Of a DNA stretch of 64,000 nt, positions 1 to 64,000 are shown piece after piece. The number at the start of each line of letters is the position of its first letter. The first letter of the stretch is position 1. The DNA is from Oligoflexus sp. Lineage in GTDB: Bacteria; Bdellovibrionota_B; Oligoflexia; Oligoflexales; Oligoflexaceae. The notes beneath the pieces are model-generated. The model had not been told where the DNA came from. It worked only from the letters and a program-made list of their open reading frames with translations, and made no database searches. The DNA lies in contig JACMOC010000083.1 of NCBI GenBank assembly GCA_014378195.1, positions 68,149 through 132,148 of the forward strand, written 5' to 3'. The position numbers were made by a program, and so were the translations under genes.

Positions 1-2208
1 TTTGATCGTGCTCTCAGAGGGGGCGTCAAATTCCAAAAACTCGGCAATACAGGCAATTTCTATGTTTATGGAGACTTCACTCAGTTTGGAACCGACTTAA
101 GCGCGAATCATATCACACGTTTTGATAGCTCGGGCAGACGTGATGCAGGTTTTGTTACCGATATCATTAACGGCAGCATCTACAGCATTGCCGAGGATAG
201 TCAGGGCCGAATTTATATCGCCGGCGCATTCACGAAAGTTGGAACGGTAGTGCGCTTGCGCGTTGCGCGTCTGCTCAGTAACGGTGCGCTTGACACAAGT
301 TTTGTGACGACGGCCGGTCCTAATGCAAATGTTATGGCTTTGGAGTTGGATGAACGCGTGCCCGGTTCCGAACGCCTTTATGCAGCCGGTTCGTTTTCTG
401 CATTTGGAACAAGTAAAGTAGGGCGGCTGGCAGCCATGACTCTGACCGGAGCCCTCGATATGAGTTATGCCAGTGCTTTGGGTGCGGGATTCGACAATAC
501 TATTTATAGCTTAAAGCTGCTTCCTGCGTCAGGTACCTTGTTGGTAGGTGGAGCATTTACTGCGTTTAACGGTATAAGTGGAGCGGGGACGACGCGGATA
601 AGCCGGATCAATCTAGCGTCGAGACCCTCGCCTGCTGCGATTGATACAAGTTTTGCAATGGGCACAGGACCTAACAATTCGGTCTATGTCCTGGATGTTG
701 ATGCGTCTGGGAACCTTTATGCAGGCGGTGCGTTCACCTCTGTCAACGGTTCTAGCAACTCTAAATATCTGGCTCGATTTTCACCCACAGGTGTTATCGA
801 TGCGGCCTTTGCGGTCGCGAAAAAATTGAACGGTCCCGTATGGAGTCTCGCTTTTGATACGGCCGGAAGTGCGCTTATAGCGGCAGGCGATTTTACGCTA
901 TACGGTTCGGTCGCATCGAACCGCATGATCCGCCTTGCGCTTGATGCTTCAGGGACTCAGGATATCAATGCTTCGACTGCGATTGGCAGTGGATTTAATT
1001 CAATCGTGTATGGCTTAGCTCTGTCGCAATCGAACCTAATTGCGGGGGGCTCGTTTTCAAATTATAACGGCCAGAATATGCCTTTTCTCGTTCGAATATC
1101 GCCAGGAAGCTTACAGCCTTTCGCGTCGCAGCCGGTCGGCTCAATGCTGAACGCTCAGAGCAACACTGCGGTTTTTGGAAAGACCGAGAGTGAAATCTAT
1201 GTGGGCGGAACCTTCACGCAATATCGTGGCAAGCTTGTCTACCGCCTCATCCGCACGGATGCGCAAGGTGTGCTTGATAGCACATACATTCCGCAATTGA
1301 GTGGAAACGTCAATGCCATGGTTTTTAACCCTTTAGATTCAAGCCTCTTGATAGGGGGCTCATTTTCAACAATCGGAACCACTGCGACCAAAAAAATTGC
1401 GCGGCTTTTGAGCAACGGTTCGGTGGACTCAAGTTTTCTCGGCGCTGCAAAAGCGTTTGATTCGGATGTTAATGCCTTGGCAGTGACGGCAGATGGGAAG
1501 ATTTGGGCAGGTGGAAAGTTTACGACCTATAATACAAACACGCAAAAATTCCTGGCACGGCTTTTATCAAACGGCAACCTCGATAGCAGTTTTACCCTGC
1601 AGGGCGCCGGCTTTTCACCTTTGAGCAGCGTGGTTCTTACGATACTCGCTATGCCGGATGGGGGTGCGATAGTAGGGGGAAGCTTTACCAGCTACGGCAG
1701 CTCTTCTGCGAACCGCATTGTAAAAATCGCGGCGGACGGGTCAGTCGATATGACCTTTGCTATTGGTACCGGATTCAACGGGACCGTTCGCACTTTAAAG
1801 CTGATCGATGGTCTTCTTTATGTCGGAGGAGACTTTACGAGCTATCAAGGTGTAAGTGCGAATCGATTGGTACGTCTCAAGTTGGATGGAAAAATAGACC
1901 CAGGCTTCGCCATAGGGGTAGGACTGAACGGAGCTGTTTATAGTCTTGGATTCGACAGCCGTTCGGGCATCCTTTATGCTGGCGGCTCTTTTACTACAGC
2001 ACAATCCATTAACGTGCCACGGATAGCTGGCTTCAAGCTCACGGGCGAGCGGGACCTGTCACTGACTCCAACTTTTGGGTTTAACGCGACTGTTACGGCT
2101 CTTCTTCCCGGGGCGAACGGTATTTTAGCGACAGGAGCATTCGTGAGTTTTGAAAATATGCTTTGTGAGTTTATAGCGCGGATTTCCTTTTACGGACGAC
2201 TCAACTAG
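1..2208 (+). CDS. Delta-60-repeat (beta-propeller) surface protein, 5'-truncated by window edge
   Basis: Frame 1 is open from base 1 (FDRALRGG...IYIAGAFTKVG) into the 250..2208 ORF; many ~55-60 aa repeats of the form V.ALA...G.I.VGG.FT.Y.G...RIARL..DG.LD.SF. Confidence 0.85.
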   Translation, partial: FDRALRGGVKFQKLGNTGNFYVYGDFTQFGTDLSANHITRFDSSGRRDAGFVTDIINGSIYSIAEDSQGRIYIAGAFTKVGTVVRLRVARLLSNGALDTSFVTTAGPNANVMALELDERVPGSERLYAAGSFSAFGTSKVGRLAAMTLTGALDMSYASALGAGFDNTIYSLKLLPASGTLLVGGAFTAFNGISGAGTTRISRINLASRPSPAAIDTSFAMGTGPNNSVYVLDVDASGNLYAGGAFTSVNGSSNSKYLARFSPTGVIDAAFAVAKKLNGPVWSLAFDTAGSALIAAGDFTLYGSVASNRMIRLALDASGTQDINASTAIGSGFNSIVYGLALSQSNLIAGGSFSNYNGQNMPFLVRISPGSLQPFASQPVGSMLNAQSNTAVFGKTESEIYVGGTFTQYRGKLVYRLIRTDAQGVLDSTYIPQLSGNVNAMVFNPLDSSLLIGGSFSTIGTTATKKIARLLSNGSVDSSFLGAAKAFDSDVNALAVTADGKIWAGGKFTTYNTNTQKFLARLLSNGNLDSSFTLQGAGFSPLSSVVLTILAMPDGGAIVGGSFTSYGSSSANRIVKIAADGSVDMTFAIGTGFNGTVRTLKLIDGLLYVGGDFTSYQGVSANRLVRLKLDGKIDPGFAIGVGLNGAVYSLGFDSRSGILYAGGSFTTAQSINVPRIAGFKLTGERDLSLTPTFGFNATVTALLPGANGILATGAFVSFENMLCEFIARISFYGRLN

Positions 2209-2247
2209 GGGGCACCATGAGCGATGGCCCCTAATTTCGAGTCGGAA

Positions 2248-2571
2248 TCAGAAATACTCAAGAGCATTTTCCGTTGAAGAATCCTGCAGGTGATTTTCGT
2301 AAGAGGGTTTGTGACTTTCTCTCCATTCTTGGAAGGTAAGGGGATCATGTGAGGCGAGGTCGATCTCCCCATCATGAGCAGCCTGAATGAACTCGAGAAG
2401 ATAATCGGAATAGTCACGATACGAATGTCCGGAAAATTCTCTGATTTCAAGCACCGCGGATTGGTTTGGCTGTTTCGATGAGCGGTAATTCTCAATCAGC
2501 GGATCTGTAAGTTTGTGCCATTCACCCGAGTTTACGTCACTGGTTTTAAGAAGAACCTTAAAGTAATTCAT
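2248..2571 (-). CDS. Hypothetical protein (107 aa)
   Basis: ATG preceded by AAGGGATAGG; fills an otherwise empty interval; no recognisable motif. Confidence 0.5.
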   Translation of the reverse strand: MNYFKVLLKTSDVNSGEWHKLTDPLIENYRSSKQPNQSAVLEIREFSGHSYRDYSDYLLEFIQAAHDGEIDLASHDPLTFQEWRESHKPSYENHLQDSSTENALEYF

Positions 2572-2762
2572 ATACCTATCCCTTAATCATCGTTGCAAAG
2601 ACTTCTTTGATCAGGATAAAAGCTCCGGATTAAAGGTATGGTACTCCTAGGGAAAGTCTACTTTCAAGCTGAGAGTGAATCTGGCGTGGCGAGGGCAATG
2701 ATAGGAGACCTCGGTTTCCTAAGGAGTCGAGGTCCCAAAGACAATGTACTTGATAAAATTCC

Positions 2763-2802
2763 AAAAAAAAATAGCCCGCGGAAAGAAATCCTTCCGCGGG
2801 CT
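2763..2802 (-). terminator. Rho-independent terminator of the 2819..4066 gene
   Basis: AGCCCGCGGAA / TTCCGCGGGCT stem with a run of A on the + strand (U tract on the - strand). Confidence 0.8.
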
Positions 2803-2818
2803 TCTTATTGATTAACGA

Positions 2819-4066
2819 TCAGGGAGTCAAGGTGTAAACGCGAGGCGTCGCTGTATAAAAGATTCCGGTGGTTTTGTTTTCGCCTGCTTCCGCGAGTCCG
2901 GCGTCAGCTTTCGGCAGGCGAAAGAGTGACTTCCCGATCGAACAGACTCCGGGAGGGCAGGCGCGTGATTCAACGAGTATCCAGCCTTCAAGAGGACCTG
3001 CGGTTACCAGGAAATTTGTTGAGGTCAGTGGCAATTTTGTCGTCACAACATCGCCGGTGCAATCAGTTTTTGTGTAGATGGCAAGACCACTCACATAATT
3101 ATCCAAGGCCGCATCCGCGCCTTTACTGAAGGTGAGTGTGCGTTTGAACCCGCGGTCTACTTTTACGCCGTTTTCCGTGTTTTTAGAGATATAACACGTT
3201 GTCCATGTCTGGCCAGCAAGAGAACTTATAAGGTCAAGGCCGGTCGATGGAGTCTCTGGGGCTGGCACGGGAGGCGGAGTCGTTGGGAGAACGGGAGTTG
3301 GTGTTGTAGGATCAGAAGGGGCCGGCGTAGCTGGAGCCACAGGAACGCCCGGGGAAGCGGGCACTGCGGCGTTCAAGGATGCAGCAAGAGCCTCGAGATC
3401 TAGGGGCTTTCGCACTTTGGCAAAACTCACATACTGGCCTTCCGCAGTATTGTAGGTGTCGCCCGTTTTCACTTTCGAGCCCTCGTTCAAGACTGTATCG
3501 CTCGAACGCATTGCCACTGCAGGATAAGCGCCGGTGCAGCCCTTCAAACAGGTTCCTGAAACAATCGACCAATTGTCAGACAATGGTACGGTTGTGATTG
3601 AACCGATGATCCAAGTTGCTATTACATTGTCGGTACCATCCGGTTTTTTAGCGAGCTTAGTGCAGGCCTCATCCGTATACTTGATAAGAAGGGAGGTTGC
3701 AGTATCACCACTGAAGGCCCAATATTTCTTAGAGAAGTCACTTTTGATATTGAAGCGGTAACAGGCTGATTCCCAAGTTGTGTCTTTAACTCCTAAAAAT
3801 GCAAAAGCCGTGTTCGACACAGCTGGCACAGCAGTGAATGGGCTGCCCGTGATGTTTGCACTACTCGTGGCGGTGTTCGCAGTGCCAGTGAGGGCATTCG
3901 GAGCGCTTTCGGACGAAGTGTTTTTAACAGGAGCGCTGATAGGAATATAGTTCGGTGTTACGATAGGATTCGGCGGCGTTTTTTTGCTAGCGGTCTCACC
4001 GCAAGCGGCGAGCTGAAAGAGAGTGACGGACACAATACCGAGGGACCAGATCGATAGCTTCACCAT
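2819..4066 (-). CDS. Lipoprotein with two tandem Cys-containing domains and a Pro-rich linker
   Basis: Start moved to ATG 4066 (GGAG SD); signal peptide with lipobox LAAC; repeated W..(A/T)CY...(Y/F).....YT...CT pattern; PAVPAPATPAP linker. Confidence 0.75.
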   Translation of the reverse strand: MVKLSIWSLGIVSVTLFQLAACGETASKKTPPNPIVTPNYIPISAPVKNTSSESAPNALTGTANTATSSANITGSPFTAVPAVSNTAFAFLGVKDTTWESACYRFNIKSDFSKKYWAFSGDTATSLLIKYTDEACTKLAKKPDGTDNVIATWIIGSITTVPLSDNWSIVSGTCLKGCTGAYPAVAMRSSDTVLNEGSKVKTGDTYNTAEGQYVSFAKVRKPLDLEALAASLNAAVPASPGVPVAPATPAPSDPTTPTPVLPTTPPPVPAPETPSTGLDLISSLAGQTWTTCYISKNTENGVKVDRGFKRTLTFSKGADAALDNYVSGLAIYTKTDCTGDVVTTKLPLTSTNFLVTAGPLEGWILVESRACPPGVCSIGKSLFRLPKADAGLAEAGENKTTGIFYTATPRVYTLTP

Positions 4067-4239
4067 GGACAAACTCCGTCTTTGAAAATAGGACCGCGAC
4101 CAACGCAGGGCCGAAATATCATGGTGTGTGCCGCCACGCAAGGTTAAGCCTGGAAAAATCGGAGTAAAATGGCAAGGTCGCCCGGAAAAAACGTTCAGCG
4201 TGAGCTGTTTTCGATGCAATTATCAGACGTTAATTATAA

Positions 4240-4266
4240 ATATCGGCAATCCTCTCGATATCTTTG
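4240..4266 (-). promoter_or_regulatory. Putative sigma-28 promoter for the 2819..4066 lipoprotein
   Basis: CAAAGATA-N11-GCCGATAT on the - strand, about 175 nt upstream of the start. Confidence 0.45.
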
Positions 4267-4504
4267 ACTTTCCTGTACTCACCTTGTACGACCCAAAAAG
4301 ACTAAGCCAAGGTCTGGCACTACGTCAAATTAAAGAGACTTATCCCAAATTTTGTGCCATGCGGAGCCACTTCCATTTCTTTTCTCTTGTCAAAGCTGCC
4401 TCTTGCAGTCCATTCTTTTGAACATGCCGACAGGATCGACCTTCCCGAAAATCGTATCTGTAAAGGACAGACGGTTGGCTGGACCTATTGGCAGGAGGAG
4501 CAGC

Positions 4505-6352
4505 ATGGAACAGCAGTACGGCGAAGAGCACATCAAATCACTCGACTGGAAAGACCACATTCGTCTCCGTCCCGGTATGTATATCGGGAAATTAGGTGAC
4601 GGGACCCAGAGTGATGATGGGATCTATATCCTCATTAAAGAAATTATCGATAACTCGGTCGACGAATATGTGATGGGCAAGGGCAGTCGGATTGAGATCA
4701 CCGCCGACGCGCATCACTTTAAAGTCCGCGACTACGGGCGCGGTATTCCCCTGACGAAGGTGGTGGAATGCGTTTCGCAAATCAACACTGGCGGTAAATA
4801 CGGCTCGGGTGCCTTCAAAAAATCAGTTGGTTTGAACGGTGTGGGTACCAAAGCCGTCAACGCCTTGTCCGAACGATTCATCATTCGCTCGTGGCGTGCG
4901 GGCGTCGGGATTGAAGCCGAATTCAAGGCTGGTATACTCGTCAAAGAGAAACCACTGAAGGCCAAAGGCACGGCAGATGGCACCGAGGTAGAATTCACCC
5001 CGGACAGCTCTATCTTCAAAGGTTATAGTTTCGATCACGAGATCGTGGAGCAAATGCTCAAAAATTATGCCTACCTCAACCCGGGCATGAAACTTCATTT
5101 CAACGACAAGATATACGTTTCCGAAAACGGGCTTCTCGACCTCTTGCGCGAAAAGACCGAAACCACGGAGTTGCGTTATCCCATCATCCATCTCAAGGGT
5201 GAAGATATCGAAATAGCGTTGAGTCACTCGGAACAATTCGGCGAGGAGCATTATTCCTTCGTCAATGGTCAGCACACGAGCATGGGCGGGACGCACCAGA
5301 TCGCGCTGCGCGAAGGTATAGTCAAGGCCGTGCGCGACTTTTTCAAAAAAGACTACGATACGGCCGATATTCGGTCCGGACTTATCGCGTCCATTGCTTT
5401 GCGCGTCGATAATCCTGTTTTTGAATCCCAAACCAAAACCAAATTGGGATCTCAGACGCGGGGCGATGATGGTCCGAGCCTCAAGGGTTGGATTATCGAC
5501 TTTCTCAAAGAGACGCTCGATAATTATCTCCATATGGAACCCGAGACCGCTCAAGCTTTGCAAAAAAAGATTCTGCAGAGCGAACGTGAGCGGAAAGAGA
5601 TGCAGGGCATACGGAAGATCGCTCAGGATCGCGCGAAAAAAGCTAACGTCTTCAATAAAAAACTCCGCGACTGCCGCGTTCATCGCCTGTCGAAAGATCC
5701 AGACGCAAATTTATCCACTCTTTTCATCACCGAGGGTGACTCGGCCAGCGGGTCTCTGACCAAGGCGCGTAACGTAAGGACTCAGGCAGTCTTCAGTTTG
5801 CGGGGAAAACCGCTCAACTGCTTCGGGATGTCCAAAAAAATCGTCTATGAAAACGAGGAATTCAACCTTCTTCAGCATGCTTTGCAGATCGAAGACGGCA
5901 TCGAAGGCCTAAGGTACCAACGCATCGTGCTCGCTACCGATGCCGACGTCGATGGACTCCATATACGCCTTTTATTGATGACGTTTTTTCTTCAGTTCTT
6001 TCCAGAGCTCGTGAAAGCGAATCATTTGTTTATCCTGAAGACACCGTTGTTCCGTGTGCGCGATAAGCAGAAAACTGTTTATGCTTACGATGAGCGTGAG
6101 AAAAATGCCGCTCTGAAAAAATTTGGTAAAAAGCCCGAAATAACGCGATTCAAAGGTTTGGGCGAAATTTCGCCCGATGAGTTTGGGCAGTTTATCGGGG
6201 ATCGTATGCGGCTCGAACCGATTCGCCTGTCGAGTAAGTCGAGTATTATCGACCTTCTCACCTACTATATGGGCAAAAACACGCAGGATCGTCAGAAGTT
6301 TATTATTGACCATCTTCGCACGGAAGACCCTATTGATTTGGAAGCTCTATGA
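4505..6352 (+). CDS. parE: DNA topoisomerase IV subunit B (short GyrB/ParE type)
   Basis: Start ATG 4505 after GGAGGAG; [59 protein letters not shown]. Confidence 0.92.
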
Positions 6353-8811
6353 GTGACAAAGAAACGCCGGACAAAACCGCAGCGCGGCCGCTTCCTCATG
6401 TTGAGGATCTTTATCAATCCTGGTTTTTGGAATACGCGTCGTACGTTATCCTTGATCGCGCCGTTCCTGATATACGGGATGGGTTGAAGCCCGTTCAAAG
6501 GCGTATTCTTCACGCCCTTTGGGAACTTGATGATGGGCGGCTCAACAAGGCTGCTAACGTCATTGGGCACACGATGCGCTATCATCCACACGGTGATATG
6601 GCGATTGAAGATGCTTTGGTGAAGATCGCTCAAAAAGAACTTTTGATCGACATGCAGGGGAACTGGGGTAACGTCATGACGGGTGACCGTGCGGCTGCAC
6701 CCCGTTATATCGAAGCCCGAATCTCGACTTTGGCGAAAGAAATTATATTCAACGAAGAGATTACCAATTGGCAATCCTCCTACGATGGTCGAAATAAAGA
6801 ACCGCAGTATCTACCTGTGAAGTTCCCGCTCTTACTCGCGCACGGTGTAGAAGGTATCGCGGTAGGTCTCTCGACCCGGATTTTGCCGCATAACTTTGTC
6901 GAGATTTGCGACGCCGCTATTTCGCATCTCAAAGATAAGCCCGTCGCGCTTTTCCCCGACTTCCCCACCGGGGGCGTTGCCGACTTTAGTCTCTACAAAG
7001 ACGGACAGCGCGGCGGCAAAGTCCGTGTCCGCGCCCGCATGGAAGCCCCTGACAGCAAAACGCTTCTGATCAAGGATATTCCTTTCGGGACGACCACGAC
7101 GAGTGTCATCGAATCGATTTTGGCTGCGCATGACAAAGGCAAAATCAAAGTTAAAAAGGTTGAAGATAACACGAGTCAGGAAGTGGAGATCCTCGTCAAA
7201 CTTCCGCCCGGTGTTTCGGTTGAACAGACAGAGGAGGCCCTTTACGCGTTCACCGACTGCGAGGTCTCAATCTCAACCTACGCGTGTGTGATCAGCGAAG
7301 ACAAACCGCTCTTTTGCAGCGTCAACGATCTACTTGTTTATGCCACGAACCAAACCAAGGACTTTTTAGGTCAGGAGCTTTCTCTCCACGCGCAGCAGCT
7401 GCGTGCCAAGATTCATAAAGCGACCTTGGAAAGCCTTTTTATCGAGCATAAGATCTATCGAAAGATTGAGGGTGCGGAGTCGTGGGAAGATGCACTTGAT
7501 AGACTGGCCAAGACATTCAAGCCGCTCCTGAAACAGGTCGTTGACGAGGTTACGCCGAGTGATTATGAGGCTTTGCTTGAGATTCGTTTCAAACGCCTCA
7601 CAAAATACGACAACGAAACCGCAGAAAAAGCTTTGAACGAATTGCGTGGGCAGATGAAGGAAGTGGAAGAAAAACTTTCCGACCTCACAAAATTCACAAT
7701 TAAATATTTCGAATCCTTGAAAAAGAAATATGGCGCCCGTCACGCCCGCAAGACTTTAATCAGTGGATTCTCGGAAGTGCGCGCCCGCGAAGTTGTACTG
7801 GCAAACCACAAGCTCTATGTGAACCGCGAATCCGGCTTTATCGGTACAAGTCTGAAAAACGATGAGTTCGTCACGGCTTGCTCTGATATGGATGAGTTTC
7901 TGATCCTTCGTAAAGATGGGCAAATCGTTTTGAGCAAGGTAAGCGATAAGGTCTTTGTGGGGGAAGGCATCGATTCGATTTCGATCCTTCCATCCCAGGC
8001 CAATGAAGTTGCCCTTCATGTTTTATATCAGGAAACCGAGACCGGTTCGCTCTACGCCAAACGTCTGAAGTTGACGGGCATGCAGCGTGATAAGGCCTAC
8101 GAGCTGCTTAAAAGCCCAGGCAAAATCATTTATACCAAGCTTGTCGAAGCCGATAAACCGGACTGGCTCGAGCTCGAGCGTTTAGGGGCCTCCAAGAGCT
8201 GGTTATTTAATTTTCAGGATCTCGACTGGACGACTCGGGCCGCAAAAGGCCAGTTACTCACGGTTCGAGACTTGAAGTCGTTTAAGGCAGTCGAGGAATC
8301 ACCGGGCTTTAAAGCGCCTATATCTCTGACGCTTAGCGCCGACGGCAAACAGATCCTGATCGGTGGCAAAGGCAAAAAAATCGGTTCCTTTGCCCCGTCG
8401 CAGCTCCTGATCGCACTCACTGATGATGGGTTCTTAAAGGTCTTCCCAGCAGCGGAAAAACAAGTCCTCAGCAGTCCTCTTAAGGAAGTGTTTCCCTTGG
8501 CTTCGCAGGGTATATTGACGGTTGTGGCTCGGCACAAGGATATGATTTTTGCGCGGAGGCTTAAAAGCGAGGATTTAGCAGAGGGTATGGAGCTCCCGCT
8601 GTTTGAAGGTCGCGAACTCAGCGGAGAACTCATCCTCATGCAAGAGGCAGTCCCTTTGCTTGAGCTGCAGTTTATGGCGAAGGGTGCTTTGGTCTCACCA
8701 CCGGAGATACTCCCATTGGCGGACCATGTGCCGACCCGCAGTCTCACAGGCGCTGTAAGCCGAATCAATAGACCTGGTATCTCTGTTATGAAAGCTTGGG
8801 TAAAACCTTAG
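6349..8811 (+). CDS. parC: DNA topoisomerase IV subunit A
   Basis: [24 protein letters not shown], catalytic AAPRYIEAR; ATGA overlap with parE; no GyrA box recognised; divergent C-terminal domain. Confidence 0.88.
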
Positions 8812-10106
8812 GCAGCGTGATGAACAGGCTGGTCCCAGCCTTTGGGGGCCTTGGCAATAGGAAGTGTAAAGCGGAAGGTCGAGCCCAGAGCTTGCCCTTC
8901 CGTTGCTGTTTCGACTTCAAGCTTCCCACCCCAACTCACCACAATATATTGAACTAGCGGGAGGCCAAAGCCAGTGCCTTTTTCGCCATTGGTACCGCGG
9001 CGATTGGTGGCAACACTATCGTCGAAAATGAACGGGAGTATTTCGGCGGGAATGCCGAGCCCTTTATCACTCACAGTAATCGTCACGGAGCTTCCCGTTC
9101 TCTCGGCCTTGATTGTGATGTGTGCGGTGACCGGTGAGAATTTGATCGCGTTTGAGAGGAGATTGCCCAGTACGTCGTGAAGCAAGAGGTCAGGATCTAC
9201 GTGAAGAGGTAAGTCTCTGATACTATCAGGTAAATCGAGAATAAGCGCCTGGTTTTTGGCGAGAAGTTTGCCCTCAAAAAGATCGCGGACTTCGGTAAAT
9301 GCCAAGGCTAGAGTGGCACTCATATCGGCCTCGATCGTGAGGAGTTTGCCGGATTGGAGTGCTTTTATTTTGCGCACTTTATCAATCAGGGTCTTCATCA
9401 TCGAAGCCGCTTGATACATCTTCTGTGCGCTCTCCTGGGCGCTTATTGACTGGCTTTCATCGAGCGTCATTTTTTTGGCACTAAAAAGAAGAAGCGTAAG
9501 AGGACTGGCAAGGTCGTGCGTGACGATAGCGAGAAGCGAATGAAGCTTGCGCGATTCCTGGCCATAAACGGCTCTATTGTTGCGGACATACTCGAGAGTA
9601 CTGAAGATAACGCAGCCGAGAAATAGGAAAAATGAGGCTAGATCGTACCCATGGCCAAGGCGGACCTGATAGGTCGGAAGCTCAGTGAATCTCTCAGCTA
9701 AGGCGATCGTAAGGAAGACTGAAGCCGAAAAGATAGAGCCGCCCACGATCCCTTTTTTTTGTAGAAGGAGTCCGCCTGAAAGCGGAATGATGGCGAGCCA
9801 ATAGAGAACGGGTCCCTCCGTTCCTCCGACCTTCCCGACGGCGAGGCCAACGAGAACGGTGATTGTAGAGAGTATCAGCCAAGAGGGAAGAGTGTATTTC
9901 TGTTGTTTTAAGACAAGACAAAGAATAGCGAAATGTATGGGAAAAACGGCAAGAAATGAGAAAGTCAGAAACGGCACTTGATAATACCAATAAAGGACGG
10001 CAAAAGCTAAAACAGCGCCGGCCGATATCAGCGTTCCCGCGAATATGAAGCGTATGTTAAGCGGCATCCAATGCCATCGTTTATGAAGCCGTTTCAACAA
10101 ACTCAT
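8808..10106 (-). CDS. Orphan membrane-bound sensor histidine kinase
   Basis: About 6 N-terminal TM segments; H-box THDLASPL, N-box NLLSNAIKFS, DKGLGI, GTGFGL; SD GGAGGAGG. Confidence 0.9.
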   Translation of the reverse strand: MSLLKRLHKRWHWMPLNIRFIFAGTLISAGAVLAFAVLYWYYQVPFLTFSFLAVFPIHFAILCLVLKQQKYTLPSWLILSTITVLVGLAVGKVGGTEGPVLYWLAIIPLSGGLLLQKKGIVGGSIFSASVFLTIALAERFTELPTYQVRLGHGYDLASFFLFLGCVIFSTLEYVRNNRAVYGQESRKLHSLLAIVTHDLASPLTLLLFSAKKMTLDESQSISAQESAQKMYQAASMMKTLIDKVRKIKALQSGKLLTIEADMSATLALAFTEVRDLFEGKLLAKNQALILDLPDSIRDLPLHVDPDLLLHDVLGNLLSNAIKFSPVTAHITIKAERTGSSVTITVSDKGLGIPAEILPFIFDDSVATNRRGTNGEKGTGFGLPLVQYIVVSWGGKLEVETATEGQALGSTFRFTLPIAKAPKGWDQPVHHAA

Positions 10107-10121
10107 ATCCTCCTCCTATTC

Positions 10122-10148
10122 TTATCGGTCTTTTATTTCTCTACGTGA
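10122..10148 (-). promoter_or_regulatory. Putative sigma-28 promoter for the histidine kinase
   Basis: TCACGTAG-N11-ACCGATAA just upstream of the SD. Confidence 0.55.
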
Positions 10149-10180
10149 GGCGCCGAGAGGTTCATTCTTACTGAGAATAA

Positions 10181-10207
10181 TAAAGTTTTCTTACAGTCTG
10201 CCGATCC
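10181..10207 (+). promoter_or_regulatory. Putative sigma-28 promoter for the M15 peptidase
   Basis: TAAAGTTT-N11-GCCGATCC (consensus -35). Confidence 0.7.
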
Positions 10208-10239
10208 ATTGGTATAAATCCCTGACTAGGATAGGTTCC

Positions 10240-11061
10240 ATGCAACGCAGACGTCTTATAAAAGGAATGGTCACAAGCCTTGCAGCCTTGCAAAGCGGAA
10301 TCGCTTTCGCTCAGGATGGTGGATTGTCGAAACCACTTAATGCTGCACTTGCCGAACGCATGCAGTTCAAGGCGAAGCATTTTGATCAGGACTTTTCCGA
10401 TGACTTTTATCTGAATGCTGTAGAAAAGGTGACCCTTCGGCAGGTCCTCGCCAGACTCACTCAGGTAAAAAAAGATGCGGGCTTTGGTCGATTCAATCTT
10501 TTGACACTGGACGAACTTCTAAAATTTGCATCCAAGGGGGCGCTGGGTTCTTTTACGCCCTCTGAGATAGGTTTTATCGAGACGATTTTCTTTCGTGACG
10601 CAAAAGAATACGGATTTTACGGCGAAAAAGTATCCACGACCATGACACAGTCGATCGACTTGAGCAAAACGGTGAAAATTCCGGGAACAGGGCATTTTCT
10701 TTTCAAAGGTCGCCCAGAAGGACTTTATGCCGAACTCAAACGTGACGTTGGTGAGGATATTGTCTTAACGTCTGGAATCCGTAGCATTGTCAAACAACTC
10801 GACTTGTTTCTGAGTAAGGCTGCCCAGTGCGGCGGCAATCTCTCACGCGCGTCCCGATCTCTGGCGCCTCCCGGGTATTCGTTTCATGGATCCGGCGATT
10901 TTGATGTCGGTAAAATTGGTCTGGGTGCGGACAACTTCACAGATACCTTTGCCGCGACGGACGTTTACAAACGTTTGATCGACCTAGGTTACGTAAATAT
11001 CCGTTATACCGAGACCAACTTCTATGGTGTGCGGTTTGAGCCCTGGCATATCAAAGTGTGA
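10240..11061 (+). CDS. M15 (VanY-like) D,D-carboxypeptidase with Tat-like signal
   Basis: N-terminal MQRRRLIKG; TSGIRS, APPGYSFH..GDFD, EPWH zinc-peptidase motifs. Confidence 0.85.
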   Translation: MQRRRLIKGMVTSLAALQSGIAFAQDGGLSKPLNAALAERMQFKAKHFDQDFSDDFYLNAVEKVTLRQVLARLTQVKKDAGFGRFNLLTLDELLKFASKGALGSFTPSEIGFIETIFFRDAKEYGFYGEKVSTTMTQSIDLSKTVKIPGTGHFLFKGRPEGLYAELKRDVGEDIVLTSGIRSIVKQLDLFLSKAAQCGGNLSRASRSLAPPGYSFHGSGDFDVGKIGLGADNFTDTFAATDVYKRLIDLGYVNIRYTETNFYGVRFEPWHIKV

Positions 11062-11105
11062 GACGATATGGGCTGCGGTTGTTACGGCGTATGGTATAAA
11101 AAGTG

Positions 11106-11133
11106 AAAAGTCAGGTCTGCGGACCTGGCTTTT
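11106..11133. terminator. Bidirectional terminator
   Basis: AAAAGTCAGGTC-TGCG-GACCTGGCTTTT between convergent genes. Confidence 0.7.
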
Positions 11134-11158
11134 GTTCTGTGTTAAAGCTGTTTTTAAA

Positions 11159-12091
11159 CTATCGCGTAAACGCCGAACGCGGCACTATCACGAAGTCTGT
11201 CGAAGCAGGTGTTTTCCAGAATAGTTGAAGTGCGATCTGGTCCGCTGGCCCTTGGAAGTAATCCAGAACAAAGGCGTGATCACCAGCCGTGAGATTAGTG
11301 TTGCCCTCAACCGCTTTTGTTGAATGGGCAAGGTCGTTGTCTACGACTTTGGTGCCATCGATATAGAATATCGAACCATCATCGGAAGTCAGACGAAAGG
11401 TATAGGGGCCGTCGGTGGGGATTACAATGCGTCCGGCGGTGTGCAGCGCGAACCATTCATAAAGTCCTGGAACGCCTGGAAAACCATCTTGGAAGCTGCG
11501 CGTCGGAACATCGAATTGATCCATACACACAGTCGTCGACTTTTCGGCCTGGATAGTATCAAAAACCGGGAGTTTCGACGTTCCCGCCGGGAGTGGATAG
11601 ACTTCGGCAATTACAGGAAAGGATGCGGTGCTGCCTTCCGCACAGCCAACGAATATTTGGGAGTCTGGCACAACGTGCAAAGTATCGTTGCCCGTAATAG
11701 CTGAGTTCGATGCAAGAGTTGCGATGATTTTAACGTCGATTTCCGCACTCAGTTTTGCAGGGCTCGTATAGAGTCCATTGACGTCGATGGATCCAGCGTC
11801 AATGCCGGTCGGTCCTTCGACTGACCAGACGACAGCAGCTGCTGTTGTATTCAATACATACGCTGTCGCCTTTACCGTTTTCGAAGCGGACCTTACGTCG
11901 TGATTCGCAAGGGTAACCGTGAGCGTTACGGGGATAGAAGGGGCCGAGATCGCTGGGGCCACAGGCGCAGCATTGCTTGATTTCGGCACGACTGTGACTT
12001 TCGGGTTGCTTGCAAATTTTCTCGAATCCGAACAGGCTGCACTGAAGATCAAGGCTGCGAGTGTAACGGCGATTTTTTGAGTCGAATTCAT
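11159..12091 (-). CDS. Lipoprotein with Ig-like region and C-terminal PA14 domain
   Basis: Lipobox SAAC; FALHTAGRIVIPTDGPYTFRLTSDDGSIFYIDG...G.H...LDYFQG PA14 signature. Confidence 0.85.
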   Translation of the reverse strand: MNSTQKIAVTLAALIFSAACSDSRKFASNPKVTVVPKSSNAAPVAPAISAPSIPVTLTVTLANHDVRSASKTVKATAYVLNTTAAAVVWSVEGPTGIDAGSIDVNGLYTSPAKLSAEIDVKIIATLASNSAITGNDTLHVVPDSQIFVGCAEGSTASFPVIAEVYPLPAGTSKLPVFDTIQAEKSTTVCMDQFDVPTRSFQDGFPGVPGLYEWFALHTAGRIVIPTDGPYTFRLTSDDGSIFYIDGTKVVDNDLAHSTKAVEGNTNLTAGDHAFVLDYFQGPADQIALQLFWKTPASTDFVIVPRSAFTR

Positions 12092-12238
12092 AATGAGATA
12101 CTCCAGGCTGATATCTCACTCTTATCGGGGGAAGAAACGAAAAAATAAGTCAAAAAACGAGGGGCCTCTCCGGATTTGGAGATTCGTCTCGCAGCACACA
12201 CTTTGGAGGCGACTTGTTCATTCGTCAAAAGAGCAGGA

Positions 12239-14495
12239 TTATACCGAAGCAAAATCGACGCTTCGGTCGAGGTAGAAACGAGGACTTACGGGCGGTGGTA
12301 GATCCAGGGGCTCGCGTGAGGGAACAGCATTTTTTTCGAACTCCAGCCGTACATTCAGCTCTTTTAGCAGCTGCCTCACATCGTCGCTATCGCGCAGTCG
12401 AAATTTCGCGTGCGATGGTTGTCCGCCCACGACGATGGAATAACCGATAGAGGGTACTGCGTTGAACATGTCCTCATCGGTCTGGTCGTCCCCTATAGCG
12501 ACGATCAAACACGGGGAGCATTCTTCCATCAATTCGCGAACCACAACTCCTTTGTGCAGATGGGGGAAACGCGCTTCGACGGTTTTTTTACCCTCTAGAA
12601 TCTGCAGGCTGGGGAAATGGGATGACGCATATTGTTTGACTTCGAGGCGTGCGGCTTCTCCGTCATAGGGCGTTGCGTTTCGGTAATGGAAGCATAAACT
12701 GAACTTTTTGGTTTCAACGCGTGTACCGGAAAACTTGTGAGCGATCGCTTCCATCCCGCTGCCGAGCTCGCCCAATATAGCTTCTTCGCCAGGGCTTATG
12801 CGGCGTTTTTCCGTTTCGTCGACGGCGCCATGCTCAGCATGTAAATGGATTTTGAGGCCGGCAAACCAGTTTTTTAGCTCGTGCATCGGACGCTCGCTGA
12901 CGATGTGAAGATCACAGCGTTCCGAAAGTTCTCCGAGTATCCTGCGAAGTTCTTCGTCCGGGACGGCCGATGCCGGAACTTTCACTATAGGGAAGAGCGT
13001 CCCGTCGTAATCAAGGGTTACTTTGAGAGGCGCTTGGCATTCGGCTATGATTTTACCAAGAGCGAGGGGATTGTCAAACTGCTGCCGATGGACGAACGAA
13101 GGAGTCAGCCTTCAGCTGATGTAGGAAATTTGCCGCCCATTCGGATGTTTTGAATCCGACGACCCGACTGCGAAGAGATTGCATTCGCGCTTTGCGTTCT
13201 TCTTTTGGCATTTCGGCCGCAGCCCGGAAGCTTCCTGCCATCTGGCAGATATCATAGGGGTTGATCATCAAAGCTTCATGCAATTCACTGGAAGCACCAG
13301 CGAATTCGCTTAGGACAAGAACGCCGTCGTCGTCATCGCGTGCAGCGATGAATTCTTTGGCAACGAGATTCATACCGTCGCGTACTGGCGTGACCAACAT
13401 CACATCGACGTCTTTGTAGATCTGGTAGATCTCCTGCGGATGAAACGATCGCGTCAGATAAAAAATGGGCTGATAACCGGGAGTGCTGAACTTGCCGTTG
13501 ATACGGCCTACGTGCTCATCGAGCTGACGACGAAACTGTTGATAGGCTGCGACATCGCCCCGAGACGGCGGCGCAATCTGAATCAGCATCAATTTTTCGC
13601 GTAACGAGGGATAGGTCTCAAGAAGGTATTCAAAAGCCAATAACTTACGCGCGAGCCCCTTCGTGTAATCAAGCCGGTCGACCGACAGGAGGAGTTTGAG
13701 TTCGGGATGTTCACCACGGACTCGGTGCAAAGCATCCGCGAGGGTGCTGTCACCCGTATATTCCTTGCTAAGTTCGTCCGTATCAACACCAAGCGGGAAA
13801 CTGCCTATCTGAACCTGGCGATCGACCAGACTTATTATGTCAGCCGCATGCTCAGTGTTTAAGATGTGTTGAGCCGAGGCGATAAAATGCTCGCAGTACT
13901 CTTCGGTATGAAACCCGATAAGGTCAGCTCCCAGCAGTCCCTTGAGGATCTGTTTGCGCCAAGGCAGGATGCGGAATATTTCGAAAGATGGAAAAGGAAT
14001 ATGAAGAAAAAAGCCTATCTTCACATCAAGCCCAAGGTCACGAAGCATCTGTGGAACGAGTTGAAAATGATAATCGTGTATCCAGATTAAGTCACCAGGT
14101 TTGCCGACTTTTGCGACCGCGTCAGCAACTGTTTGATTGATGCGTTCCTATGCATCCCAGCCGGAGAACGTCAGCGGAAGATTCCCGACTTGATAATGGT
14201 AAAGCGGCCAAAGGATCCCATTGCACAGCTCATCGAGGAAGGGGTGGTGATCATCCTGGGAGAATTCAATCGGGATACAGCCACGTTCCGCGAGGGCTTC
14301 AAGGATCTGCGTTTCGGTCTCTGCCGAGAGTTTTTTGGAAGCGCCGCTCCAGCCTAACCAGAGAGCATCGTTCCCAAGGAGAGGCATGAGACCTGTTGCC
14401 AGCCCGCCGACGCTGCTTTCCAGAGCAAATTGCTCGTCCTCTTTGATCGAAATGCTAAAAGGTAGACGGTGGGAGACCAATAAGGTGCGACCCAT
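12239..14495 (-). pseudogene. Bifunctional trehalose-6-phosphate synthase/phosphatase (OtsA-OtsB fusion), disrupted
   Basis: GT20 motifs ([53 protein letters not shown]) and HAD motifs (LDYDGTL, GDDQTDEDMF); in-frame TAG at 14148-14150 and a frameshift between about 13110 and 13076. Confidence 0.85.
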
Positions 14496-14699
14496 TCATT
14501 TCTCCTCAATTATTCCTTGGATTGCGAACTCAGATGGATGAGTGGGCGCTATGGAATGCGCTGTGCTCGTTTTCTTAAACAGAGCCTTACAAATCACTGG
14601 GCGTACTGCACGCCATTCAGGCGTCGTTGATATGGTTAGAAACGCCCTAAGGCATTAATATTTAGATGAATTATGGGAATACCTGGAAAATCTTGGCAT

Positions 14700-15581
14700 T
14701 TAACCTAGCGTCAGGAGAACAACGCCTATAGCTGCTGATATCAGCGCGAGAACCTTGCCTCGTGTCATGTGTTCCCGTAAAAAAAGGGCGGCTAGCAATA
14801 CGGTGAAGACGGTTGAAGTTTGGTTTAGTAGCGCCGCTGTGGTGGCCTGCAAATATTTATAACCAGCAATCCAAAGGATGATCGACAGATACGAACTGAA
14901 AAAACAAGCGCCCAAAAGTTGAACTTTGTGTGGCGTCTGCAGGACTTCGCGAAAGTGACGACGGCGATCCTTTTCAAACGCAAACATAATGACGGCAGCC
15001 GTGAGCCCCCCGAGCATACGAATGGTCACCAAGGATAAAAGAGGCACCTCGACGAAGATCGGTTTTACCATGACGATACCGAAAGCCATCATGAAGAGCC
15101 CAAGAGCCATCAGCGCGGAGCCCTTTTTAAGATTAGGCTCGAGAGTCGATGCCAAGGGCTCTTCGTCTGGTTTTAAAAACAAAAGCGAAGCCAGTATAAA
15201 TACCCCTCCCAGCAAAACGAGGAAGGATGGGCGTTCGCCAAACCAAAAGACGGAAAGCAAAATCACAAAAGGACTGAAGAGGCATTCGAGCATCGCGATC
15301 TGCGAAGCCTTCAAATAGCGCATGCTGCGCAAGACTACCCCATCGGAGATACCGATGCCGATCGCACCGCTCAGAAAAAGGAAGAGGGTCTTGTGCCAAT
15401 CCACGGGCCATTGAATTCCACCCTCGAGAATGAGAGTTGTCAGATAAAGGAGGGGCAGTCCGAGGAGACATTTAACAACGTTGAGAGCGAGCGGGTGCAT
15501 CCGGGCACCCGAGAATTTGAGTAGGATGACGGCGCATGACCAGGTGATAGCGCAGAGTAACGCGACGACGATGCCTGACAT
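14700..15581 (-). CDS. EamA/DMT family transporter
   Basis: About 10 TM helices in two EamA-like repeats (LSVFWFGER; LAALFLREH). Confidence 0.88.
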   Translation of the reverse strand: MSGIVVALLCAITWSCAVILLKFSGARMHPLALNVVKCLLGLPLLYLTTLILEGGIQWPVDWHKTLFLFLSGAIGIGISDGVVLRSMRYLKASQIAMLECLFSPFVILLSVFWFGERPSFLVLLGGVFILASLLFLKPDEEPLASTLEPNLKKGSALMALGLFMMAFGIVMVKPIFVEVPLLSLVTIRMLGGLTAAVIMFAFEKDRRRHFREVLQTPHKVQLLGACFFSSYLSIILWIAGYKYLQATTAALLNQTSTVFTVLLAALFLREHMTRGKVLALISAAIGVVLLTLG

Positions 15582-15689
15582 TTGAACACTCCGAGAGAAC
15601 GCAGGGAGTTTACTTCTATAGAGAAATCTGCATAAATACCAGCAAGCTCTCGTCCTTCCCCTCGCACCGATCGATTATCAGGCCGACTA

Positions 15690-15730
15690 ATTTTGACGCA
15701 AAAACCCTGAAAAATAGAGTGCGTCAAAAT
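15690..15730. promoter_or_regulatory. 11-bp perfect inverted repeat between divergent eamA and top6B
   Basis: ATTTTGACGCA-N19-TGCGTCAAAAT; TATAAT follows at 15734-15739. Confidence 0.5.
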
Positions 15731-15837
15731 GACTATAATCGAGATTTTCTTAAGGAAGGGGGACATAAGGCTTAGGATTTCGTATATTTGAAAAGATGAT
15801 TGAGTCGATTGTATGTGGAACGCAGGAAAGGGTGGCC

Positions 15838-17982
15838 ATGGAAGCGGGTGAAGTCAAGCGTGGGAAAGCCCAACTAAAGACCAGCAGCACAGCGGAGTAT
15901 TTCGCGAAAAACCTACAACAGGTGGGCTTTTCGTCTCCAACGAAAGCGGTCCTGACGACTCTTAAAGAGGCTTTCGACAACTCGCTCGACGCCTGTGAGG
16001 ACCACGAAATTCTGCCGGCTATACGGGTAGAAGTCGAAAAGCAGGGCAAAGGTTCCACTAAAAATACTGACCTTATCTACATATCGGTTCAGGACAACGG
16101 ACCAGGCATTCCCTTTAAAGAACTGCCTATGGTGTTTGGTGAATATCTCGCGTCCTCGAAGTTCGGCCGGGGGCGGTGTACACGAGGCCAGCAAGGAATC
16201 GGTATCTCAGCGGCGACAACCTGGGCCATGCAGACGGCTGCTCAGGGCGTGAAGGTGACGACCAAAACAAAAGGCCAGAAGAAGGCTGTTCAGTGTCGCA
16301 TCGAGATCGATCTCAAACATAATAAGGGCTTGATGAAAGACAAAATCGATCTCGACTGGGCCCCGTCGCACGGCACGCGGGTTGAGTTTTGGATCGACGG
16401 TCGCGTCCAGGTGAATGGTGAAGCGGGATTGCTTGCTTTCCTTAAAAGCAACGTCCTCGTGAACCCTCACCTTGAACTTACCTATAAACTCATGGACGAA
16501 CCCGAAGTCTTTGTGGAGCGGGTGAGTGACCAAGTTCCCCAGATTCCCGATGCGACAGCGCCTCATCCTCATACAATGAAGCTGGGTGAATTCATGGGAC
16601 ACGGCAAACTCTACGGTAATATTCCGGTCAGGGACTGGTTGACCACCGCCTTTTCCCGCATGAATAAAGCTGTGTTTGAAGATCTTACCGCGAAACATAA
16701 AGTCCCGAAAAAGCTTTTTGATCAGAAGATGAATGAGATCAAAGAGGCGGATTTCAAAAACCTTTTTACAGCTATTCAGGAAGCCGAACTTCCGCCACCA
16801 TCGACCGGATCGGTCCTTGCGATCGGTGAAGAGGGCCTTGCCCGATCTATCCTGCGTTTGGGCGATCTCGATTATTTCTCGGTTGTTTCGCGTAAACCGG
16901 CGATCTGTGATTTTAAGCCGGTGCAGGTGGAAGTCGCCATAGCACGGATGACTTCTCGAAACGATGGCGTGAACGAGGGTGAAGAGTCGTGCGAAGTGAT
17001 TCGTTTCGCCAATCGCGTGCCGCTTCAGTTCGATAAGGCAAGCTGCGCGATTATGAAAGCCATTACCAGCGTCAACTGGAAGGTTTACGGTCTCAAACAA
17101 TCGCGGAATTCACCCCCATCAGGACCTTATATCGTCGCCGTTTCGGTCGTTTCGCCATTCATTAAATTTAAAAATGCCTCGAAAGAGACGATAGACGCTT
17201 CCGAAGAACTGGTGGAAGAAATCCGCCGAACTCTGATGCAAGCCGGTCAACGTCTGTCACGGCATTTGCGAAAAGAGCATAAAGAGGCGATGCTCGAGAG
17301 CAAAATGCAGCATATCGAGCAATTTGCCCCGATTTTGGTTGAAGGACTCGTGCGTTTGACCGCTTCGAGCCAGGCGCGCCGCGAACAGGCTCATAAGGGT
17401 CTCCTTAAAATCCTCGGGCGCGAGGCGAAGGATGCGAAAGACGAACTCGCCGAAGCAGACCGTAAGCTTGAGGCTCATCTCAACCAAAAACGAAAACGCC
17501 TTGGTGCCGCGTTTGATCTCGTTATGGCGCGGGAGGATGAGAGCGATGAAGATTCCCGGGTCGCAGTGAAGGCGGATAGCAAATCCAAAAAATCGGTCAC
17601 TAAGCTCAAAAAAGGTGTCATCGATAAAGTCGACGTAATCAAGCCTGATGCTGTAAAGCGTGATGCCGAAGTGCATGAAAAGGCTAAGGTTTCTGGTAAA
17701 GTAAAGAAAAAAAATGTCGCCAAAAGTAAGGCTGAGAATAAATCGAAATCAACCGCCGAAGCAAAAACAAAAACAAAAACTAAAACAAAAGCACAGCCTG
17801 TCGCAAACAAGGCTCCTGTGAAACCCGCGCCGGCCGCGAGAAAAATCACCAAGTCCGAAAAGCCAAGCAAAAAAGAAGCCCCGGTCAAAGGCAAAGCCGT
17901 GACGAAAAAAACAGTGAAGCGGCCCACGGCGCCCGCGAAAAAATCAACGCCAGCCAAAAAAACTAAAGGGAAAAAGAAATGA
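15838..17982 (+). CDS. top6B: DNA topoisomerase VI subunit B with Lys/Ala/Pro-rich C-terminal tail
   Basis: AEYFAKNLQQVGF, KEAFDNSLDA, DNGPGI, SSKF, RGQQGIGIS, PHPH, RFANRVPL, KE motifs; start moved to ATG 15838 (AGGAAAGG). Confidence 0.93.
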   Translation: MEAGEVKRGKAQLKTSSTAEYFAKNLQQVGFSSPTKAVLTTLKEAFDNSLDACEDHEILPAIRVEVEKQGKGSTKNTDLIYISVQDNGPGIPFKELPMVFGEYLASSKFGRGRCTRGQQGIGISAATTWAMQTAAQGVKVTTKTKGQKKAVQCRIEIDLKHNKGLMKDKIDLDWAPSHGTRVEFWIDGRVQVNGEAGLLAFLKSNVLVNPHLELTYKLMDEPEVFVERVSDQVPQIPDATAPHPHTMKLGEFMGHGKLYGNIPVRDWLTTAFSRMNKAVFEDLTAKHKVPKKLFDQKMNEIKEADFKNLFTAIQEAELPPPSTGSVLAIGEEGLARSILRLGDLDYFSVVSRKPAICDFKPVQVEVAIARMTSRNDGVNEGEESCEVIRFANRVPLQFDKASCAIMKAITSVNWKVYGLKQSRNSPPSGPYIVAVSVVSPFIKFKNASKETIDASEELVEEIRRTLMQAGQRLSRHLRKEHKEAMLESKMQHIEQFAPILVEGLVRLTASSQARREQAHKGLLKILGREAKDAKDELAEADRKLEAHLNQKRKRLGAAFDLVMAREDESDEDSRVAVKADSKSKKSVTKLKKGVIDKVDVIKPDAVKRDAEVHEKAKVSGKVKKKNVAKSKAENKSKSTAEAKTKTKTKTKAQPVANKAPVKPAPAARKITKSEKPSKKEAPVKGKAVTKKTVKRPTAPAKKSTPAKKTKGKKK

Positions 17983-19139
17983 CGTCTATGCGCGGCAAAG
18001 TTCTCCAAAGTGATATACCCGCGTTGAGCCAGGAGCTGTGTGAACGACTCCTTCGCGATCTTGAGCGGGCCAAACGGCCGGTAATTGAGGCCACAAAATG
18101 TAGCCTTGATAACTCGATCTATAACCACAAGGTGGGATTTTTAACGCCGGGTGACAAACGCATTCGCACCGAACTCAACGTGGCCTCCGTAAAAAAGATG
18201 TCACGTGCGATTTTTATGCTCGAAATTCTCCTGCGGAACATCGAGACGGGTGCGGTCAACACCAAACGTGAGCTCTATTATATTTCCAAAGGTGAAGTGA
18301 AGCATAACAAGTACTTGAAGCCGATCGACTTCGGGGATCAGGACGAGTCCGATGGCATCATCGATTTCATCTGTGAAATCATCGAATGTTATAGAGAAGA
18401 ATTGAACTGTTACGCGAACGACCGCGGAGGGCAGACGTACTCGCAGCAGCTTATTGTCGAAGAGACACTTAGTGATGGAGGGCGGGCGGTCATCGACCTC
18501 TCTCAGCTTGGGACCTCGCCTTTTCAGCCGAAAAACAGACCTCAGAATCTTATACTCAGGGCTAAAACAAAGATTGACTACTGCCTGATTGTGGAATCGG
18601 AAGGTACCGCCAACACTTTGGTTGCGAACGGATTTACCAAAAGAAACAATGCGATCGTGGTGGGTGCCCAAGGTGTGCCATCGAACGCCGTAAGGGGCTG
18701 GCTCAAGCGTATTCAGGACCAGCTTAAGGTACCTCTTTATTTCTTTGGTGACCTCGATGCCTACACGATGCAGAACATCTTCCGGACACTGAAGGCCGGT
18801 TCGGCCGCTTCATTAATTAGAAACTCGGATTATTCGGCTCCGGAAGTCAGATTTTTGGGTGTTCTCCCTGAAGATATCGCCAAGTTCGACCTCGACGATT
18901 ACCCCGTGCAGGAAAACGACGCTCAAGAGGGACGGGCACTGAAGAAGGCGCGTGACGCCCTCGACAACGATCCCTTCTTCCGCGACAAACGTAATAAAGG
19001 GCTCGCTGACATTCTCCACTGGCTCCTCGAAAACAAGCGACGGTGTGAGCAGCAAGCATTTTTCACAGTTGATCCGCGTGATCCAACTATGCCAGAAAAA
19101 ATAATTGTCGAGAAAATTCGCCGAGGAAATTACGTTTGA
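17979..19139 (+). CDS. top6A: DNA topoisomerase VI subunit A (Spo11-like)
   Basis: TKRELYY (catalytic Tyr), TOPRIM VESEG and GDLD, C-terminal CEQQA; ATGA overlap with top6B. Confidence 0.93.
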   Translation: MTSMRGKVLQSDIPALSQELCERLLRDLERAKRPVIEATKCSLDNSIYNHKVGFLTPGDKRIRTELNVASVKKMSRAIFMLEILLRNIETGAVNTKRELYYISKGEVKHNKYLKPIDFGDQDESDGIIDFICEIIECYREELNCYANDRGGQTYSQQLIVEETLSDGGRAVIDLSQLGTSPFQPKNRPQNLILRAKTKIDYCLIVESEGTANTLVANGFTKRNNAIVVGAQGVPSNAVRGWLKRIQDQLKVPLYFFGDLDAYTMQNIFRTLKAGSAASLIRNSDYSAPEVRFLGVLPEDIAKFDLDDYPVQENDAQEGRALKKARDALDNDPFFRDKRNKGLADILHWLLENKRRCEQQAFFTVDPRDPTMPEKIIVEKIRRGNYV

Positions 19140-19264
19140 TAGATTGCCTTCTTTTCAACGATTCCAAGATTCTGTACTATTAGTAATGGTAGCGTATCAG
19201 GCTAGTGATGTGCGGAAACTGATTTACACGGATGTTAGATATGTCGCAGCACGATGATGGCTCA

Positions 19265-19498
19265 ATGAAAGCACTGGTAGAGTTCGTAGCTAAAGCTCTG
19301 GTTGATGAAGTGGATCGCATTGAGATCAGCGAGATCACGGGTAACCAGACCAACATTATCGAGCTTAAGGTCGCCAAGGAGGACATAGGTAAGGTAATCG
19401 GTCGCCAAGGGCGAACAGCCGACGCAATCAGAACCATTCTGAACTGCGCTGCTGCAAAGCTCAACAGACGGTACATACTTCAAATCATAGACGAGTAA
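19265..19498 (+). CDS. khpA: KH-domain RNA-binding protein KhpA
   Basis: LVEFVAKALVD...DIGKVIGRQGRTADAIRT; start may instead be 19241. Confidence 0.92.
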   Translation: MKALVEFVAKALVDEVDRIEISEITGNQTNIIELKVAKEDIGKVIGRQGRTADAIRTILNCAAAKLNRRYILQIIDE

Positions 19499-19502
19499 GC
19501 CC

Positions 19503-20501
19503 ATGTCTTCAAATCAGGCTAGCGCAGTCATTCTAACTGCGTTGGAGGGCGTGCGCCTTAACACCGAGGAACAACAGTGTTTTGAGCGGCTCCCTCCAGC
19601 CGGATTCACTCTATTCCGGCGTAATATCTCACCCTATTTTTCAGCAACACGTGACCTCTGCGACGAGCTCCAAACTCTGCGCGGTACCATCAATTTGCCC
19701 CTTTTGATTGCTATCGATCAAGAAGGTGGGCGCGTTGCGCGGCTTAAGGCTCCTTTTCCTGATTTCGGACCGGCGATGGGTCTTGCCGATGGCCGGACGG
19801 ATGCCTCGGCTCTTATCGAGATCGAAAACATCGGTTTTTCGATGGCCGCAACTCTCAAACAGCTTGGCATCAATGTTGATTTCGCCCCTGTGCTCGACGT
19901 TTTGAGCCGCGAAGAGAACGTTGCCATTGGTGATCGCTGTTTTGGTCGCAATCCGGAGACTGTCGCGGTTCGTTCCGAAGCCTTCATGCGAGGCCTTCAT
20001 TCTGGTGGTGTCCTTGGGTGTCTGAAGCATTTTCCAGGACAGGGTGATGCAGGCGTCGACACGCACGAAACCGGAGCGATGATCATCGCAGATCGCGAGC
20101 TTCTGGACAGTCGGGAGCTTTATCCATTCCAAAAGCTTATTCCTGATGCGCCTATGGTTATGATTTCCCATGCGGTCTTCGAAGCCCTCGATCCTCATAG
20201 GCCCGCAAGCCTCTCTTCGAAGATCATGCTTGATCTCCTGCGAGGCGAAATGGGCTTTCGCGGTTTGATCGTGTCGGATGATATGAATATGAAAGCGATC
20301 GACCAAAGTCGAGAGCCATGGTCCGAGGCGATTGTCGCTTCCATCGCAGCAGGGGCCGATCTCGTACTGGTTTGTCGCGAGCTTGATCGCTATCGCTGGG
20401 CTGTCGAAGCTATTAGCAAAGAAGCCACAAAAAGCCCGGCTTTTGCAAAACGACTTGCTGATGCAGTGGATAGGGTGGTTAACACACGGAACCAGGTGTA
20501 A
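19503..20501 (+). CDS. nagZ: Beta-N-acetylhexosaminidase (GH3)
   Basis: LFRRN, IDQEGGRVAR, FAPVLD, KHFPGQG...DTH, SDDMNM. Confidence 0.9.
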   Translation: MSSNQASAVILTALEGVRLNTEEQQCFERLPPAGFTLFRRNISPYFSATRDLCDELQTLRGTINLPLLIAIDQEGGRVARLKAPFPDFGPAMGLADGRTDASALIEIENIGFSMAATLKQLGINVDFAPVLDVLSREENVAIGDRCFGRNPETVAVRSEAFMRGLHSGGVLGCLKHFPGQGDAGVDTHETGAMIIADRELLDSRELYPFQKLIPDAPMVMISHAVFEALDPHRPASLSSKIMLDLLRGEMGFRGLIVSDDMNMKAIDQSREPWSEAIVASIAAGADLVLVCRELDRYRWAVEAISKEATKSPAFAKRLADAVDRVVNTRNQV

Positions 20502-20570
20502 GAGGAGTTTGACTCTAATAATCAGCTTCAGCTGCGGGCACTCGTCATCAGACCCTTTAATTATCGATAG

Positions 20571-20611
20571 AAAAATCCCATGAGAGCTTAAAATGCTTCC
20601 ATGGGATTTTT
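20571..20611. terminator. Bidirectional terminator
   Basis: AAAAATCCCATG...CATGGGATTTTT between convergent nagZ and hlyC. Confidence 0.7.
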
Positions 20612-20635
20612 ATAATCGCAGCTTAAAAATGTTTT

Positions 20636-21946
20636 TTAGGAGATCTCTTTTTCAGTGCCCGTCTTAGGCGCTTCATCTCGAGTCACGCGCAAACGCTCGA
20701 TTCTATGACGATCGACATCGGTAACTTCCATCGTCAGGTTTCCGTAACTCACCTTCTGACCGATTTCAGGGAGATGACCAAGGAGTTGGGTCATCCAACC
20801 CGCGATCGTATCCACTTCGCCCTCAACGTCTTCCGCGAAGGATTCGTCGATGTTAAAAAACTCAGCAAACTCACTGATGTTCACATAACCAGCGATATCG
20901 TAGATATTGTCGTCGATCTGCGTGATCTGAGCCTCTTCCGTATCGTATTCATCCTGAATATCGCCGACGATCTCTTCGAGGATATCCTCCATGGTCACAA
21001 GGCCGGCGGTCCCGCCATATTCATCGATGATGATAGCCATATGGTTTTTGGACTGCTTCAGCTCTTTAAAGATTTCGATGAGGTGCTTGCTCTCTGGTAC
21101 AAACTGAGGTTCGCGCATGATGGAGGTCACAGCGAAAGGCTTGGTGCTGGTTGCACGTTTAGGATCGGCCATGTGTTTCAGGATGTCTTTTGCGAAGACT
21201 ATCCCCATGATTTTGTCGATCTGCTCGTCATAAACAGGCAATCGTGAGTGACCTGATTGCATGATGAGACGAACCGTTTCCTCGAGACTGACAGCCTTTT
21301 CAACCGCAACAATATCGGTTCTTGGGGTCATGATTTCGCGAACTTTCGTTTCATCAAACTCAAACACACCGTTGATCATTTCTTTCTTCACGTCTTCAAT
21401 AACGCCCGACTTCTCGCCGACTTCCAGGAGGAATTCGAGCTCCGCCTCGGTGATTGTCGGCTGAAGACTCTGGTCGCTCCCAAGGAGTCTTATGATCCAG
21501 TTCGCGAAGTTCGACAGGGCCAAAGCCAGCGGGTAGATCAATCGATAAAGGATATGGACTATAATCATAGCCGAATGGGCTACGGTAGGAAGATGGGCGC
21601 GCGCGATTGATTTAGGGATCAGGTCGCAAAAAATCAGTACGAAAAAGCTGATAAGAATCACGACGACCGTGAGATTGAAACTCGCGAAACGCTGATAAAT
21701 CATATCCGTGATCAAAAGGGCCGTGGTAATCTTGAAGAAGTTTGAAAAGAGCAAAATCGTCGTAAAAACCCGTGACGGATGCTGCATAAGAAGTTTCATA
21801 GAGGCGCTGTTTTGTTCCTTGGGTTGCGCACGAGCTCGAAGCGCAGCTAACGAGGTCACGGCAGTCTCAGCGGCCGAAAAAAATCCGGTCGCGATAACGC
21901 AGAGAAAAATATAGAGCAGGGCAGAGCCATCGGCACTTAAATCCAT
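20636..21946 (-). CDS. HlyC/CorC (CNNM + CBS + transporter-associated) membrane protein
   Basis: FFSAAETA, LIPKSIA, VREIMTPRT, HSRLPVY, DEYGGTAGLVTMEDILEEIVGDIQDEYD. Confidence 0.92.
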   Translation of the reverse strand: MDLSADGSALLYIFLCVIATGFFSAAETAVTSLAALRARAQPKEQNSASMKLLMQHPSRVFTTILLFSNFFKITTALLITDMIYQRFASFNLTVVVILISFFVLIFCDLIPKSIARAHLPTVAHSAMIIVHILYRLIYPLALALSNFANWIIRLLGSDQSLQPTITEAELEFLLEVGEKSGVIEDVKKEMINGVFEFDETKVREIMTPRTDIVAVEKAVSLEETVRLIMQSGHSRLPVYDEQIDKIMGIVFAKDILKHMADPKRATSTKPFAVTSIMREPQFVPESKHLIEIFKELKQSKNHMAIIIDEYGGTAGLVTMEDILEEIVGDIQDEYDTEEAQITQIDDNIYDIAGYVNISEFAEFFNIDESFAEDVEGEVDTIAGWMTQLLGHLPEIGQKVSYGNLTMEVTDVDRHRIERLRVTRDEAPKTGTEKEIS

Positions 21947-21949
21947 GGC

Positions 21950-22507
21950 TTAAACCTCAAGCTTTGCACAATGGGTCCAGAGCGGGGCGCCATCGATGGC
22001 TTCGAGATAAGTCATGATTTTCTGCTGTTGAGCCGTCATGCGTTCTTCTTCGATAGGTTCAAGATGATCGTGACCACAGAGATGGAGTATTCCGTGTACA
22101 AGTAGAAAACACACCTCACGATCGAGATCATGGCCGATACTTCGGGCATTTTTTAAAGCGACACTCGGGCTGATGACAACGTCCCCGAGCAATTCAGGTG
22201 GAATATCTTCATCCACGTCTTCCTCAGCCCTGGCCTCTATAGGCCAAGGTGGAGCTATAAATTCCAATGGTTCTTCCCATTCCTGCTGAGGAAACGAAAG
22301 CACATCGGTCGAGGTGTTTTTCTCACGGTATTGATGATTGAGAGTCTGCATAACTTCGTCATCGACAAAATCCCACGATAACTCGAAGGTCTCGACGCCT
22401 AGCCCGGTGCAGATAATCTTAGTTAGGGATTCGATCTTGTTGGGATCGATACGGAAGGTTCTGCTGTCTGCAGTAAGTTCGATGTATGGTTGACTGTCAG
22501 AGTCCAA
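21950..22507 (-). CDS. ybeY: rRNA maturation RNase YbeY
   Basis: LN..YR.K...TDVLSFP, LGDVVIS, HGILHLCGHDH. Confidence 0.95.
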   Translation of the reverse strand: MDSDSQPYIELTADSRTFRIDPNKIESLTKIICTGLGVETFELSWDFVDDEVMQTLNHQYREKNTSTDVLSFPQQEWEEPLEFIAPPWPIEARAEEDVDEDIPPELLGDVVISPSVALKNARSIGHDLDREVCFLLVHGILHLCGHDHLEPIEEERMTAQQQKIMTYLEAIDGAPLWTHCAKLEV

Positions 22508-22516
22508 GGTGTTTTT

Positions 22517-22795
22517 CTACTCCTTAAATAATCGTCTAAGCTCGCCCGGTTGATCGGCAGATTCCTCTTTTTTGAGTATCTTAAGACCACACTTCATAGA
22601 AGTCAGATCGGCAACACGGGTCGGCCTGGGACTGTCCAATAGCTCAGAAGGGCTAAGAACACGATTCCAAGCTATCACATCTGCTGCTAACTTGGCGAGA
22701 ACCGAAGCATCCAAGCTATGCGCAATTGGCTCGGGGTCGCATGTCTCGCCAGGTCTCAGTATGCGCAGGGGACTTGCTTTGTCTCTTGAATTCAA
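22517..22795 (-). CDS. Hypothetical protein (92 aa)
   Basis: TTG start with strong SD GGAGGA and its own consensus sigma-28 promoter; 9 nt upstream of ybeY. Confidence 0.6.
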   Translation of the reverse strand: MNSRDKASPLRILRPGETCDPEPIAHSLDASVLAKLAADVIAWNRVLSPSELLDSPRPTRVADLTSMKCGLKILKKEESADQPGELRRLFKE

Positions 22796-22835
22796 TAGCT
22801 TAATCCTCCTTTGCTCCGAGCTAGCTTATTCTCGT

Positions 22836-22862
22836 TTATCGGCCAAACCGACTAGAACTTGA
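22836..22862 (-). promoter_or_regulatory. Sigma-28 promoter
   Basis: TCAAGTTC-N11-GCCGATAA. Confidence 0.75.
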
Positions 22863-22910
22863 GTCCAAGTCTTTGGTTAATAATGATAAAAATGGCCAAA
22901 AGGATATGAT

Positions 22911-23618
22911 TTAGGAGAGAACGCGCGGCGGCATCCACACCGAAGCATAGGTCGTAAGCCCTTGCGCCTTGAACAGTCGTTCGAAACGGCTCGTATAGAC
23001 CTTCGAGCATAGGCCGGTCATAGGCTGCTCGACTTGGCGCCAGCGTGCCGCTGTGAGGGCTTCCATAACGTCAGCATTGTAAGGTTCCCAGTCCGTCTTA
23101 AACCAAAAACAAGCGTCCGGTTTGAGTTTCTGGGCCAAAAGGGCAAGGAACTCCGGTTTGAGTAGGCGATTCTTGTGGTAGCGTTTTTTCTTAGCCCAAG
23201 GATCGGGAAAAAAAACGAGAACAGCGTCGAGTTCGTGGGATGCGAAAAGTACATCGAGGAACTTGGCGTTACAGAGGATGCTTATTAAATTTTTCAGGCC
23301 GAATTCTTTCGCCTTCTGAGCAAGTTTAACGACACGTTTCAGAGTGATATCCATACCGATAAAAGCCGTCTTAGGCTCATCAGCCGCCATCTTCAGGATG
23401 ACTTCACCATAATGGCTTCCGATCTCGAGAATGAGGTTCTCGGGAGGCTCCAGCATTTTTTCTTGAAAGAAGGAACGCCAGTGGCCCGACATGGGAGCCA
23501 ACTTTGGGCCGTATAAAATAGGGAGTTCAGCGTCACGAATGAGCGGAAGAAACGCGTTGACGTCTTCGCGCATGGTTGCGAAGGAATCGACGAATGGATC
23601 TTGGGCGCGGATGGACAT
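22911..23618 (-). CDS. trmB: tRNA (guanine-N7) methyltransferase
   Basis: LEIGS..G, FPDPWAKKRYHKNRL, FKTD, TSRFE; start taken at MSIRAQ. Confidence 0.92.
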   Translation of the reverse strand: MSIRAQDPFVDSFATMREDVNAFLPLIRDAELPILYGPKLAPMSGHWRSFFQEKMLEPPENLILEIGSHYGEVILKMAADEPKTAFIGMDITLKRVVKLAQKAKEFGLKNLISILCNAKFLDVLFASHELDAVLVFFPDPWAKKKRYHKNRLLKPEFLALLAQKLKPDACFWFKTDWEPYNADVMEALTAARWRQVEQPMTGLCSKVYTSRFERLFKAQGLTTYASVWMPPRVLS

Positions 23619-24016
23619 GTTTGAAACTCTCGCAGGAAACATTGGGAAAAAGTGGTGAGTGCGCTTTCCCTAAAACGACCTATAAGCCGGATTTTGTCAT
23701 ATTCCTTGCGGAACGGGACTGTCATTAATCTGGGTCAGCAGTTACCTGCAGCCTCGAGCGGCCTACCCAGGAGCGAGACGGGTCATCTCTGCATAGCCTT
23801 GCAGCCATGCCCTCCTTGTTTGGCCTTGCATCGGATGGGGTTTACCGAGCCAACCTGTTGCCAAGTTGCTGGTGAGCTCTTACCTCACCGTTTCATCCTT
23901 ACCTTCCACGTTTAACCGTGGCGGGCGGTTTGCTTTCTGTTGCACTTTCCGTCGGGTTTCCCCGCCTGGTCATTAACCAGCATCCTACCCTACAATGTCC
24001 GGACTTTCCTCAATCG

Positions 24017-24141
24017 CGGGCGCACCGCAAAATGCCTTTAGACTGCGTTGGCTTCCGGCGCTCCGGTGCTCATTTACCTGTGGTAAACTCCGCTCCTCGC
24101 TTCGTCGCCGCCTTGTCTAAAGACATTTTGCGGCGCGCCCG
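24017..24141. repeat. 125-bp ERIC-like imperfect palindrome (MITE-like) inside rnpB P3
   Basis: 27-bp terminal inverted arms (25/27 match); core TGCGTTGGCT...TCATTTACCTGTGGTAAACTC...GCCGCCTT. Confidence 0.75.
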
Positions 24142-24198
24142 AGGTTGTGCCGGCGCGTGGTGGGGAGGAGGAGCTCATTTTCCTTTGGAAAATTTGCG

Positions 24199-24319
24199 CT
24201 TGGCTCCTGCCTTTGGCAGTTGCATAGCTACTTGGCTCCTGCCTTTGGCAGTTGCATAGCTACTTGGCTCCTGCCTTTGGCAGTTGCATAGCTACTTGGC
24301 TCCTGCCTTTGGCAATTGC
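24199..24319. repeat. 32-bp tandem repeat, about 3.8 copies, inside rnpB P3
   Basis: CTTGGCTCCTGCCTTTGGCAGTTGCATAGCTA at 24199, 24231 and 24263, partial at 24295. Confidence 0.95.
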
Positions 24320-24394
24320 GGGTCTAAGGGACTTTGCGATGCGCCCGAAACCGCGACAGCCCAGTCGTCTCGGATCGCGCACTCACCGGCTGTC

Positions 24395-24423
24395 GTTCTA
24401 GAGTCACAAAGAACCTTTGTCAA
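24395..24423 (-). promoter_or_regulatory. Sigma-70 promoter of rnpB
   Basis: TTGACA-N17-TAGAAC; predicted +1 near 24388/24387. Confidence 0.8.
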
Positions 24424-24463
24424 CTGAATCAAAAGATTATTTTCACAATGAAAATATCGAGAC

Positions 24464-24793
24464 TTACGACTTGAGCGTCAGCTTCAGGATTTGGTCGTAG
24501 TCATCGGGCTGGTGGCAATCGTCGAGTAACGCAATATTGCGGGTGATGGCTTGGCAGGTTATGCAGCGGAAGCGGATCATGAGGCCTTTTTTGGAATGGG
24601 TCTCGTAGCCGATGGGAACGAGAAGGCCTTTGCATGGATTGGCGCGATCGCCGGGAAAAACGTCGACGTGTTTGGAATGGAGGCAGAAAGGGCAGTGGTT
24701 CCGACAGGTTCGCTGCGAGATCGGGACGTCCCTCGCACAATGTTCGCAGACAAAGGCATCATTGATTTTTTGAAAGCGTCCTTGATCCGACAT
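24464..24793 (-). CDS. RNHCP domain protein
   Basis: F.CEHC...CRNHCPFCLHSKHVD..PGDR...C.G. Confidence 0.92.
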   Translation of the reverse strand: MSDQGRFQKINDAFVCEHCARDVPISQRTCRNHCPFCLHSKHVDVFPGDRANPCKGLLVPIGYETHSKKGLMIRFRCITCQAITRNIALLDDCHQPDDYDQILKLTLKS

Positions 24794-24811
24794 GGTCTGT
24801 CTCTAAACCTC

Positions 24812-24838
24812 TCAATATTTCAATCAAGCTGCCGATGA
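24812..24838 (+). promoter_or_regulatory. Putative sigma-28 promoter
   Basis: TCAATATT-N11-GCCGATGA upstream of 24866. Confidence 0.6.
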
Positions 24839-24865
24839 CAGAATTGGTCATCGGGGGAATGCTTA

Positions 24866-26269
24866 GTGAAAACGGTTAGGTTTGGCAAGCAAAACATGGT
24901 GAGTCTGGCTCTGCTTCTCGCGGCTTGCGGCAGTGGTGGGAGCAAGGACTCGAGCTCGTCGCCTGCGCCGAGCGGCGTTGCTGCTGTAGGATCCGAGATC
25001 ACGGTAACAGGTTCGATCAAAAGCGTGTCGGGAAGCCAATCGGAAATGAAAGATTGGGTCATTGCCATGATCGACTACGACAACAGCATTAGTTCCGTGG
25101 GTGTGGTAAACGCGGCGGGCAACTTCAGTCTGCCGAATGTGTTGAGCAGCGAACGTTACACGCTTGCGCTTCTTGATCCCCAGTACAAACTTGCAGCGGT
25201 CCTCTCGTCGCTGGCCGAAGATAATAAATCCGATAAACAAGTCTTCCGACTTTCTGGTACCCAGCTTCCCACTCTGGTGAATAACGGTCCCGTGATCAAT
25301 TTCACAAGTGCCAGTGGTATAGCCTGGGAAGCTGTGCGCGCCAAGGATTCTGATGGTGATGGAATACCCGACGGACGAGAAGCGTCACTCGCAAATGCGG
25401 TGGCGCCTATTGATACTGATGGAGACGGCGTTGCCAACGCTACCGATCCCGACATCGATGGCGACGGGCTCATCAACGTTCTTGATCTTGATGATGACGG
25501 CGATAAACTCGCTGACGCTTTTGATACGGACAGTAATGGCGACCTGATCGCGGACACATCGGAAAATAACACGGACCTTTATTATCCCGCTTTAATTGAT
25601 TTTGGCAGCATTCAGGTCGTGCAGGACACGCAGGCGGATTCAAGTTTCGTTACGAGCCTCCTAATCACCTCCAAAATTCAGAAACAAACGCCGAGCGCCT
25701 TAAAAATGCGTGGGCCCACGTCATTGCTTGAAGGATCGCAGTCCGTTCGTGTCAACCCCGACACGGGTGATGCCATCACAACAACTTGGGATAACGCACT
25801 TCTGGACGACGGTCTGAACGGCGACGGAGCCGCCGGTGACGGCACTTACGTGCGACGTGTACAGCTTGCAACGGGGAAAATTCCTCGGGCTCAGCAGGTC
25901 ATGTTTTTTCAATTTTATGATGAAGTTGTCGGGACAGGGACGCGCATACGTGAGCTGCCTTTTATGTTCCCTGATGTTGTCACCGGCGCGATCAGCGGCA
26001 CTTATACGGCAGCGACGCGGACAGTGACCCTTGTTGGAGCGCCGTTTAATTCGGTTAAGACATTTAAATGGACTGTAGACGTTTACAGCAGCTCGGGTGC
26101 GAAGGTTTTTGTTTCCGAACCGATCGATGGTGCTGCGACAACTTATGCGATTCCTGCATCCGTAATGGAAGCTGGTTCAACGTATACTGCAAAAATCACG
26201 GCCACAACGCCCGAACGTCTCCCAAGCTACCCAGCCTGGATTGTCCGAAGCGCGAGTTTCAACCTTTAA
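24866..26269 (+). CDS. Lipoprotein with Ca-binding DxDxDG (thrombospondin type 3-like) repeats and a DDG..GD..AGDG.Y motif
   Basis: Lipobox LAAC; DSDGDG, DTDGDG, DIDGDG, DDDGD, DSNGD; LLDDGLNGDGAAGDGTY. Confidence 0.8.
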   Translation: MKTVRFGKQNMVSLALLLAACGSGGSKDSSSSPAPSGVAAVGSEITVTGSIKSVSGSQSEMKDWVIAMIDYDNSISSVGVVNAAGNFSLPNVLSSERYTLALLDPQYKLAAVLSSLAEDNKSDKQVFRLSGTQLPTLVNNGPVINFTSASGIAWEAVRAKDSDGDGIPDGREASLANAVAPIDTDGDGVANATDPDIDGDGLINVLDLDDDGDKLADAFDTDSNGDLIADTSENNTDLYYPALIDFGSIQVVQDTQADSSFVTSLLITSKIQKQTPSALKMRGPTSLLEGSQSVRVNPDTGDAITTTWDNALLDDGLNGDGAAGDGTYVRRVQLATGKIPRAQQVMFFQFYDEVVGTGTRIRELPFMFPDVVTGAISGTYTAATRTVTLVGAPFNSVKTFKWTVDVYSSSGAKVFVSEPIDGAATTYAIPASVMEAGSTYTAKITATTPERLPSYPAWIVRSASFNL

Positions 26270-26363
26270 AAGACTCCACTAACCATAACCATTTTGTTTG
26301 TTTTTTGTGTTGAAAAGACGTTCGTCTGCAATCAAATGCAAACGAACGCTTTTGGTGTTTGGG

Positions 26364-27617
26364 TTAGCGAATTTTAGCGTGGGACTCATTGAAGTAAGAG
26401 TTCAAGGACTGGCGCTCGTCAACCGGCATGTCTTCAAGAGGACGCAACTGCTTGGCTTTGTGTGCGACGTAGCTCTGTCGGGCTTGGTCGTAGATGGACT
26501 TCACAGGACCATTCAACCAGACCGGCGAAGCCTTCCACATGAAGTCTGGAATGGCCGCATTGGCCTCCGCGTTGTTTGCTGAGAGCCAACGACCTTTGAC
26601 AACGTTACCTTTGCCATCGAGATCGATTTCGTAATCGTAACTCTCCGAGTCGTAGGGATAATCGTCGTTGCTCGTATCCAATGCGGCCGCTGTCGTCTCA
26701 GCTGTTAGAAAAAGCACTGTCCGGAGATGAAGGGTGCGGGGTTGATCCTCAGCAAGTTTTTTGGCTGTCGCATCCTCGATTATGCGTGTTTCGTAGGCCA
26801 CAACGGGGTTGTTCATGATCTCGCCTTGATGATCACGATCGATGATAAAACCTTCGTTGAGTTTGCCAATCTGATTCGCAAGGACAAGGTGGAACTTCGC
26901 GGCGTCGATAGGAGTGCAGTGTCTCCGGCGAAGTGCCTGCTTGCTGTTTTCGAAGGAATAGGGACCAGCGCCCGCGGCAAGCTCCTGCATGTCGGCAGGA
27001 TTGCAAAGTGCAGCGAGGACTTCGGGTTTGGGTGCTTGCTCATGTACAAAAAGGCTCAAGAGTGAATACATGTCTTGCGCTTCGAAGGTCACAGTTTTGC
27101 CGTCTTTGCTTTTCAGCGTCACAGGGCCCACGGGATCAAATTGGATTGAGGCCTCTGACCATGCGTGCATCATTCCTTCCCACTCAGGAATTGTGCTTCG
27201 TTTTGAACCGTCAGCGTTCGTTTGTTCCAACGTTCTGTGCCGTTCTTTTTTCGTAAAAGCCCAATCCTTGTTGCCGAGATAGAGATCGAGTTTCTCCGCA
27301 GGTGATAGCTTGTTTATATCGACAGTTGAGCCGATCGGATACTGAATAAAAGGAGCAAGGTCCTCCACTTCTTCGGAGTCTTCATTCAGGGCTAATTGCC
27401 AACGAAAACTGGCTCCGCCGCGTGCACTGGACCAACCATCCGAAGCCCACGGTAGTTTTGAGAGGCTCGCAACGAGCGGAAGATCCCGAAAATGTGCGGT
27501 ATATACATCCTGTTTCATTGTCGGCTTGGCCGTCGTGAGAGCTTTTGTTTCCGTAGTTGACGGCTGGGGCGCGGTTTGGCAAGCCGTTAAAAGTAAAAAA
27601 ATCGCGATAAGACGCAT
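26364..27617 (-). CDS. Lipoprotein, transglutaminase-elicitor-like, catalytic Cys apparently replaced
   Basis: Start ATG 27617 (AAGGAG); lipobox LTAC; LSPAEK.D, WEGMMHAW, FHLVLAN, NNPV, Y.Y....D..G....G.W, PDFMW. Confidence 0.75.
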   Translation of the reverse strand: MRLIAIFLLLTACQTAPQPSTTETKALTTAKPTMKQDVYTAHFRDLPLVASLSKLPWASDGWSSARGGASFRWQLALNEDSEEVEDLAPFIQYPIGSTVDINKLSPAEKLDLYLGNKDWAFTKKERHRTLEQTNADGSKRSTIPEWEGMMHAWSEASIQFDPVGPVTLKSKDGKTVTFEAQDMYSLLSLFVHEQAPKPEVLAALCNPADMQELAAGAGPYSFENSKQALRRRHCTPIDAAKFHLVLANQIGKLNEGFIIDRDHQGEIMNNPVVAYETRIIEDATAKKLAEDQPRTLHLRTVLFLTAETTAAALDTSNDDYPYDSESYDYEIDLDGKGNVVKGRWLSANNAEANAAIPDFMWKASPVWLNGPVKSIYDQARQSYVAHKAKQLRPLEDMPVDERQSLNSYFNESHAKIR

Positions 27618-27782
27618 CCTGAACTCCTTTACACTTCCTATCATAGTAATAAAAAAAAGCCGGTTGTGGAATCGAAGGTGAAAGCGGGGCCTATTTTTCA
27701 TCGTTTCTAAGGAACGTAAACAGTGAGAACAAAACCCTTAACCCAACCGTTATATCAATATAGAAAAACTCTACTCCAGGCG

Positions 27783-28781
27783 TTATGCCTTACCGGTACC
27801 GTGGAAACTCTCGGGGACGAGGACGCGAAGAGCGTTATGCACAATTTTAAATGAAAACGACCCATTGGCTATCCTTTCGCCATCAGCGCGGACGGGAAGT
27901 TCTTTTGATCCTTTGACCGAAGCTTCGCGAAAGACCTGAACATACTCTTTTAAAGGATGATGCGGTTTGCGGAGGATAAACGTAAATAACAATGCAAAGT
28001 AGTGCTTAAGTGTTCTTGCCTTAAATATGCAGATTTCGGCGATCCCATCGTCACTGACTATATTTTCGCCCCAACGCATTGATGTCGCGCCCATAGAACC
28101 TGCATTTGTTACCATAATCGTCGACGCGCGCCGCAATAGTCTTTTCCCATCGGCAACGATCTCAAAATGAAATATCTTGTCCTGCATCATCAGTTTAATC
28201 GCGTTCGCCACATAAGCGATGCGGCCATATTTACGTTTTGATTCAGCGTTTGTATGGAGTGTAATCCACGAATACGTGCCTATACTTATATGACAAAGAT
28301 AAGTTTTTCCCGACACGTCAAGGACATCAACCATGGCGGTGCGGGAGCCCGTTAGAGCAAGCTCGGCGGCTTCGTGAGGATTGGACGGAATTGCATGCTC
28401 CTTCGCAAAGACGTTAGCCGTTCCGCAGGGGATCGCTGCAAAAATTTTGCTGTGAAGTCGTGCAAAATGGGCGACCGAGGCTAAAGTTCCGTCGCCACCT
28501 GCGGCGATATAGACATCTGTCCCCTGTTCGTCGCGTGCTGTCGTGAGCTCTTTACCCAAGTCCATTTCTTTATTCAGCTCGAGAAAGACCACGTTTTTCC
28601 CGAGTGCTCGCGACCTTTCTTCCATGTAATTCTTGAGGGACGGAAGATTCGCACTTCCCGACTTCTCATTCAAAATCACGATATAATTGCGAAAGGAGGC
28701 CTCCTCGGTGGGTATGAGGTTTCCAAAACTTTCGCCATTTGCATAAGATGAAACCGAGATGTTTGGTGTGGTCGTCGTCAT
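27783..28781 (-). CDS. Diacylglycerol/lipid kinase family (YegS/DgkB-like)
   Basis: ILNEKSG, AAGGDGT, IPCGTANVFAK, ADGE; start uncertain. Confidence 0.88.
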   Translation of the reverse strand: MTTTTPNISVSSYANGESFGNLIPTEEASFRNYIVILNEKSGSANLPSLKNYMEERSRALGKNVVFLELNKEMDLGKELTTARDEQGTDVYIAAGGDGTLASVAHFARLHSKIFAAIPCGTANVFAKEHAIPSNPHEAAELALTGSRTAMVDVLDVSGKTYLCHISIGTYSWITLHTNAESKRKYGRIAYVANAIKLMMQDKIFHFEIVADGKRLLRRASTIMVTNAGSMGATSMRWGENIVSDDGIAEICIFKARTLKHYFALLFTFILRKPHHPLKEYVQVFREASVKGSKELPVRADGERIANGSFSFKIVHNALRVLVPESFHGTGKA

Positions 28782-28793
28782 TGAGGTGCCCGT

Positions 28794-29654
28794 ATGAGAC
28801 TCATTCATATTTCTGATCTCCATTTTGGTCCACTCTATGATTCGGAGGTCGGAGAAAGCCTGCTGACTAGTATTCAAGAGGCAGCCGCCACGACTCTCGT
28901 CGTGACAGGAGACATGACACAACGTGCTACGCGGAGTCAATTCATTGCCGCCTCTGAATGGTTAAAACGCGCAAGGCAACATGTTGAAAATATTGTTATA
29001 TGTCCTGGTAACCATGATATTGCACTCTACCGCATCTGGGAGCGTGTTTTTAATCCCTTTCAGCTCTACCAGGACTATATACATCCCGACCTCGACCAGG
29101 TCTTTCACGGAACCGATGTAACGATCGTTTCGTTGAACAGTGTGCGGCCTTTGAGTCGGCTCGTCCAAGGAAAGTTGAGTCGAAAGCAGTTCCTTCTGAC
29201 CGCCAATGCTTTTGCTAAGAAACATAGCGATGAAAACAAACTTCATATCCTCGCATTTCATCATCCTTTGATTACCTTTCAGAAGCAGGATCATCATCCG
29301 GGACTCGATGTTTCGTGGCAAACGATTTCAGGCGGTGAGCGCGTCGATGTCGTGCTCACAGGACATTTGCATGATTCTGAAGTTCACTTGAGGCATGATG
29401 AAGGAACTGGCAAACCTATGGTTCTTATCTCCTGCGGGACTTCGGCTTCAAAACGTGGGCGCGGTAAAGATGAGGGCCGTAACAGTTATAATTTGATTGA
29501 AGGGAATCGGAGTGATTTAGTGGTTGCAACCCACTATTATGATCGAGAGAAAAAAAGCTTCGATATGATGGACGAAGCTCATTTTGATTTGAAGACGGCA
29601 TCGTTTCCTTCAAGATCACAATCGACTGTGGCGAGTTTGGCAAGGGATGCTTAA
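28794..29654 (+). CDS. Calcineurin-like metallophosphoesterase (CpdA/Icc-like)
   Basis: HISDLHFG, TGDMT, PGNHD, HHP, TGHLH; SD GAGGTG. Confidence 0.92.
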   Translation: MRLIHISDLHFGPLYDSEVGESLLTSIQEAAATTLVVTGDMTQRATRSQFIAASEWLKRARQHVENIVICPGNHDIALYRIWERVFNPFQLYQDYIHPDLDQVFHGTDVTIVSLNSVRPLSRLVQGKLSRKQFLLTANAFAKKHSDENKLHILAFHHPLITFQKQDHHPGLDVSWQTISGGERVDVVLTGHLHDSEVHLRHDEGTGKPMVLISCGTSASKRGRGKDEGRNSYNLIEGNRSDLVVATHYYDREKKSFDMMDEAHFDLKTASFPSRSQSTVASLARDA

Positions 29655-30565
29655 GGCACAAGTTGAGGCGGCTGTCGCTTTATTGGGTGGATTACGTACC
29701 CTTCGTGCTCAAGAAGTTTTAGCAGGCCCTCAGGGCCGGCGAAGTGGGCGGCTCCCACTGCGATAAGCGTATGGTTTGGGCTCGAAAGTTTAGGCAGGGC
29801 AAGCATCCAATGATGATTACGTTCGTCGAGGAGGCTGGTGCGAATCTCTTTGGGGACATCCTCCAGAAGGGCATCGAGGGCTTCTGTATCGCCTGAATTA
29901 AAGGCTTTTTTCATTGTATCGTACGATTCGGATTCGTCGGTCCACTCATCCAGCATTTTTTTGAGAGCATCGATGGTGAAAATATTCTTGAGATAGATGA
30001 GTTGTTCTTCATTGGTTTCGAAAGTGCGGGTTTTTTTATGAAGAGCCTTAGCTTTATCGAAAATGATCTGGTCGATCGACAACTGTCCTTCCTTCATGTC
30101 ATCTTCCGCTTTGGCCTGCGATTGAAGTAGAAAAATTCCGGCAGCGAGGGGTGTGATTGTATGGAGTTGTGCTTCGGGCACAGGAGAACCTGAGTCCTTA
30201 AGGACCTTGGTGAATTTTTCCCAATACGGTTTGCCAAACATATCGGATAGGTTAACGCCGGCCGGCATCGTGAGAAAGCGTTCCATGAGACGACTGTCGG
30301 AGTTTCCGATGTCTGTCTCTATTAGCACCGTATCCGCTTGATTTATGCGACTCCAAAGCACCGGATTCATATCTTCGGGTGTAATTCCGACATGCATTGT
30401 GCCAACTAATGTTAAGATTTGCTTCCCTTTTGTCGCCTCCCATAAAAAACTATGAGGACGTGAGTCGTATTTTTCAACGGCTTTTGACGGTGAGACACAG
30501 CCCGTGATGAGTCCCCAAATACAGAGAATCATGAGAAATATAATTTTTGACCGGGTCTGCTTCAT
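29651..30565 (-). CDS. TraB/GumN family lipoprotein
   Basis: Lipobox ITGC; LW....GTMH, FET.EEQ, LLDERN..W, AVGAAH..G..GLL.LL...GY. Confidence 0.9.
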   Translation of the reverse strand: MKQTRSKIIFLMILCIWGLITGCVSPSKAVEKYDSRPHSFLWEATKGKQILTLVGTMHVGITPEDMNPVLWSRINQADTVLIETDIGNSDSRLMERFLTMPAGVNLSDMFGKPYWEKFTKVLKDSGSPVPEAQLHTITPLAAGIFLLQSQAKAEDDMKEGQLSIDQIIFDKAKALHKKTRTFETNEEQLIYLKNIFTIDALKKMLDEWTDESESYDTMKKAFNSGDTEALDALLEDVPKEIRTSLLDERNHHWMLALPKLSSPNHTLIAVGAAHFAGPEGLLKLLEHEGYVIHPIKRQPPQLVP

Positions 30566-30684
30566 CTGAAAACCTCGAGCTTACATAAGCATGTAGGTGT
30601 TGATCATCATGGGGAGAAAGTTTATAATGGATGGCGAACGAGTGCTATAGCGTCGCTTTCTACTGAGCAGGGGGATTTTCCACG

Positions 30685-30834
30685 ATGTTTACAACTGACG
30701 ATCTACGCGTTGAATCAGCCGCAGACTTCATCGATATACTTCCAATTTTCATTTTTGTTGCCTTTATCGGACCATTTCTGCTGGTTGCCTACACAGTCGG
30801 TGCAATCTCCGATCTCGTGGGCTGGCTCGATTAA
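30685..30834 (+). CDS. Small (49 aa) membrane protein not in the ORF track
   Basis: GGGGGA SD; MFTTDDLRVESAADFIDILPIFIFVAFIGPFLLVAYTVGAISDLVGWLD; followed by a terminator. Confidence 0.6.
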   Translation: MFTTDDLRVESAADFIDILPIFIFVAFIGPFLLVAYTVGAISDLVGWLD

Positions 30835-30883
30835 TTCTCTGTTTTTTGCTAGTGATTGAGCTCTTCTCTTTGAATGAAGACGC

Positions 30884-30915
30884 AAAAAAGTCTACCCGTT
30901 AAGGTAGACTTTTTT
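30884..30915. terminator. Bidirectional terminator
   Basis: AAAAAAGTCTACC-CGTTAA-GGTAGACTTTTTT. Confidence 0.85.
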
Positions 30916-30937
30916 GTGGCCGCATTCCGGAAGTATT

Positions 30938-31540
30938 TTATTTAAGAAGTTCGTCAGCATACTGAGCGAGTAGTTCTTTGCTCACCGGGCCAGCTTCCTT
31001 GTGGATGACGATGCCATCTTTATTGATAAAGAAAGTCTCTGGCACACCTGTTACTCCATAATCAATGGCTGATTTCCCATCTTCGGCGTCGAGTCCAAGC
31101 ATGTAGGTCTTCCCGAAGCTGTGAGCGAACTGAAGCGCTGCATCGGGAGTATCCTGAATCGCTATCCCCGCAACAACGAGACCTTTGTCCTTATACCGTT
31201 GCCAGAAAGCTTCGAAATCAGAGGCTTCGGCTCGGCAGCTATAGCACCAGCTCGCCCAGAAATTCAAAATAACAGGTCGACCTTTAAAATCCGCAAGTCC
31301 GAACCCTTCGGGACGAGGGGTTTTAAGATGCTGCTGGCCCTGAAGCCACTTCACTTCGAACGACAAAGCAGGTTGACCGAGGAAGGCTGAAGGGACTTTT
31401 GTTGGATCGGAACCTAGACCGCGCCAAAGGACGAGAAGAAAAAGAATGGCCGCCACGACAAAAACGCCGACGACGATTTTCGCCTTTTTACCGAGTCCGG
31501 GTAGGACAACTTTTGCTTCGTTCGTCTCAGCCATTTTCAT
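30938..31540 (-). CDS. ccmG: Thiol:disulfide oxidoreductase CcmG/DsbE
   Basis: N-terminal TM; LNFWASWCYSC; YGVTGVPETF; last gene of the ccm run. Confidence 0.85.
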   Translation of the reverse strand: MKMAETNEAKVVLPGLGKKAKIVVGVFVVAAILFLLVLWRGLGSDPTKVPSAFLGQPALSFEVKWLQGQQHLKTPRPEGFGLADFKGRPVILNFWASWCYSCRAEASDFEAFWQRYKDKGLVVAGIAIQDTPDAALQFAHSFGKTYMLGLDAEDGKSAIDYGVTGVPETFFINKDGIVIHKEAGPVSKELLAQYADELLK

Positions 31541-31989
31541 TGCTCCTTGAACATCGACGTTTCAAGCATTTTTTTATCGAGGGAATGCTCTGCGTCGGGC
31601 TTTTTGTACTCTTCTGAATGTTTGACCATCAGTTTCTGCGACACCATAGACTGACCATCTTTACTGATGTGTCCTTCCACAACAACGCCTGACATCTCCT
31701 TAAACATATCAGGCGGATTCCCTTTGTGGGCGACTTTTATTTCGTGGCCCTTGAGATCGGAAATCACAAAGTTCAAAGCGAGATCCTCAGGCTTCCAGTC
31801 GACGCTGCCGGCTTTCACCATCCCGCCGACTTTGATAGTCTTTGCGTCAATTTCAGCAGCTTTCGCCATAGCTTCGTCAGGCGTGTAGAAATAAACGACG
31901 TTGTCGCCGAATTTGAGATTGGAAATTGCGATGGCGAGAACCAAAATAATGCCGCCGCCAACGAACCATTTTAAAGGGATCTTACTCAT
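31537..31989 (-). CDS. ccmE: Heme chaperone CcmE
   Basis: YFYTP, VGGMVKAGS, PDMFKE..GVVVEG, heme motif KHSEEY. Confidence 0.93.
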   Translation of the reverse strand: MSKIPLKWFVGGGIILVLAIAISNLKFGDNVVYFYTPDEAMAKAAEIDAKTIKVGGMVKAGSVDWKPEDLALNFVISDLKGHEIKVAHKGNPPDMFKEMSGVVVEGHISKDGQSMVSQKLMVKHSEEYKKPDAEHSLDKKMLETSMFKEQ

Positions 31990-32141
31990 CTATTGGTAGC
32001 TCCTTCATGAACTGCGATCTCTAGAGCCCGCAGTTTTTTGCGCAGCGAGAGTTGCCAGCCGCTATAGGCTAGCAACACGAAGATGCCGATGCCATAAGCC
32101 GCGGCCATATACGGAACAGGATCGGTCTGAGTTCCAAACAT
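31986..32141 (-). CDS. ccmD: Heme exporter protein CcmD (51 aa, not in the ORF track)
   Basis: MFGTQTDPVPYMAAAYGIGIFVLLAYSGWQLSLRKKLRALE...; Y..AAY TM plus basic tail; lies between ccmC and ccmE with ATGA overlap. Confidence 0.8.
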   Translation of the reverse strand: MFGTQTDPVPYMAAAYGIGIFVLLAYSGWQLSLRKKLRALEIAVHEGATNR

Positions 32142-32175
32142 AGGACATCACCTTTTACTTGAAAACCAAGAGGAA

Positions 32176-32874
32176 TCAGTGGCTATGAACACTGTGACTG
32201 TGCTCTTCGATGGAAGCCTGCAGCTTAAGATTGACGGAACGCGTCCATAGGAGCCAGGCTCCAATCAATATCATGGCGACTAGGCAGGTCATAAGTATTT
32301 TTACCATATCCGGATCCATGGACGAACCTCCGGAGCGAAGGAGGCTTGGCGGCTGATGCAGGGTGCGCCACCAGGTAACACTTTTGTAAATAATAGGAAC
32401 ATCAAGTCCTATAATTACCCCTAAGGCAGCCGACATGCGATCTCTCTGCGGCCCAGGTGACATGCTGCTTGTGAAGATTAGATAACCCGCATAAAGGAGG
32501 GCGAGGAGAAGCGTTGTTGTAAGACGAGCGTCCCAATCCCACCAAACACCCCAGGTCGGCCGGCCCCATATAGAGCCCGTAACGAGAGTCAGGACTGTGA
32601 AAATCAAACCGACTTCGGCGCTCGCCTTTGACCACACCGCAGCCGTTGGACTGCGTTTAAAAAGAGTCCAAAGACTTAAAACCGCAAGGACAGCCGATGA
32701 TAAAAAAGCGGTAATCGCAGAGGGCACGTGAAAATAAATAATACGATACACCTCGCCCTGAGCAGCGTCGGGTGGCGCGAATTTAAGAGCGTAAAACCAG
32801 CAGAGTCCAGCGAAGGCAAAAACAGCGATACCCAACGCCAAGGTCAGGCGATCTTGCTTTCTCGCATCGATCAT
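32176..32874 (-). CDS. ccmC: Heme exporter CcmC
   Basis: RIIYFHVP, TGSIWGRPTWGVWWDWDARLT, WWRTLHQ. Confidence 0.95.
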   Translation of the reverse strand: MIDARKQDRLTLALGIAVFAFAGLCWFYALKFAPPDAAQGEVYRIIYFHVPSAITAFLSSAVLAVLSLWTLFKRSPTAAVWSKASAEVGLIFTVLTLVTGSIWGRPTWGVWWDWDARLTTTLLLALLYAGYLIFTSSMSPGPQRDRMSAALGVIIGLDVPIIYKSVTWWRTLHQPPSLLRSGGSSMDPDMVKILMTCLVAMILIGAWLLWTRSVNLKLQASIEEHSHSVHSH

Positions 32875-32897
32875 AGACAATTCCTTTAAAATGCAGG

Positions 32898-33593
32898 CTA
32901 TTCCGGTTTTACCAATTCGCCAAAGAGCAACAGGCAGAGAGTAAAATACATTATACCAAAAATTACAAGGAGTCCCAGCCAGGAACTCATTAAATAGCTC
33001 AAATCCTTGCCATCAACGAGTATTGCGTGACTCGATTCCACAGCGGACAGAAGCACGGGAATGGTAAGAGGGAAATAAATGAGAGGGTAGAGGATCTGTT
33101 TGGCGTTCGAACGCAGCATCATCGTGGACAAAAGAACGCCCAGAGCCCCCAAACTTAAAAGTGCCATTAAGGCGATTATCGCGAGTGAACCATTGAGAAG
33201 GCTTTTGCCGCTGACATTAAGAAAAAGATCGGAGAGAAAAAGCGTCGGCGCAAGTATCAGCACACCCAAAGCAATGACGATCGTATATTTGCTCAGAAAC
33301 CATGCACTTGGCGAGATAGGATAGGTCCGCAGCTGGTCAAAAACCCGATCTTGCATATCGGGCTCCAGAACCCGCGAAAAGGATATTTGCAGTGAAAAAA
33401 ACGCGGTGAGGAAAGTTGCCGCGATATAAAGCTGCGGGATAAACTTCGGCTCGACCGTTCCAAATGTAAAAACAAAAAGAAGGATCATCGTCCCCGAAAA
33501 GAGAAGGGGAGATAACCAGCGTTCGGCGTTTGCCCATTCTACTTGAACAGCCTGCCACAGAAGGGCGCGATATTGGGCTAGGAAAGTCTTCAT
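32898..33593 (-). CDS. ccmB: Heme exporter CcmB
   Basis: About 6 TM, LYPLIYFPLTIPVL; lies between ccmA and ccmC. Confidence 0.88.
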   Translation of the reverse strand: MKTFLAQYRALLWQAVQVEWANAERWLSPLLFSGTMILLFVFTFGTVEPKFIPQLYIAATFLTAFFSLQISFSRVLEPDMQDRVFDQLRTYPISPSAWFLSKYTIVIALGVLILAPTLFLSDLFLNVSGKSLLNGSLAIIALMALLSLGALGVLLSTMMLRSNAKQILYPLIYFPLTIPVLLSAVESSHAILVDGKDLSYLMSSWLGLLVIFGIMYFTLCLLLFGELVKPE

Positions 33594-34234
33594 CAAGAGG
33601 CCCTTCCGTCGTGGAGCAGATCGAGTTTACGGACGCGAAAACGTTCCAGGGGAGCGATGTCGTGGCTGACGATAATAGTGATGCCCTGACTTAGCAAATG
33701 ACCGTTTAACATCGTCTGGAATGTGTCGATGCCCTTGGCATCAAGGCCATAGAGGGGCTCGTCTAAAAGCCAGCAAGGTGTTTTTGAGAGTTCGAGTCGC
33801 GCCAGAGCCAGACGTCTTTTCATGCCTGTCGAGAAACTCTCGACAGAAAAATTCTCGCGTATGAGAGGGTGATCAAGTTCCCAGTTTTTAAGAATTGGCC
33901 GTATCGCATTATCACTGTCGTCAAGGCCGCGGAGTCGAAGCCAGAGACGCAGGTTGCTCATCGCATCCATTTTGCCGAAAAGCGCGTTGGCTTCGGCGGG
34001 GAGATATTCGACAAAAGAACGGCGGTCGAGAGCCGTAGTGCCATCCGGAAGGCGATAGTGAATCGTACCGGCACTCTCTTTGCGAAGACCTGCAAGTATG
34101 CTCATCAGAGTAGTTTTGCCACTTCCGTTCGGGCCGGTGATATGGAGAATTTCGCCCGGTTTCGCATCGAAACTGAGGCCGGAAAGGATGGTCTTGTACT
34201 GATATTTAAACCCTAGGCTTTTGATCTCGAGCAC
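33593..34234 (-). CDS. ccmA: Heme ABC exporter ATP-binding CcmA
   Basis: GPNGSGKTT, FSTGMKRRLALARL, WLLDEP, SH. Confidence 0.9.
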   Translation of the reverse strand: MLEIKSLGFKYQYKTILSGLSFDAKPGEILHITGPNGSGKTTLMSILAGLRKESAGTIHYRLPDGTTALDRRSFVEYLPAEANALFGKMDAMSNLRLWLRLRGLDDSDNAIRPILKNWELDHPLIRENFSVESFSTGMKRRLALARLELSKTPCWLLDEPLYGLDAKGIDTFQTMLNGHLLSQGITIIVSHDIAPLERFRVRKLDLLHDGRAS

Positions 34235-34235
34235 T

Positions 34236-35384
34236 TCAATAATCCGCTATATTAATTCCGACGTTAATCACACTTCTTCGTTCTATCACGCGCGCGCTCC
34301 CAGCACCAATATCTTCCGCAAAGGAGGCTATTTGTGCGCTGAGTATGCCGAGGTTGATGCCGGTACCGTAACTGAGACCAGCCGCGTTGTAACCCAAACG
34401 AATGCCCACTCCAGAGTCGGCACCATGACGATCCCCAAAGGTTAATTCCGATGAGACCCGAAATTTGTCGCGGGTCGGGACAGACGCCTGCGCAAGATCA
34501 GTCGCTTCCGCAGTGAGGTGGAGGGTTCCCCAATTTTTGATGGAAGGCGAAATGCTCAATCCTAGAGTCTCACGTTCCTGCGTGACTTCGGTGCTGAGCG
34601 TTTTGTCGGAGGGGGTATATCGCGTTGAACCAACGTCATTAATGACCAAACTCACAGTGGGTTTTAAGAAATGACTAAAGCGGTAGAGCATACCGAGATG
34701 AATAGGCATTCCCTCGTAGGATCTCCGGCCGTTAAGTACAGCAGCTTTCCGGGCAGCCTCGGTCGTTGCCGTCGCCTCATCCCATTCGGCTATGGTCTGA
34801 GTTGTTTTAAGAAAAGCGGCCGACACACCCATATAAAATTCGTTTTTCGCGGCAGCTTCACTGAAGCCGATAAACGGCCCACTCATCGTTCGTTCATCGA
34901 CATGGAGCGACGGTTTGCTCGGGTCTTCATTGTTTCTATAGGAAGCTATGCGCTCGTTGTATGTGTAGCCGACCAGGACCCGCTTAAACAGGGCGAGGGG
35001 GGTCAACGATAATCGCGCATAGGGTCTTATGGAGTCAGACGAAGGTTTCAGTTCTTTTGCAAGTTTATCGCTGGAAAGCGGCTCGCCCGTTAGACGGTCA
35101 TTCATGACCTTATTGCCCCCATCACCGGAACTGCTCCCGATATAGGGAAAAAACAGATGGGTAATAAGGGGTTTTTCGGCCTTTTCATAAAAATCCCCAA
35201 TTAAAGCCGGATTATAGTAAAGCGCGTCCAGGCCGTTTGCCGAAGTCGATAAACACTGGCCGAGCGCGGCGGCTCGCGAGCTGATGAAAGGCGTGTTGTC
35301 AAAGCCCGTGTTCAAAGCGATAGGACTTGCGTTCAAGTGGGTTGCGAAAAGTAACCCTAAAGGGAAAACAATGATGCGGCTCAT
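34236..35384 (-). CDS. Putative outer-membrane beta-barrel protein
   Basis: Signal peptide; RAAALG...DALYYNPA.I N-terminal motif typical of FadL/TraF/PorV-like barrels; alternating beta-strand pattern. Confidence 0.6.
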   Translation of the reverse strand: MSRIIVFPLGLLFATHLNASPIALNTGFDNTPFISSRAAALGQCLSTSANGLDALYYNPALIGDFYEKAEKPLITHLFFPYIGSSSGDGGNKVMNDRLTGEPLSSDKLAKELKPSSDSIRPYARLSLTPLALFKRVLVGYTYNERIASYRNNEDPSKPSLHVDERTMSGPFIGFSEAAAKNEFYMGVSAAFLKTTQTIAEWDEATATTEAARKAAVLNGRRSYEGMPIHLGMLYRFSHFLKPTVSLVINDVGSTRYTPSDKTLSTEVTQERETLGLSISPSIKNWGTLHLTAEATDLAQASVPTRDKFRVSSELTFGDRHGADSGVGIRLGYNAAGLSYGTGINLGILSAQIASFAEDIGAGSARVIERRSVINVGINIADY

Positions 35385-36403
35385 TTTTTAGTCCCTTCTT
35401 TGGTCATGTCTTTGACCCGTGGCCTTAGTTCGGAAAAACACGTGACGTGAACATAAACATTATCCAGGGTATCCGTATCATGGCACTCAATAGCTCCACT
35501 TTTGGGGTCACCCGGGGCATTCTTATACACGTATCGGCAGAGTCCGTTCATTCCTTTCGGAGAGCCCGATTCCGTGAACCGGCCACTTTCCATCTGAAAG
35601 GCATCGCGGGTGGGAAGATTGAATGTAACCTTATGAACTTCTTCCGTTTTATAGCCTACTGAAAGAAGGGCTCCAAGGACTGAACCGCCGCCGGATTGAA
35701 CTTTCTTTTCGTCAGTTTTATCATGATTACCACTGCCGTCTTTCGGCTTTTCACCGTGTTCACCCTCTGCTTTTTTATCGTCTTTCTTATCACCCTTCGT
35801 CGAACCGTCGGCATTTTTTTTGCTGTCGATGTTCACGAGCAGGTTGGGGATAGGAGTTTCGACTGGATTAACGGGTTTGTCCCATTCAGGGAGATTAATG
35901 CGCCAGCGACGGCCCTTGAACGAATCCAAAACTATGGTTCTCTCCCCATCAAGTTCCGATGCTTTACAGGTTTTGATGACGATGTCCTCGTACATTCCTG
36001 CTTCTTTGTCGCCGGCTGCTGTGAAGTTGCCGATTCGATAATCGGTGTTCCATTTCATGACGATGCCTTCGTCCCACTCAGCCTCTATCAGCACAGTCCA
36101 GCTGAGATGTCCGAGGGCGTCGAGGTCATCGATTCGCCATTCTAAAGCTGTGGGTTTGCAGATACGTTTGTCGGTATGTTTTAGATTGGTTCGGACGAGC
36201 AGACATTGCCCCTTTGGGGGTTTCATCCATATTTTTCCGGTGATTGTTTCGGGTGTTTGTCGATTCTCGAGTAGAGATAAGCGGTCGAGCTCAAGCCGGG
36301 TGTTCGGCATGGGCATAAAAAATGTCGATAATTTTTGCGACCGTTCAGCTTCCGGCGCATGGGGACCAAAAAGGAGCGCAGCACCCAGTGCAAGCTCTAT
36401 CAT
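35381..36403 (-). CDS. Hypothetical secreted protein
   Basis: ATG 36403 overlaps upstream stop (ATGA); Cys pairs and a charged low-complexity linker. Confidence 0.65.
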   Translation of the reverse strand: MIELALGAALLFGPHAPEAERSQKLSTFFMPMPNTRLELDRLSLLENRQTPETITGKIWMKPPKGQCLLVRTNLKHTDKRICKPTALEWRIDDLDALGHLSWTVLIEAEWDEGIVMKWNTDYRIGNFTAAGDKEAGMYEDIVIKTCKASELDGERTIVLDSFKGRRWRINLPEWDKPVNPVETPIPNLLVNIDSKKNADGSTKGDKKDDKKAEGEHGEKPKDGSGNHDKTDEKKVQSGGGSVLGALLSVGYKTEEVHKVTFNLPTRDAFQMESGRFTESGSPKGMNGLCRYVYKNAPGDPKSGAIECHDTDTLDNVYVHVTCFSELRPRVKDMTKEGTKK

Positions 36404-37380
36404 TGTTTTTTCGGAGCGTGAGCAGGAGCTGCGGTTTTGGCTAAATCCTCTTGATAGGTAACTTTCCAAAGATCCGTGCTTCCGCCGATGGTGTAAATTA
36501 CGCTCCCGTTTGCCCACCACTGTGGATACCGTTCGCTGAGGGTCGGCGTCGTCGTCAAAAAGCGGCCTTGCCCGTTCATATCGGTGATGCGGATATCGTA
36601 ATCATAGGGCGTTTTACCGACTATGCGAGCTGCCGCATATAGGAGGAGTGCTTTGAACGGGTGCCATCGAGGATCGCGTCCACGGCCAATAAGTTTGGGA
36701 TCTTCGCCTTGAGTCGAAACGTAAAGGTTGGCGTTTTGCGTCGCCCAAGCGACGGTTTTCCCGTCAGGGGATATATCAAACGAGTCGACGCCGCTACCAT
36801 CATCACGAAGCGTGTTGAGTGTGAGGCCCATATCGGTCAACCATAGCATTGATTTCTGCGTGGCAACCCAGCGTCCCGTTTCCACCTTGGTCCGTTTTTG
36901 CCACTTTGCCAACCGCTCGCCAGGGAAATCAAGGCGACGGCTCAAAATGCCTTTTTCATGCATCATAAAGTAGGTGTAATCGCGTGGGTCCAACGTCAAA
37001 AATCCGCTCGATCCTGGGACGACATCTATATTAGACGTTTGGTTTACGTAGGTATCGTAGGCTTTGATTTCGCTCGTTACGGATTTTTTATCGCGGATGA
37101 GTTCGCGGTAGAAAAGGCGATTACCATCTGGACTCCAGAAAAACGATTCGCCTACGCGGTGCGGCGTGACTTCGACGATCTCCTGGGATTCAAGATTCAT
37201 AATGCGCAAAGATTGGCCATGCTGATCGGTGAAGGCCATCTGCGTTTTGTCTTTATTGAGACGTATGCCGATGAGGGGGCCTTCTGTCCTGAGAATCGCA
37301 ACGGGTGCCCCGCTCAAAGCAAAATTGGATTGCAAGAGGATGATGCAGGCTATGAATGGCTTGACGATCCGATTGATCAT
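36400..37380 (-). CDS. TolB-like beta-propeller protein
   Basis: Signal peptide; WSPDG, ISPDGK.VAW, PRWHP, PQWW repeats. Confidence 0.75.
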   Translation of the reverse strand: MINRIVKPFIACIILLQSNFALSGAPVAILRTEGPLIGIRLNKDKTQMAFTDQHGQSLRIMNLESQEIVEVTPHRVGESFFWSPDGNRLFYRELIRDKKSVTSEIKAYDTYVNQTSNIDVVPGSSGFLTLDPRDYTYFMMHEKGILSRRLDFPGERLAKWQKRTKVETGRWVATQKSMLWLTDMGLTLNTLRDDGSGVDSFDISPDGKTVAWATQNANLYVSTQGEDPKLIGRGRDPRWHPFKALLLYAAARIVGKTPYDYDIRITDMNGQGRFLTTTPTLSERYPQWWANGSVIYTIGGSTDLWKVTYQEDLAKTAAPAHAPKKQ

Positions 37381-37564
37381 GCCGGAGTCCTTTGCAAAGA
37401 GTAGAGGGGCATTTCCAAATATCCCCATAGACTATCAAAGCATCGATAGCGGAAGGGGAACAGACGCAAGAACTTCCTAGCCGTCCTAAAACGAGAAAGT
37501 CGATTGATGTTATACTCTTACGGATCATAAGGTGGGTGAGAGTTCTGGGGGCCTGCCCTGAATC

Positions 37565-37591
37565 TCAAGCTTTCCGGGAAAAAGCCGATAA
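37565..37591 (+). promoter_or_regulatory. Sigma-28 promoter
   Basis: TCAAGCTT-N11-GCCGATAA, 26 nt before ATG 37618. Confidence 0.75.
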
Positions 37592-37617
37592 GACTGGGGC
37601 TTAGACGGAGGAACGCC

Positions 37618-37971
37618 ATGCAAAACAAAAAATTAATGACCAGCCTATTCAGTAGCTTATTGCTACTCAGTCTCGCCACCCATTCGGCTTCAGGATTTGC
37701 TGAAGCAAAGAAAAAAGACTCAGCCGCTGCCGGCGCTGATAAAGGTGGCCGTAAAAAGATCATGATTCAGGAAGGTCGCACCAAGGGCTCCTCCAAAACA
37801 GCCATCGATTTTGATGCGGCATCGATTGATGGCGAACGCCGTATCCCAGCCGGTGTCAACATTGGTGGCGCAAAACAAGATAACGAATACGATCTGATCA
37901 ATCTTCGCTCACGTTGGCCCAATGAAATGATCAAATCCACATCGAACCTTGAGACGGGCAAAGGTCAGTAA
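37618..37971 (+). CDS. CglF/GltF-like small secreted gliding-motility protein
   Basis: Signal peptide; KT.IDF...IDGE...P.G......LI.LR..W..E..KS..NL resembles the myxobacterial CglF pattern as I recall it; SD GGAGG. Confidence 0.65.
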   Translation: MQNKKLMTSLFSSLLLLSLATHSASGFAEAKKKDSAAAGADKGGRKKIMIQEGRTKGSSKTAIDFDAASIDGERRIPAGVNIGGAKQDNEYDLINLRSRWPNEMIKSTSNLETGKGQ

Positions 37972-37993
37972 AAATTCCATTCGAATACAAATT

Positions 37994-38021
37994 AAAAGAG
38001 CCTTGTAGAGGCTCTTTTTTT
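37994..38021. terminator. Bidirectional terminator
   Basis: AAAAGAGCC-TTGTAGA-GGCTCTTTTTTT. Confidence 0.85.
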
Positions 38022-38025
38022 GTTT

Positions 38026-38577
38026 TTAAAAGGAATTATGAAGTTCCAAAAAACCTTCGAGTTCCTTAACGTCGTCGATCTTCGCATTCAACTTCCGGTA
38101 GACAAGCCACCCATAACGGTCCGATGCATAAATCGAAGGCAAATCAGGCTGATGGAAGTCCTCGAGAACTTTCGCTGTGCCAAGAAATGAAGAGGGCGTA
38201 ACTTTGTGAAAGGACGCAAATGCCTGCGCATCCGGTGCGGTGTCGTGCGCAAAAACAAAAATTACATCTGTATAGGCATTTTCATACTGAAGCGCGATCC
38301 GTTTAAAATCGCTCATAAGCTGCTGGCAGGGAATACACCACGAGGCCACAAAAACGGTGATTAGGACGCGCCCTTTGATTGCAATGCGAGGAGCGAGAGG
38401 TTCTCCACTCAGCGATTTTAAGGTTAGGGCTGGGAACGCTATCCAGCTGTGGGCATATTTGTCGGTAACACGCGCGGCTACAGCCGCACCGGCCGCACTG
38501 CCATGCGCGGGTTCGTTAGCCCGAGCGTTGACTGATCCTAGGAGAAAGGTCATGATGATGAGAATTTTAAAGGACAA
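38026..38577 (-). CDS. TlpA-like thioredoxin-fold protein
   Basis: Signal peptide; ASWCIPC; LPS cis-Pro loop. Confidence 0.8.
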   Translation of the reverse strand: MSFKILIIMTFLLGSVNARANEPAHGSAAGAAVAARVTDKYAHSWIAFPALTLKSLSGEPLAPRIAIKGRVLITVFVASWCIPCQQLMSDFKRIALQYENAYTDVIFVFAHDTAPDAQAFASFHKVTPSSFLGTAKVLEDFHQPDLPSIYASDRYGWLVYRKLNAKIDDVKELEGFLELHNSF

Positions 38578-38651
38578 GTGGGGCCCCTCCGCGGGTCAAT
38601 GTGGCCTTTGAGTCCTATTCTATCATGATTGAGCCTTGGGAGTGAATCCAG

Positions 38652-39881
38652 GTGGAAACAACAGCAGAGACCCTTGCGAACCTGTGGAGCTTCAATTGGG
38701 GCGCCATGGAGGTCTTGATTGGCGGCAAGTCTTCCATCGATCTGACTGAGCTTGAAATTCGCGATCGTACGGATGCTTCGGAGTTTCTTCGATACTATGG
38801 CTATGATCCCGAAAACCCCCAAGACGCGCAAAAGATACATTCGGTTATCTGCGAATCATGGAATTTTATCGAAAAATATTTGATGCCGGCCGAATGGCTA
38901 GCCGGACGACGTCCTCCGGATGATTTGCTGATGGCCGATGATGCTTGCGTCATACTACTCGCAGCTTCCGATCGACGTCCGGAGTGTGCCTTGCGGCAAG
39001 CCTGGGCCTGCGCGGTTTTGAGAGTCATGCACACCCTTGCGCATATCGATGGCGTGGCAAAATTTGCCGACGTCGAGGCCGCGCGCACGCAGATCATGAA
39101 TCGTTTTTTAAAATATATTTTTCGAAACGGCGAAGGCCAGCTTTGTTTTGGCAGTCGCGAAACCTCCGTCCAGCTCGATCGGATCGAGTGGAAGCTCCGT
39201 AAGTCGAGGGAGTCTATCTTATTGAAACTTCTGCATAAAAAAGCCAACGTGGCCGAGACGATTTACGATCTTCTAGGGATGCGTATCATCACGAAAAATC
39301 TCTCTGATGTGATGGTTGTCGTGAAGTTCCTAAGGGAGTTTCACATGGTCTCGTTTCCGAACTGCAACCCGGCGCGTGCGCGGAATTCGCTGATCGACAT
39401 CGAAGGCTTTAAGCATAATGTTGATATGCTGAGAGAAATGCTGGAAGAGGGGCGAATCCAGCCGCATGAATTTACAAATATCCTGCAGGGTTTGACCAAA
39501 CCCATCAGTCTCGGCAATCACGTCAACCCTCATACGGCGAAAGATTACCGGGCGGTTCAGCTGACCTGTCGCCAATTGATCCGCTATCCGAACCCGTCGC
39601 TTCAGTGGCAGGAAAAGATGAACCGATTTATAGCCGACGGGAAAAGCAGTCCAGTGATGATGCGGGTGTGCGAAGAGATCTTGCTCATGGCAGCCACCGA
39701 CGAACGTGTGATCGAAGGCTTTTTTCCCTTCGAACTTCAGGTTATGGACGAAGAATCGGCTACTCAGAATGCAGTTGGGGATGCTTCGCACGATCGTTAT
39801 AAACAATCGCAGGTTAAAGCGGCGCGTCGACGGGTTCTCCATCGCGTTTTGACTTTGAACGATACGATTCGGCTGGCTTAA
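38652..39881 (+). CDS. TIGR04562/TIGR04552-like protein with RelA/SpoT nucleotidyltransferase-like motifs
   Basis: GG.S.ID, FL..YGYD, KSRESILLKLLHK, IYDLLGMRII, YRAVQ.TCRQLI, FFPFELQ, SHDRYK. Confidence 0.75.
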   Translation: METTAETLANLWSFNWGAMEVLIGGKSSIDLTELEIRDRTDASEFLRYYGYDPENPQDAQKIHSVICESWNFIEKYLMPAEWLAGRRPPDDLLMADDACVILLAASDRRPECALRQAWACAVLRVMHTLAHIDGVAKFADVEAARTQIMNRFLKYIFRNGEGQLCFGSRETSVQLDRIEWKLRKSRESILLKLLHKKANVAETIYDLLGMRIITKNLSDVMVVVKFLREFHMVSFPNCNPARARNSLIDIEGFKHNVDMLREMLEEGRIQPHEFTNILQGLTKPISLGNHVNPHTAKDYRAVQLTCRQLIRYPNPSLQWQEKMNRFIADGKSSPVMMRVCEEILLMAATDERVIEGFFPFELQVMDEESATQNAVGDASHDRYKQSQVKAARRRVLHRVLTLNDTIRLA

Positions 39882-41158
39882 GCTTGAAAGCGCCCCTGAA
39901 AAGTGGGTTTGTTCCACCTTTGAGATGTATAGACTCCACCATTGCCGCTACAAAAATACGCTATAAAACACGCACAGAAAAAATAGGGCGCAAACTCAAA
40001 ACCAAAGAGTTCTGCGCCCATGATCGTTCCAGCCAGCGGTGTATTTGTCGCGGCTGCAAACACGGCGACCAAACCTAGACCCGCAATCAGGTCAAGGGGT
40101 AGCCCGAGGGTTTGTGCAAGGGCTGCCCCCAGACACGCGCCGATAAAAAACAGAGGCGTGGCTTCGCCGCCTTTAAATCCTGAGCTGAGGGTGATAGCTG
40201 TGAAAATAAACTTCCAGAGCCAGCTCCAGGCCGTCACGCCTCCTGACAGGAAGGCTTTTATTATAGAAGGCGCAAGGGGATCGGGATTGGTTATGCCGAG
40301 CCCTAAAAATGCACGAGAATCAAGCGTATACGTGAGCGTGATGATAAGGATTCCGCCGAGTAGCGGGCTCATCCAGTACGCGGGCAGAAGACGATTCCAG
40401 AACCGCTTCAAACCGTGGGTCGCTTCGGCAAAGGCTCGACTGCAGAGCCCGAAGAGAATAGCCGCCATACCTATTTTCAGAAAAATTGTTGCATAAAAAT
40501 GGACGGTATCCAGCTCGGGTGGAATCGAAACGATGCGGTATAGGGTGTGATGAATAGACCAAAGCTTGCACACAGAGTCGGCAAGCAGGCTTGCGAACAG
40601 TATTGGAATAAAGCTACGGGCTCGTGTCCGAAGAACGCCGACGACTTCAAGTGCGAAAAACGCGCCGGCAAACGGTGTTCCAAATACGGCTCCAAATCCT
40701 GCACTCATGCCGCAAAGAATAAGAAGCGCGCGTCCGTTCGCAGTGAGTTTGAAAACGCTGCAAAAGGACTGCGCAATGCTGCCGCCGATTTGAACAGCAG
40801 TTCCTTCTCGACCGGCGGATCCACCGAAAAGGTGTGTGATAAGGGTGGCAAAGAAAATATAGGGAGCAAGACGTTTCGGCACCTTCTCTTCATCCTGATT
40901 CAAATCCTCGATGAGTAGATCATTGCCAGAATCGGATCCTTTGCCGAATTTTTTGGTGAGAATAGCGAGGAGCATGCCAGCGAAAGGAAGCCCGAAGAGC
41001 AGGGCAGGGTGTTGCCACTGGGTTATGGTGGCAGTTTCGAGAAGGTGGAGAAACAGCGCTATGACACTTCCGGTCACTGCAGATAAAAGTGTCAGAAGCA
41101 AGAGCCAGAACGCGCCCGTACTAAGGGAATTTTTTATAAATCGGAAGCTTGATTGCAT
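39878..41158 (-). CDS. CLC family anion channel/antiporter, CLC-F (fluoride)-like clade
   Basis: GNDLL, GGSAGREGT, FGTP, GGEATPLF, NTP. Confidence 0.88.
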   Translation of the reverse strand: MQSSFRFIKNSLSTGAFWLLLLTLLSAVTGSVIALFLHLLETATITQWQHPALLFGLPFAGMLLAILTKKFGKGSDSGNDLLIEDLNQDEEKVPKRLAPYIFFATLITHLFGGSAGREGTAVQIGGSIAQSFCSVFKLTANGRALLILCGMSAGFGAVFGTPFAGAFFALEVVGVLRTRARSFIPILFASLLADSVCKLWSIHHTLYRIVSIPPELDTVHFYATIFLKIGMAAILFGLCSRAFAEATHGLKRFWNRLLPAYWMSPLLGGILIITLTYTLDSRAFLGLGITNPDPLAPSIIKAFLSGGVTAWSWLWKFIFTAITLSSGFKGGEATPLFFIGACLGAALAQTLGLPLDLIAGLGLVAVFAAATNTPLAGTIMGAELFGFEFAPYFFCACFIAYFCSGNGGVYTSQRWNKPTFQGRFQA

Positions 41159-41392
41159 CGCATTCCCATTTTGAGGCCGGGCTCATTGTAACACGGCTTA
41201 TTCGAGATGATGAGTCGGTCAATAACTGCGGCGGCAACGACAATTATAAGGCCCAGTGGGCCATCATTTGCAAAAATTATTCACTTAAATGGGAGCTAGT
41301 GCGACCTATTTAATCCTGTGGAATTAAAAGCCGAATGTACATTTATTTATATAAGCCTAATAGCCTTGGCACCAGCAAAAAATCTGTCCGGG

Positions 41393-41419
41393 TAAGTTTT
41401 TGTTCCCCTCCGCCGATAC
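41393..41419 (+). promoter_or_regulatory. Putative sigma-28 promoter
   Basis: TAAGTTTT-N11-GCCGATAC upstream of the CHASE2 gene. Confidence 0.65.
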
Positions 41420-41464
41420 CGTGTATGGATTTTAACGACGCAATTTTGAGGGTTTCACCCAAAG

Positions 41465-42793
41465 ATGGTAGCTGATCGCAAACCAAGATCGATATTCCTA
41501 GACGGACGCTCTTGGCCGCTCTTTCACCTTATCGCGAGCCTATTTCTGGTGATGCTTTTTGCATTGCACTGGTTTGGCCTCGATGCGGTTTTTGATACGC
41601 GGATCAGTTCGCCTATACTGTTTCAAGTGCGGGAAATGGTGGGCCGCACTCAGGACCTCAACCCACGGGTCAAGATTCTTGCACTCGACGACAGTACGTT
41701 TTCCTATCTCGGTGGTCCGCGCCTCAGTTACGATCAGCTTGAAGCTCTCCTCAGAAACATCGCAGCGCGCAAACCCAAGGCGATACTGATCGATAGCCTA
41801 CTGGCCGATACTCCATTCATTCCCACCAAGATTACGACCCAAGAAGTCGATATTCCGGTATATTCTGGCAGTTTCATGTCGGGTATGGAAGTCCAGTACC
41901 GTTTGCCCTCGGAGCTCAAGTTGGACGTCTACAAACCGCAGACGTATCTTCATGATGTCTACAGCGTCGATCATCTTAACTACAAAATTGATTCTCACGA
42001 AGGTTGGTACATTTACGGCCACTCTCATACGTACGATCATTTGATTCGCGGCGTTGGCCACATCACATTTAACTCTGACGCGACGATTTCGCCCTTTTTC
42101 CTTCTAGGCGAAAAAACCCTGATTCCTCATCTGAGTCTATTCGCTGCGGATTCGATACAAATGACCGAAAAGAAGCTGCTCATAGATGGCCATGTCGTGC
42201 CTTTGACACGTGACGGTCGTGTCATGATCAATCACAGGAACCCCAACTCCTTTTATAAACGTGCGGCGCCGCTTAAATTTGCTATTCAAAGGGCTCTCAA
42301 TCACGAGGTGGAGAGCAAGGTCAATGAGGGAGACGTTGTCGTCATACTTTTTGCTTTTGCCACAGGCAACACCGACTTTCATGAAGGGGGGCCTTTCGGA
42401 CCGATGCCGGGCGGCATGATAATCGCGTCGATGGTTTCCGACGTCTTAGATGGTACTTGGCTCACGAAGTGGGAAACGGACGGTCTGCTTATCGTGATCT
42501 TCGGTTTTTTTGGAATAATCGTCGGTATCAACCTTTCGATCAGACGCTACCTCCTGGCCCTCATCGGAGTCTGGAGTTTCTATACGATTTTTGTTGTCGC
42601 TTGTTTTATCTACGGAGCCATATGGTGCCCTTGGGCGATGCCGATGCTTGCTTTTACTGGCACGAGCCTGATTCACTTCGTACATGTCCGAATCTATGAA
42701 GAAATGAAGTTGATGTTGATCGAACGTAACTATCAGCTCGAAAAGGCGAAACGTCTCGAGCGTACACACGGCGGCGGGCGCCGCATCTCCTGA
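41465..42793 (+). CDS. CHASE2 sensor-domain protein with no output domain
   Basis: N-terminal TM, VKILALDD.T, PKAILID, D.H..PFG.MPG..I.A, three C-terminal TM, then only a short tail. Confidence 0.75.
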   Translation: MVADRKPRSIFLDGRSWPLFHLIASLFLVMLFALHWFGLDAVFDTRISSPILFQVREMVGRTQDLNPRVKILALDDSTFSYLGGPRLSYDQLEALLRNIAARKPKAILIDSLLADTPFIPTKITTQEVDIPVYSGSFMSGMEVQYRLPSELKLDVYKPQTYLHDVYSVDHLNYKIDSHEGWYIYGHSHTYDHLIRGVGHITFNSDATISPFFLLGEKTLIPHLSLFAADSIQMTEKKLLIDGHVVPLTRDGRVMINHRNPNSFYKRAAPLKFAIQRALNHEVESKVNEGDVVVILFAFATGNTDFHEGGPFGPMPGGMIIASMVSDVLDGTWLTKWETDGLLIVIFGFFGIIVGINLSIRRYLLALIGVWSFYTIFVVACFIYGAIWCPWAMPMLAFTGTSLIHFVHVRIYEEMKLMLIERNYQLEKAKRLERTHGGGRRIS

Positions 42794-42893
42794 TTCATCT
42801 TTCCCTCGTCATATCGAAAGACTAGACTTGAAATATTCTCAAACTTCGGCCTAATGGTTAAGTGTTCAAACCATTTCGCTCCGGAGAGCCGCC

Positions 42894-43433
42894 ATGATAT
42901 TCCGCTGGTCTTACGTCTTTCTCCTGCTTTTATCTGGGGTGTGTGGAACGTCTTGTATCCACGACACCGCAAAATCTGCTCCGGCTCCCGCGTTAAGTGT
43001 CGCGACCGAAAACCAATGCGAAAAAGTAAGTCAGATCATTTGTACCCGCGAATATATGCCCGCAGTCTGCATATTTGCGAATCAGAACTTTTCCGGAAGC
43101 AATCCCTGCGAGGCAAAGAAGCTGGCGCGTGATTTTGCCTGCAAAACGAAGGTGGAGTTTAAGGAGGATCAGTTCAGGTGCGAGAACAAGGGTAAGCTGA
43201 CGGTAAGGAGCGAATGTGACGTCGGCTCTGAGCACAAAGGATGCACACGCGAATTCAAACCCTCAGTTTGTCGATTCGGTGGTCTTGAAGCGCAGGGTAA
43301 TAATCGCTGCGAAGCGCTGAACGCTTTGCGTGTCAAAGCTTGCGCCAAGAAAACGGCCTTTGTGTCAGCCGAGGCTGTTTGTGAAGCGAGTAGTCCTGAA
43401 GCAGCAGCAAAGAAGATTCGGAGTTATCCATGA
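42894..43433 (+). CDS. Secreted protein or lipoprotein with two Kazal-like repeats
   Basis: CTREYMPAVC...SNPCEA and CTREFKPSVC...NNRCEA. Confidence 0.7.
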   Translation: MIFRWSYVFLLLLSGVCGTSCIHDTAKSAPAPALSVATENQCEKVSQIICTREYMPAVCIFANQNFSGSNPCEAKKLARDFACKTKVEFKEDQFRCENKGKLTVRSECDVGSEHKGCTREFKPSVCRFGGLEAQGNNRCEALNALRVKACAKKTAFVSAEAVCEASSPEAAAKKIRSYP

Positions 43434-44380
43434 AGGGTTGGTTTCTCGGAGCTTACGCGGGCTACGCATCGTTCGCTGCTAAAACAGCGGATACGGATGC
43501 CGCCTACATGCAAGGTCTTCAAGAACTCCCGCACCTCGCCGGACTGGAATTGCCTTTTTATAGCGATCTTAGCGAGACAGCAAGCGACAGGTATTTGAGA
43601 ACACTGCCAAAGCACTGGGATTATGTCCTCACACTCTTACCAGGGACGATGCAGAGCCTTGCCAATCAACCCGACTTTGGTCTCGCTTCACCGCAGCCTG
43701 AAGGTCGTAAAGCCGCGATGAGCCGCATGACGCTAGTTCATCGGCGCCTTCATGAAATCAACGCACGCTGCGGTCGACAAGCCGTTCAAGCGATCGAAGT
43801 CCATTCCGCACCGAGCGGACCTCAAGGTTCGACCGAAGCACTTTATCGCTCTTTCGAAGAATTAAGTGCCTGGGATTGGCAGGGTGCGCGCCTAATGCTC
43901 GAGCATTGCGATGCCTGGAAGCCAAATGGAACAAGCGTGAAAGGCTTTTTGCCTTTACACGATGAGCTCGGCGTCTTGAAACAGCTTGATGAGCGAGTGA
44001 CCATGAGTTTAAATTGGGGCCGGTCTGCCCTCGAAGCCCAGAGTGGGGACGAACCCTTAAATCACATTAAAAAAGCTCAGGATTCCGGCTTGCTGGGTGC
44101 CTTCTTTTTTTCAGGCACGGCCTTGAATGATCCTCTTTATGGTTCGTGGACCGATAGCCATGTTCCGCTCAGACTTCCTGATCCAGCCCCCTGGCAGGCA
44201 AGTCAAGGGCTCCTGACGCCGGCGGTCGTGACAGGTGTGTGTCGAGTATTACAGGCAAGTCCCTATATACTCTGGGGAATTAAGGTTCAGCCAGCACCGG
44301 CGTCGCTTTCTGTGGCTGAGCGTTTGGACTTTCTTGCACAGCAGATTCTAGGTTTTGAGCAGGCGCGCCTTGCCGTTTGA
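43430..44380 (+). CDS. DUF4862 (YiaX1)-like TIM-barrel protein
   Basis: GAY, GLELP, FGLAS...GR, EVHSAP, EHCDA, KGFL, NWGRSALE, FSG, W.D.H. Confidence 0.75.
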   Translation: MKGWFLGAYAGYASFAAKTADTDAAYMQGLQELPHLAGLELPFYSDLSETASDRYLRTLPKHWDYVLTLLPGTMQSLANQPDFGLASPQPEGRKAAMSRMTLVHRRLHEINARCGRQAVQAIEVHSAPSGPQGSTEALYRSFEELSAWDWQGARLMLEHCDAWKPNGTSVKGFLPLHDELGVLKQLDERVTMSLNWGRSALEAQSGDEPLNHIKKAQDSGLLGAFFFSGTALNDPLYGSWTDSHVPLRLPDPAPWQASQGLLTPAVVTGVCRVLQASPYILWGIKVQPAPASLSVAERLDFLAQQILGFEQARLAV

Positions 44381-44439
44381 TTGCGATGTCCCTGGCTCCG
44401 TGCTAATTTCCACGACTTAAAGTTCGTGGGAGTTGAGCC

Positions 44440-45246
44440 ATGTCTCTAGAGAAGATACGCAAATTAACAGTGGCCGCCATCAGCACCTACGATTTGATCA
44501 AAGCCGGTGATCGCGTGATGGTCGCGGTCTCCGGTGGCAAAGATTCGGCCGTAATGCTCGTCGTTCTCGATGCGATCCGAAAACGCGCGCCTTATCCTTT
44601 CACTCTGCATCCTGTCCTTCTCGACCAAAAACAACCGGGCTTCGCCGTGGATGCGTTTCGCGAATGGGTGGCAACTCAGGGTTATGAACTCACGGTACTT
44701 GAAGAAGATACATATTCAATCGTTTTAGATAAAACGGATGAAGGCAAAAGTTACTGCGGATTGTGCTCCCGGCTGAGACGCGGAATTCTCTACAATCATG
44801 CGGATAAAATGGGCTACCAAAAGATCGCTCTGGGCCACCATCGCGATGACCTCAATACGACGCTTTTGATGAATCTCTTTTTTAACGGCCGCATTGCGAG
44901 TATGCCTCCCAAACTTAAATCCGACGATGGTCGCAATGTCGTGATCAGGCCGCTAGCATTTGTGCCTGAAGATGATATCAAGGCCGCATCATCGGCTCTT
45001 AAAGTGCCTATCATTCCCTGTAATCTCTGCAGTTCGAATGGCAACATGCAAAGGGCGCGTATCAAAAAACTCATCAAGGACATGGAAACCGAGCACCCGC
45101 ATATGGCTTTGAGCCTGCTTAAATCGCAGCAGAATATTCGGGCGTCGCAGTTGCTGGATAAAAGTCATTGGGCTTTTGAAAAACTGGAAGACTGCGAGTT
45201 GTCCGGCTCGTTTGCTGAGGAAGAGTCGTCGATCCTTAGTGTGTAG
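44440..45246 (+). CDS. ttcA: tRNA 2-thiocytidine(32) synthetase
   Basis: SGGKDS, LDQKQPGF, CGLCSRLRRG, GHHRDD, MPPKL, IRPL, PCNLC. Confidence 0.95.
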   Translation: MSLEKIRKLTVAAISTYDLIKAGDRVMVAVSGGKDSAVMLVVLDAIRKRAPYPFTLHPVLLDQKQPGFAVDAFREWVATQGYELTVLEEDTYSIVLDKTDEGKSYCGLCSRLRRGILYNHADKMGYQKIALGHHRDDLNTTLLMNLFFNGRIASMPPKLKSDDGRNVVIRPLAFVPEDDIKAASSALKVPIIPCNLCSSNGNMQRARIKKLIKDMETEHPHMALSLLKSQQNIRASQLLDKSHWAFEKLEDCELSGSFAEEESSILSV

Positions 45247-46546
45247 CTTTTGAAGGTTGACGCACAGCGGGCCAGGGCGTGGGAAAGACCGTGGGATCAA
45301 AGTCAAATACATCACCGATTTTTACCTGCTTTTGGCTTTTGCGGACAAAGACGATAGCGCCTTCCTTAATCGCAAAACCACGCGGGGATTTCAGGCCCAG
45401 ACCCGCTCCATAAAATCCGACGACATGACCCTTCACGAAGCGACCTCCCTCCTCAAAATAGACCCGATCATTCATATCGAGGCCCCATGCGCGGCCACGA
45501 TCGAGGTAGACCCAGGCTCGATCGATTTTTGCGACCTGAGGTTTATCATTGCTTAGGAGTTCGCTCCGGAAGTCCTTGAGTGTCTGGGTAAAGGTAAGAG
45601 GAATACTGATGCGGTTTTCGGCTGGCATGAGTTCGAAGGTCATCGATCCCCTTGGCGTAAATTGACTGCCGAGAACCGATTCGCTGCTGCGGAGCAGAGC
45701 GGACAGCTGAGGACCTTTGGGATCGCGTCCCCAATCGAGCAGAAAGGTACGCGTGCTCCGTTTAGGCTGCGATGTTGGGCTTAGAAGCTGCCGTAAGCGG
45801 TACCCTTCCAAAAGGTCGAGCGGGGTAGGAACCATCATTGTTTTTTGTAATTCGTGCGCGACCAGCATATTGAAACATTCATGAGTGCCCTCAATACTGT
45901 TGTGACTGCTGCGGAGCAAGGTGAAGTCGACCTTAAAAGCCAGAGCCTCCGTATCCGCGCCCCGAATCGCTGCAGCCAGGTCTTGAGCCCATGGGGCCCC
46001 AATGGCGAGGGGGGCAGCTGGACTGTCCCACGCGGTTTTGGGTGTGAACTGTTGTTTGCTGGCAATCAAAGCATTATCGCTCAAAGTGACGAGTTCGGTG
46101 GCGACGACGATTGATTCACCAGCCAGGCAGAGGACGGGTACGAGATAGGAGGGGCCTGGAACAGAAAATGTCGGTTTGCCAGAAGCGACGGGATGGATAC
46201 TGTGTTTGAGATTGAGAGGAAGTATCTGTCCTTGTTTTTCGAGCAACTGGTCTAAGGGCTGAGACTCCGTCAAAAGGCTCTGTTTGAGTTGTTGATAAAG
46301 AGCTGCGAGCTTTGTTTTGTTCCGCGTCGCAAATTCGTTATCAACTCCGATGAGTTGCCAGGGTAAGACGCTTAGCTCAGGGACGATCGTTTCAGCAAAG
46401 GCTTGGTGCGCATGGGAAAGAGTAAAAATTAAGCAGGAAAACCAAGTCAGGAGTGGTTTTGAAAATAACTTTCCATTTTGGGTTTGCTTCCCCGCCCAAT
46501 AACGATTACAAAATGTAAGGGCCATGCAAATGTATGGCTTAATCAT
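45236..46546 (-). CDS. Hypothetical secreted protein with FlgT-C-like C-terminal domain
   Basis: Start taken at ATG 46546 (GGAG); signal-like segment ending AFA; VAKIDRAWVYLDRGRAWGL..ND. Confidence 0.6.
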   Translation of the reverse strand: MIKPYICMALTFCNRYWAGKQTQNGKLFSKPLLTWFSCLIFTLSHAHQAFAETIVPELSVLPWQLIGVDNEFATRNKTKLAALYQQLKQSLLTESQPLDQLLEKQGQILPLNLKHSIHPVASGKPTFSVPGPSYLVPVLCLAGESIVVATELVTLSDNALIASKQQFTPKTAWDSPAAPLAIGAPWAQDLAAAIRGADTEALAFKVDFTLLRSSHNSIEGTHECFNMLVAHELQKTMMVPTPLDLLEGYRLRQLLSPTSQPKRSTRTFLLDWGRDPKGPQLSALLRSSESVLGSQFTPRGSMTFELMPAENRISIPLTFTQTLKDFRSELLSNDKPQVAKIDRAWVYLDRGRAWGLDMNDRVYFEEGGRFVKGHVVGFYGAGLGLKSPRGFAIKEGAIVFVRKSQKQVKIGDVFDFDPTVFPTPWPAVRQPSKATH

Positions 46547-46642
46547 CTTCTCCGTTATGAGCCCCACGAATGACATGAATGTCTCTTCATCTAAAAGCGA
46601 GAGTTCTGAATGAGAGGCTTTAAGCGTTTGCCTTCTTGGTCT

Positions 46643-46669
46643 TTATCGGCAGCTTTGCTTCGACAATGA
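46643..46669 (-). promoter_or_regulatory. Putative sigma-28 promoter
   Basis: TCATTGTC-N11-GCCGATAA. Confidence 0.5.
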
Positions 46670-46758
46670 AGGGCAGACACAGAAAGCTTTTTCGGGCATA
46701 ATTCAGGACAAGTTTCTCGATTTTATAAAAGCACAAGAACTTGCTATAAGGACATAGC

Positions 46759-47484
46759 TTGCATCCTCTTAAAGAACTCGCACGTGGAAGTAAGGCTTAT
46801 TGGAGAGGTGTTGTCTGGCTCAAAGAGCATCCTTTTTATATTTTGCTTCTGCTTGTACCAAGCTTTCTGGGCCTCATTGGTGTGGTCGGGGCGGGGCTTT
46901 TATTCCTCAAATATCATTCCGCTCTTTTGAGTTTCTTTTTGTTTGAACCAGGACAGAGCTGGTGGTGGGTCATCTTGTACTATGCGGCTTTGCTTCTTTT
47001 TCATGTTACTGCTTTGATTGCCATTCTGCTTGTCGGCCTTATTGTAAGTAACGTCATCGCTTCGCCTTTGTATGAAAGAATCTCTCAGGCGATCGAAGAT
47101 GATATGTTTCCGGGAATACGTGTTGAGTTATCGTTTTGGCAGTCTTTTCGCGGTGTACCCGAAGAGTTCAAAAAAATGGTACTTATAGGGATTTTGTCTC
47201 TGGCGCTTTTTCTTGTGCCGGGCCTTAATGTTTTAGCCCTCTTAGGGACTGCTTTTCTCGTCTCTTGGGATTTTTATGACTATCCTTTGGCTCGACGTGG
47301 ACTCAGCTTTGCTGAACGTTTGCAGCTTGCTCGAAGCGATGTTTGGGCTATGTTAGGGATGAGTCTTTGGTTTCTGATCCCTTTTGTTCAGGTAATACTC
47401 GTACCGATGGCTGTTGTTGGCGGGACTCTATTGAGTCTCGAAAAGCTTGGGCACTCAGCTAAACCGGTCACGTTTACGTTATAA
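46759..47484 (+). CDS. EI24/CysZ-domain membrane protein
   Basis: [34 protein letters not shown]. Confidence 0.8.
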
Positions 47485-47545
47485 GTATTTATATTATTTA
47501 AAGTATTGGAAATTGATTCCAATCACCAATCTGGAGAACGTGTCT

Positions 47546-48643
47546 ATGGGTTTTGAAAACGTAGCGGAGCGCACAAAAGCGATTGATGCGGCAGTCAGCT
47601 CCATAGAGAAGCAGTTCGGTAAAGGCGCCATCATGCGCCTTGGCACTGCTGAACAGGAAGCTAACAAAGTCGAAGCAATTTCGACGGGCTCGATCTCCCT
47701 TGACGCTGCTCTTGGAATCGGCGGGATTCCTCGCGGTCGTATTGTTGAGATTTACGGACCAGAGGCGAGTGGTAAAACCACTTTGACTCTTCATATCGCA
47801 GCAGAAGTTCAAAAAGCTGGCGGTGTGGCTGCTTTTGTTGATGCAGAACATGCTCTCGATACTTCTTACGCCAAACGTATCGGCGTAAATCTCGAAGAGC
47901 TCCTTGTTTCGCAACCTGATACGGGTGAGCAGGCGCTTGAGATCGTTGACATGCTGGTGCGCAGTGACGCTGTCAGTATCGTTATTGTCGACTCTGTAGC
48001 TGCTTTGACGCCTAAGGCTGAGATCGAAGGCGAGATGGGTGATATGCACGTTGGTCTCCAGGCGCGTCTGATGTCGCAAGCTCTGCGTAAATTGACCGCT
48101 TCTGTCGCACGCTCTAACTGTACTGTCGTCTTCATCAACCAGATTCGTATGAAGATCGGTGTCATGTTTGGTAGCCCAGAGACAACGACTGGTGGTAACG
48201 CCCTCAAGTTTTACTCTTCGGTTCGTCTCGACATTCGTCGCGTGGCTTCTATCAAGCAAGGCGACGAAGTTATCGGTAACCATGTGCGCGTAAAAGTTGT
48301 TAAAAACAAAGTTTCTGCTCCATTCCGCGAAGCTGAGTTTGATATCATGTTTGGTCAAGGCATCTCAAAAATCGGTGACCTCATCGATTTGGCTTCGACT
48401 CATGAGATCATCAGTAAAACGGGTGCTTGGTTCTCTTATAAAGAACAACGTCTTGGTCAAGGCCGTGAAAAAGCCAAGGAGTTCCTGGAGTCCAACCCTG
48501 AGGTCCTCGCGACTATCGAGTTTGAACTCAAAACCAAACTTGGTTTTGGTCTCGAGAAAGTTACGACGGATAAGACAATCAACGCCGCTCCTGAACGTTC
48601 GGAGAACAAACCTGCTCGTAAAAAAGCAGCCGATAAAGAGTAA
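47546..48643 (+). CDS. recA: Recombinase RecA
   Basis: [55 protein letters not shown]; start ATG 47546 after GGAG. Confidence 0.99.
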
Positions 48644-48667
48644 CGGTAAGAATGGGGGCGCAAATAC

Positions 48668-49096
48668 GTGAGTAAAGTTCTGCTTTTTATACCTCAGACA
48701 GATCTTGCTGATAATGAATGCTGGCAAAGTATTCGTCAGTGGATGAAAGTTGCGGGTCTGACCTGGGATAAAGTACGCTGCACACCTGCAAGCATCTACG
48801 AGACCTCAGTGAAGCAGAATGAAGTAAAAGCCGCTCTCAATTTGTTGAGACAGGGTAGTTTTGAAAAAGTTGTCTTTGCGAAGTTGCCGGCAAATTACGA
48901 AACAAATCTGGATTGGTTGATGTTTGCCATCAGCTGCCAGACGCAAAAAGTAAAGCTGGAAACTCTCGAAGGCGAGTTGACACTGCCCCCCAGTGCTCAA
49001 AAGCTTGCTGCCCATTATAGTTCGATGTCTAAAAAAGCAGCTCAGACTCAGACTCAGACTCAAACACCGGCATCGGCTAAAAGCCAAAGTTTATAA
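48668..49096 (+). CDS. Hypothetical protein, degenerate serine-recombinase (resolvase) catalytic fold
   Basis: Hydrophobic pattern follows the resolvase N-terminal domain but lacks YxRxS and DRLxR; co-oriented with recA ahead of a shared terminator. Confidence 0.6.
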   Translation: MSKVLLFIPQTDLADNECWQSIRQWMKVAGLTWDKVRCTPASIYETSVKQNEVKAALNLLRQGSFEKVVFAKLPANYETNLDWLMFAISCQTQKVKLETLEGELTLPPSAQKLAAHYSSMSKKAAQTQTQTQTPASAKSQSL

Positions 49097-49113
49097 TCTT
49101 CCAAAGTTTGATA

Positions 49114-49150
49114 GCGGTCTCACTCAGAAATGAGAGAGGCCGCCTTTTTT
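49114..49150 (+). terminator. Terminator of the recA operon
   Basis: GCGGTCTCACTCA-GAAA-TGAGAGAGGCCGC followed by a T tract. Confidence 0.8.
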
Positions 49151-49435
49151 ATCCCCGATAAAATATGTCCCAAACTGCCGCTTATGAAACCCTGTAATAC
49201 ACAGCTTTATCTATAAAGACACACCTGTAATATGATATGGAAATCTTGTCATAAAGAAAAATTTTTATGAAAAAACGTTCTTTAAAATTTGCAAAATAGC
49301 AAGGCACGTTCGAGGAACTACCCATGTAATGCCCGTCAAACCTAGTAAGTCAAAAGTTTAGCAATACGAAATTGAACTGGCCGGCCGACCAACTATTATG
49401 GCTGTAGTACAAAATACTTATGAGGAATTGAGAAG

Positions 49436-50326
49436 ATGCTAAACCTTACTCGTTCAGTTCTTGCGGTCATGACTTTAGCTCTTGGCGGAAGTGCAGCTTA
49501 CGCGGACTTTTTACCGCCTAACCATCTCGATCGCCAAGATAACATGCGGACTAAACGCGCCGGTACAATGTCTCAGGCGACCTTCAACGCAGTTATCGAT
49601 GAGGCTGTTGCCTACTACGGTCCGTATCTTAAAACGAACTTTGGATCTACATTTGTTGTAAACCGCAAATGGACGGACAGCACCGTTAACGCCAATGCGA
49701 CTCAATTCCTCAGCACTTGGACAGTTAATATGTACGGCGGCCTCGCTCGTCGTCCGGAAACAACGCGTGACGGATTTGCACTCGTACTATGTCATGAAAT
49801 TGGTCACCACCTCGGTGGTTATCCTTTTGTATCCTCGTGGGCTGCCGACGAAGGCCAAGCCGATTATTTCGCAACTTTGAGCTGTGCTCATGATCTCTGG
49901 AAAGATCAAACGGCAACAAACGCACTGTCGCGGAATATTATACAGGAATATCCTAAGTCGCTCTGTGACGCTGCTTGGACAAACGAAGCTGACCAAAACC
50001 TTTGCTACCGAACTATGCTTGGCGGCAAATCTTTGGCCAACCTCCTCTCCGCGCTGGGCGGCACAGTTGCTCAATACGAAACGCCTGATGCATCGATCGT
50101 TCCTAGAACCAATCACGCTCACCCCGAAGGCCAATGCCGCCTTGATACCTACATAGCAGGCGCGCTTTGTCCTCAGCAATTTGATGCCAGCGTCATCCCG
50201 GGCAAGGATTTCGGCTCAAAACGTAATTCAGCCTCTGCGGAAACAGCGTCAGGCAAATATACTTGCCTCCAGCAAGACTTCAACACAGGTTCACGTCCTC
50301 TCTGCTGGTTCAAGCCACTCCTTTAA
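49436..50326 (+). CDS. Secreted Cys-rich zinc metalloprotease
   Basis: Signal peptide AYA; VNANA, GGLAR, CHEIGHH, EGQADYFA, HP...CRLDT. Confidence 0.8.
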   Translation: MLNLTRSVLAVMTLALGGSAAYADFLPPNHLDRQDNMRTKRAGTMSQATFNAVIDEAVAYYGPYLKTNFGSTFVVNRKWTDSTVNANATQFLSTWTVNMYGGLARRPETTRDGFALVLCHEIGHHLGGYPFVSSWAADEGQADYFATLSCAHDLWKDQTATNALSRNIIQEYPKSLCDAAWTNEADQNLCYRTMLGGKSLANLLSALGGTVAQYETPDASIVPRTNHAHPEGQCRLDTYIAGALCPQQFDASVIPGKDFGSKRNSASAETASGKYTCLQQDFNTGSRPLCWFKPLL

Positions 50327-50350
50327 TTCAATCCTAGACTAGACGAAGAT

Positions 50351-50387
50351 AAAGACGAGGAGCCTTCGGGCTTTCTCGTCTTTTTTT
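50351..50387 (+). terminator. Rho-independent terminator
   Basis: AAAGACGAGGAGCC-TTCG-GGCTTTCTCGTCTTTTTTT. Confidence 0.85.
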
Positions 50388-50456
50388 GCCTCTATGCTTC
50401 TCTACTTATTCAAAAAGGTGTTTAGCTTTTTTGCCTCAATCGTAGTTCAGTCCTTA

Positions 50457-50483
50457 TAAAGCCCTCTAAACGTTAGCCGAAAT
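50457..50483 (+). promoter_or_regulatory. Putative sigma-28 promoter
   Basis: TAAAGCCC-N11-GCCGAAAT. Confidence 0.6.
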
Positions 50484-50599
50484 TTGAATCCCCCTCATTC
50501 GCGACCCATAATTATTTACGTGTGCCTATGGAAGTGTTGACAAGGCCTTGTGGTGACTGCTACGAACCAGGAACAGCAATCACCACAAGGCATACGCCG

Positions 50600-52348
50600 A
50601 TGAAAAAGACCGAAGGCCTCAGCCGCTATTCGTTAGGTTTGCTTGTATTCATTTTTTCACTCATCCTGTTCTATTTTACTTTTTCGTTGATTTCGCACGA
50701 TAAAAAACTAGCAGCCCCAAAGCCAGGGAGCGGCCTAACCACAAATTCTTTTTATAACTGGCGTTACCGCTCGGAGGCAGACTATCAAGGGAGCGAGGGC
50801 TCTCACATCCACGTCCTCTGTGCTGCGAGCGGGCAGTGGGAGCTTTCGCCCAGCGATGGGCTAAGTCGCCTTCAAATTGATACGTTTCGATGCAATGATC
50901 AAAACCTCGCTGAGGATGCAGCTTTTCACTTTGTCTTAAGAGATTTCACTGACGCTTCCCAGGCCGCAATCATTCGCATGTCTTCATCCCCAATCAATGC
51001 CCTCACGCTTGCCCTGGTTCGTGAGTTCGACTTTGGCGTCTCACCAGATCGAGATGAAATGAGAGTATGGAATCACGAAGAAAAGCGGCTCGATGGAGTT
51101 GTCTCAACCTTGGTAAAGGTTACCGACGATCGACCTTTCCGGTGGACCAAAACCTTTGACGGTGCATTACCATCACCTCCTTCTATCAGACACTTACTTA
51201 CGACCGAAACACATGGCCGCAGTGAAACAGTTCGCGATCTCCCCGACCTGATCGAACTCAGTAATAAAACCTTGGAAGAAATAACGACGAACGGGCAACA
51301 GATCGCGCGCGTCAGGATCGGCATCGAGATAAATCGGAAGCTTCAAAAGACGCTTTTAGCTCAAGGTCTGAGCTTACCTTTGGCATCGCCAACAGCCGAT
51401 CTTGAAATGACGCGAACAAAATTATGGAAGGAATGGATACAGTTCACTTCGAGCGGTCTCACTTCTGCAGTCCGCGTGAAAGCAGGCTCTGATGCCCTTT
51501 ATGTACAACTCAAGTTGGCCTTTCGTTCCGATCCCAAATTTGCGATCGAGTTTCGGCATGTTCTTGAGCAGTTCTCTCCCGCATCTGAAGAATTCAAACT
51601 CTTGCTCGGTGCGCTCGCCTACGCCGGGAACGGGACCGCAACCGATGTGTTGGTTGAATCAGCTATGGCCCATGCTGTCGACGAAAGTTGGCAGACGACT
51701 GTCACGCCAACTCTTGGACTCGCCACGCAACCAACCGAAAATGCGTGGCTTTACCTTGATAAAATAAGGCTTACTTCGAGCGATAAAGACCTGAGAAAAG
51801 CGGCGGAACTTGCAATGGCAAGCGAATATCATAAGGGGCTTCGCACAGAGGCGACCGAAAAGTTTGTGAAAGCTGTTTTAGCGCGTGACTCTTCTGATCC
51901 CGTATCCATCAGGAGTAAGCTCGACCTCATTGGCAATGCAGGACTGGAGAGCGAACTCCCACGTGTCGAACTTTGGGCAAAACATCAGGATGCCGGTATA
52001 CGTGGTGCTGCGGCCGAGTCCTTGCGATTGATGAAAAGTCCGGAAAGTGAGGCGCTCCTCTTGCAGTTCCTGAATGACACTGATATTGAAGTCAGAAGAA
52101 CAGCAGCCCAATCGTTACAGACCAAATCCATGAGTGCTCGCGCGATTCCGATCGCCTTGCAAATGCTAATACATCGTGAAAACCAGGACGAGCTCATTCA
52201 AGCCTCTCTAATTGAGGCGCTTTTTGAAGCCCGCTCGTTAGACCCACAGTTGCTCGAGAAAATGCGCAACATTCGCAGTTCGATCCAGGAAACTTTGAGT
52301 CCAGCCATTGCCGAGCGTTGGGCCAGTCTTGAAAAAGACTGGCGCTGA
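50600..52348 (+). CDS. Membrane-anchored HEAT/alpha-solenoid protein resembling the vitellogenin/MTP N-terminal lipid-transport region
   Basis: N-terminal TM, beta-rich region, then LLGALAYAG, LGLATQPT, AELAM, LDLIGNAG, IRGAAAESLR helical repeats. Confidence 0.65.
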   Translation: MKKTEGLSRYSLGLLVFIFSLILFYFTFSLISHDKKLAAPKPGSGLTTNSFYNWRYRSEADYQGSEGSHIHVLCAASGQWELSPSDGLSRLQIDTFRCNDQNLAEDAAFHFVLRDFTDASQAAIIRMSSSPINALTLALVREFDFGVSPDRDEMRVWNHEEKRLDGVVSTLVKVTDDRPFRWTKTFDGALPSPPSIRHLLTTETHGRSETVRDLPDLIELSNKTLEEITTNGQQIARVRIGIEINRKLQKTLLAQGLSLPLASPTADLEMTRTKLWKEWIQFTSSGLTSAVRVKAGSDALYVQLKLAFRSDPKFAIEFRHVLEQFSPASEEFKLLLGALAYAGNGTATDVLVESAMAHAVDESWQTTVTPTLGLATQPTENAWLYLDKIRLTSSDKDLRKAAELAMASEYHKGLRTEATEKFVKAVLARDSSDPVSIRSKLDLIGNAGLESELPRVELWAKHQDAGIRGAAAESLRLMKSPESEALLLQFLNDTDIEVRRTAAQSLQTKSMSARAIPIALQMLIHRENQDELIQASLIEALFEARSLDPQLLEKMRNIRSSIQETLSPAIAERWASLEKDWR

Positions 52349-52409
52349 GGCGCCGTTTAAAATGCGATGATCCGTTCAATTGTGAACGTGATTTATACGA
52401 GGAACTTTT

Positions 52410-53291
52410 ATGAAAAACTGGAAAGTTCTGTTTGGTGTGGGTATGCCTACTGCGATTATTTTCGCAGGATTTGTGGTCTCTGCCCAGGCTGAGGCCGCCG
52501 ATCGATGCAAAGCCTGGTCCTGGTCAAAAGGTGAGCGAGTCAAAGCACAGTTTGGTCTTGCGTCCCAACTGTGTGTGAACGCCATTCGCCCTGAATCTGA
52601 CGTTGTTTCGTCGGTAAAGGCCGTCGCCGGTGCAACAGGTTACCTTCTCAATGTCGGGATTCCGCTTCTCACCAGTCAAGCCACCCTCAGTTCGCCACAG
52701 GCTGATAGCGTTGATGCCTCGGGGTCACTTCTTATCTTGGGGCAGAAGGTTTGGAGTCCCTCCATTTCCCAGAAAATGCCTTTTTATGAAAAATCCTTCT
52801 CCGTGCCTGCCCTAGACAAAGAGCTGCCCTATTCCGTCGCTCTCGGTCCAGTCACAGTGAATCTCCAAGCCGGAATTCGCGGTGAAGCTGGCATTGATAT
52901 CAAAGCCACGGCAGGCCTCGCGCAGCTTACTGCTTCGCTCAGGCCCCATTTTGATACCAGTGCTTATGCACTCGTCCAAGCCGATGTTGTTATCGTCAAA
53001 GCAGGCATACAGGGCGACCTGACCTTTGCCAAAGGTGAGGGAAAACTTGAGGGGTCAACGCAATTGGTGAGTCGCGATACAGGTGTATTTTTAACGGGTG
53101 GAGTCAAAGCCACCTACGATATCAACCTACTTCGCGGATCGGTCAAAGTTTTTGCGGATCCGTTCGAAGTGGCTTTGGGCGACGCAAACACGGCCCATGC
53201 ATGGGAGGCTGTTTTGTATGCATACGATGGTTTTACTTACCGAGGCACTGCGTTTGAATATAATATTCCCAATGTTTTAGTCTCAAATTAA
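52410..53291 (+). CDS. Secreted beta-rich protein
   Basis: SD GAGG; signal peptide AQA; long run of amphipathic beta-strands. Confidence 0.7.
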   Translation: MKNWKVLFGVGMPTAIIFAGFVVSAQAEAADRCKAWSWSKGERVKAQFGLASQLCVNAIRPESDVVSSVKAVAGATGYLLNVGIPLLTSQATLSSPQADSVDASGSLLILGQKVWSPSISQKMPFYEKSFSVPALDKELPYSVALGPVTVNLQAGIRGEAGIDIKATAGLAQLTASLRPHFDTSAYALVQADVVIVKAGIQGDLTFAKGEGKLEGSTQLVSRDTGVFLTGGVKATYDINLLRGSVKVFADPFEVALGDANTAHAWEAVLYAYDGFTYRGTAFEYNIPNVLVSN

Positions 53292-53319
53292 AGCTTTGAA
53301 ACGCTATCGATAAGTTTTC

Positions 53320-54195
53320 TCACAGCTGGCCCAGACTGCTCTCCCGAGCATGCTGGGCTTTTTTTACTTCATCCTCGTAACGCCTGATCGTCAAAAGATA
53401 AAACATTCGTAATACAAAAATAGGAACCATCAGCTGAATGGTGGCTTCCTTCACGGACACGCCGCCGTCTTTAAAGAAATAATGCCCGGCCGTACCGAGG
53501 ACACCGGACGAAAAAAAGAGGGCAAGCCAGTAAGGGTTCCTGGTGATCAACGCAAGGAATGGACTGCCAAAAAAGAAGAGCATCGATACAAAGTGAAACC
53601 AAAAATTACCGGATTTGGTATGACGTAAAACGAAACGGTTCCAATCGGATAGCCGATTCGTTGTTGGGTATTCAGAACTGGGTTTGTCGCTCGGTATAAA
53701 AGCGCTTTGGCTCTCTAGCCTAAGCAGGATTTGCGATGTAAGTATAAAACCGATCAGCGGATCGAGTGTTTGAAAGATTTGGGAACTAGTGGGGATATGT
53801 TTCCAAGCGACGAGCGCAAGCCTCACTGGAACCGGCGCAAAAACACCACTCGCATCAAGTTCTTCCAAGCTTAGATAATCGCTGAGGAAGGTGTTCCCGA
53901 GAGGACAATTGAGGCGATCACGCCAACAGATTGCAAGGCTCGAGCCGTCGAGAGGTTTGAAGCTTTCCCCTCTATCCGGGCGGCACTGTTTGTGAATAAA
54001 AAGTCTAAGCCACCTTGGGTGTGTCTTGAATCCGTCGAAAGGCGCTTTGAGTACCCAGATCTGTGCGTGGAGTGACTGAGTAAAAGTCTCAGGAATTGGG
54101 CTCATATTGGGAATGGAGACGCGCTCCGACTCGCCTCGGAGGTAGCTTGCTAAATAGGTCGCGGATTTTTGAAGGCCGACGCTATCTTTGCTCAT
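53320..54195 (-). CDS. Protein with C-terminal DUF962/Mpo1-like membrane domain
   Basis: F...H....N...H followed by TM segments and GH.FF. Confidence 0.55.
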   Translation of the reverse strand: MSKDSVGLQKSATYLASYLRGESERVSIPNMSPIPETFTQSLHAQIWVLKAPFDGFKTHPRWLRLFIHKQCRPDRGESFKPLDGSSLAICWRDRLNCPLGNTFLSDYLSLEELDASGVFAPVPVRLALVAWKHIPTSSQIFQTLDPLIGFILTSQILLRLESQSAFIPSDKPSSEYPTTNRLSDWNRFVLRHTKSGNFWFHFVSMLFFFGSPFLALITRNPYWLALFFSSGVLGTAGHYFFKDGGVSVKEATIQLMVPIFVLRMFYLLTIRRYEDEVKKAQHARESSLGQL

Positions 54196-54362
54196 AATTT
54201 TGATTTATCCCTCTGAGAGCGCGTCTGTAGGACAATATCAGACCCCTGCGCAGTAAAACTAGCGCATTTTCCCATCGGCATGATAAAGATTGCGCGAAAG
54301 TGCTCTTTTGCCGGGCGTTATACATTGTGGGTTAAATTCCGGTTAAATAGGATAAGTCAACG

Positions 54363-55235
54363 ATGGTTGCAGAAGTTCATTCAAGATCATGGCGCCAGTT
54401 TAAAGAAACCTTGAGCCTGCTGACCTTAGCATTACGCCTAAAACGTTCACGCGCTGATCTCGTGTACAAGATGCTGGGCACCCATAATAACCTTGCCGAA
54501 GAAAGTCTTTTCCTTAACCTCGGTTATTGGGAACACGCAACAACTTACGATGGTGCCTGTACCGCGTTGGCTAGGGAACTTGCTAAAGATGCTCATGTCA
54601 AAGACGGCCAGGCAGTATTGGATGCAGGCTGTGGATTCGGCGAGGCATCGGCATTCTGGAGTGATACGTATAAGCTTTCACGCCTCGTTGCGCTTAACAT
54701 AACAGAGTCTCAAATCGAAGTCGGACGAAAACGCTGGGCAGACAAAAAAGTGGAATTTGTGCTTGGTTCTGCCCTTGATATGCCTTTTGAATCGGCTTCC
54801 TTCGACACTATCCTGGCGTTGGAATCGTCGTTTCACTTTCCTGATCGGGTGCAGTTTTTTCGAGAAGCCCTCCGTATTCTGAAGCCTGGCGGTACACTCG
54901 CGATTGCTGATTTTTTTCCTTTGGACGTTAAAATAACCATAAAACAACGTTTCAAAGAATGGCTCGGCCGTGGCTTTTGGCAAATTCCCCAGGCCAACTG
55001 GATAGGACTCCAGAAGGTTCAGGACCAGCTAAAGGCCATTGGTTTTAAACACGTGTCGCTTCGCGATGTTTCGCCTTTTGTTTTTAAACCCTTCAAGATT
55101 TTCGCGAAAGACCGTATAAAAGATCCAAAGGTTTCGCAGCGGCTCCATCCTCTTTTAGCCAAGGCTTGGGGTGGTGCGCATAGCGGCCTCGAACGTTCTC
55201 AATATGTTGTTTTGATTGTAAAAAAACAGAACTGA
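54363..55235 (+). CDS. Class I SAM-dependent methyltransferase (EryG/sterol-methyltransferase-like)
   Basis: FLNLGYW, VLDAGCGFG, MPF...SFD, LESSFHF, LKPGG. Confidence 0.9.
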   Translation: MVAEVHSRSWRQFKETLSLLTLALRLKRSRADLVYKMLGTHNNLAEESLFLNLGYWEHATTYDGACTALARELAKDAHVKDGQAVLDAGCGFGEASAFWSDTYKLSRLVALNITESQIEVGRKRWADKKVEFVLGSALDMPFESASFDTILALESSFHFPDRVQFFREALRILKPGGTLAIADFFPLDVKITIKQRFKEWLGRGFWQIPQANWIGLQKVQDQLKAIGFKHVSLRDVSPFVFKPFKIFAKDRIKDPKVSQRLHPLLAKAWGGAHSGLERSQYVVLIVKKQN

Positions 55236-55248
55236 ACTGTAAGGTAAA

Positions 55249-56019
55249 GTGAAAAAGCGACGCATAATTTTTTCTATTAATATTCTTTTATACGTGATTC
55301 TCGCCACGTATAGAGCGTCTGCATTTGCGGAGACAGTCCATATTTGTGCCGTGAAATGGCCTCCCTTTGTCGACTTGAACGATAGCAATGTGACGACTGG
55401 ACTGACAGTCGACATTCTCCGCGAAGCATTTCGTCGCAAGGGTTATACGCTCGTAATGGAAATGAGACCATTCGCCCGCTGTCTCAAGGAAGTGAAAAGC
55501 GGCCTTTTTGATGGCATGTCTGATGTCGTGCCACGGCCGGGGTATTTGAGCTCGACATTACCCGTAAGTGTGTGGACAAACGCTATTTGGGTGCGAGACG
55601 ATTCCTTGCAGCGATCGTTTGAAGGACTCGCTTCATTTAAGGGCAAAACTGTCGGTTTTGTAAAAGGTTATACTTACGCTCCGAAGGTGCAGACATACGA
55701 CGGTTGGTTTCGGGACTGGGCGAAAACCGATGAAATGAACATCAATAAACTTGCCAAAGGTCGCGTTGACTTCATAGTTGGCGACATTATCAGTACGCAG
55801 CATTATTTGAGCATTACGCCACATAAGATACATGTTCTTGAGCCTCCTATCGAAAGTCAGCGAGAATATGTTCTCTTTAATGTATCTCGAACATTCTTGC
55901 TGAAAGACTTTAATGAGGGCTTAAAATCTGTCATGGATGATGGAACTGCCGACTATTTCTATATGAAAAAGCTGAATATCAATTTCTCGCATATTTTGCG
56001 GTCAGCAGCTGGTCGTTGA
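55249..56019 (+). CDS. Orphan periplasmic substrate-binding protein (family 3)
   Basis: Signal peptide AFA; WPPF, G..VDI, PFARC, KGKTVG..KGYTY, L.KGRVD, FN.GL.....DGT. Confidence 0.85.
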   Translation: MKKRRIIFSINILLYVILATYRASAFAETVHICAVKWPPFVDLNDSNVTTGLTVDILREAFRRKGYTLVMEMRPFARCLKEVKSGLFDGMSDVVPRPGYLSSTLPVSVWTNAIWVRDDSLQRSFEGLASFKGKTVGFVKGYTYAPKVQTYDGWFRDWAKTDEMNINKLAKGRVDFIVGDIISTQHYLSITPHKIHVLEPPIESQREYVLFNVSRTFLLKDFNEGLKSVMDDGTADYFYMKKLNINFSHILRSAAGR

Positions 56020-56030
56020 CTCTTTGCCTC

Positions 56031-56076
56031 AACACCCCCCCAAAAGTCTTCGCCGATTTTTGGGGGGTTTGTTTTT
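56031..56076 (+). terminator. Putative terminator hairpin
   Basis: CCCCCCCAAAA...TTTTGGGGGG followed by a T-rich tail, between convergent genes. Confidence 0.55.
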
Positions 56077-56104
56077 AGGTGATTCAGGTCATGCGTGGCC
56101 TAGG

Positions 56105-59095
56105 CTAAAGGGTAATAGATCCCAATGCCCCTTTCGACGTCCAGATCATATTGCTATTGGCGTTTACGATCTGAAAGGAGCCATCATTCATCAACATTAC
56201 GCGCTCGCCGGAGTTCGAATAGGTGCCTGACGCCCAGAGAGGCTGGTTTTTAATATCGTAAATCACAAAATTACCATCCGCTTGCATCGTCGCGCGAACA
56301 GCGCCCCGCACTTCCGTGAAGCTTGCCCAGAGCGCCCTTTGATTTTTGTCGTAAAGGACAAGGTTTCCGTCGTTTTGATAACTGAGGGTATAATTACCGT
56401 CGGTTGAACAGAGGCGTTGGCCCTGCTTAAGGTCTTCGCCTTTCTCTAAAACACTGCTGCAGCCCTTGGCATCGGCAGCCAGGAAAGGCTCCCAGGTTTT
56501 ATCAAAAAAATCGGCGTGAATGAGAGTAAACCTCGTTTCCTCACCTTTAAAAGACACGATGTCTTTATCGACGGTTTTCCAACCGAAGTGGCAAGGGTAG
56601 GGGAATATCCAAGCCTTACACCAGCTAAATCCCCAGTATTCGGCAAAAACATAAAGGCGGCCGCCTAACCACGCTAGGTCGAGCGAGGTATCAAAATTTG
56701 CATTAGCCTTGAGGGCCATGACAGTTCTTCGAGCCCCGTCTGCCCTCCGAACGATCAACTGATAGTTTCCTGCTTTCGCACTGAGTGTTACTGGTAAAGC
56801 AAGTTCTACGATTCGCATTTCGCCGCCGACGCCTATGCGTGCGATTATGATGCCGATAGAAACCTGCCCGCGACCACTGGCAGCAAGCGCCGGAACGAAA
56901 TAGAGGCCGACGGCCGCCACGCGTTTTCCGCCCGGATAGGTGGCTTTTTCTTCGGGATAGGGCGCCCGCACGCGCGCATAGGCACCCATGCCGAGGTATG
57001 CCCCAAGTTCGCCGCAAACGTCGATTGAGACTGTAATGATGTAGACGGGCACGCTCGCACCTGCACAGAGTTCTTTCACAAAAAGGGCACTCGGTTTGTT
57101 GTGAATGTCCCCCTTATTGACGATTTGAGGCGCGTCTAGAAGATTCGCTGATTTTTCGATAGTCGCCGTTACACTTTTGTCTACCGTTTTATTGTGACCG
57201 TTGTCACCAAACCATTTTTCAAGTGGAAGCGAATATTCATAGTCGGCGGCCATCAGCATGCGTGAGCCGTAAATCTTGACTCCAAACGCTTTAATCGAAG
57301 GTTCAAGATAGTGTTGATCGGCTCCCGTAAGATCAAGGAACATTTCCAGATCCGCTGCAAAGAGATCCGTTTTGAGATAGCCTTGTGTTCGAATTCCCGA
57401 ACCGATTCGCGCCGATATTTTATTCGCCGACATCACGAGATGCGGACCTGCATCAAAACTCACGCGCAATTTATTTTGGTCACCCCACGCGCCTCCCCAG
57501 GACTTTTGATAGTCAGCGACAGGGTTCACAACTTTAAGGGAGGTGTCTTCGTAGGATGTATCACACTCACCATCACTATCAAGAGTCGAATCCTTAGCCG
57601 AGCAAACGTGGGTGTTGGTCGGCTCGGTCTCCTCGGATTTAAAAACGGGAAATATCATGCAGTTATCGGCTGTTGCGTCGCCATTGGTCGCCTGGGAATC
57701 GAGGTTCACCTCGGTGACGGTCTGGTCGTTTTTGAAAATCGTGGCACACGCTTTGATTCGAAAAAAAGTCTCGTTTCCCCAGACGCCTTCGTCAGCAGTT
57801 GACAAGGCTTTGTAGCTTGAGCCGAGGGCATGGACGAGTGCGGAGAAATTGAGCGATTCTTCGTTTTTGAAACCTGTGAGATCCTGAGTTGTTTTCAGTT
57901 TATCCAGCTCTGTCTGACCGGGGCTTAAAAGAGCGGACAGTGGTTGCCACCCTGGACCATCGCAGGGCGCAGTGAGAGTGTCGGATCCGCCATCGCCGGC
58001 ACAGATGGAGTAGCTGATTTGCGCTTTGTAGTGAGCGAGGTCTTCAGCTGCAGCGCCTTCAAGGACAAGCGAACCACTGGTTGTAGCAAGGGGCGAAGGC
58101 AACGTGTGATTGGTTTTATAAAGAGCAGCGGGATCTTTGTAGGGAAGCACCACGAGCGATGAGTCACTGGTAAAATCAGTCATCTTGATATTAACGCCTG
58201 GCGATTTTTCAATCAGAATTTCGTTCTGACATGCAGTGGAATTTTTATCAAATCTTAGACAAAGTCCGTTGGCACTTGTGGTTTCTTTATCAAGAGCTAC
58301 AAAGATCGGGGCGTTTGAATCGCCTGATTGAACTGCGCCGTCGGGATTAAAAACCATGGTTATGATCATACGGGCAGATCCGGTATCGCCCAGGCAGGAT
58401 TCGGGAATTTTGAGGTCAGCTTGGAAAAGCTCGCTGCCGGATCCATGTACGGATCCGTCATGTACCGCAGATGCCGACCCAATTGCGCAGGATCGCAATT
58501 CTTTATAACGTTCTTTGGGAAAATTGAGGGGTGGCGCCTCCACAAGTCCAAAACTCACGAGCATTTTTGAAGCGTCGCCTTCAATATTAAGTCCAAATCG
58601 GACACTGAGAGGGAACCCTGTATAGAAGTGGGAGCCATGACCGGATGCAAACTGCAAGTCAGATATTTTGCGGGTGGACTGCGCATAGGTAGAAAGAGGC
58701 GTTGAGAGACTTTCGCTGGTTGCGGCACGAACCGAAGGTGAGGACGGCGAAGAATTCTGGGGCGAGCTGGAGTCAGGCATGGATGCAAAGGCAGCTGACA
58801 CCGCAGTTGCTACATCCGAGGTCGACTTGGCTTTGGCTCTGGATTCATCATTGATGGGAGGAATGATGGAGATCGAGTCAATGGCCACTTGATAGCTGGT
58901 AACAGGGTACTTGATAGCAGGAGTATAGGAGTCGTGATCTGGATTGCTTGAAGCTGAAGGGGGAGTTGTGCCGTTACCGGGTGGGCCAGGTGGAGCAGGG
59001 GCCGATCCGGGCGGGCTTCCGTGTTCTGATTCTCGACAGGAAAGGGTGAAAAGTGCTAGGACAAACAGCAAATTGGTCAATTTTGATAAGCTCAT
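56105..59095 (-). CDS. Large lipoprotein with beta-sheet domain and C-terminal bulb-type (mannose-binding) lectin
   Basis: Lipobox TLSC, Pro/Ser linker, Cys-rich middle; YQNDGNLVLY and MQADGNFVIY (QxDxNxVxY), W.S motifs. Confidence 0.8.
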   Translation of the reverse strand: MSLSKLTNLLFVLALFTLSCRESEHGSPPGSAPAPPGPPGNGTTPPSASSNPDHDSYTPAIKYPVTSYQVAIDSISIIPPINDESRAKAKSTSDVATAVSAAFASMPDSSSPQNSSPSSPSVRAATSESLSTPLSTYAQSTRKISDLQFASGHGSHFYTGFPLSVRFGLNIEGDASKMLVSFGLVEAPPLNFPKERYKELRSCAIGSASAVHDGSVHGSGSELFQADLKIPESCLGDTGSARMIITMVFNPDGAVQSGDSNAPIFVALDKETTSANGLCLRFDKNSTACQNEILIEKSPGVNIKMTDFTSDSSLVVLPYKDPAALYKTNHTLPSPLATTSGSLVLEGAAAEDLAHYKAQISYSICAGDGGSDTLTAPCDGPGWQPLSALLSPGQTELDKLKTTQDLTGFKNEESLNFSALVHALGSSYKALSTADEGVWGNETFFRIKACATIFKNDQTVTEVNLDSQATNGDATADNCMIFPVFKSEETEPTNTHVCSAKDSTLDSDGECDTSYEDTSLKVVNPVADYQKSWGGAWGDQNKLRVSFDAGPHLVMSANKISARIGSGIRTQGYLKTDLFAADLEMFLDLTGADQHYLEPSIKAFGVKIYGSRMLMAADYEYSLPLEKWFGDNGHNKTVDKSVTATIEKSANLLDAPQIVNKGDIHNKPSALFVKELCAGASVPVYIITVSIDVCGELGAYLGMGAYARVRAPYPEEKATYPGGKRVAAVGLYFVPALAASGRGQVSIGIIIARIGVGGEMRIVELALPVTLSAKAGNYQLIVRRADGARRTVMALKANANFDTSLDLAWLGGRLYVFAEYWGFSWCKAWIFPYPCHFGWKTVDKDIVSFKGEETRFTLIHADFFDKTWEPFLAADAKGCSSVLEKGEDLKQGQRLCSTDGNYTLSYQNDGNLVLYDKNQRALWASFTEVRGAVRATMQADGNFVIYDIKNQPLWASGTYSNSGERVMLMNDGSFQIVNANSNMIWTSKGALGSITL

Positions 59096-59264
59096 AGGCA
59101 GGCCCTTTCACTGGCTTGATTTGATGCTTTTCATGAGGCTTTTGCACAAGGATTGTTCCTCCTCTTCTTGACAAGAGGAGACGTGAAAGTCAAGTGGGAC
59201 ATGGGGTACATAGCTATAAAGGAGTTTAGAAAAATTAGCGGTGGGATCACTTTCGAAAGCCGAA

Positions 59265-59897
59265 TCAAAAAACGCCGCGGCCCCCATTTTCAAGAGGGAC
59301 ACGTACGCCCCCAGAAATACGGCGAATATCCATAATTTCGCCATCAGCCGTGTAAGCTGAGAAATAGCTTTGCACCTCGACCCGACTTTTTTGGATATCA
59401 CTGCAGTGAGTCAAAAGCTTTGATCCGCCTTCTCTAAATTCAAAATTCATTTCAAAAAGATGGTTATCATCGAACCAGCTTGTTCTGGGTTGGGATGCAG
59501 CGGTCTCTTTCACCGAGAGGCAAAGACGGAATTGAGCGCTTTGGGGATGATTCTTAGTGTAAGCACAACGAGCCAGGGCATCGCGTTCGATCTGACTTAA
59601 GGCTAGGATTTCTTCGCGATTCATGGGGTCTTTTACGGCAATCTGGAAATTACCATGAACCGATGCGCTTTTTATATATGCGTACGGATCTTCGCAGAAC
59701 GATTGCCAGTTCGAGATGCTTTGCATGAGTCGACTCATATCGTGACTTAAACTGTCGATCGATCGCTGACTCTCGACATCACGCTCCAAAACCAGTGAAG
59801 GCGAGATGTCACCGTCTCGAAACGTCCATAAAACAGAGGCCAGACTCAAAGCGCCTAACACTCCAATGAGCCAGTAGTGAGACGATTTCGCAGGCAT
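59265..59897 (-). CDS. Hypothetical protein with N-terminal TM
   Basis: Start taken at ATG 59897 (AAGGA); single hydrophobic anchor, four Cys. Confidence 0.55.
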   Translation of the reverse strand: MPAKSSHYWLIGVLGALSLASVLWTFRDGDISPSLVLERDVESQRSIDSLSHDMSRLMQSISNWQSFCEDPYAYIKSASVHGNFQIAVKDPMNREEILALSQIERDALARCAYTKNHPQSAQFRLCLSVKETAASQPRTSWFDDNHLFEMNFEFREGGSKLLTHCSDIQKSRVEVQSYFSAYTADGEIMDIRRISGGVRVPLENGGRGVF

Positions 59898-60186
59898 GGG
59901 TATCCTTAAAGCCTCGGCGAGGCAACGGTTGGTCAAGGAGCGCAAAAAATTGGGTAGAATCGCAAATAGAACCAGTGCGGACCTGGGGGGGTTGTGCAGG
60001 ACTTCTATACTATTATTTTGGCGTAGGTAGGCAGACTCGTCAAGGGCCACGCCCCTTCGCAGTGGAATGCTCGTGAGTTAGACTTGAAGGTGGGAAGTCG
60101 CGATTGCGCTTTGCATGCTTTACGCAAAAGGGCTAACTTGCGAACTTAAATAAGTGTCCGGAAGCAGATGAGGCTCCAGTATATCT

Positions 60187-61806
60187 ATGCGTTCTAAAAT
60201 AGTAGCGGAACTCACGAGTCAGACCTTTGATGTAGCAATAGTCGGAGGAGGAATCAACGGGGCCGTTGCAGCTGCGGCTTTGTCGGCGGCGGGGCTTAAG
60301 GTTGCCTTGCTCGAAAAGAAAGACTTTGCGAGCAGCACGAGCCAGGAGTCTTCAAATCTCATCTGGGGCGGGATCAAGTATCTTGAGTCCTATGAATTTG
60401 GGCTCGTTTGGGAACTTTGCCGGTCTCGCAATGAACTGATGAAGAAGTATCCGAGTTCGGTACGGGAAATAAGGTTTTTTACCACTATTCAAAAAGGCTT
60501 TCGCAAGCCGCGTTTTTTAGTGTTTCTGGGCGCTGTTCTCTATTGGTTGATGGGGCGTTTTTATACTAAAGCACCCCGTCTACTATCCTGTGCCGCCATC
60601 AATCGTGACGAACCGATAGTTGAGACGGATAACAGTCAGGGCGGGTTTGAGTATTCGGATTGCTACCTCCGTGACAATGATGCCCGTTTTGTTTTTGGCT
60701 TTATACGACGCGCTATGCGCACAGGTGCTCAGGTTTTGAATTATGCCGAAGTTATAAGTGCTACAAAAAATGAGACCTGGTCCCTGCAGGTCAAAGATCA
60801 CGACGGAAAAGCAACGTTCGGCTTGGAGGCCAAGGTTTTCATAAACGCGGCCGGCCCTTACGCTGATGCTCTGAATCAATTAGTTTCGGTCACAACAAAA
60901 CATAAACACATTTTTTCAAAGGGCGTTCACCTCATCGTCCCTCGCCTTACGGATAACAAACGTGTTCTCACGTTTTTTGCGGATGACGGCCGTTTGTTTT
61001 TCGTGATCCCTATGGGATCCTGCACATGCATTGGCACGACCGACACACCCGTCGAGAGACTTCCCGCCGTCGTCACGGACGAAGACCGACGCTTTATTTT
61101 AGACAACATCAACAAACGCCTTCGCCTCAAAAAAACCCTGACGATGGCCGATGTGATTTCCGAACGCTGTGGCGTCAGGCCTCTTGTTAAAGAGGTCGGG
61201 TCTGCCACCGGGGCCGGTGATGACTGGATGAACCTCTCGCGCAAACACGTGATCGAGACGCAGACCGCGAAAAATCACATCAGTGTTTTCGGAGGCAAAC
61301 TCACTGACTGCCTCAATATTGGGCGTGAACTTTTCGCTGACATCACAAAGCTCGGTCTTAAAGGCCAGCTTAGAGACGACTGGTTTGGTGAGAGTGACCA
61401 CCGGGCGGCGTTTGAACGCGAAGCCGAGCAGCTTGAGCTTGGGTCTATACAGGTCGTTGGGGAAGGAACGCTCGTGGACAGACTCTGGCGTTGTTATGAC
61501 ACCGATGCCTTTGAGATCTTAAAACTGATCCGAGGCGATAAAAGTCTCGCGACTGCTATTAGCCCCCTTTCATCGGTCATACTCGCTGAGTTCAAGCATA
61601 TGGCCGATCGTGAGATGGTTTCTCATTTTGAAGATGCACTTCGTCGCCGGACTCGCCTCGCACTGGTCGTTTCGCATAAAGCTCTTGAAGCCAGCCCCGA
61701 ACTTCGCAAAGCCGCTGAGCTTCTTTTTGGCGCCCAGGCATCCATGGAATGGGATAAATATTTTCAATCCACACCCCAGGCAAAGCTGTCAGGTGAGCAC
61801 CTCTAA
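60187..61806 (+). CDS. glpD: FAD-dependent glycerol-3-phosphate dehydrogenase/oxidase family
   Basis: VGGGING, TS..SS.LIWGGIKYL, DAR, NAAGP, KGVHL, GTTD, GVRPL, LSR.H, GGKLT, RRTR. Confidence 0.85.
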   Translation: MRSKIVAELTSQTFDVAIVGGGINGAVAAAALSAAGLKVALLEKKDFASSTSQESSNLIWGGIKYLESYEFGLVWELCRSRNELMKKYPSSVREIRFFTTIQKGFRKPRFLVFLGAVLYWLMGRFYTKAPRLLSCAAINRDEPIVETDNSQGGFEYSDCYLRDNDARFVFGFIRRAMRTGAQVLNYAEVISATKNETWSLQVKDHDGKATFGLEAKVFINAAGPYADALNQLVSVTTKHKHIFSKGVHLIVPRLTDNKRVLTFFADDGRLFFVIPMGSCTCIGTTDTPVERLPAVVTDEDRRFILDNINKRLRLKKTLTMADVISERCGVRPLVKEVGSATGAGDDWMNLSRKHVIETQTAKNHISVFGGKLTDCLNIGRELFADITKLGLKGQLRDDWFGESDHRAAFEREAEQLELGSIQVVGEGTLVDRLWRCYDTDAFEILKLIRGDKSLATAISPLSSVILAEFKHMADREMVSHFEDALRRRTRLALVVSHKALEASPELRKAAELLFGAQASMEWDKYFQSTPQAKLSGEHL

Positions 61807-61830
61807 GAAAATTGACACTATAAAATCGTA

Positions 61831-61866
61831 AGGTCTAGGCGTCAAAGCGCCTAGACTTTTTCTTTT
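61831..61866 (+). terminator. Rho-independent terminator
   Basis: GTCTAGGCG-TCAAAG-CGCCTAGAC followed by TTTTTCTTTT. Confidence 0.85.
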
Positions 61867-62282
61867 CGCCCAATGGTGAGCGCATTCGAATCTTGTGTGG
61901 ATTCCGAGAGTTTGTTATTCCCGAACCGTCGAAACGGATTGACGCTTTTTTGGCCAACGGACCAGCCTATTACCTGTATTTATCTTGGCTTGGTAGAAGA
62001 CATACTTTCATAATCCTGTTACAGTTCGACATGCAAAGTCTTGTTTCGGATCCGGAACTTGGATAACGCGGTGTCCCGTTGTCACGGATCAAAGTCAGAA
62101 ATGCTGCTGACTTTTGAGTTTTTTATCATTCAGAGTGCTTTTGTTTCTTTTTCGGAAGAATTTGTATTTTCGCTTCTTCCGTAAAGGTACATAATGCGTC
62201 CTACTTAGTAGACTCAAAGTGCTAGGCTTATTTACTTGTACTTCTTGGCGGTTTCTCTTCAGACGGAAAGGATTCGTAGCGC

Positions 62283-62669
62283 ATGTGGGTCGATCCAGAT
62301 TCTTTTCATTATCTTCCTATCCTTATCCTTATGCTCATTGGCGGCATCGTCGGCGTAGTTCTGCTCGCGGCAAACGCGGTGATGGGTGGCAAGGGTAAGT
62401 ACTCGGAAAGTGCCAAATTCGATGTTTATGAGTGCGGTGTCCCTCCTGAGGGCAACGCCCGCCAGCAGTTTTCGGTTCGTTATTACGTCGTCGGTATCGT
62501 CTTTTTGCTTTTCGATGTTGAAGTGGTTTTCATGTATCCCTGGGCGGTCGTTTACAAAAAGTTTCTGACCCAAGGAAACTTCATCCTCACACAGATGATC
62601 ACATTTTTCGTGATCCTGCTGGTGGGCTACTTCTATTTGCTTGGCCGAAAAGGCCTCGACTGGGATTGA
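62283..62669 (+). CDS. nuoA: NADH-quinone oxidoreductase subunit A
   Basis: YECG, FLLFDVE..FMYPWA, KGLDW. Confidence 0.95.
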   Translation: MWVDPDSFHYLPILILMLIGGIVGVVLLAANAVMGGKGKYSESAKFDVYECGVPPEGNARQQFSVRYYVVGIVFLLFDVEVVFMYPWAVVYKKFLTQGNFILTQMITFFVILLVGYFYLLGRKGLDWD

Positions 62670-62692
62670 TTCCAAAAGAGGAGAGTTGAGTC

Positions 62693-63268
62693 ATGTCAAA
62701 AGACGGCAATGCGGGTTTTATTCCAACGCGTTTAGATTATGCGGTAAAGTGGGCCCAAAAGAACTCCCTATGGCCTTTTACATTCGGCACTTCCTGTTGC
62801 GGAATCGAAATGATGTCCACGCTCTCAGGCACCTACGACCTCGCTCGTTTTGGTGCCGAAGTTGTGCGTTTTTCGCCTAGGCAGGCAGACATGCTAATCG
62901 TGGCAGGGACCATTACGACTAAAATGTCACCCGTTTTACGGCAGGTGTACGACCAGATGCTCGAGCCCAAATGGGTGATCGCGATGGGAGCATGCTCCTC
63001 GTCGGGCGGGATTTTTGATACGTATTCCGTTCTTCAGGGTATCGACGAAATCATGCCTGTCGATATTTACGTTCCTGGTTGTCCTCCTATTCCGGAAGGC
63101 CTGATCCATGCGATTCTCAAGCTTCAGGGCGTTGTTGAATCTGGCGGCAAAAGGCCGGAGATGCATCGACTGACTCGAGAAGAGGCAAACAATGCAATGA
63201 GTTTCCGCAAGGACTCGGATGCAAGTTTGTTTGACGATTCGAAACCGTTGAAGGGCCAGCTGAAATGA
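62693..63268 (+). CDS. nuoB: NADH-quinone oxidoreductase subunit B
   Basis: [23 protein letters not shown]. Confidence 0.97.
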
Positions 63269-63822
63269 GCAAACTTACGCCGAAGTTGCAGGAAGAGCAG
63301 GACCGAGTCACGGCCCTGCTCATCGAAATGTTTCCCGGGAATCGCATCGATCGCGATAAAAATGCCGAACCGGTCATGTGGCTCAACACTGCAAGCGAAC
63401 TCCTGCTTGCGGTCAAAGATCTGCGTATCGTAACAGGCCTCCAAATGGATCGTTTGTCCGACCTCACAGCCTACGACAACGTCGATGGCAGCGATGGGCC
63501 CAAACGTTTCGTCCTGGTTTATCAATTATACTCGATGCGATTCCACACGCGCGTTCGACTAAAATATTCAGTGTCTGAGAACGAATCCGTGCCCACACTT
63601 ACAAGTTTCTGGAGAGCTGCCAACTGGCTCGAGCGGGAAGTCTTTGATATGTTCGGCATCCCCTTCACGGATCACCCCGATTTACGCCGTATCATGATGG
63701 ACGAGCGCTTTGTTGGCCATCCCTTGCGCAAAGAATATCCTCTCAAGGATCGTCAGCCGTTCCCAGATAGTTTACCCGTCCGTATTGCTGCTCGGACGCC
63801 TCTTTCTTCTGGGCAGGAGTAA
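63265..63822 (+). CDS. nuoC: NADH-quinone oxidoreductase subunit C
   Basis: [22 protein letters not shown]...GHPLRKEYP. Confidence 0.96.
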
Positions 63823-63824
63823 TC

Positions 63825-64000
63825 ATGATCAAAGATATCCGTACGACACTGCTCGATGAACGCAAAAGCCTTTCGGATTTTTATAATCCTCAGGTCCTTA
63901 TCAACATGGGTCCTTCGCATCCCGCCATGCACGGGACTTTGCGGGTGATGTGCCGCGTAAACGGCGAAGTTGTCGAAGATGCGACCTGTGAGATCGGGTA
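63825..64000 (+). CDS. nuoD: NADH-quinone oxidoreductase subunit D, 3'-truncated by window edge
   Basis: ATG 63825; INMGPSHPAMHGTLRV...IG. Confidence 0.93.
   Translation, partial: MIKDIRTTLLDERKSLSDFYNPQVLINMGPSHPAMHGTLRVMCRVNGEVVEDATCEIG

Follow-up and report, generated by a model that had tools for sequence, protein, structure and literature searches.

Results

Organization of the rnpB locus

The window (the whole 64,000-nt stretch of Oligoflexus sp. DNA that was analyzed) carries on its minus strand an rnpB gene for class A RNase P RNA, set between the genes for an RNHCP-domain zinc-finger protein (PF12647, 24464-24793, minus strand) and a TrmB-like tRNA methyltransferase (PF02390, 22911-23642, minus strand). 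The same order of RNHCP-protein gene, rnpB and TrmB-like gene is conserved across Oligoflexales families. The records nearest to this RNHCP protein are MAGs of Oligoflexus, Oligoflexales and Pseudobacteriovorax. We know of no function for the RNHCP protein, for which a role linked to RNA may be considered, and the P4 motif was not found near RNHCP loci from Clostridia. The genome to which the window belongs is labelled G000, and the other G and L labels denote the genomes and loci of relatives. The features of rnpB, all on the minus strand, are as follows:

24395-24423: putative promoter by direct reading, with TTGACA at 24423-24418, a 17-nt spacer and TAGAAC at 24400-24395
24377-24387: leader GGTGAGTGCGC, complementary to the trailer at 11 of 11 positions; an extended P1 or a processing stalk
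24355-24371: true 5' strands of P1 (24371-24363) and P2 (24362-24355), placed by complementarity and by identity with G005
24012-24353: the whole expanded P3, about 341 nt
24322-24346: arm 1, a first, diverged copy of the 5' arm of a palindromic element
24199-24319: tandem array with a 32-nt period, 3.8 copies at 98% matches (Tandem Repeats Finder)
24142-24207: diverged duplicate of the element's apex (UUUUCC-AAA-GGAAAA, then UGAGC) with a remnant of the 3' core
24115-24140: arm 2, the element's 5' arm, predicted by folding to form an uninterrupted helix of about 26-27 bp with arm 3
24044-24114: conserved core of the palindromic element (covariance model R1)
24018-24043: arm 3, the element's 3' arm
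23672-24011: conserved body, with the P4 5' strand GAGGAAAGTCCGG (24011-23999), the S-domain and P15-P18 (RF00010 alignment)
23723-23716, 23697-23683 and 23680-23672: 3' strands of P2, P4 and P1, respectively, within the conserved body
23654-23664: trailer, complementary to the leader

The only RF00010 match in this region spans 24040-23667 (minus strand) and scores 243 bits, well above the Rfam gathering score of 100, with model positions 1-367 matched. All of the catalytic-core motifs are present in this alignment. The first 40 model positions, which describe P1, P2 and P3, are set upon 24040-24012 with many non-pairs, and the real 5' end of the gene is missed; as the Rfam alignment begins at 24040, the insert is hidden from standard annotation. 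Direct reading locates the missing strands further upstream, where P1 is formed by GAGACGACT (24371-24363) and GGTCGTTTT (23680-23672) with nine of nine pairs, three of them G-U, and P2 by GGGCTGTC (24362-24355) and GACAGTCC (23723-23716) with eight of eight pairs, one of them G-U. The 5' strand of P1/P2 is identical at 17 of 19 positions to its homolog in the congener G005, whose rnpB aligns to RF00010 over its full length at 298 bits, and the two strands lie at an equal distance from a conserved TTGACA-N17-TAGAAC promoter. No second 7-nt complement to the P2 3' strand occurs between the 24371-24355 strand and P4. The P4 strands, GAGGAAAGUCC and ACAnAAnCCGGCUUA, are found at 24011-23999 and 23697-23683 (minus strand). 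Given a P1/P2 5' strand at 24371-24355 and a P4 that starts at 24011, P3 therefore occupies 24353-24012 (341-342 nt), and the RNA amounts to about 700 nt (24371-23672), or to 734 nt if the pairing of leader and trailer (24387-24377 with 23664-23654) is included. The sequence-only reading of this DNA had described an RNA of about twice the normal length with an intact catalytic core, a P1/P2 5' strand at about 24371 and all of the excess held in a P3 of about 340 nt, and each part of that description agrees with these measurements. The folding energy of the whole P3 is -154 kcal/mol (z = -7.7 relative to shuffled sequences), and every unit of the 32-nt array contains a CUGCC-AAA-GGCAG mini-hairpin.

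The promoter, in the form TTGACA-N17-TAGAAC/TAAAAC, is also observed upstream of rnpB in G005, G003, G010 and G011; a consensus promoter scan is silent on it because the -10 element lacks the final T. The pairing of leader and trailer may represent a processing stalk or else a P1 of unusual length. Complementary leaders and trailers are seen in congeners as well, and the leader lies at about the predicted start of transcription. An open reading frame of 113 codons with a GTG start (23918-24259, plus strand) runs antisense to the rnpB core and the insert; it is most likely spurious, though gene callers could annotate it.

Status of the gene and of its assembly

The G000 assembly comprises 4.66 Mb in 85 contigs. 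At 82% completeness it could lack a second rnpB or additional copies of the repeat; within it there is a single RF00010 match, and no second, normal rnpB accompanies the long one. Intact genes for the protein subunit (rnpA) and for RNase III (rnc) are also encoded. The score of 243 bits is the lowest among the full-length members of the genus, as might be expected of a pseudogene disabled by the insertion and now decaying, yet the loss of score is confined to the mis-aligned P1-P3 columns. In a tree of the rnpB core G000 sits on a short branch beside G005, the promoter and the gene order are conserved among relatives, and the sole rnpB copy is accompanied by an intact rnpA, all of which makes decay extremely improbable. 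We consider this the one type A RNase P RNA gene of the genome, functional in appearance and presumably active.

The physical reality of the insert deserves similar scrutiny, given that the genome was assembled from a metagenome and that tandem and inverted repeats are error-prone in assembly. Logan contigs of a glacier metagenome that is possibly the source sample (run X1) were compared with the window, and they match 23640-23863 and 24253-24440 exactly. One of them (24285-24440) runs with no mismatch from the promoter through P1 and P2 into arm 1 and the first repeat unit, while a 62-nt repeat unitig is present at 1.8-2.6 times the depth of its flanks. The interior of P3 (24018-24252) is covered by no independent contig from any run, and the duplication and the exact number of repeats thus rest on one assembly. 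An artefact in the extra 206 nt (24346-24141) or in the repeat count, with a real P3 of about 130 nt as in G010, is nonetheless very unlikely: the duplicate is diverged (83% identity with indels), which collapse or duplication during assembly would not produce, a typical read is longer than the 121-nt array, the junction from promoter to first unit and the unitig depth agree with the assembled structure, and no contig links P2 directly to P4 across a short P3. The same run holds a related second strain or species, whose contigs have a depth of about 27 and differ at 5-8 positions per 100 nt within the rnpB core (23675-24011); one of these contigs stops exactly at the P3/P4 boundary (24011). 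A metagenome scan with a 19-nt pattern for the P2/P3 junction returned 22 matches, all in unrelated coding sequence and none in rnpB. In RNA runs (X3 and others) the matches were conserved core words from other organisms.

The long P3 among relatives

P2 and P4 lie 11-31 nt apart in the 14 species genomes of Oligoflexus and in about 17 others from the order (a range that leaves out locus L035, flagged as long by the script), with three exceptions: 344 nt in G000, 137 nt in G003 and 133 nt in G010. The corresponding P3 lengths are 341, 134 and 130 nt, and homologous extensions are present in two of the 13 other Oligoflexus species (G010 and G003). With L035 set aside, the comparison with relatives limits the long P3 to these three genomes. 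For L010, L020 and L022 the script gave P3 lengths of 261-403 nt, which proved to be artefacts; the sequences themselves read as normal P3.

The three long P3s align collinearly, with 72% identity between G000 and G010 and 55-58% between G000 and G003, and are far less conserved than the ribozyme core. Between G000 and G010, 11 of the 48 pairs in the G000 P3 fold are kept through changes on both sides. The evidence for homology in G003 comes from the arms and a 15-nt motif of the core. The short-P3 genome G005 is nested within the group formed by G000, G003 and G010, both in the rnpB-core tree and in a tree of the TrmB and RNHCP proteins. A clade restricted to the long-P3 genomes is weakly rejected by the AU test with the two proteins (p = 0.025) and is not rejected with rnpB (p = 0.289). 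From these sequences the likeliest course, though not a settled one, would be a single insertion in the common ancestor of G000, G010, G003 and G005 with a later loss in G005; a single gain with no loss in G005 is possible, since the tree from rnpB itself does not reject a long-P3 clade.

A family of palindromic repeats

A BLAST search with the inner part of the insert (24145-24012) among 95 Oligoflexales genomes returned stretches of 73-88% identity at many unrelated sites, with at least eight copies in G006 and at least nine near-identical copies in G071. The copies share a common core of about 70 nt enclosed in a stem of 25-45 bp, which is fully paired and differs in sequence from copy to copy; the complementarity of the arms would be upheld either by strong selection or by a fold-back copying mechanism. 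An RNAalifold consensus of 14 copies contains 30 pairs, 20 of which show compensatory changes. The inner helices of the core were seen to covary at loci L133-L152 (G006, G071, G043, G020, G063 and others). In G071 the near-identical copies (L141-L149), at least nine of them, are flanked by CTAG at either end, as if they had recently transposed into CTAG or TA targets.

We built a covariance model (R1) from 14 dispersed copies, all outside rnpB and all from other genomes. It matches the window at 24132-24025 over its full length with 92.5 bits (E 3e-23) and the P3 of G010 with 94.8 bits; the more decayed P3 of G003 is not detected by it. By this model the family is present in 50 of the 95 Oligoflexales genomes and reaches at least 41 scored copies in a single genome, with 22 copies in G006 and 34 in G071. 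A search of 23990-24480 against Rfam at E values of up to 10 gave matches at chance level only, and the insert therefore belongs to no known RNA family. Taken together, the sequence comparisons identify the ancestral extension of about 130 nt as one copy of a mobile palindromic repeat in the P3 loop, predicted to prolong P3 coaxially.

The sole R1 match in G000 is the copy within rnpB, and the same is true of G010. A BLAST search of the insert against its own genome detected no other copy, and a full nhmmer scan added one decayed, stemless relic (C65:177608-177666). Unlike its relatives, then, G000 does not hold multiple dispersed copies, and as there is just this one relic elsewhere, its rnpB keeps the last intact copy and not a collection. 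The earlier proposal that an essential ribozyme serves as a haven for repeats consequently survives in part: the core of P3 is a full-length member of a widespread repeat family, but it has no intact companion in the genome, and the 32-nt array reads as a product of local amplification.

A duplication confined to one genome

The remaining 206 nt (24346-24141) are unique to G000, and a BLAST search with this extra part (as a 213-nt query) against the 95 Oligoflexales genomes gave nothing significant. Once three of the 32-nt periods are removed, the extra part is collinear with arm 2 and the core (24140-24043), with 83% identity over 87 positions; the similarity scores z = 8.9 relative to shuffled sequences, and 4.8 without the arm. 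This collinear match argues that the extra part is a duplicated arm followed by a diverged core, and it can be read as arm 1 (24346-24322), a diverged 5' half of the core that bears the array, and a remnant of the apex and 3' core (24207-24142). The 32-nt unit itself is similar to the core's 5' half and is not found elsewhere in G000 or in the order. On this sequence evidence, the extra part arose when the element was partly duplicated in tandem and a piece was then amplified locally to 3.8 units, and not through a further transposition. Either arm 1 or arm 2 may pair with arm 3 in predicted folds of -153.4 and -154.0 kcal/mol, respectively, a difference of 0.6 kcal/mol.

Discussion

RNase P RNA is an essential ribozyme, and insertions within it have been described before. 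RNase P RNAs are published over a range of 250-550 nt, with a mean of 374 nt for the A type (PMC7191817). The gene described here shares all core helices and conserved strands with the class A family (RF00010), is present in a single copy and is accompanied by rnpA; it differs in a P3 of 341 nt, where relatives have roughly 10-30 nt, and in a total of 700-734 nt that lies beyond the published range.

One point of comparison is the STRR repeats of cyanobacteria. The window insert resembles these in that a genomic repeat occupies a peripheral helix of an essential ribozyme and leaves the core unharmed. The cyanobacterial STRR are reportedly heptamer tandem repeats in P12, whereas the insert examined here is a palindrome of about 130 nt with a partial duplicate and a 32-nt array, lies in P3 and belongs to a member of the Bdellovibrionota; it is not built of heptanucleotides, not in P12 and not from a heterocystous cyanobacterium. 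The presence of STRR inside rnpB of heterocyst-forming cyanobacteria is attributed to Vioque (1997, NAR 25:3471), as cited in PMC2858038. In Thermodesulfatator indicus an A/U-rich expansion of about 70-87 nt in P12 is removed in vivo (PMC9945441); this too is a lineage-specific expansion of an outer helix in a type A RNA that close relatives lack, in contrast to which the present expansion is in P3, measures 341 nt and derives from a repeat. Lui et al. (2021, PMC8172020) describe diverged RNase P RNAs in CPR bacteria, with greatly extended helices. As in the CPR, large extensions of peripheral helices defeat standard covariance-model annotation in Oligoflexus; the host in our case is a non-CPR bacterium with a large genome, for which we could identify and model the inserted family and resolve a nested tandem duplication. 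There is also a likeness to the intervening sequences of 23S rRNA (e.g. in Coxiella, PMC4990558), which are extended stem-loops at the helix tips of an essential structural RNA with a patchy distribution among close relatives. Those sequences are known to be excised by RNase III, whereas here the host RNA is rnpB and has been read at the DNA level. Repeats in rnpB (the cyanobacterial STRR), expansion segments (PMC9945441) and helix extensions in the CPR (PMC8172020) are thus already published, and what is new is the site in P3, the size of 341 nt, a total length above the published range, the host lineage, the modelled repeat family and the nested duplication.

The repeat itself is reminiscent of the ERIC MITEs, which are likewise imperfect palindromes (about 105-130 nt) whose centre is conserved and which are scattered in tens of copies. 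It differs from them in its Oligoflexales hosts (as opposed to Enterobacteriaceae/Vibrionaceae) and in stems that are longer, fully paired and variable in sequence. R1 matches an E. coli ERIC copy (L153; L162:24315-24422, between ybhI and ybhJ) over its full length on one strand with 25.1 bits (E ~2e-4). This is the best R1 match in 49 kb of E. coli with filters off, the next hairpin scoring 13.5 bits, about 12 lower. A scan of a whole E. coli chromosome with R1 under strict filters was empty, a BLAST of the element core against 5,426 E. coli genomes gave no match, and an nhmmer profile run against the ERIC copy and 2,000 shuffled sequences did not report ERIC. It is reasonable to describe the element as ERIC-like in architecture, and a distant homology is possible, though unproven.

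The account which we regard as probably correct overall is that a repeat entered the P3 loop and was subsequently partly duplicated and internally amplified. A small ERIC-like palindromic mobile repeat, with a long stem and a core of about 70 nt, would have entered the terminal loop of P3, probably in the common ancestor of G000, G010, G003 and G005, where its stem could stack upon P3 and lengthen it coaxially by about 130 nt. Such an extension would be tolerated because the P3 tip is directed away from the catalytic core. The extension was later, it seems, lost from G005. In the lineage of G000, about 110 nt (the 5' arm and the core) were then duplicated in tandem, and a 32-nt piece within the older-looking copy was amplified to 3.8 units, which yields the P3 of 341 nt.

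What becomes of the insert in the mature RNA is a separate question. The insert might behave as an intervening sequence does: once the gene is transcribed, RNase III (or a different endonuclease) would cut the P3 stem and remove the distal 250-300 nt, leaving a two-piece ribozyme whose parts stay joined through P1, P2 and the foot of P3. Trimming by RNase III is plausible because the predicted helix of arm 2 and arm 3 is uninterrupted over about 26-27 bp and an rnc gene is encoded in G000. Compensatory changes between species moreover preserve the stem. A processing stalk would need this, but the same upkeep would be expected just as much of a helix that stays in the RNA. To our knowledge, no case of fragmentation of an RNase P RNA at P3 is known. 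There are precedents of a related kind, as the RNA of T. indicus loses its P12 expansion in vivo and works in fragments (PMC9945441), and RNase III cleaves transcripts at the inverted repeats of Correia MITEs (PMC10969869). A promoter scan of the minus strand identified none within the insert from which a separate 3' piece might be transcribed. We hold excision to be a tentative prospect, somewhat short of an even chance, and retention of the insert in the mature RNA to be equally possible. A more specific model is more doubtful still: the P3 stem would be an RNase III stalk, the RNase P RNAs of G000, G010 and G003 would be two-piece molecules split at P3, and formation of the stalk would hinge on competition between arms 1 and 2.

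It may also be asked whether the expanded P3 has gained a function, as a conformational switch in which arm 1 and arm 2 alternate in pairing with arm 3, or, by analogy with the protein-bound P3 of the eukaryal RNA, as a platform for protein binding. The two folds are near isoenergetic, the structure of the core is conserved across the repeat family, and the extension persists in three species. This conservation is, however, explained by the biology of the element itself, G005 lives without the extension, and the duplicated part occurs in one genome only. Furthermore, the P3s of G000 and G010 have diverged to 72% identity, while the terminal branches between the two sum to about 0.1 changes per site in the core tree. 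An acquired function is unlikely on these grounds.

These observations suggest how a catalytic RNA may grow in steps, with a mobile hairpin that enters the tip of a helix, is kept through compensatory changes, and is then duplicated and amplified. They extend repeat-expanded rnpB from the cyanobacteria to the Bdellovibrionota, and since standard annotation cuts the gene at 24040, cases of oversized rnpB are therefore under-counted. They also define a widespread, structurally conserved family of repeats in the Oligoflexales, with a weak link to ERIC. Last, the long P3 stem offers a concrete test case for an RNase P RNA split at P3, and if the model of competing arms is true, that competition would couple the maturation of the ribozyme to the folding of the RNA.

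Follow-up and report, generated by a model that had tools for sequence, protein, structure and literature searches.

Is the lipid-transfer module of large lipid transfer proteins (LLTPs), which build lipoproteins and yolk in animals, also encoded by a pair of bacterial genes? The module, found in MTP, vitellogenin and apoB, is described in textbooks as an animal invention. The question is raised by two adjacent genes of an Oligoflexus bacterium, uncultured and from a glacier, which the earlier note had read as the two halves of an LLTP. Both lie in the window, by which we mean the whole stretch of 64,000 nucleotides that was analysed.

The two open reading frames and the gap between them were found as first described (Table 1), and both are real genes, since their proteins are conserved among orthologues in Oligoflexus metagenome genomes (40-70% identity). 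A longer, GTG-started frame of gene 1 begins at 50522, a start that is unlikely to be in use since the orthologues begin at MKKT/MMKT. On its 5' side the two-gene unit is bounded by the terminator that closes the upstream 296-aa gene, and the pair is probably co-transcribed, because the spacer holds no convincing terminator (a weak 6-bp hairpin at 52373-52388 lacks a T run). The unit had also been assigned a sigma-28 promoter: the motif is present but its promoter role is unsupported, the motif not being found in the 300 nt upstream of six orthologues. Genome-wide, 19 sigma-28-like sites were counted, and four of the ten downstream ORFs tested encode FliG, MCP, RR-GGDEF and HD-GYP-like proteins. 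As to the alternative, sigma-70-like matches of the 9/12 grade are about equally common in shuffled sequence.

Table 1. Features of the two-gene unit, in positions of the window.
Feature	Position	Strand	Details
Intrinsic terminator of upstream 296-aa gene	50359-50385	+	stem-loop GGAGCC-TTCG-GGCTTT, then T run
Sigma-28-like motif TAAA-N15-GCCGAAAT	50457-50483	+	candidate promoter only
Sigma-70-like hexamers TTGAAT-17-CATAAT	50484-50512	+	9/12 matches; alternative candidate promoter
Gene 1	50600-52348	+	582 aa; ATG start at 50600, stop at 52348
Gene 1 hydrophobic helix	50627-50686	+	residues 10-29; sequence and AF2 helix
Gene 1 strand-rich domain	50747-51337	+	residues 50-246; AF2 model; corresponds to LLTP beta-barrel
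Gene 1 two-layer helical solenoid	51401-52342	+	residues 268-581; ~20 helices (AF2)
Spacer between gene 1 and gene 2	52349-52409	+	61 nt
Gene 2	52410-53291	+	293 aa; own signal peptide
Gene 2 signal peptide	52410-52490	+	about residues 1-27; cleavage after AQA

The transmembrane anchor, beta-rich N-terminal region and alpha-solenoid ascribed to gene 1 are all apparent in the sequence and in the AF2 model. The hydrophobic helix is single, is followed by no AXA cleavage site and keeps its position in the orthologues; we read it as a signal anchor. The strand-rich domain is modelled with 11 strands and short helices at 113-141 (pLDDT about 50-79) and has two cysteines; conserved cysteine pairs are present in each of the two proteins, both of which are exported. 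The motifs LLGALAYAG, LGLATQPT, LRKAAELAM, LDLIGNAG..LP and IRGAAAESLR follow one another in the order claimed, the solenoid carrying the first two, AELAM and LDLIGNAG, and the polypeptide stops one residue past the last helix. In the model a half beta-barrel wraps around a helix and leads into a helical horseshoe of two layers, which is the fold of the N-terminal part of LLTPs.

Gene 1 could instead be no more than a HEAT-repeat protein, its strand-rich N-domain and its neighbour being unrelated and its likeness to LLTPs due to helical repeats alone. This is what direct sequence searches return: hmmscan against Pfam (E up to 10) matched HEAT families only and no Vitellogenin_N, the HEAT_2 (PF13646) match reaching 41.8 bits (cut-off 27.7) over residues 460-541, 14% of the protein. 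Gene 1 was also missed by a six-frame genome search with PF01347, whose gathering score of 24 bits is a detection criterion and not a definition of the LLTP superfamily. A sequence-profile search of the PDB gave alphaRep and PBS-lyase proteins only, and a word-index search with a broad gene 1 alignment gave mostly generic HEAT proteins and no further relatives. The suggestion that gene 1 is generic HEAT is therefore true of the direct Pfam scan, but structure and profile comparisons contradict it. In Foldseek, the best eleven PDB matches of the AF2 model are all LLTPs (MTP, lipovitellin, apoB and bee vitellogenin), with MTP on top (E 4e-13) and eight orders of magnitude between LLTPs and HEAT proteins; VIA-align superposed model residues 45-534 on MTP 29-576. 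Among relatives from the same bacterial class, L023 and L019 pass Pfam Vitellogenin_N (54.5 bits, profile positions 88-547 of 590, and 49.5 bits, positions 36-536), their matches beginning within the barrel part of the profile. L016, L018 and the distant L038 and L039 score 26-39 bits. When the gene 1 orthologue profile was aligned to these six relatives with hhalign (99.9%, E 3e-32, 495 columns, query 56-559), the alignment already started at gene 1 residue 56; homology to Vitellogenin_N-passing proteins is thus full-length, barrel part included. The gene 1 family model also matches L038 and L039 over its full length (E 3e-94 and 8e-77), whereas generic HEAT proteins cover only its positions 460-590. 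The nearest ESM Atlas clusters (scores 0.95-0.97) are bacterial HEAT_2 plus Vitellogenin_N proteins, PF01347 being carried by 12-75% of their members. An ordinary HEAT protein, which would also leave unexplained a gene-pair linkage kept across phyla, is thus largely refuted and hardly credible. Gene 1 is, as shown in silico, truly related to the N-terminal half of MTP, vitellogenin and apoB, and its sequence and model describe a periplasmic homologue of the LLTP N-terminal module (barrel and helical clamp) that is anchored in the inner membrane.

What, then, is gene 2? Its N-terminus is a Sec-type signal peptide, a hydrophobic core followed by AQA/EA, which would leave a mature protein of ~265 aa. 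Two cysteines that come after it, C33 and C55, are invariant in the orthologue alignment, and the protein is strand-rich past residue 87. The signal peptide, this strand-rich make-up and the motifs GPVTVNLQAG, LRP and ADVVIVKAGI were all found, in the order first given; the earlier note names a D..FVKAG-like strand in the MTP sheet. Gene 2 falls in an unnamed bacterial family of considerable size (431 clusters). No Pfam match was obtained at E up to 10, and a PDB profile search found nothing; across the family, 3 of 126 members match Vit_open_b-sht (PF09172; best E 0.017) and none of the 126 matches MTP_lip_bd (PF19444). The nearest annotated structural neighbours of its ESM Atlas model are MTP clusters (TM by query 0.56 and 0.54) and a vitellogenin cluster (0.51). 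An unrelated fold, one of the outcomes foreseen, is not what these values point to, although TM scores of 0.51-0.56 are suggestive rather than conclusive. Gene 2 is on this basis a candidate counterpart of the sheets that form the LLTP lipid pocket. It might otherwise be an exported beta-hairpin pore former or toxin, with gene 1 as its membrane-bound chaperone, immunity protein or activator. The structural matches of gene 2 in this direction do not rise above background and were obtained with a model of pLDDT 40, sequence searches found no MACPF, CDC or other toxin family, and the better Atlas model leads to MTP and vitellogenin; we regard a pore former as improbable.

If gene 1 and gene 2 are two halves of one module, they should keep company. 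Of 30 loci from the bacterial class, 25 have a gene 2-like ORF beside a gene 1-like one, in three arrangements, and the two families are also paired in the distant contigs L038-L040, so that the linkage is class-wide and extends to other phyla. In the Oligoflexus genome the families are paired at five places, and the 13 clamp paralogues of this one genome suggest that the system is versatile and has several partners or cargoes. In LLTPs the helical domain and the sheets after it form one polypeptide; the candidate sheets lie here in a separate gene, and no fused form was found among 150 gene 2 family representatives, and 0 of 176 proteins match both family models, in a set not aimed at longer proteins.

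The two proteins are moreover predicted to bind each other. The gene 1-gene 2 complex gave ipSAE values of 0.88, 0.88 and 0.89 against 0.00 for the best of three controls; among solved complexes 58 of 80 attain the ipSAE mark, among mismatched pairs 2 of 110. The confident heterodimer looked for is thus predicted. At least 61% of contacts are common to the runs, with a partner pLDDT of at least 75, and gene 2 is placed on the concave side of the clamp. Predicted contacts include L404, G445/N446 and R476 of gene 1 and G111-W115 and P133-D136 of gene 2. Predicted interface residues are more conserved among orthologues on both sides (0.82 vs 0.71, p 8e-4, for gene 2; 0.77 vs 0.67, p 0.002, for gene 1). 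No confident contact between the barrel and an A-sheet was predicted in the complex. The interpretation as two LLTP halves is supported: HEAT likeness alone, an unrelated fold of gene 2, lack of a confident heterodimer and lack of linkage in other genomes had been named as grounds against it, and none was fully borne out.

Kinship does not by itself fix the function. Gene 1 may be a periplasmic scaffold with a horseshoe that grips a shared beta-sheet handle, of which gene 2 would be a minimal form and which elsewhere would tether working parts, for instance lectins, Ig-like domains or cysteine-rich giants, to the envelope; the LLTP kinship of gene 1 would then be real and its function protein anchoring or assembly. 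Many larger proteins do have the gene 2-type domain as their C-terminal part, preceded by 160-590 aa of N-terminal extension. In P0086 this domain is joined to Ig-like domains, and it occupies residues 531-866 of a 996-aa lectin-tipped lipoprotein encoded 3 kb away (family model E 4.5e-15, the sole link, since a pairwise BLASTP with gene 2 is not significant). So many clamp paralogues would fit many different clients, and the confident predicted contacts are protein-protein only. Left unexplained are the MTP and vitellogenin clusters as nearest annotated neighbours of the handle, and the retention of a minimal, tail-less gene 2 with gene 1 across the genus. We consider such a scaffold rather unlikely as the whole function, and it is not exclusive of lipid carriage.

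The closest known system is MTP (PDB 6I7S, 8EOJ), the smallest LLTP. Foldseek ranks it first for gene 1, and among the annotated structural neighbours of gene 2 it comes out best (TM 0.56). In its alpha subunit a half beta-barrel (21-297) is followed by 17 helices in two layers (298-603), which clamp the sheets, and by a lipid-binding domain of two sheets (604-884), a C-terminal domain of 281 aa (PMC6717300). MTP counts as the oldest of the LLTP superfamily (PMC6717300). The Oligoflexus pair has the same order of parts at similar sizes (barrel 50-246, ~20 helices over 268-581 and a separate sheet protein of ~265 aa). It differs in that two genes and two polypeptides make up the module, which is anchored in the inner membrane, facing the periplasm, without a PDI partner, whereas MTP is soluble in the ER lumen. 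Sequence identity to MTP is ~12%; gene 1 falls below the Pfam threshold and gene 2 is without a significant sequence match. The N-terminal barrel and helical module of gene 1 is likewise common to lipovitellin/vitellogenin and apoB-100 (PDB 1LSH, 9ENS, 9BD1, 9E9R; Foldseek E 2.7e-12 to 3e-7), and the L.ALGNAG motif of vitellogenin and apoB is found in the consensus of the bacterial family (LDLIGNAG in gene 1). Those animal proteins, however, measure 1,000-4,500 aa and are secreted as carriers whose lipid cavities are far larger, and their vWD, DUF1943 and apoB beta-belt are absent from the pair.

Among bacteria, gene 1 belongs to the PF01347-flagged proteins that databases call 'HEAT repeat / lipoprotein amino terminal region domain-containing', a family of Myxococcota, Planctomycetota and Pseudomonadota that bears automatic labels only; searches of the literature brought up neither a paper on LLTP-like proteins of bacteria nor biochemical data on bacterial members. 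Its members L038 and L039 also adjoin a gene 2-type gene. In these relatives the sheet gene usually precedes the clamp gene, and ~190 additional aa usually extend the sheet protein at its N-terminus, whereas the Oligoflexus pair follows the animal domain order with a minimal gene 2. The upstream 296-aa gene was considered as the missing extension and ruled out, because a model of the typical extension matches nothing in the genome. Generic HEAT_2, PBS-lyase and alphaRep proteins differ from gene 1 in having no N-terminal barrel, no family motifs and no sheet-protein neighbour.

We thus propose, giving it about even chances, that the two proteins form a periplasmic heterodimer that acts as a two-piece bacterial lipid-transfer module like that of MTP, vitellogenin and apoB. 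Gene 1 would be tethered in the inner membrane by its N-terminal signal anchor, its periplasmic part being the beta-barrel and the two-layer horseshoe that in silico are homologous to the LLTP N-terminal module, and gene 2 would be exported separately via Sec. The conserved GQKVW and PALD loops of gene 2 are predicted to dock into the concave face of the horseshoe, on a surface made by the LLGALAYAG, AELAM and LDLIGNAG helices, so that the clamp would hold two amphipathic sheets as the MTP helical domain grips the A- and C-sheets. The enclosed apolar space may bind or pass lipid, the cargo that we infer for the module, or another hydrophobic envelope molecule, along a route that would run between inner membrane, periplasm and outer membrane.

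More tentatively, the LLTP module may descend from an ancient and widespread bacterial periplasmic machine of two proteins, one a barrel-plus-clamp anchored in the membrane and the other a two-sheet pocket exported on its own, of which the Oligoflexus pair would be the minimal split form, carrying lipids or hydrophobic envelope molecules across the periplasm. If true, the origin of the module would have to be dated back to bacteria, given a relative there whose lipid pocket a second gene supplies; that relative would also provide a small, genetically separable system to study how a helical clamp and sheets form a cavity. Periplasmic carriers of hydrophobic molecules are few, namely Lol, Lpt, Mla and the bridge-like YhdP/TamB proteins, and the pair would then be a new candidate among them.

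The adjacent, same-strand genes described in the earlier note are borne out by the ORF listing and translation (Table), with a spacer of 61 nt, and the motifs quoted for them are all present in the order stated. Gene 1 encodes a membrane-anchored protein with strand-rich and helical parts, gene 2 an exported strand-rich protein. The ATG of gene 1 is the best-read start, since the orthologues begin at the same MKKT/MMKT. The terminator of the upstream gene and the convergent gene directly downstream indicate that the pair is a unit of its own. The gene order EI24 - recA - 137 aa - 293 aa - gene 1 - gene 2 is kept genus-wide, and the synteny breaks immediately past gene 2, where the orthologous loci L001-L004 carry a 567-aa glutamine-amidotransferase (GATase_6/7) gene and the window the 291-aa convergent ORF. 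The 296-aa ORF upstream, which has its own terminator, keeps its position in these loci (293 aa in L001-L004) and gave only weak matches (Reprolysin_4, E 1e-3; Peptidase_M48, E 6e-3). The place right after recA is a frequent site of recX; the 142-aa ORF found there has no Pfam match, and a 137-aa ORF occupies the same place in relatives. The window (contig C57:68149-132148) belongs to an 82%-complete genome that is closest, among named relatives, to Oligoflexus metagenome genomes, and its DNA was found in one sequencing run only, a glacier metagenome.

Features of the locus and further gene pairs of the same genome
Feature	Position	Strand	Remarks
142-aa ORF directly after recA	window 48668-49096	+	no Pfam match
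296-aa ORF directly upstream of pair	window 49436-50326	+	weak metallopeptidase-like matches
Intrinsic terminator of upstream gene	window 50359-50385		
Sigma-28-type motif TAAA-N15-GCCGAAAT	window 50457-50483		upstream of gene 1
Gene 1	window 50600-52348	+	ATG start, 582 aa; ORF listing and translation
Gene 1 N-terminal helix	residues 10-29		AF2 model
Gene 1 strand region	residues 50-246		eleven strands and short inner helices; AF2 model
Gene 1 helical region	residues 268-581		about 20 helices; AF2 model
Gene 2	window 52410-53291	+	293 aa; ORF listing and translation
291-aa ORF convergent on gene 2	window 53320-54195	-	without family
996-aa putative lipoprotein	window 56105-59095	-	gene 2-type sheet domain; N-terminus ...LFTLSC
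Further sheet and clamp pair	C68:256754-259648		sheet gene first
Further sheet and clamp pair	C28:11423-14838		sheet gene first
Further sheet and clamp pair	C29:180981-184167		sheet gene first
Further sheet and clamp pair	C16:69973-73606		sheet gene first

Of the sigma-28 promoter claimed earlier, the motif itself stands, but TAAA-N15-GCCGAAAT was not found upstream of six orthologues. The form TAAA-N15-GCCGAWA occurs at 19 sites in the genome (the window site and 18 others) versus roughly 4-5 expected in random sequence by our own estimate. Four of the ten downstream ORFs examined encode FliG (C26), an MCP (C64), a receiver-GGDEF protein (C32) and an HD-GYP-like protein (C3), so that the motif has some specificity in this organism; at gene 1 it is a candidate promoter only.

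Sequence searches with gene 1 itself returned little: HEAT_2 only in Pfam (41.8 bits, residues 460-541), nothing useful in NCBIfam, and only alphaRep and PBS-lyase chains when the orthologue profile was compared with the PDB. Vitellogenin_N (PF01347), searched against the genome in six frames, did not match gene 1. This model also matched the controls Synechococcus elongatus and Methanosarcina acetivorans, above the cut-off in one of them; it thus cross-reacts with HEAT repeats, and a match confined to the helical part is by itself no evidence of kinship with the large lipid transfer proteins (LLTPs). That gene 1 is homologous to the front module of LLTPs is nevertheless regarded as established in silico because: (i), Foldseek of its three-part AF2 model (mean pLDDT 71) against the PDB places LLTPs at all of ranks 1-11 (MTP 6i7s, E 4e-13; lipovitellin 1lsh, 2.7e-12; apoB100, 1.6e-9; bee vitellogenin, 1.2e-8), generic repeat proteins appearing only from near 1e-4. 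(ii), its closest ESM Atlas clusters are bacterial proteins of 520-670 aa with Vitellogenin_N in 12-75% of members, and a eukaryotic MTP cluster is among its structural neighbours. (iii), same-class relatives collected with the orthologue profile pass the Pfam threshold of Vitellogenin_N, among them L023 with 54.5 bits (profile positions 88-547 of 590) and L019 with 49.5 bits (positions 36-536, extending into the barrel part). (iv), hhalign aligns the gene 1 orthologues with six Vitellogenin_N-passing proteins at 99.9% (E 3e-32, 495 columns, from residue 56) and, (v), generic HEAT proteins align to the gene 1 family model at positions 460-590 only. The earlier reading of gene 1 as an LLTP front half thus holds by structure and profile alignment, although its own Pfam match is HEAT_2 only.

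For gene 2, proposed as the sheet half, the hints are independent and suggestive short of proof. It has no match in Pfam, NCBIfam or PDB sequences, and its AF2 model is poor (pLDDT 40). In the ESM Atlas's own model (pTM 0.55), the closest unannotated neighbours are bacterial (TM 0.75-0.77) and, among annotated clusters, two of MTP (TM by query 0.56 and 0.54; 221-223 residues) and one of vitellogenin (0.51) come closest; Pfam Vit_open_b-sht matched 3 of 126 family members weakly (best E 0.017). These likenesses suggest a counterpart of the LLTP pocket sheets. The gene 2 profile found 431 proteins at E <=0.001 (88 at <=1e-10) among 1.8 billion representatives, mostly 450-550 aa long, matching in their C-terminal half and for the most part without any Pfam family. 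Most gene 2 relatives, including P0017, P0019, P0021 and some 70 further representatives, are extended at the N-terminus by about 190 aa that contain a small conserved motif (consensus ...PFKPFEMKDPKTGK..ITLPNGKKVTAGEYFAELNELEKKLN..GYSLR); the extension has no Pfam family and was not found in the window's genome, and a separate 173-aa gene stands in its place on a distant contig (L039:523-1044).

That the two genes belong together is upheld by their linkage in the class, on distant contigs and within the genome itself. Across 131 genomes of the phylum, all gene 1-type matches fall in the window's class, and a gene 2-type ORF lies beside the gene 1-type ORF in 25 of the 30 best loci, either downstream, immediately upstream or divergent. 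On the distant contigs L038 (with planctomycete-type neighbours), L039 and L040, a sheet gene immediately precedes a protein of 439-664 aa that matches the gene 1 family model (E 3e-94, 8e-77 and 5e-42, respectively), Vitellogenin_N being carried by those of L038 and L039 only. The window's genome holds 13 gene 1-type paralogues (594-643 aa), five of which adjoin a gene 2-type gene; the other eight have no sheet neighbour detectable at E 0.001.

The heterodimer expected in the earlier note was predicted confidently from gene 1 residues 45-582 (20-row alignment) and gene 2 residues 29-293 (126-row alignment), with ipSAE of 0.88, 0.88 and 0.89 against 0.00 for the best of three controls. The ipSAE mark is reached by 58 of 80 solved complexes and 2 of 110 mismatched pairs, counts only roughly valid here because our own alignments were used. 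At least 61% of contacts recur between the runs, and partner pLDDT is at least 75. All confident gene 1 contacts come from consecutive helices within residues 294-582, which meet gene 2 residues 35-53, 106-138 and 157-208; the predicted interface includes residues conserved throughout the family, in gene 1 G445, N446, R476 and L404 and in gene 2 G111, D136 and Y186, and is better conserved among orthologues than the remainder. In MTP, the C- and A-sheets are gripped along one side by a helical clamp (PMC6717300), and the predicted geometry is like this description, so that the score may partly owe to memory of LLTP structures.

In silico, the homology of gene 1, the linkage of the pair and the common location of both proteins in the periplasm are shown, and their heterodimer is predicted with confidence. 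The sheets of gene 2 would enclose an apolar cavity, and the cargo of the complex would be lipid. The main alternative retains the LLTP ancestry, but in it the clamp would dock a sheet 'handle' common to diverse exported proteins. Ig-tailed relatives of gene 2 speak for such docking, as does the lectin-tipped 996-aa putative lipoprotein close by. Two stretches of the latter, residues 531-649 and 729-866, match the gene 2 family model (E 4.5e-15; no significant similarity to gene 2 in pairwise BLAST), its sheet domain is followed by a bulb-type lectin domain (B_lectin, 899-956), and relatives encode a lectin protein like it at the corresponding position.

No paper on bacterial LLTP-like proteins came up in full-text literature searches, and some gene 1 relatives are labelled automatically 'lipoprotein amino terminal region' in databases. 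The locus adds the sheet partner in its minimal form, the parts in animal order, a complex prediction that is strong and has clean controls, and an expansion of paralogues.
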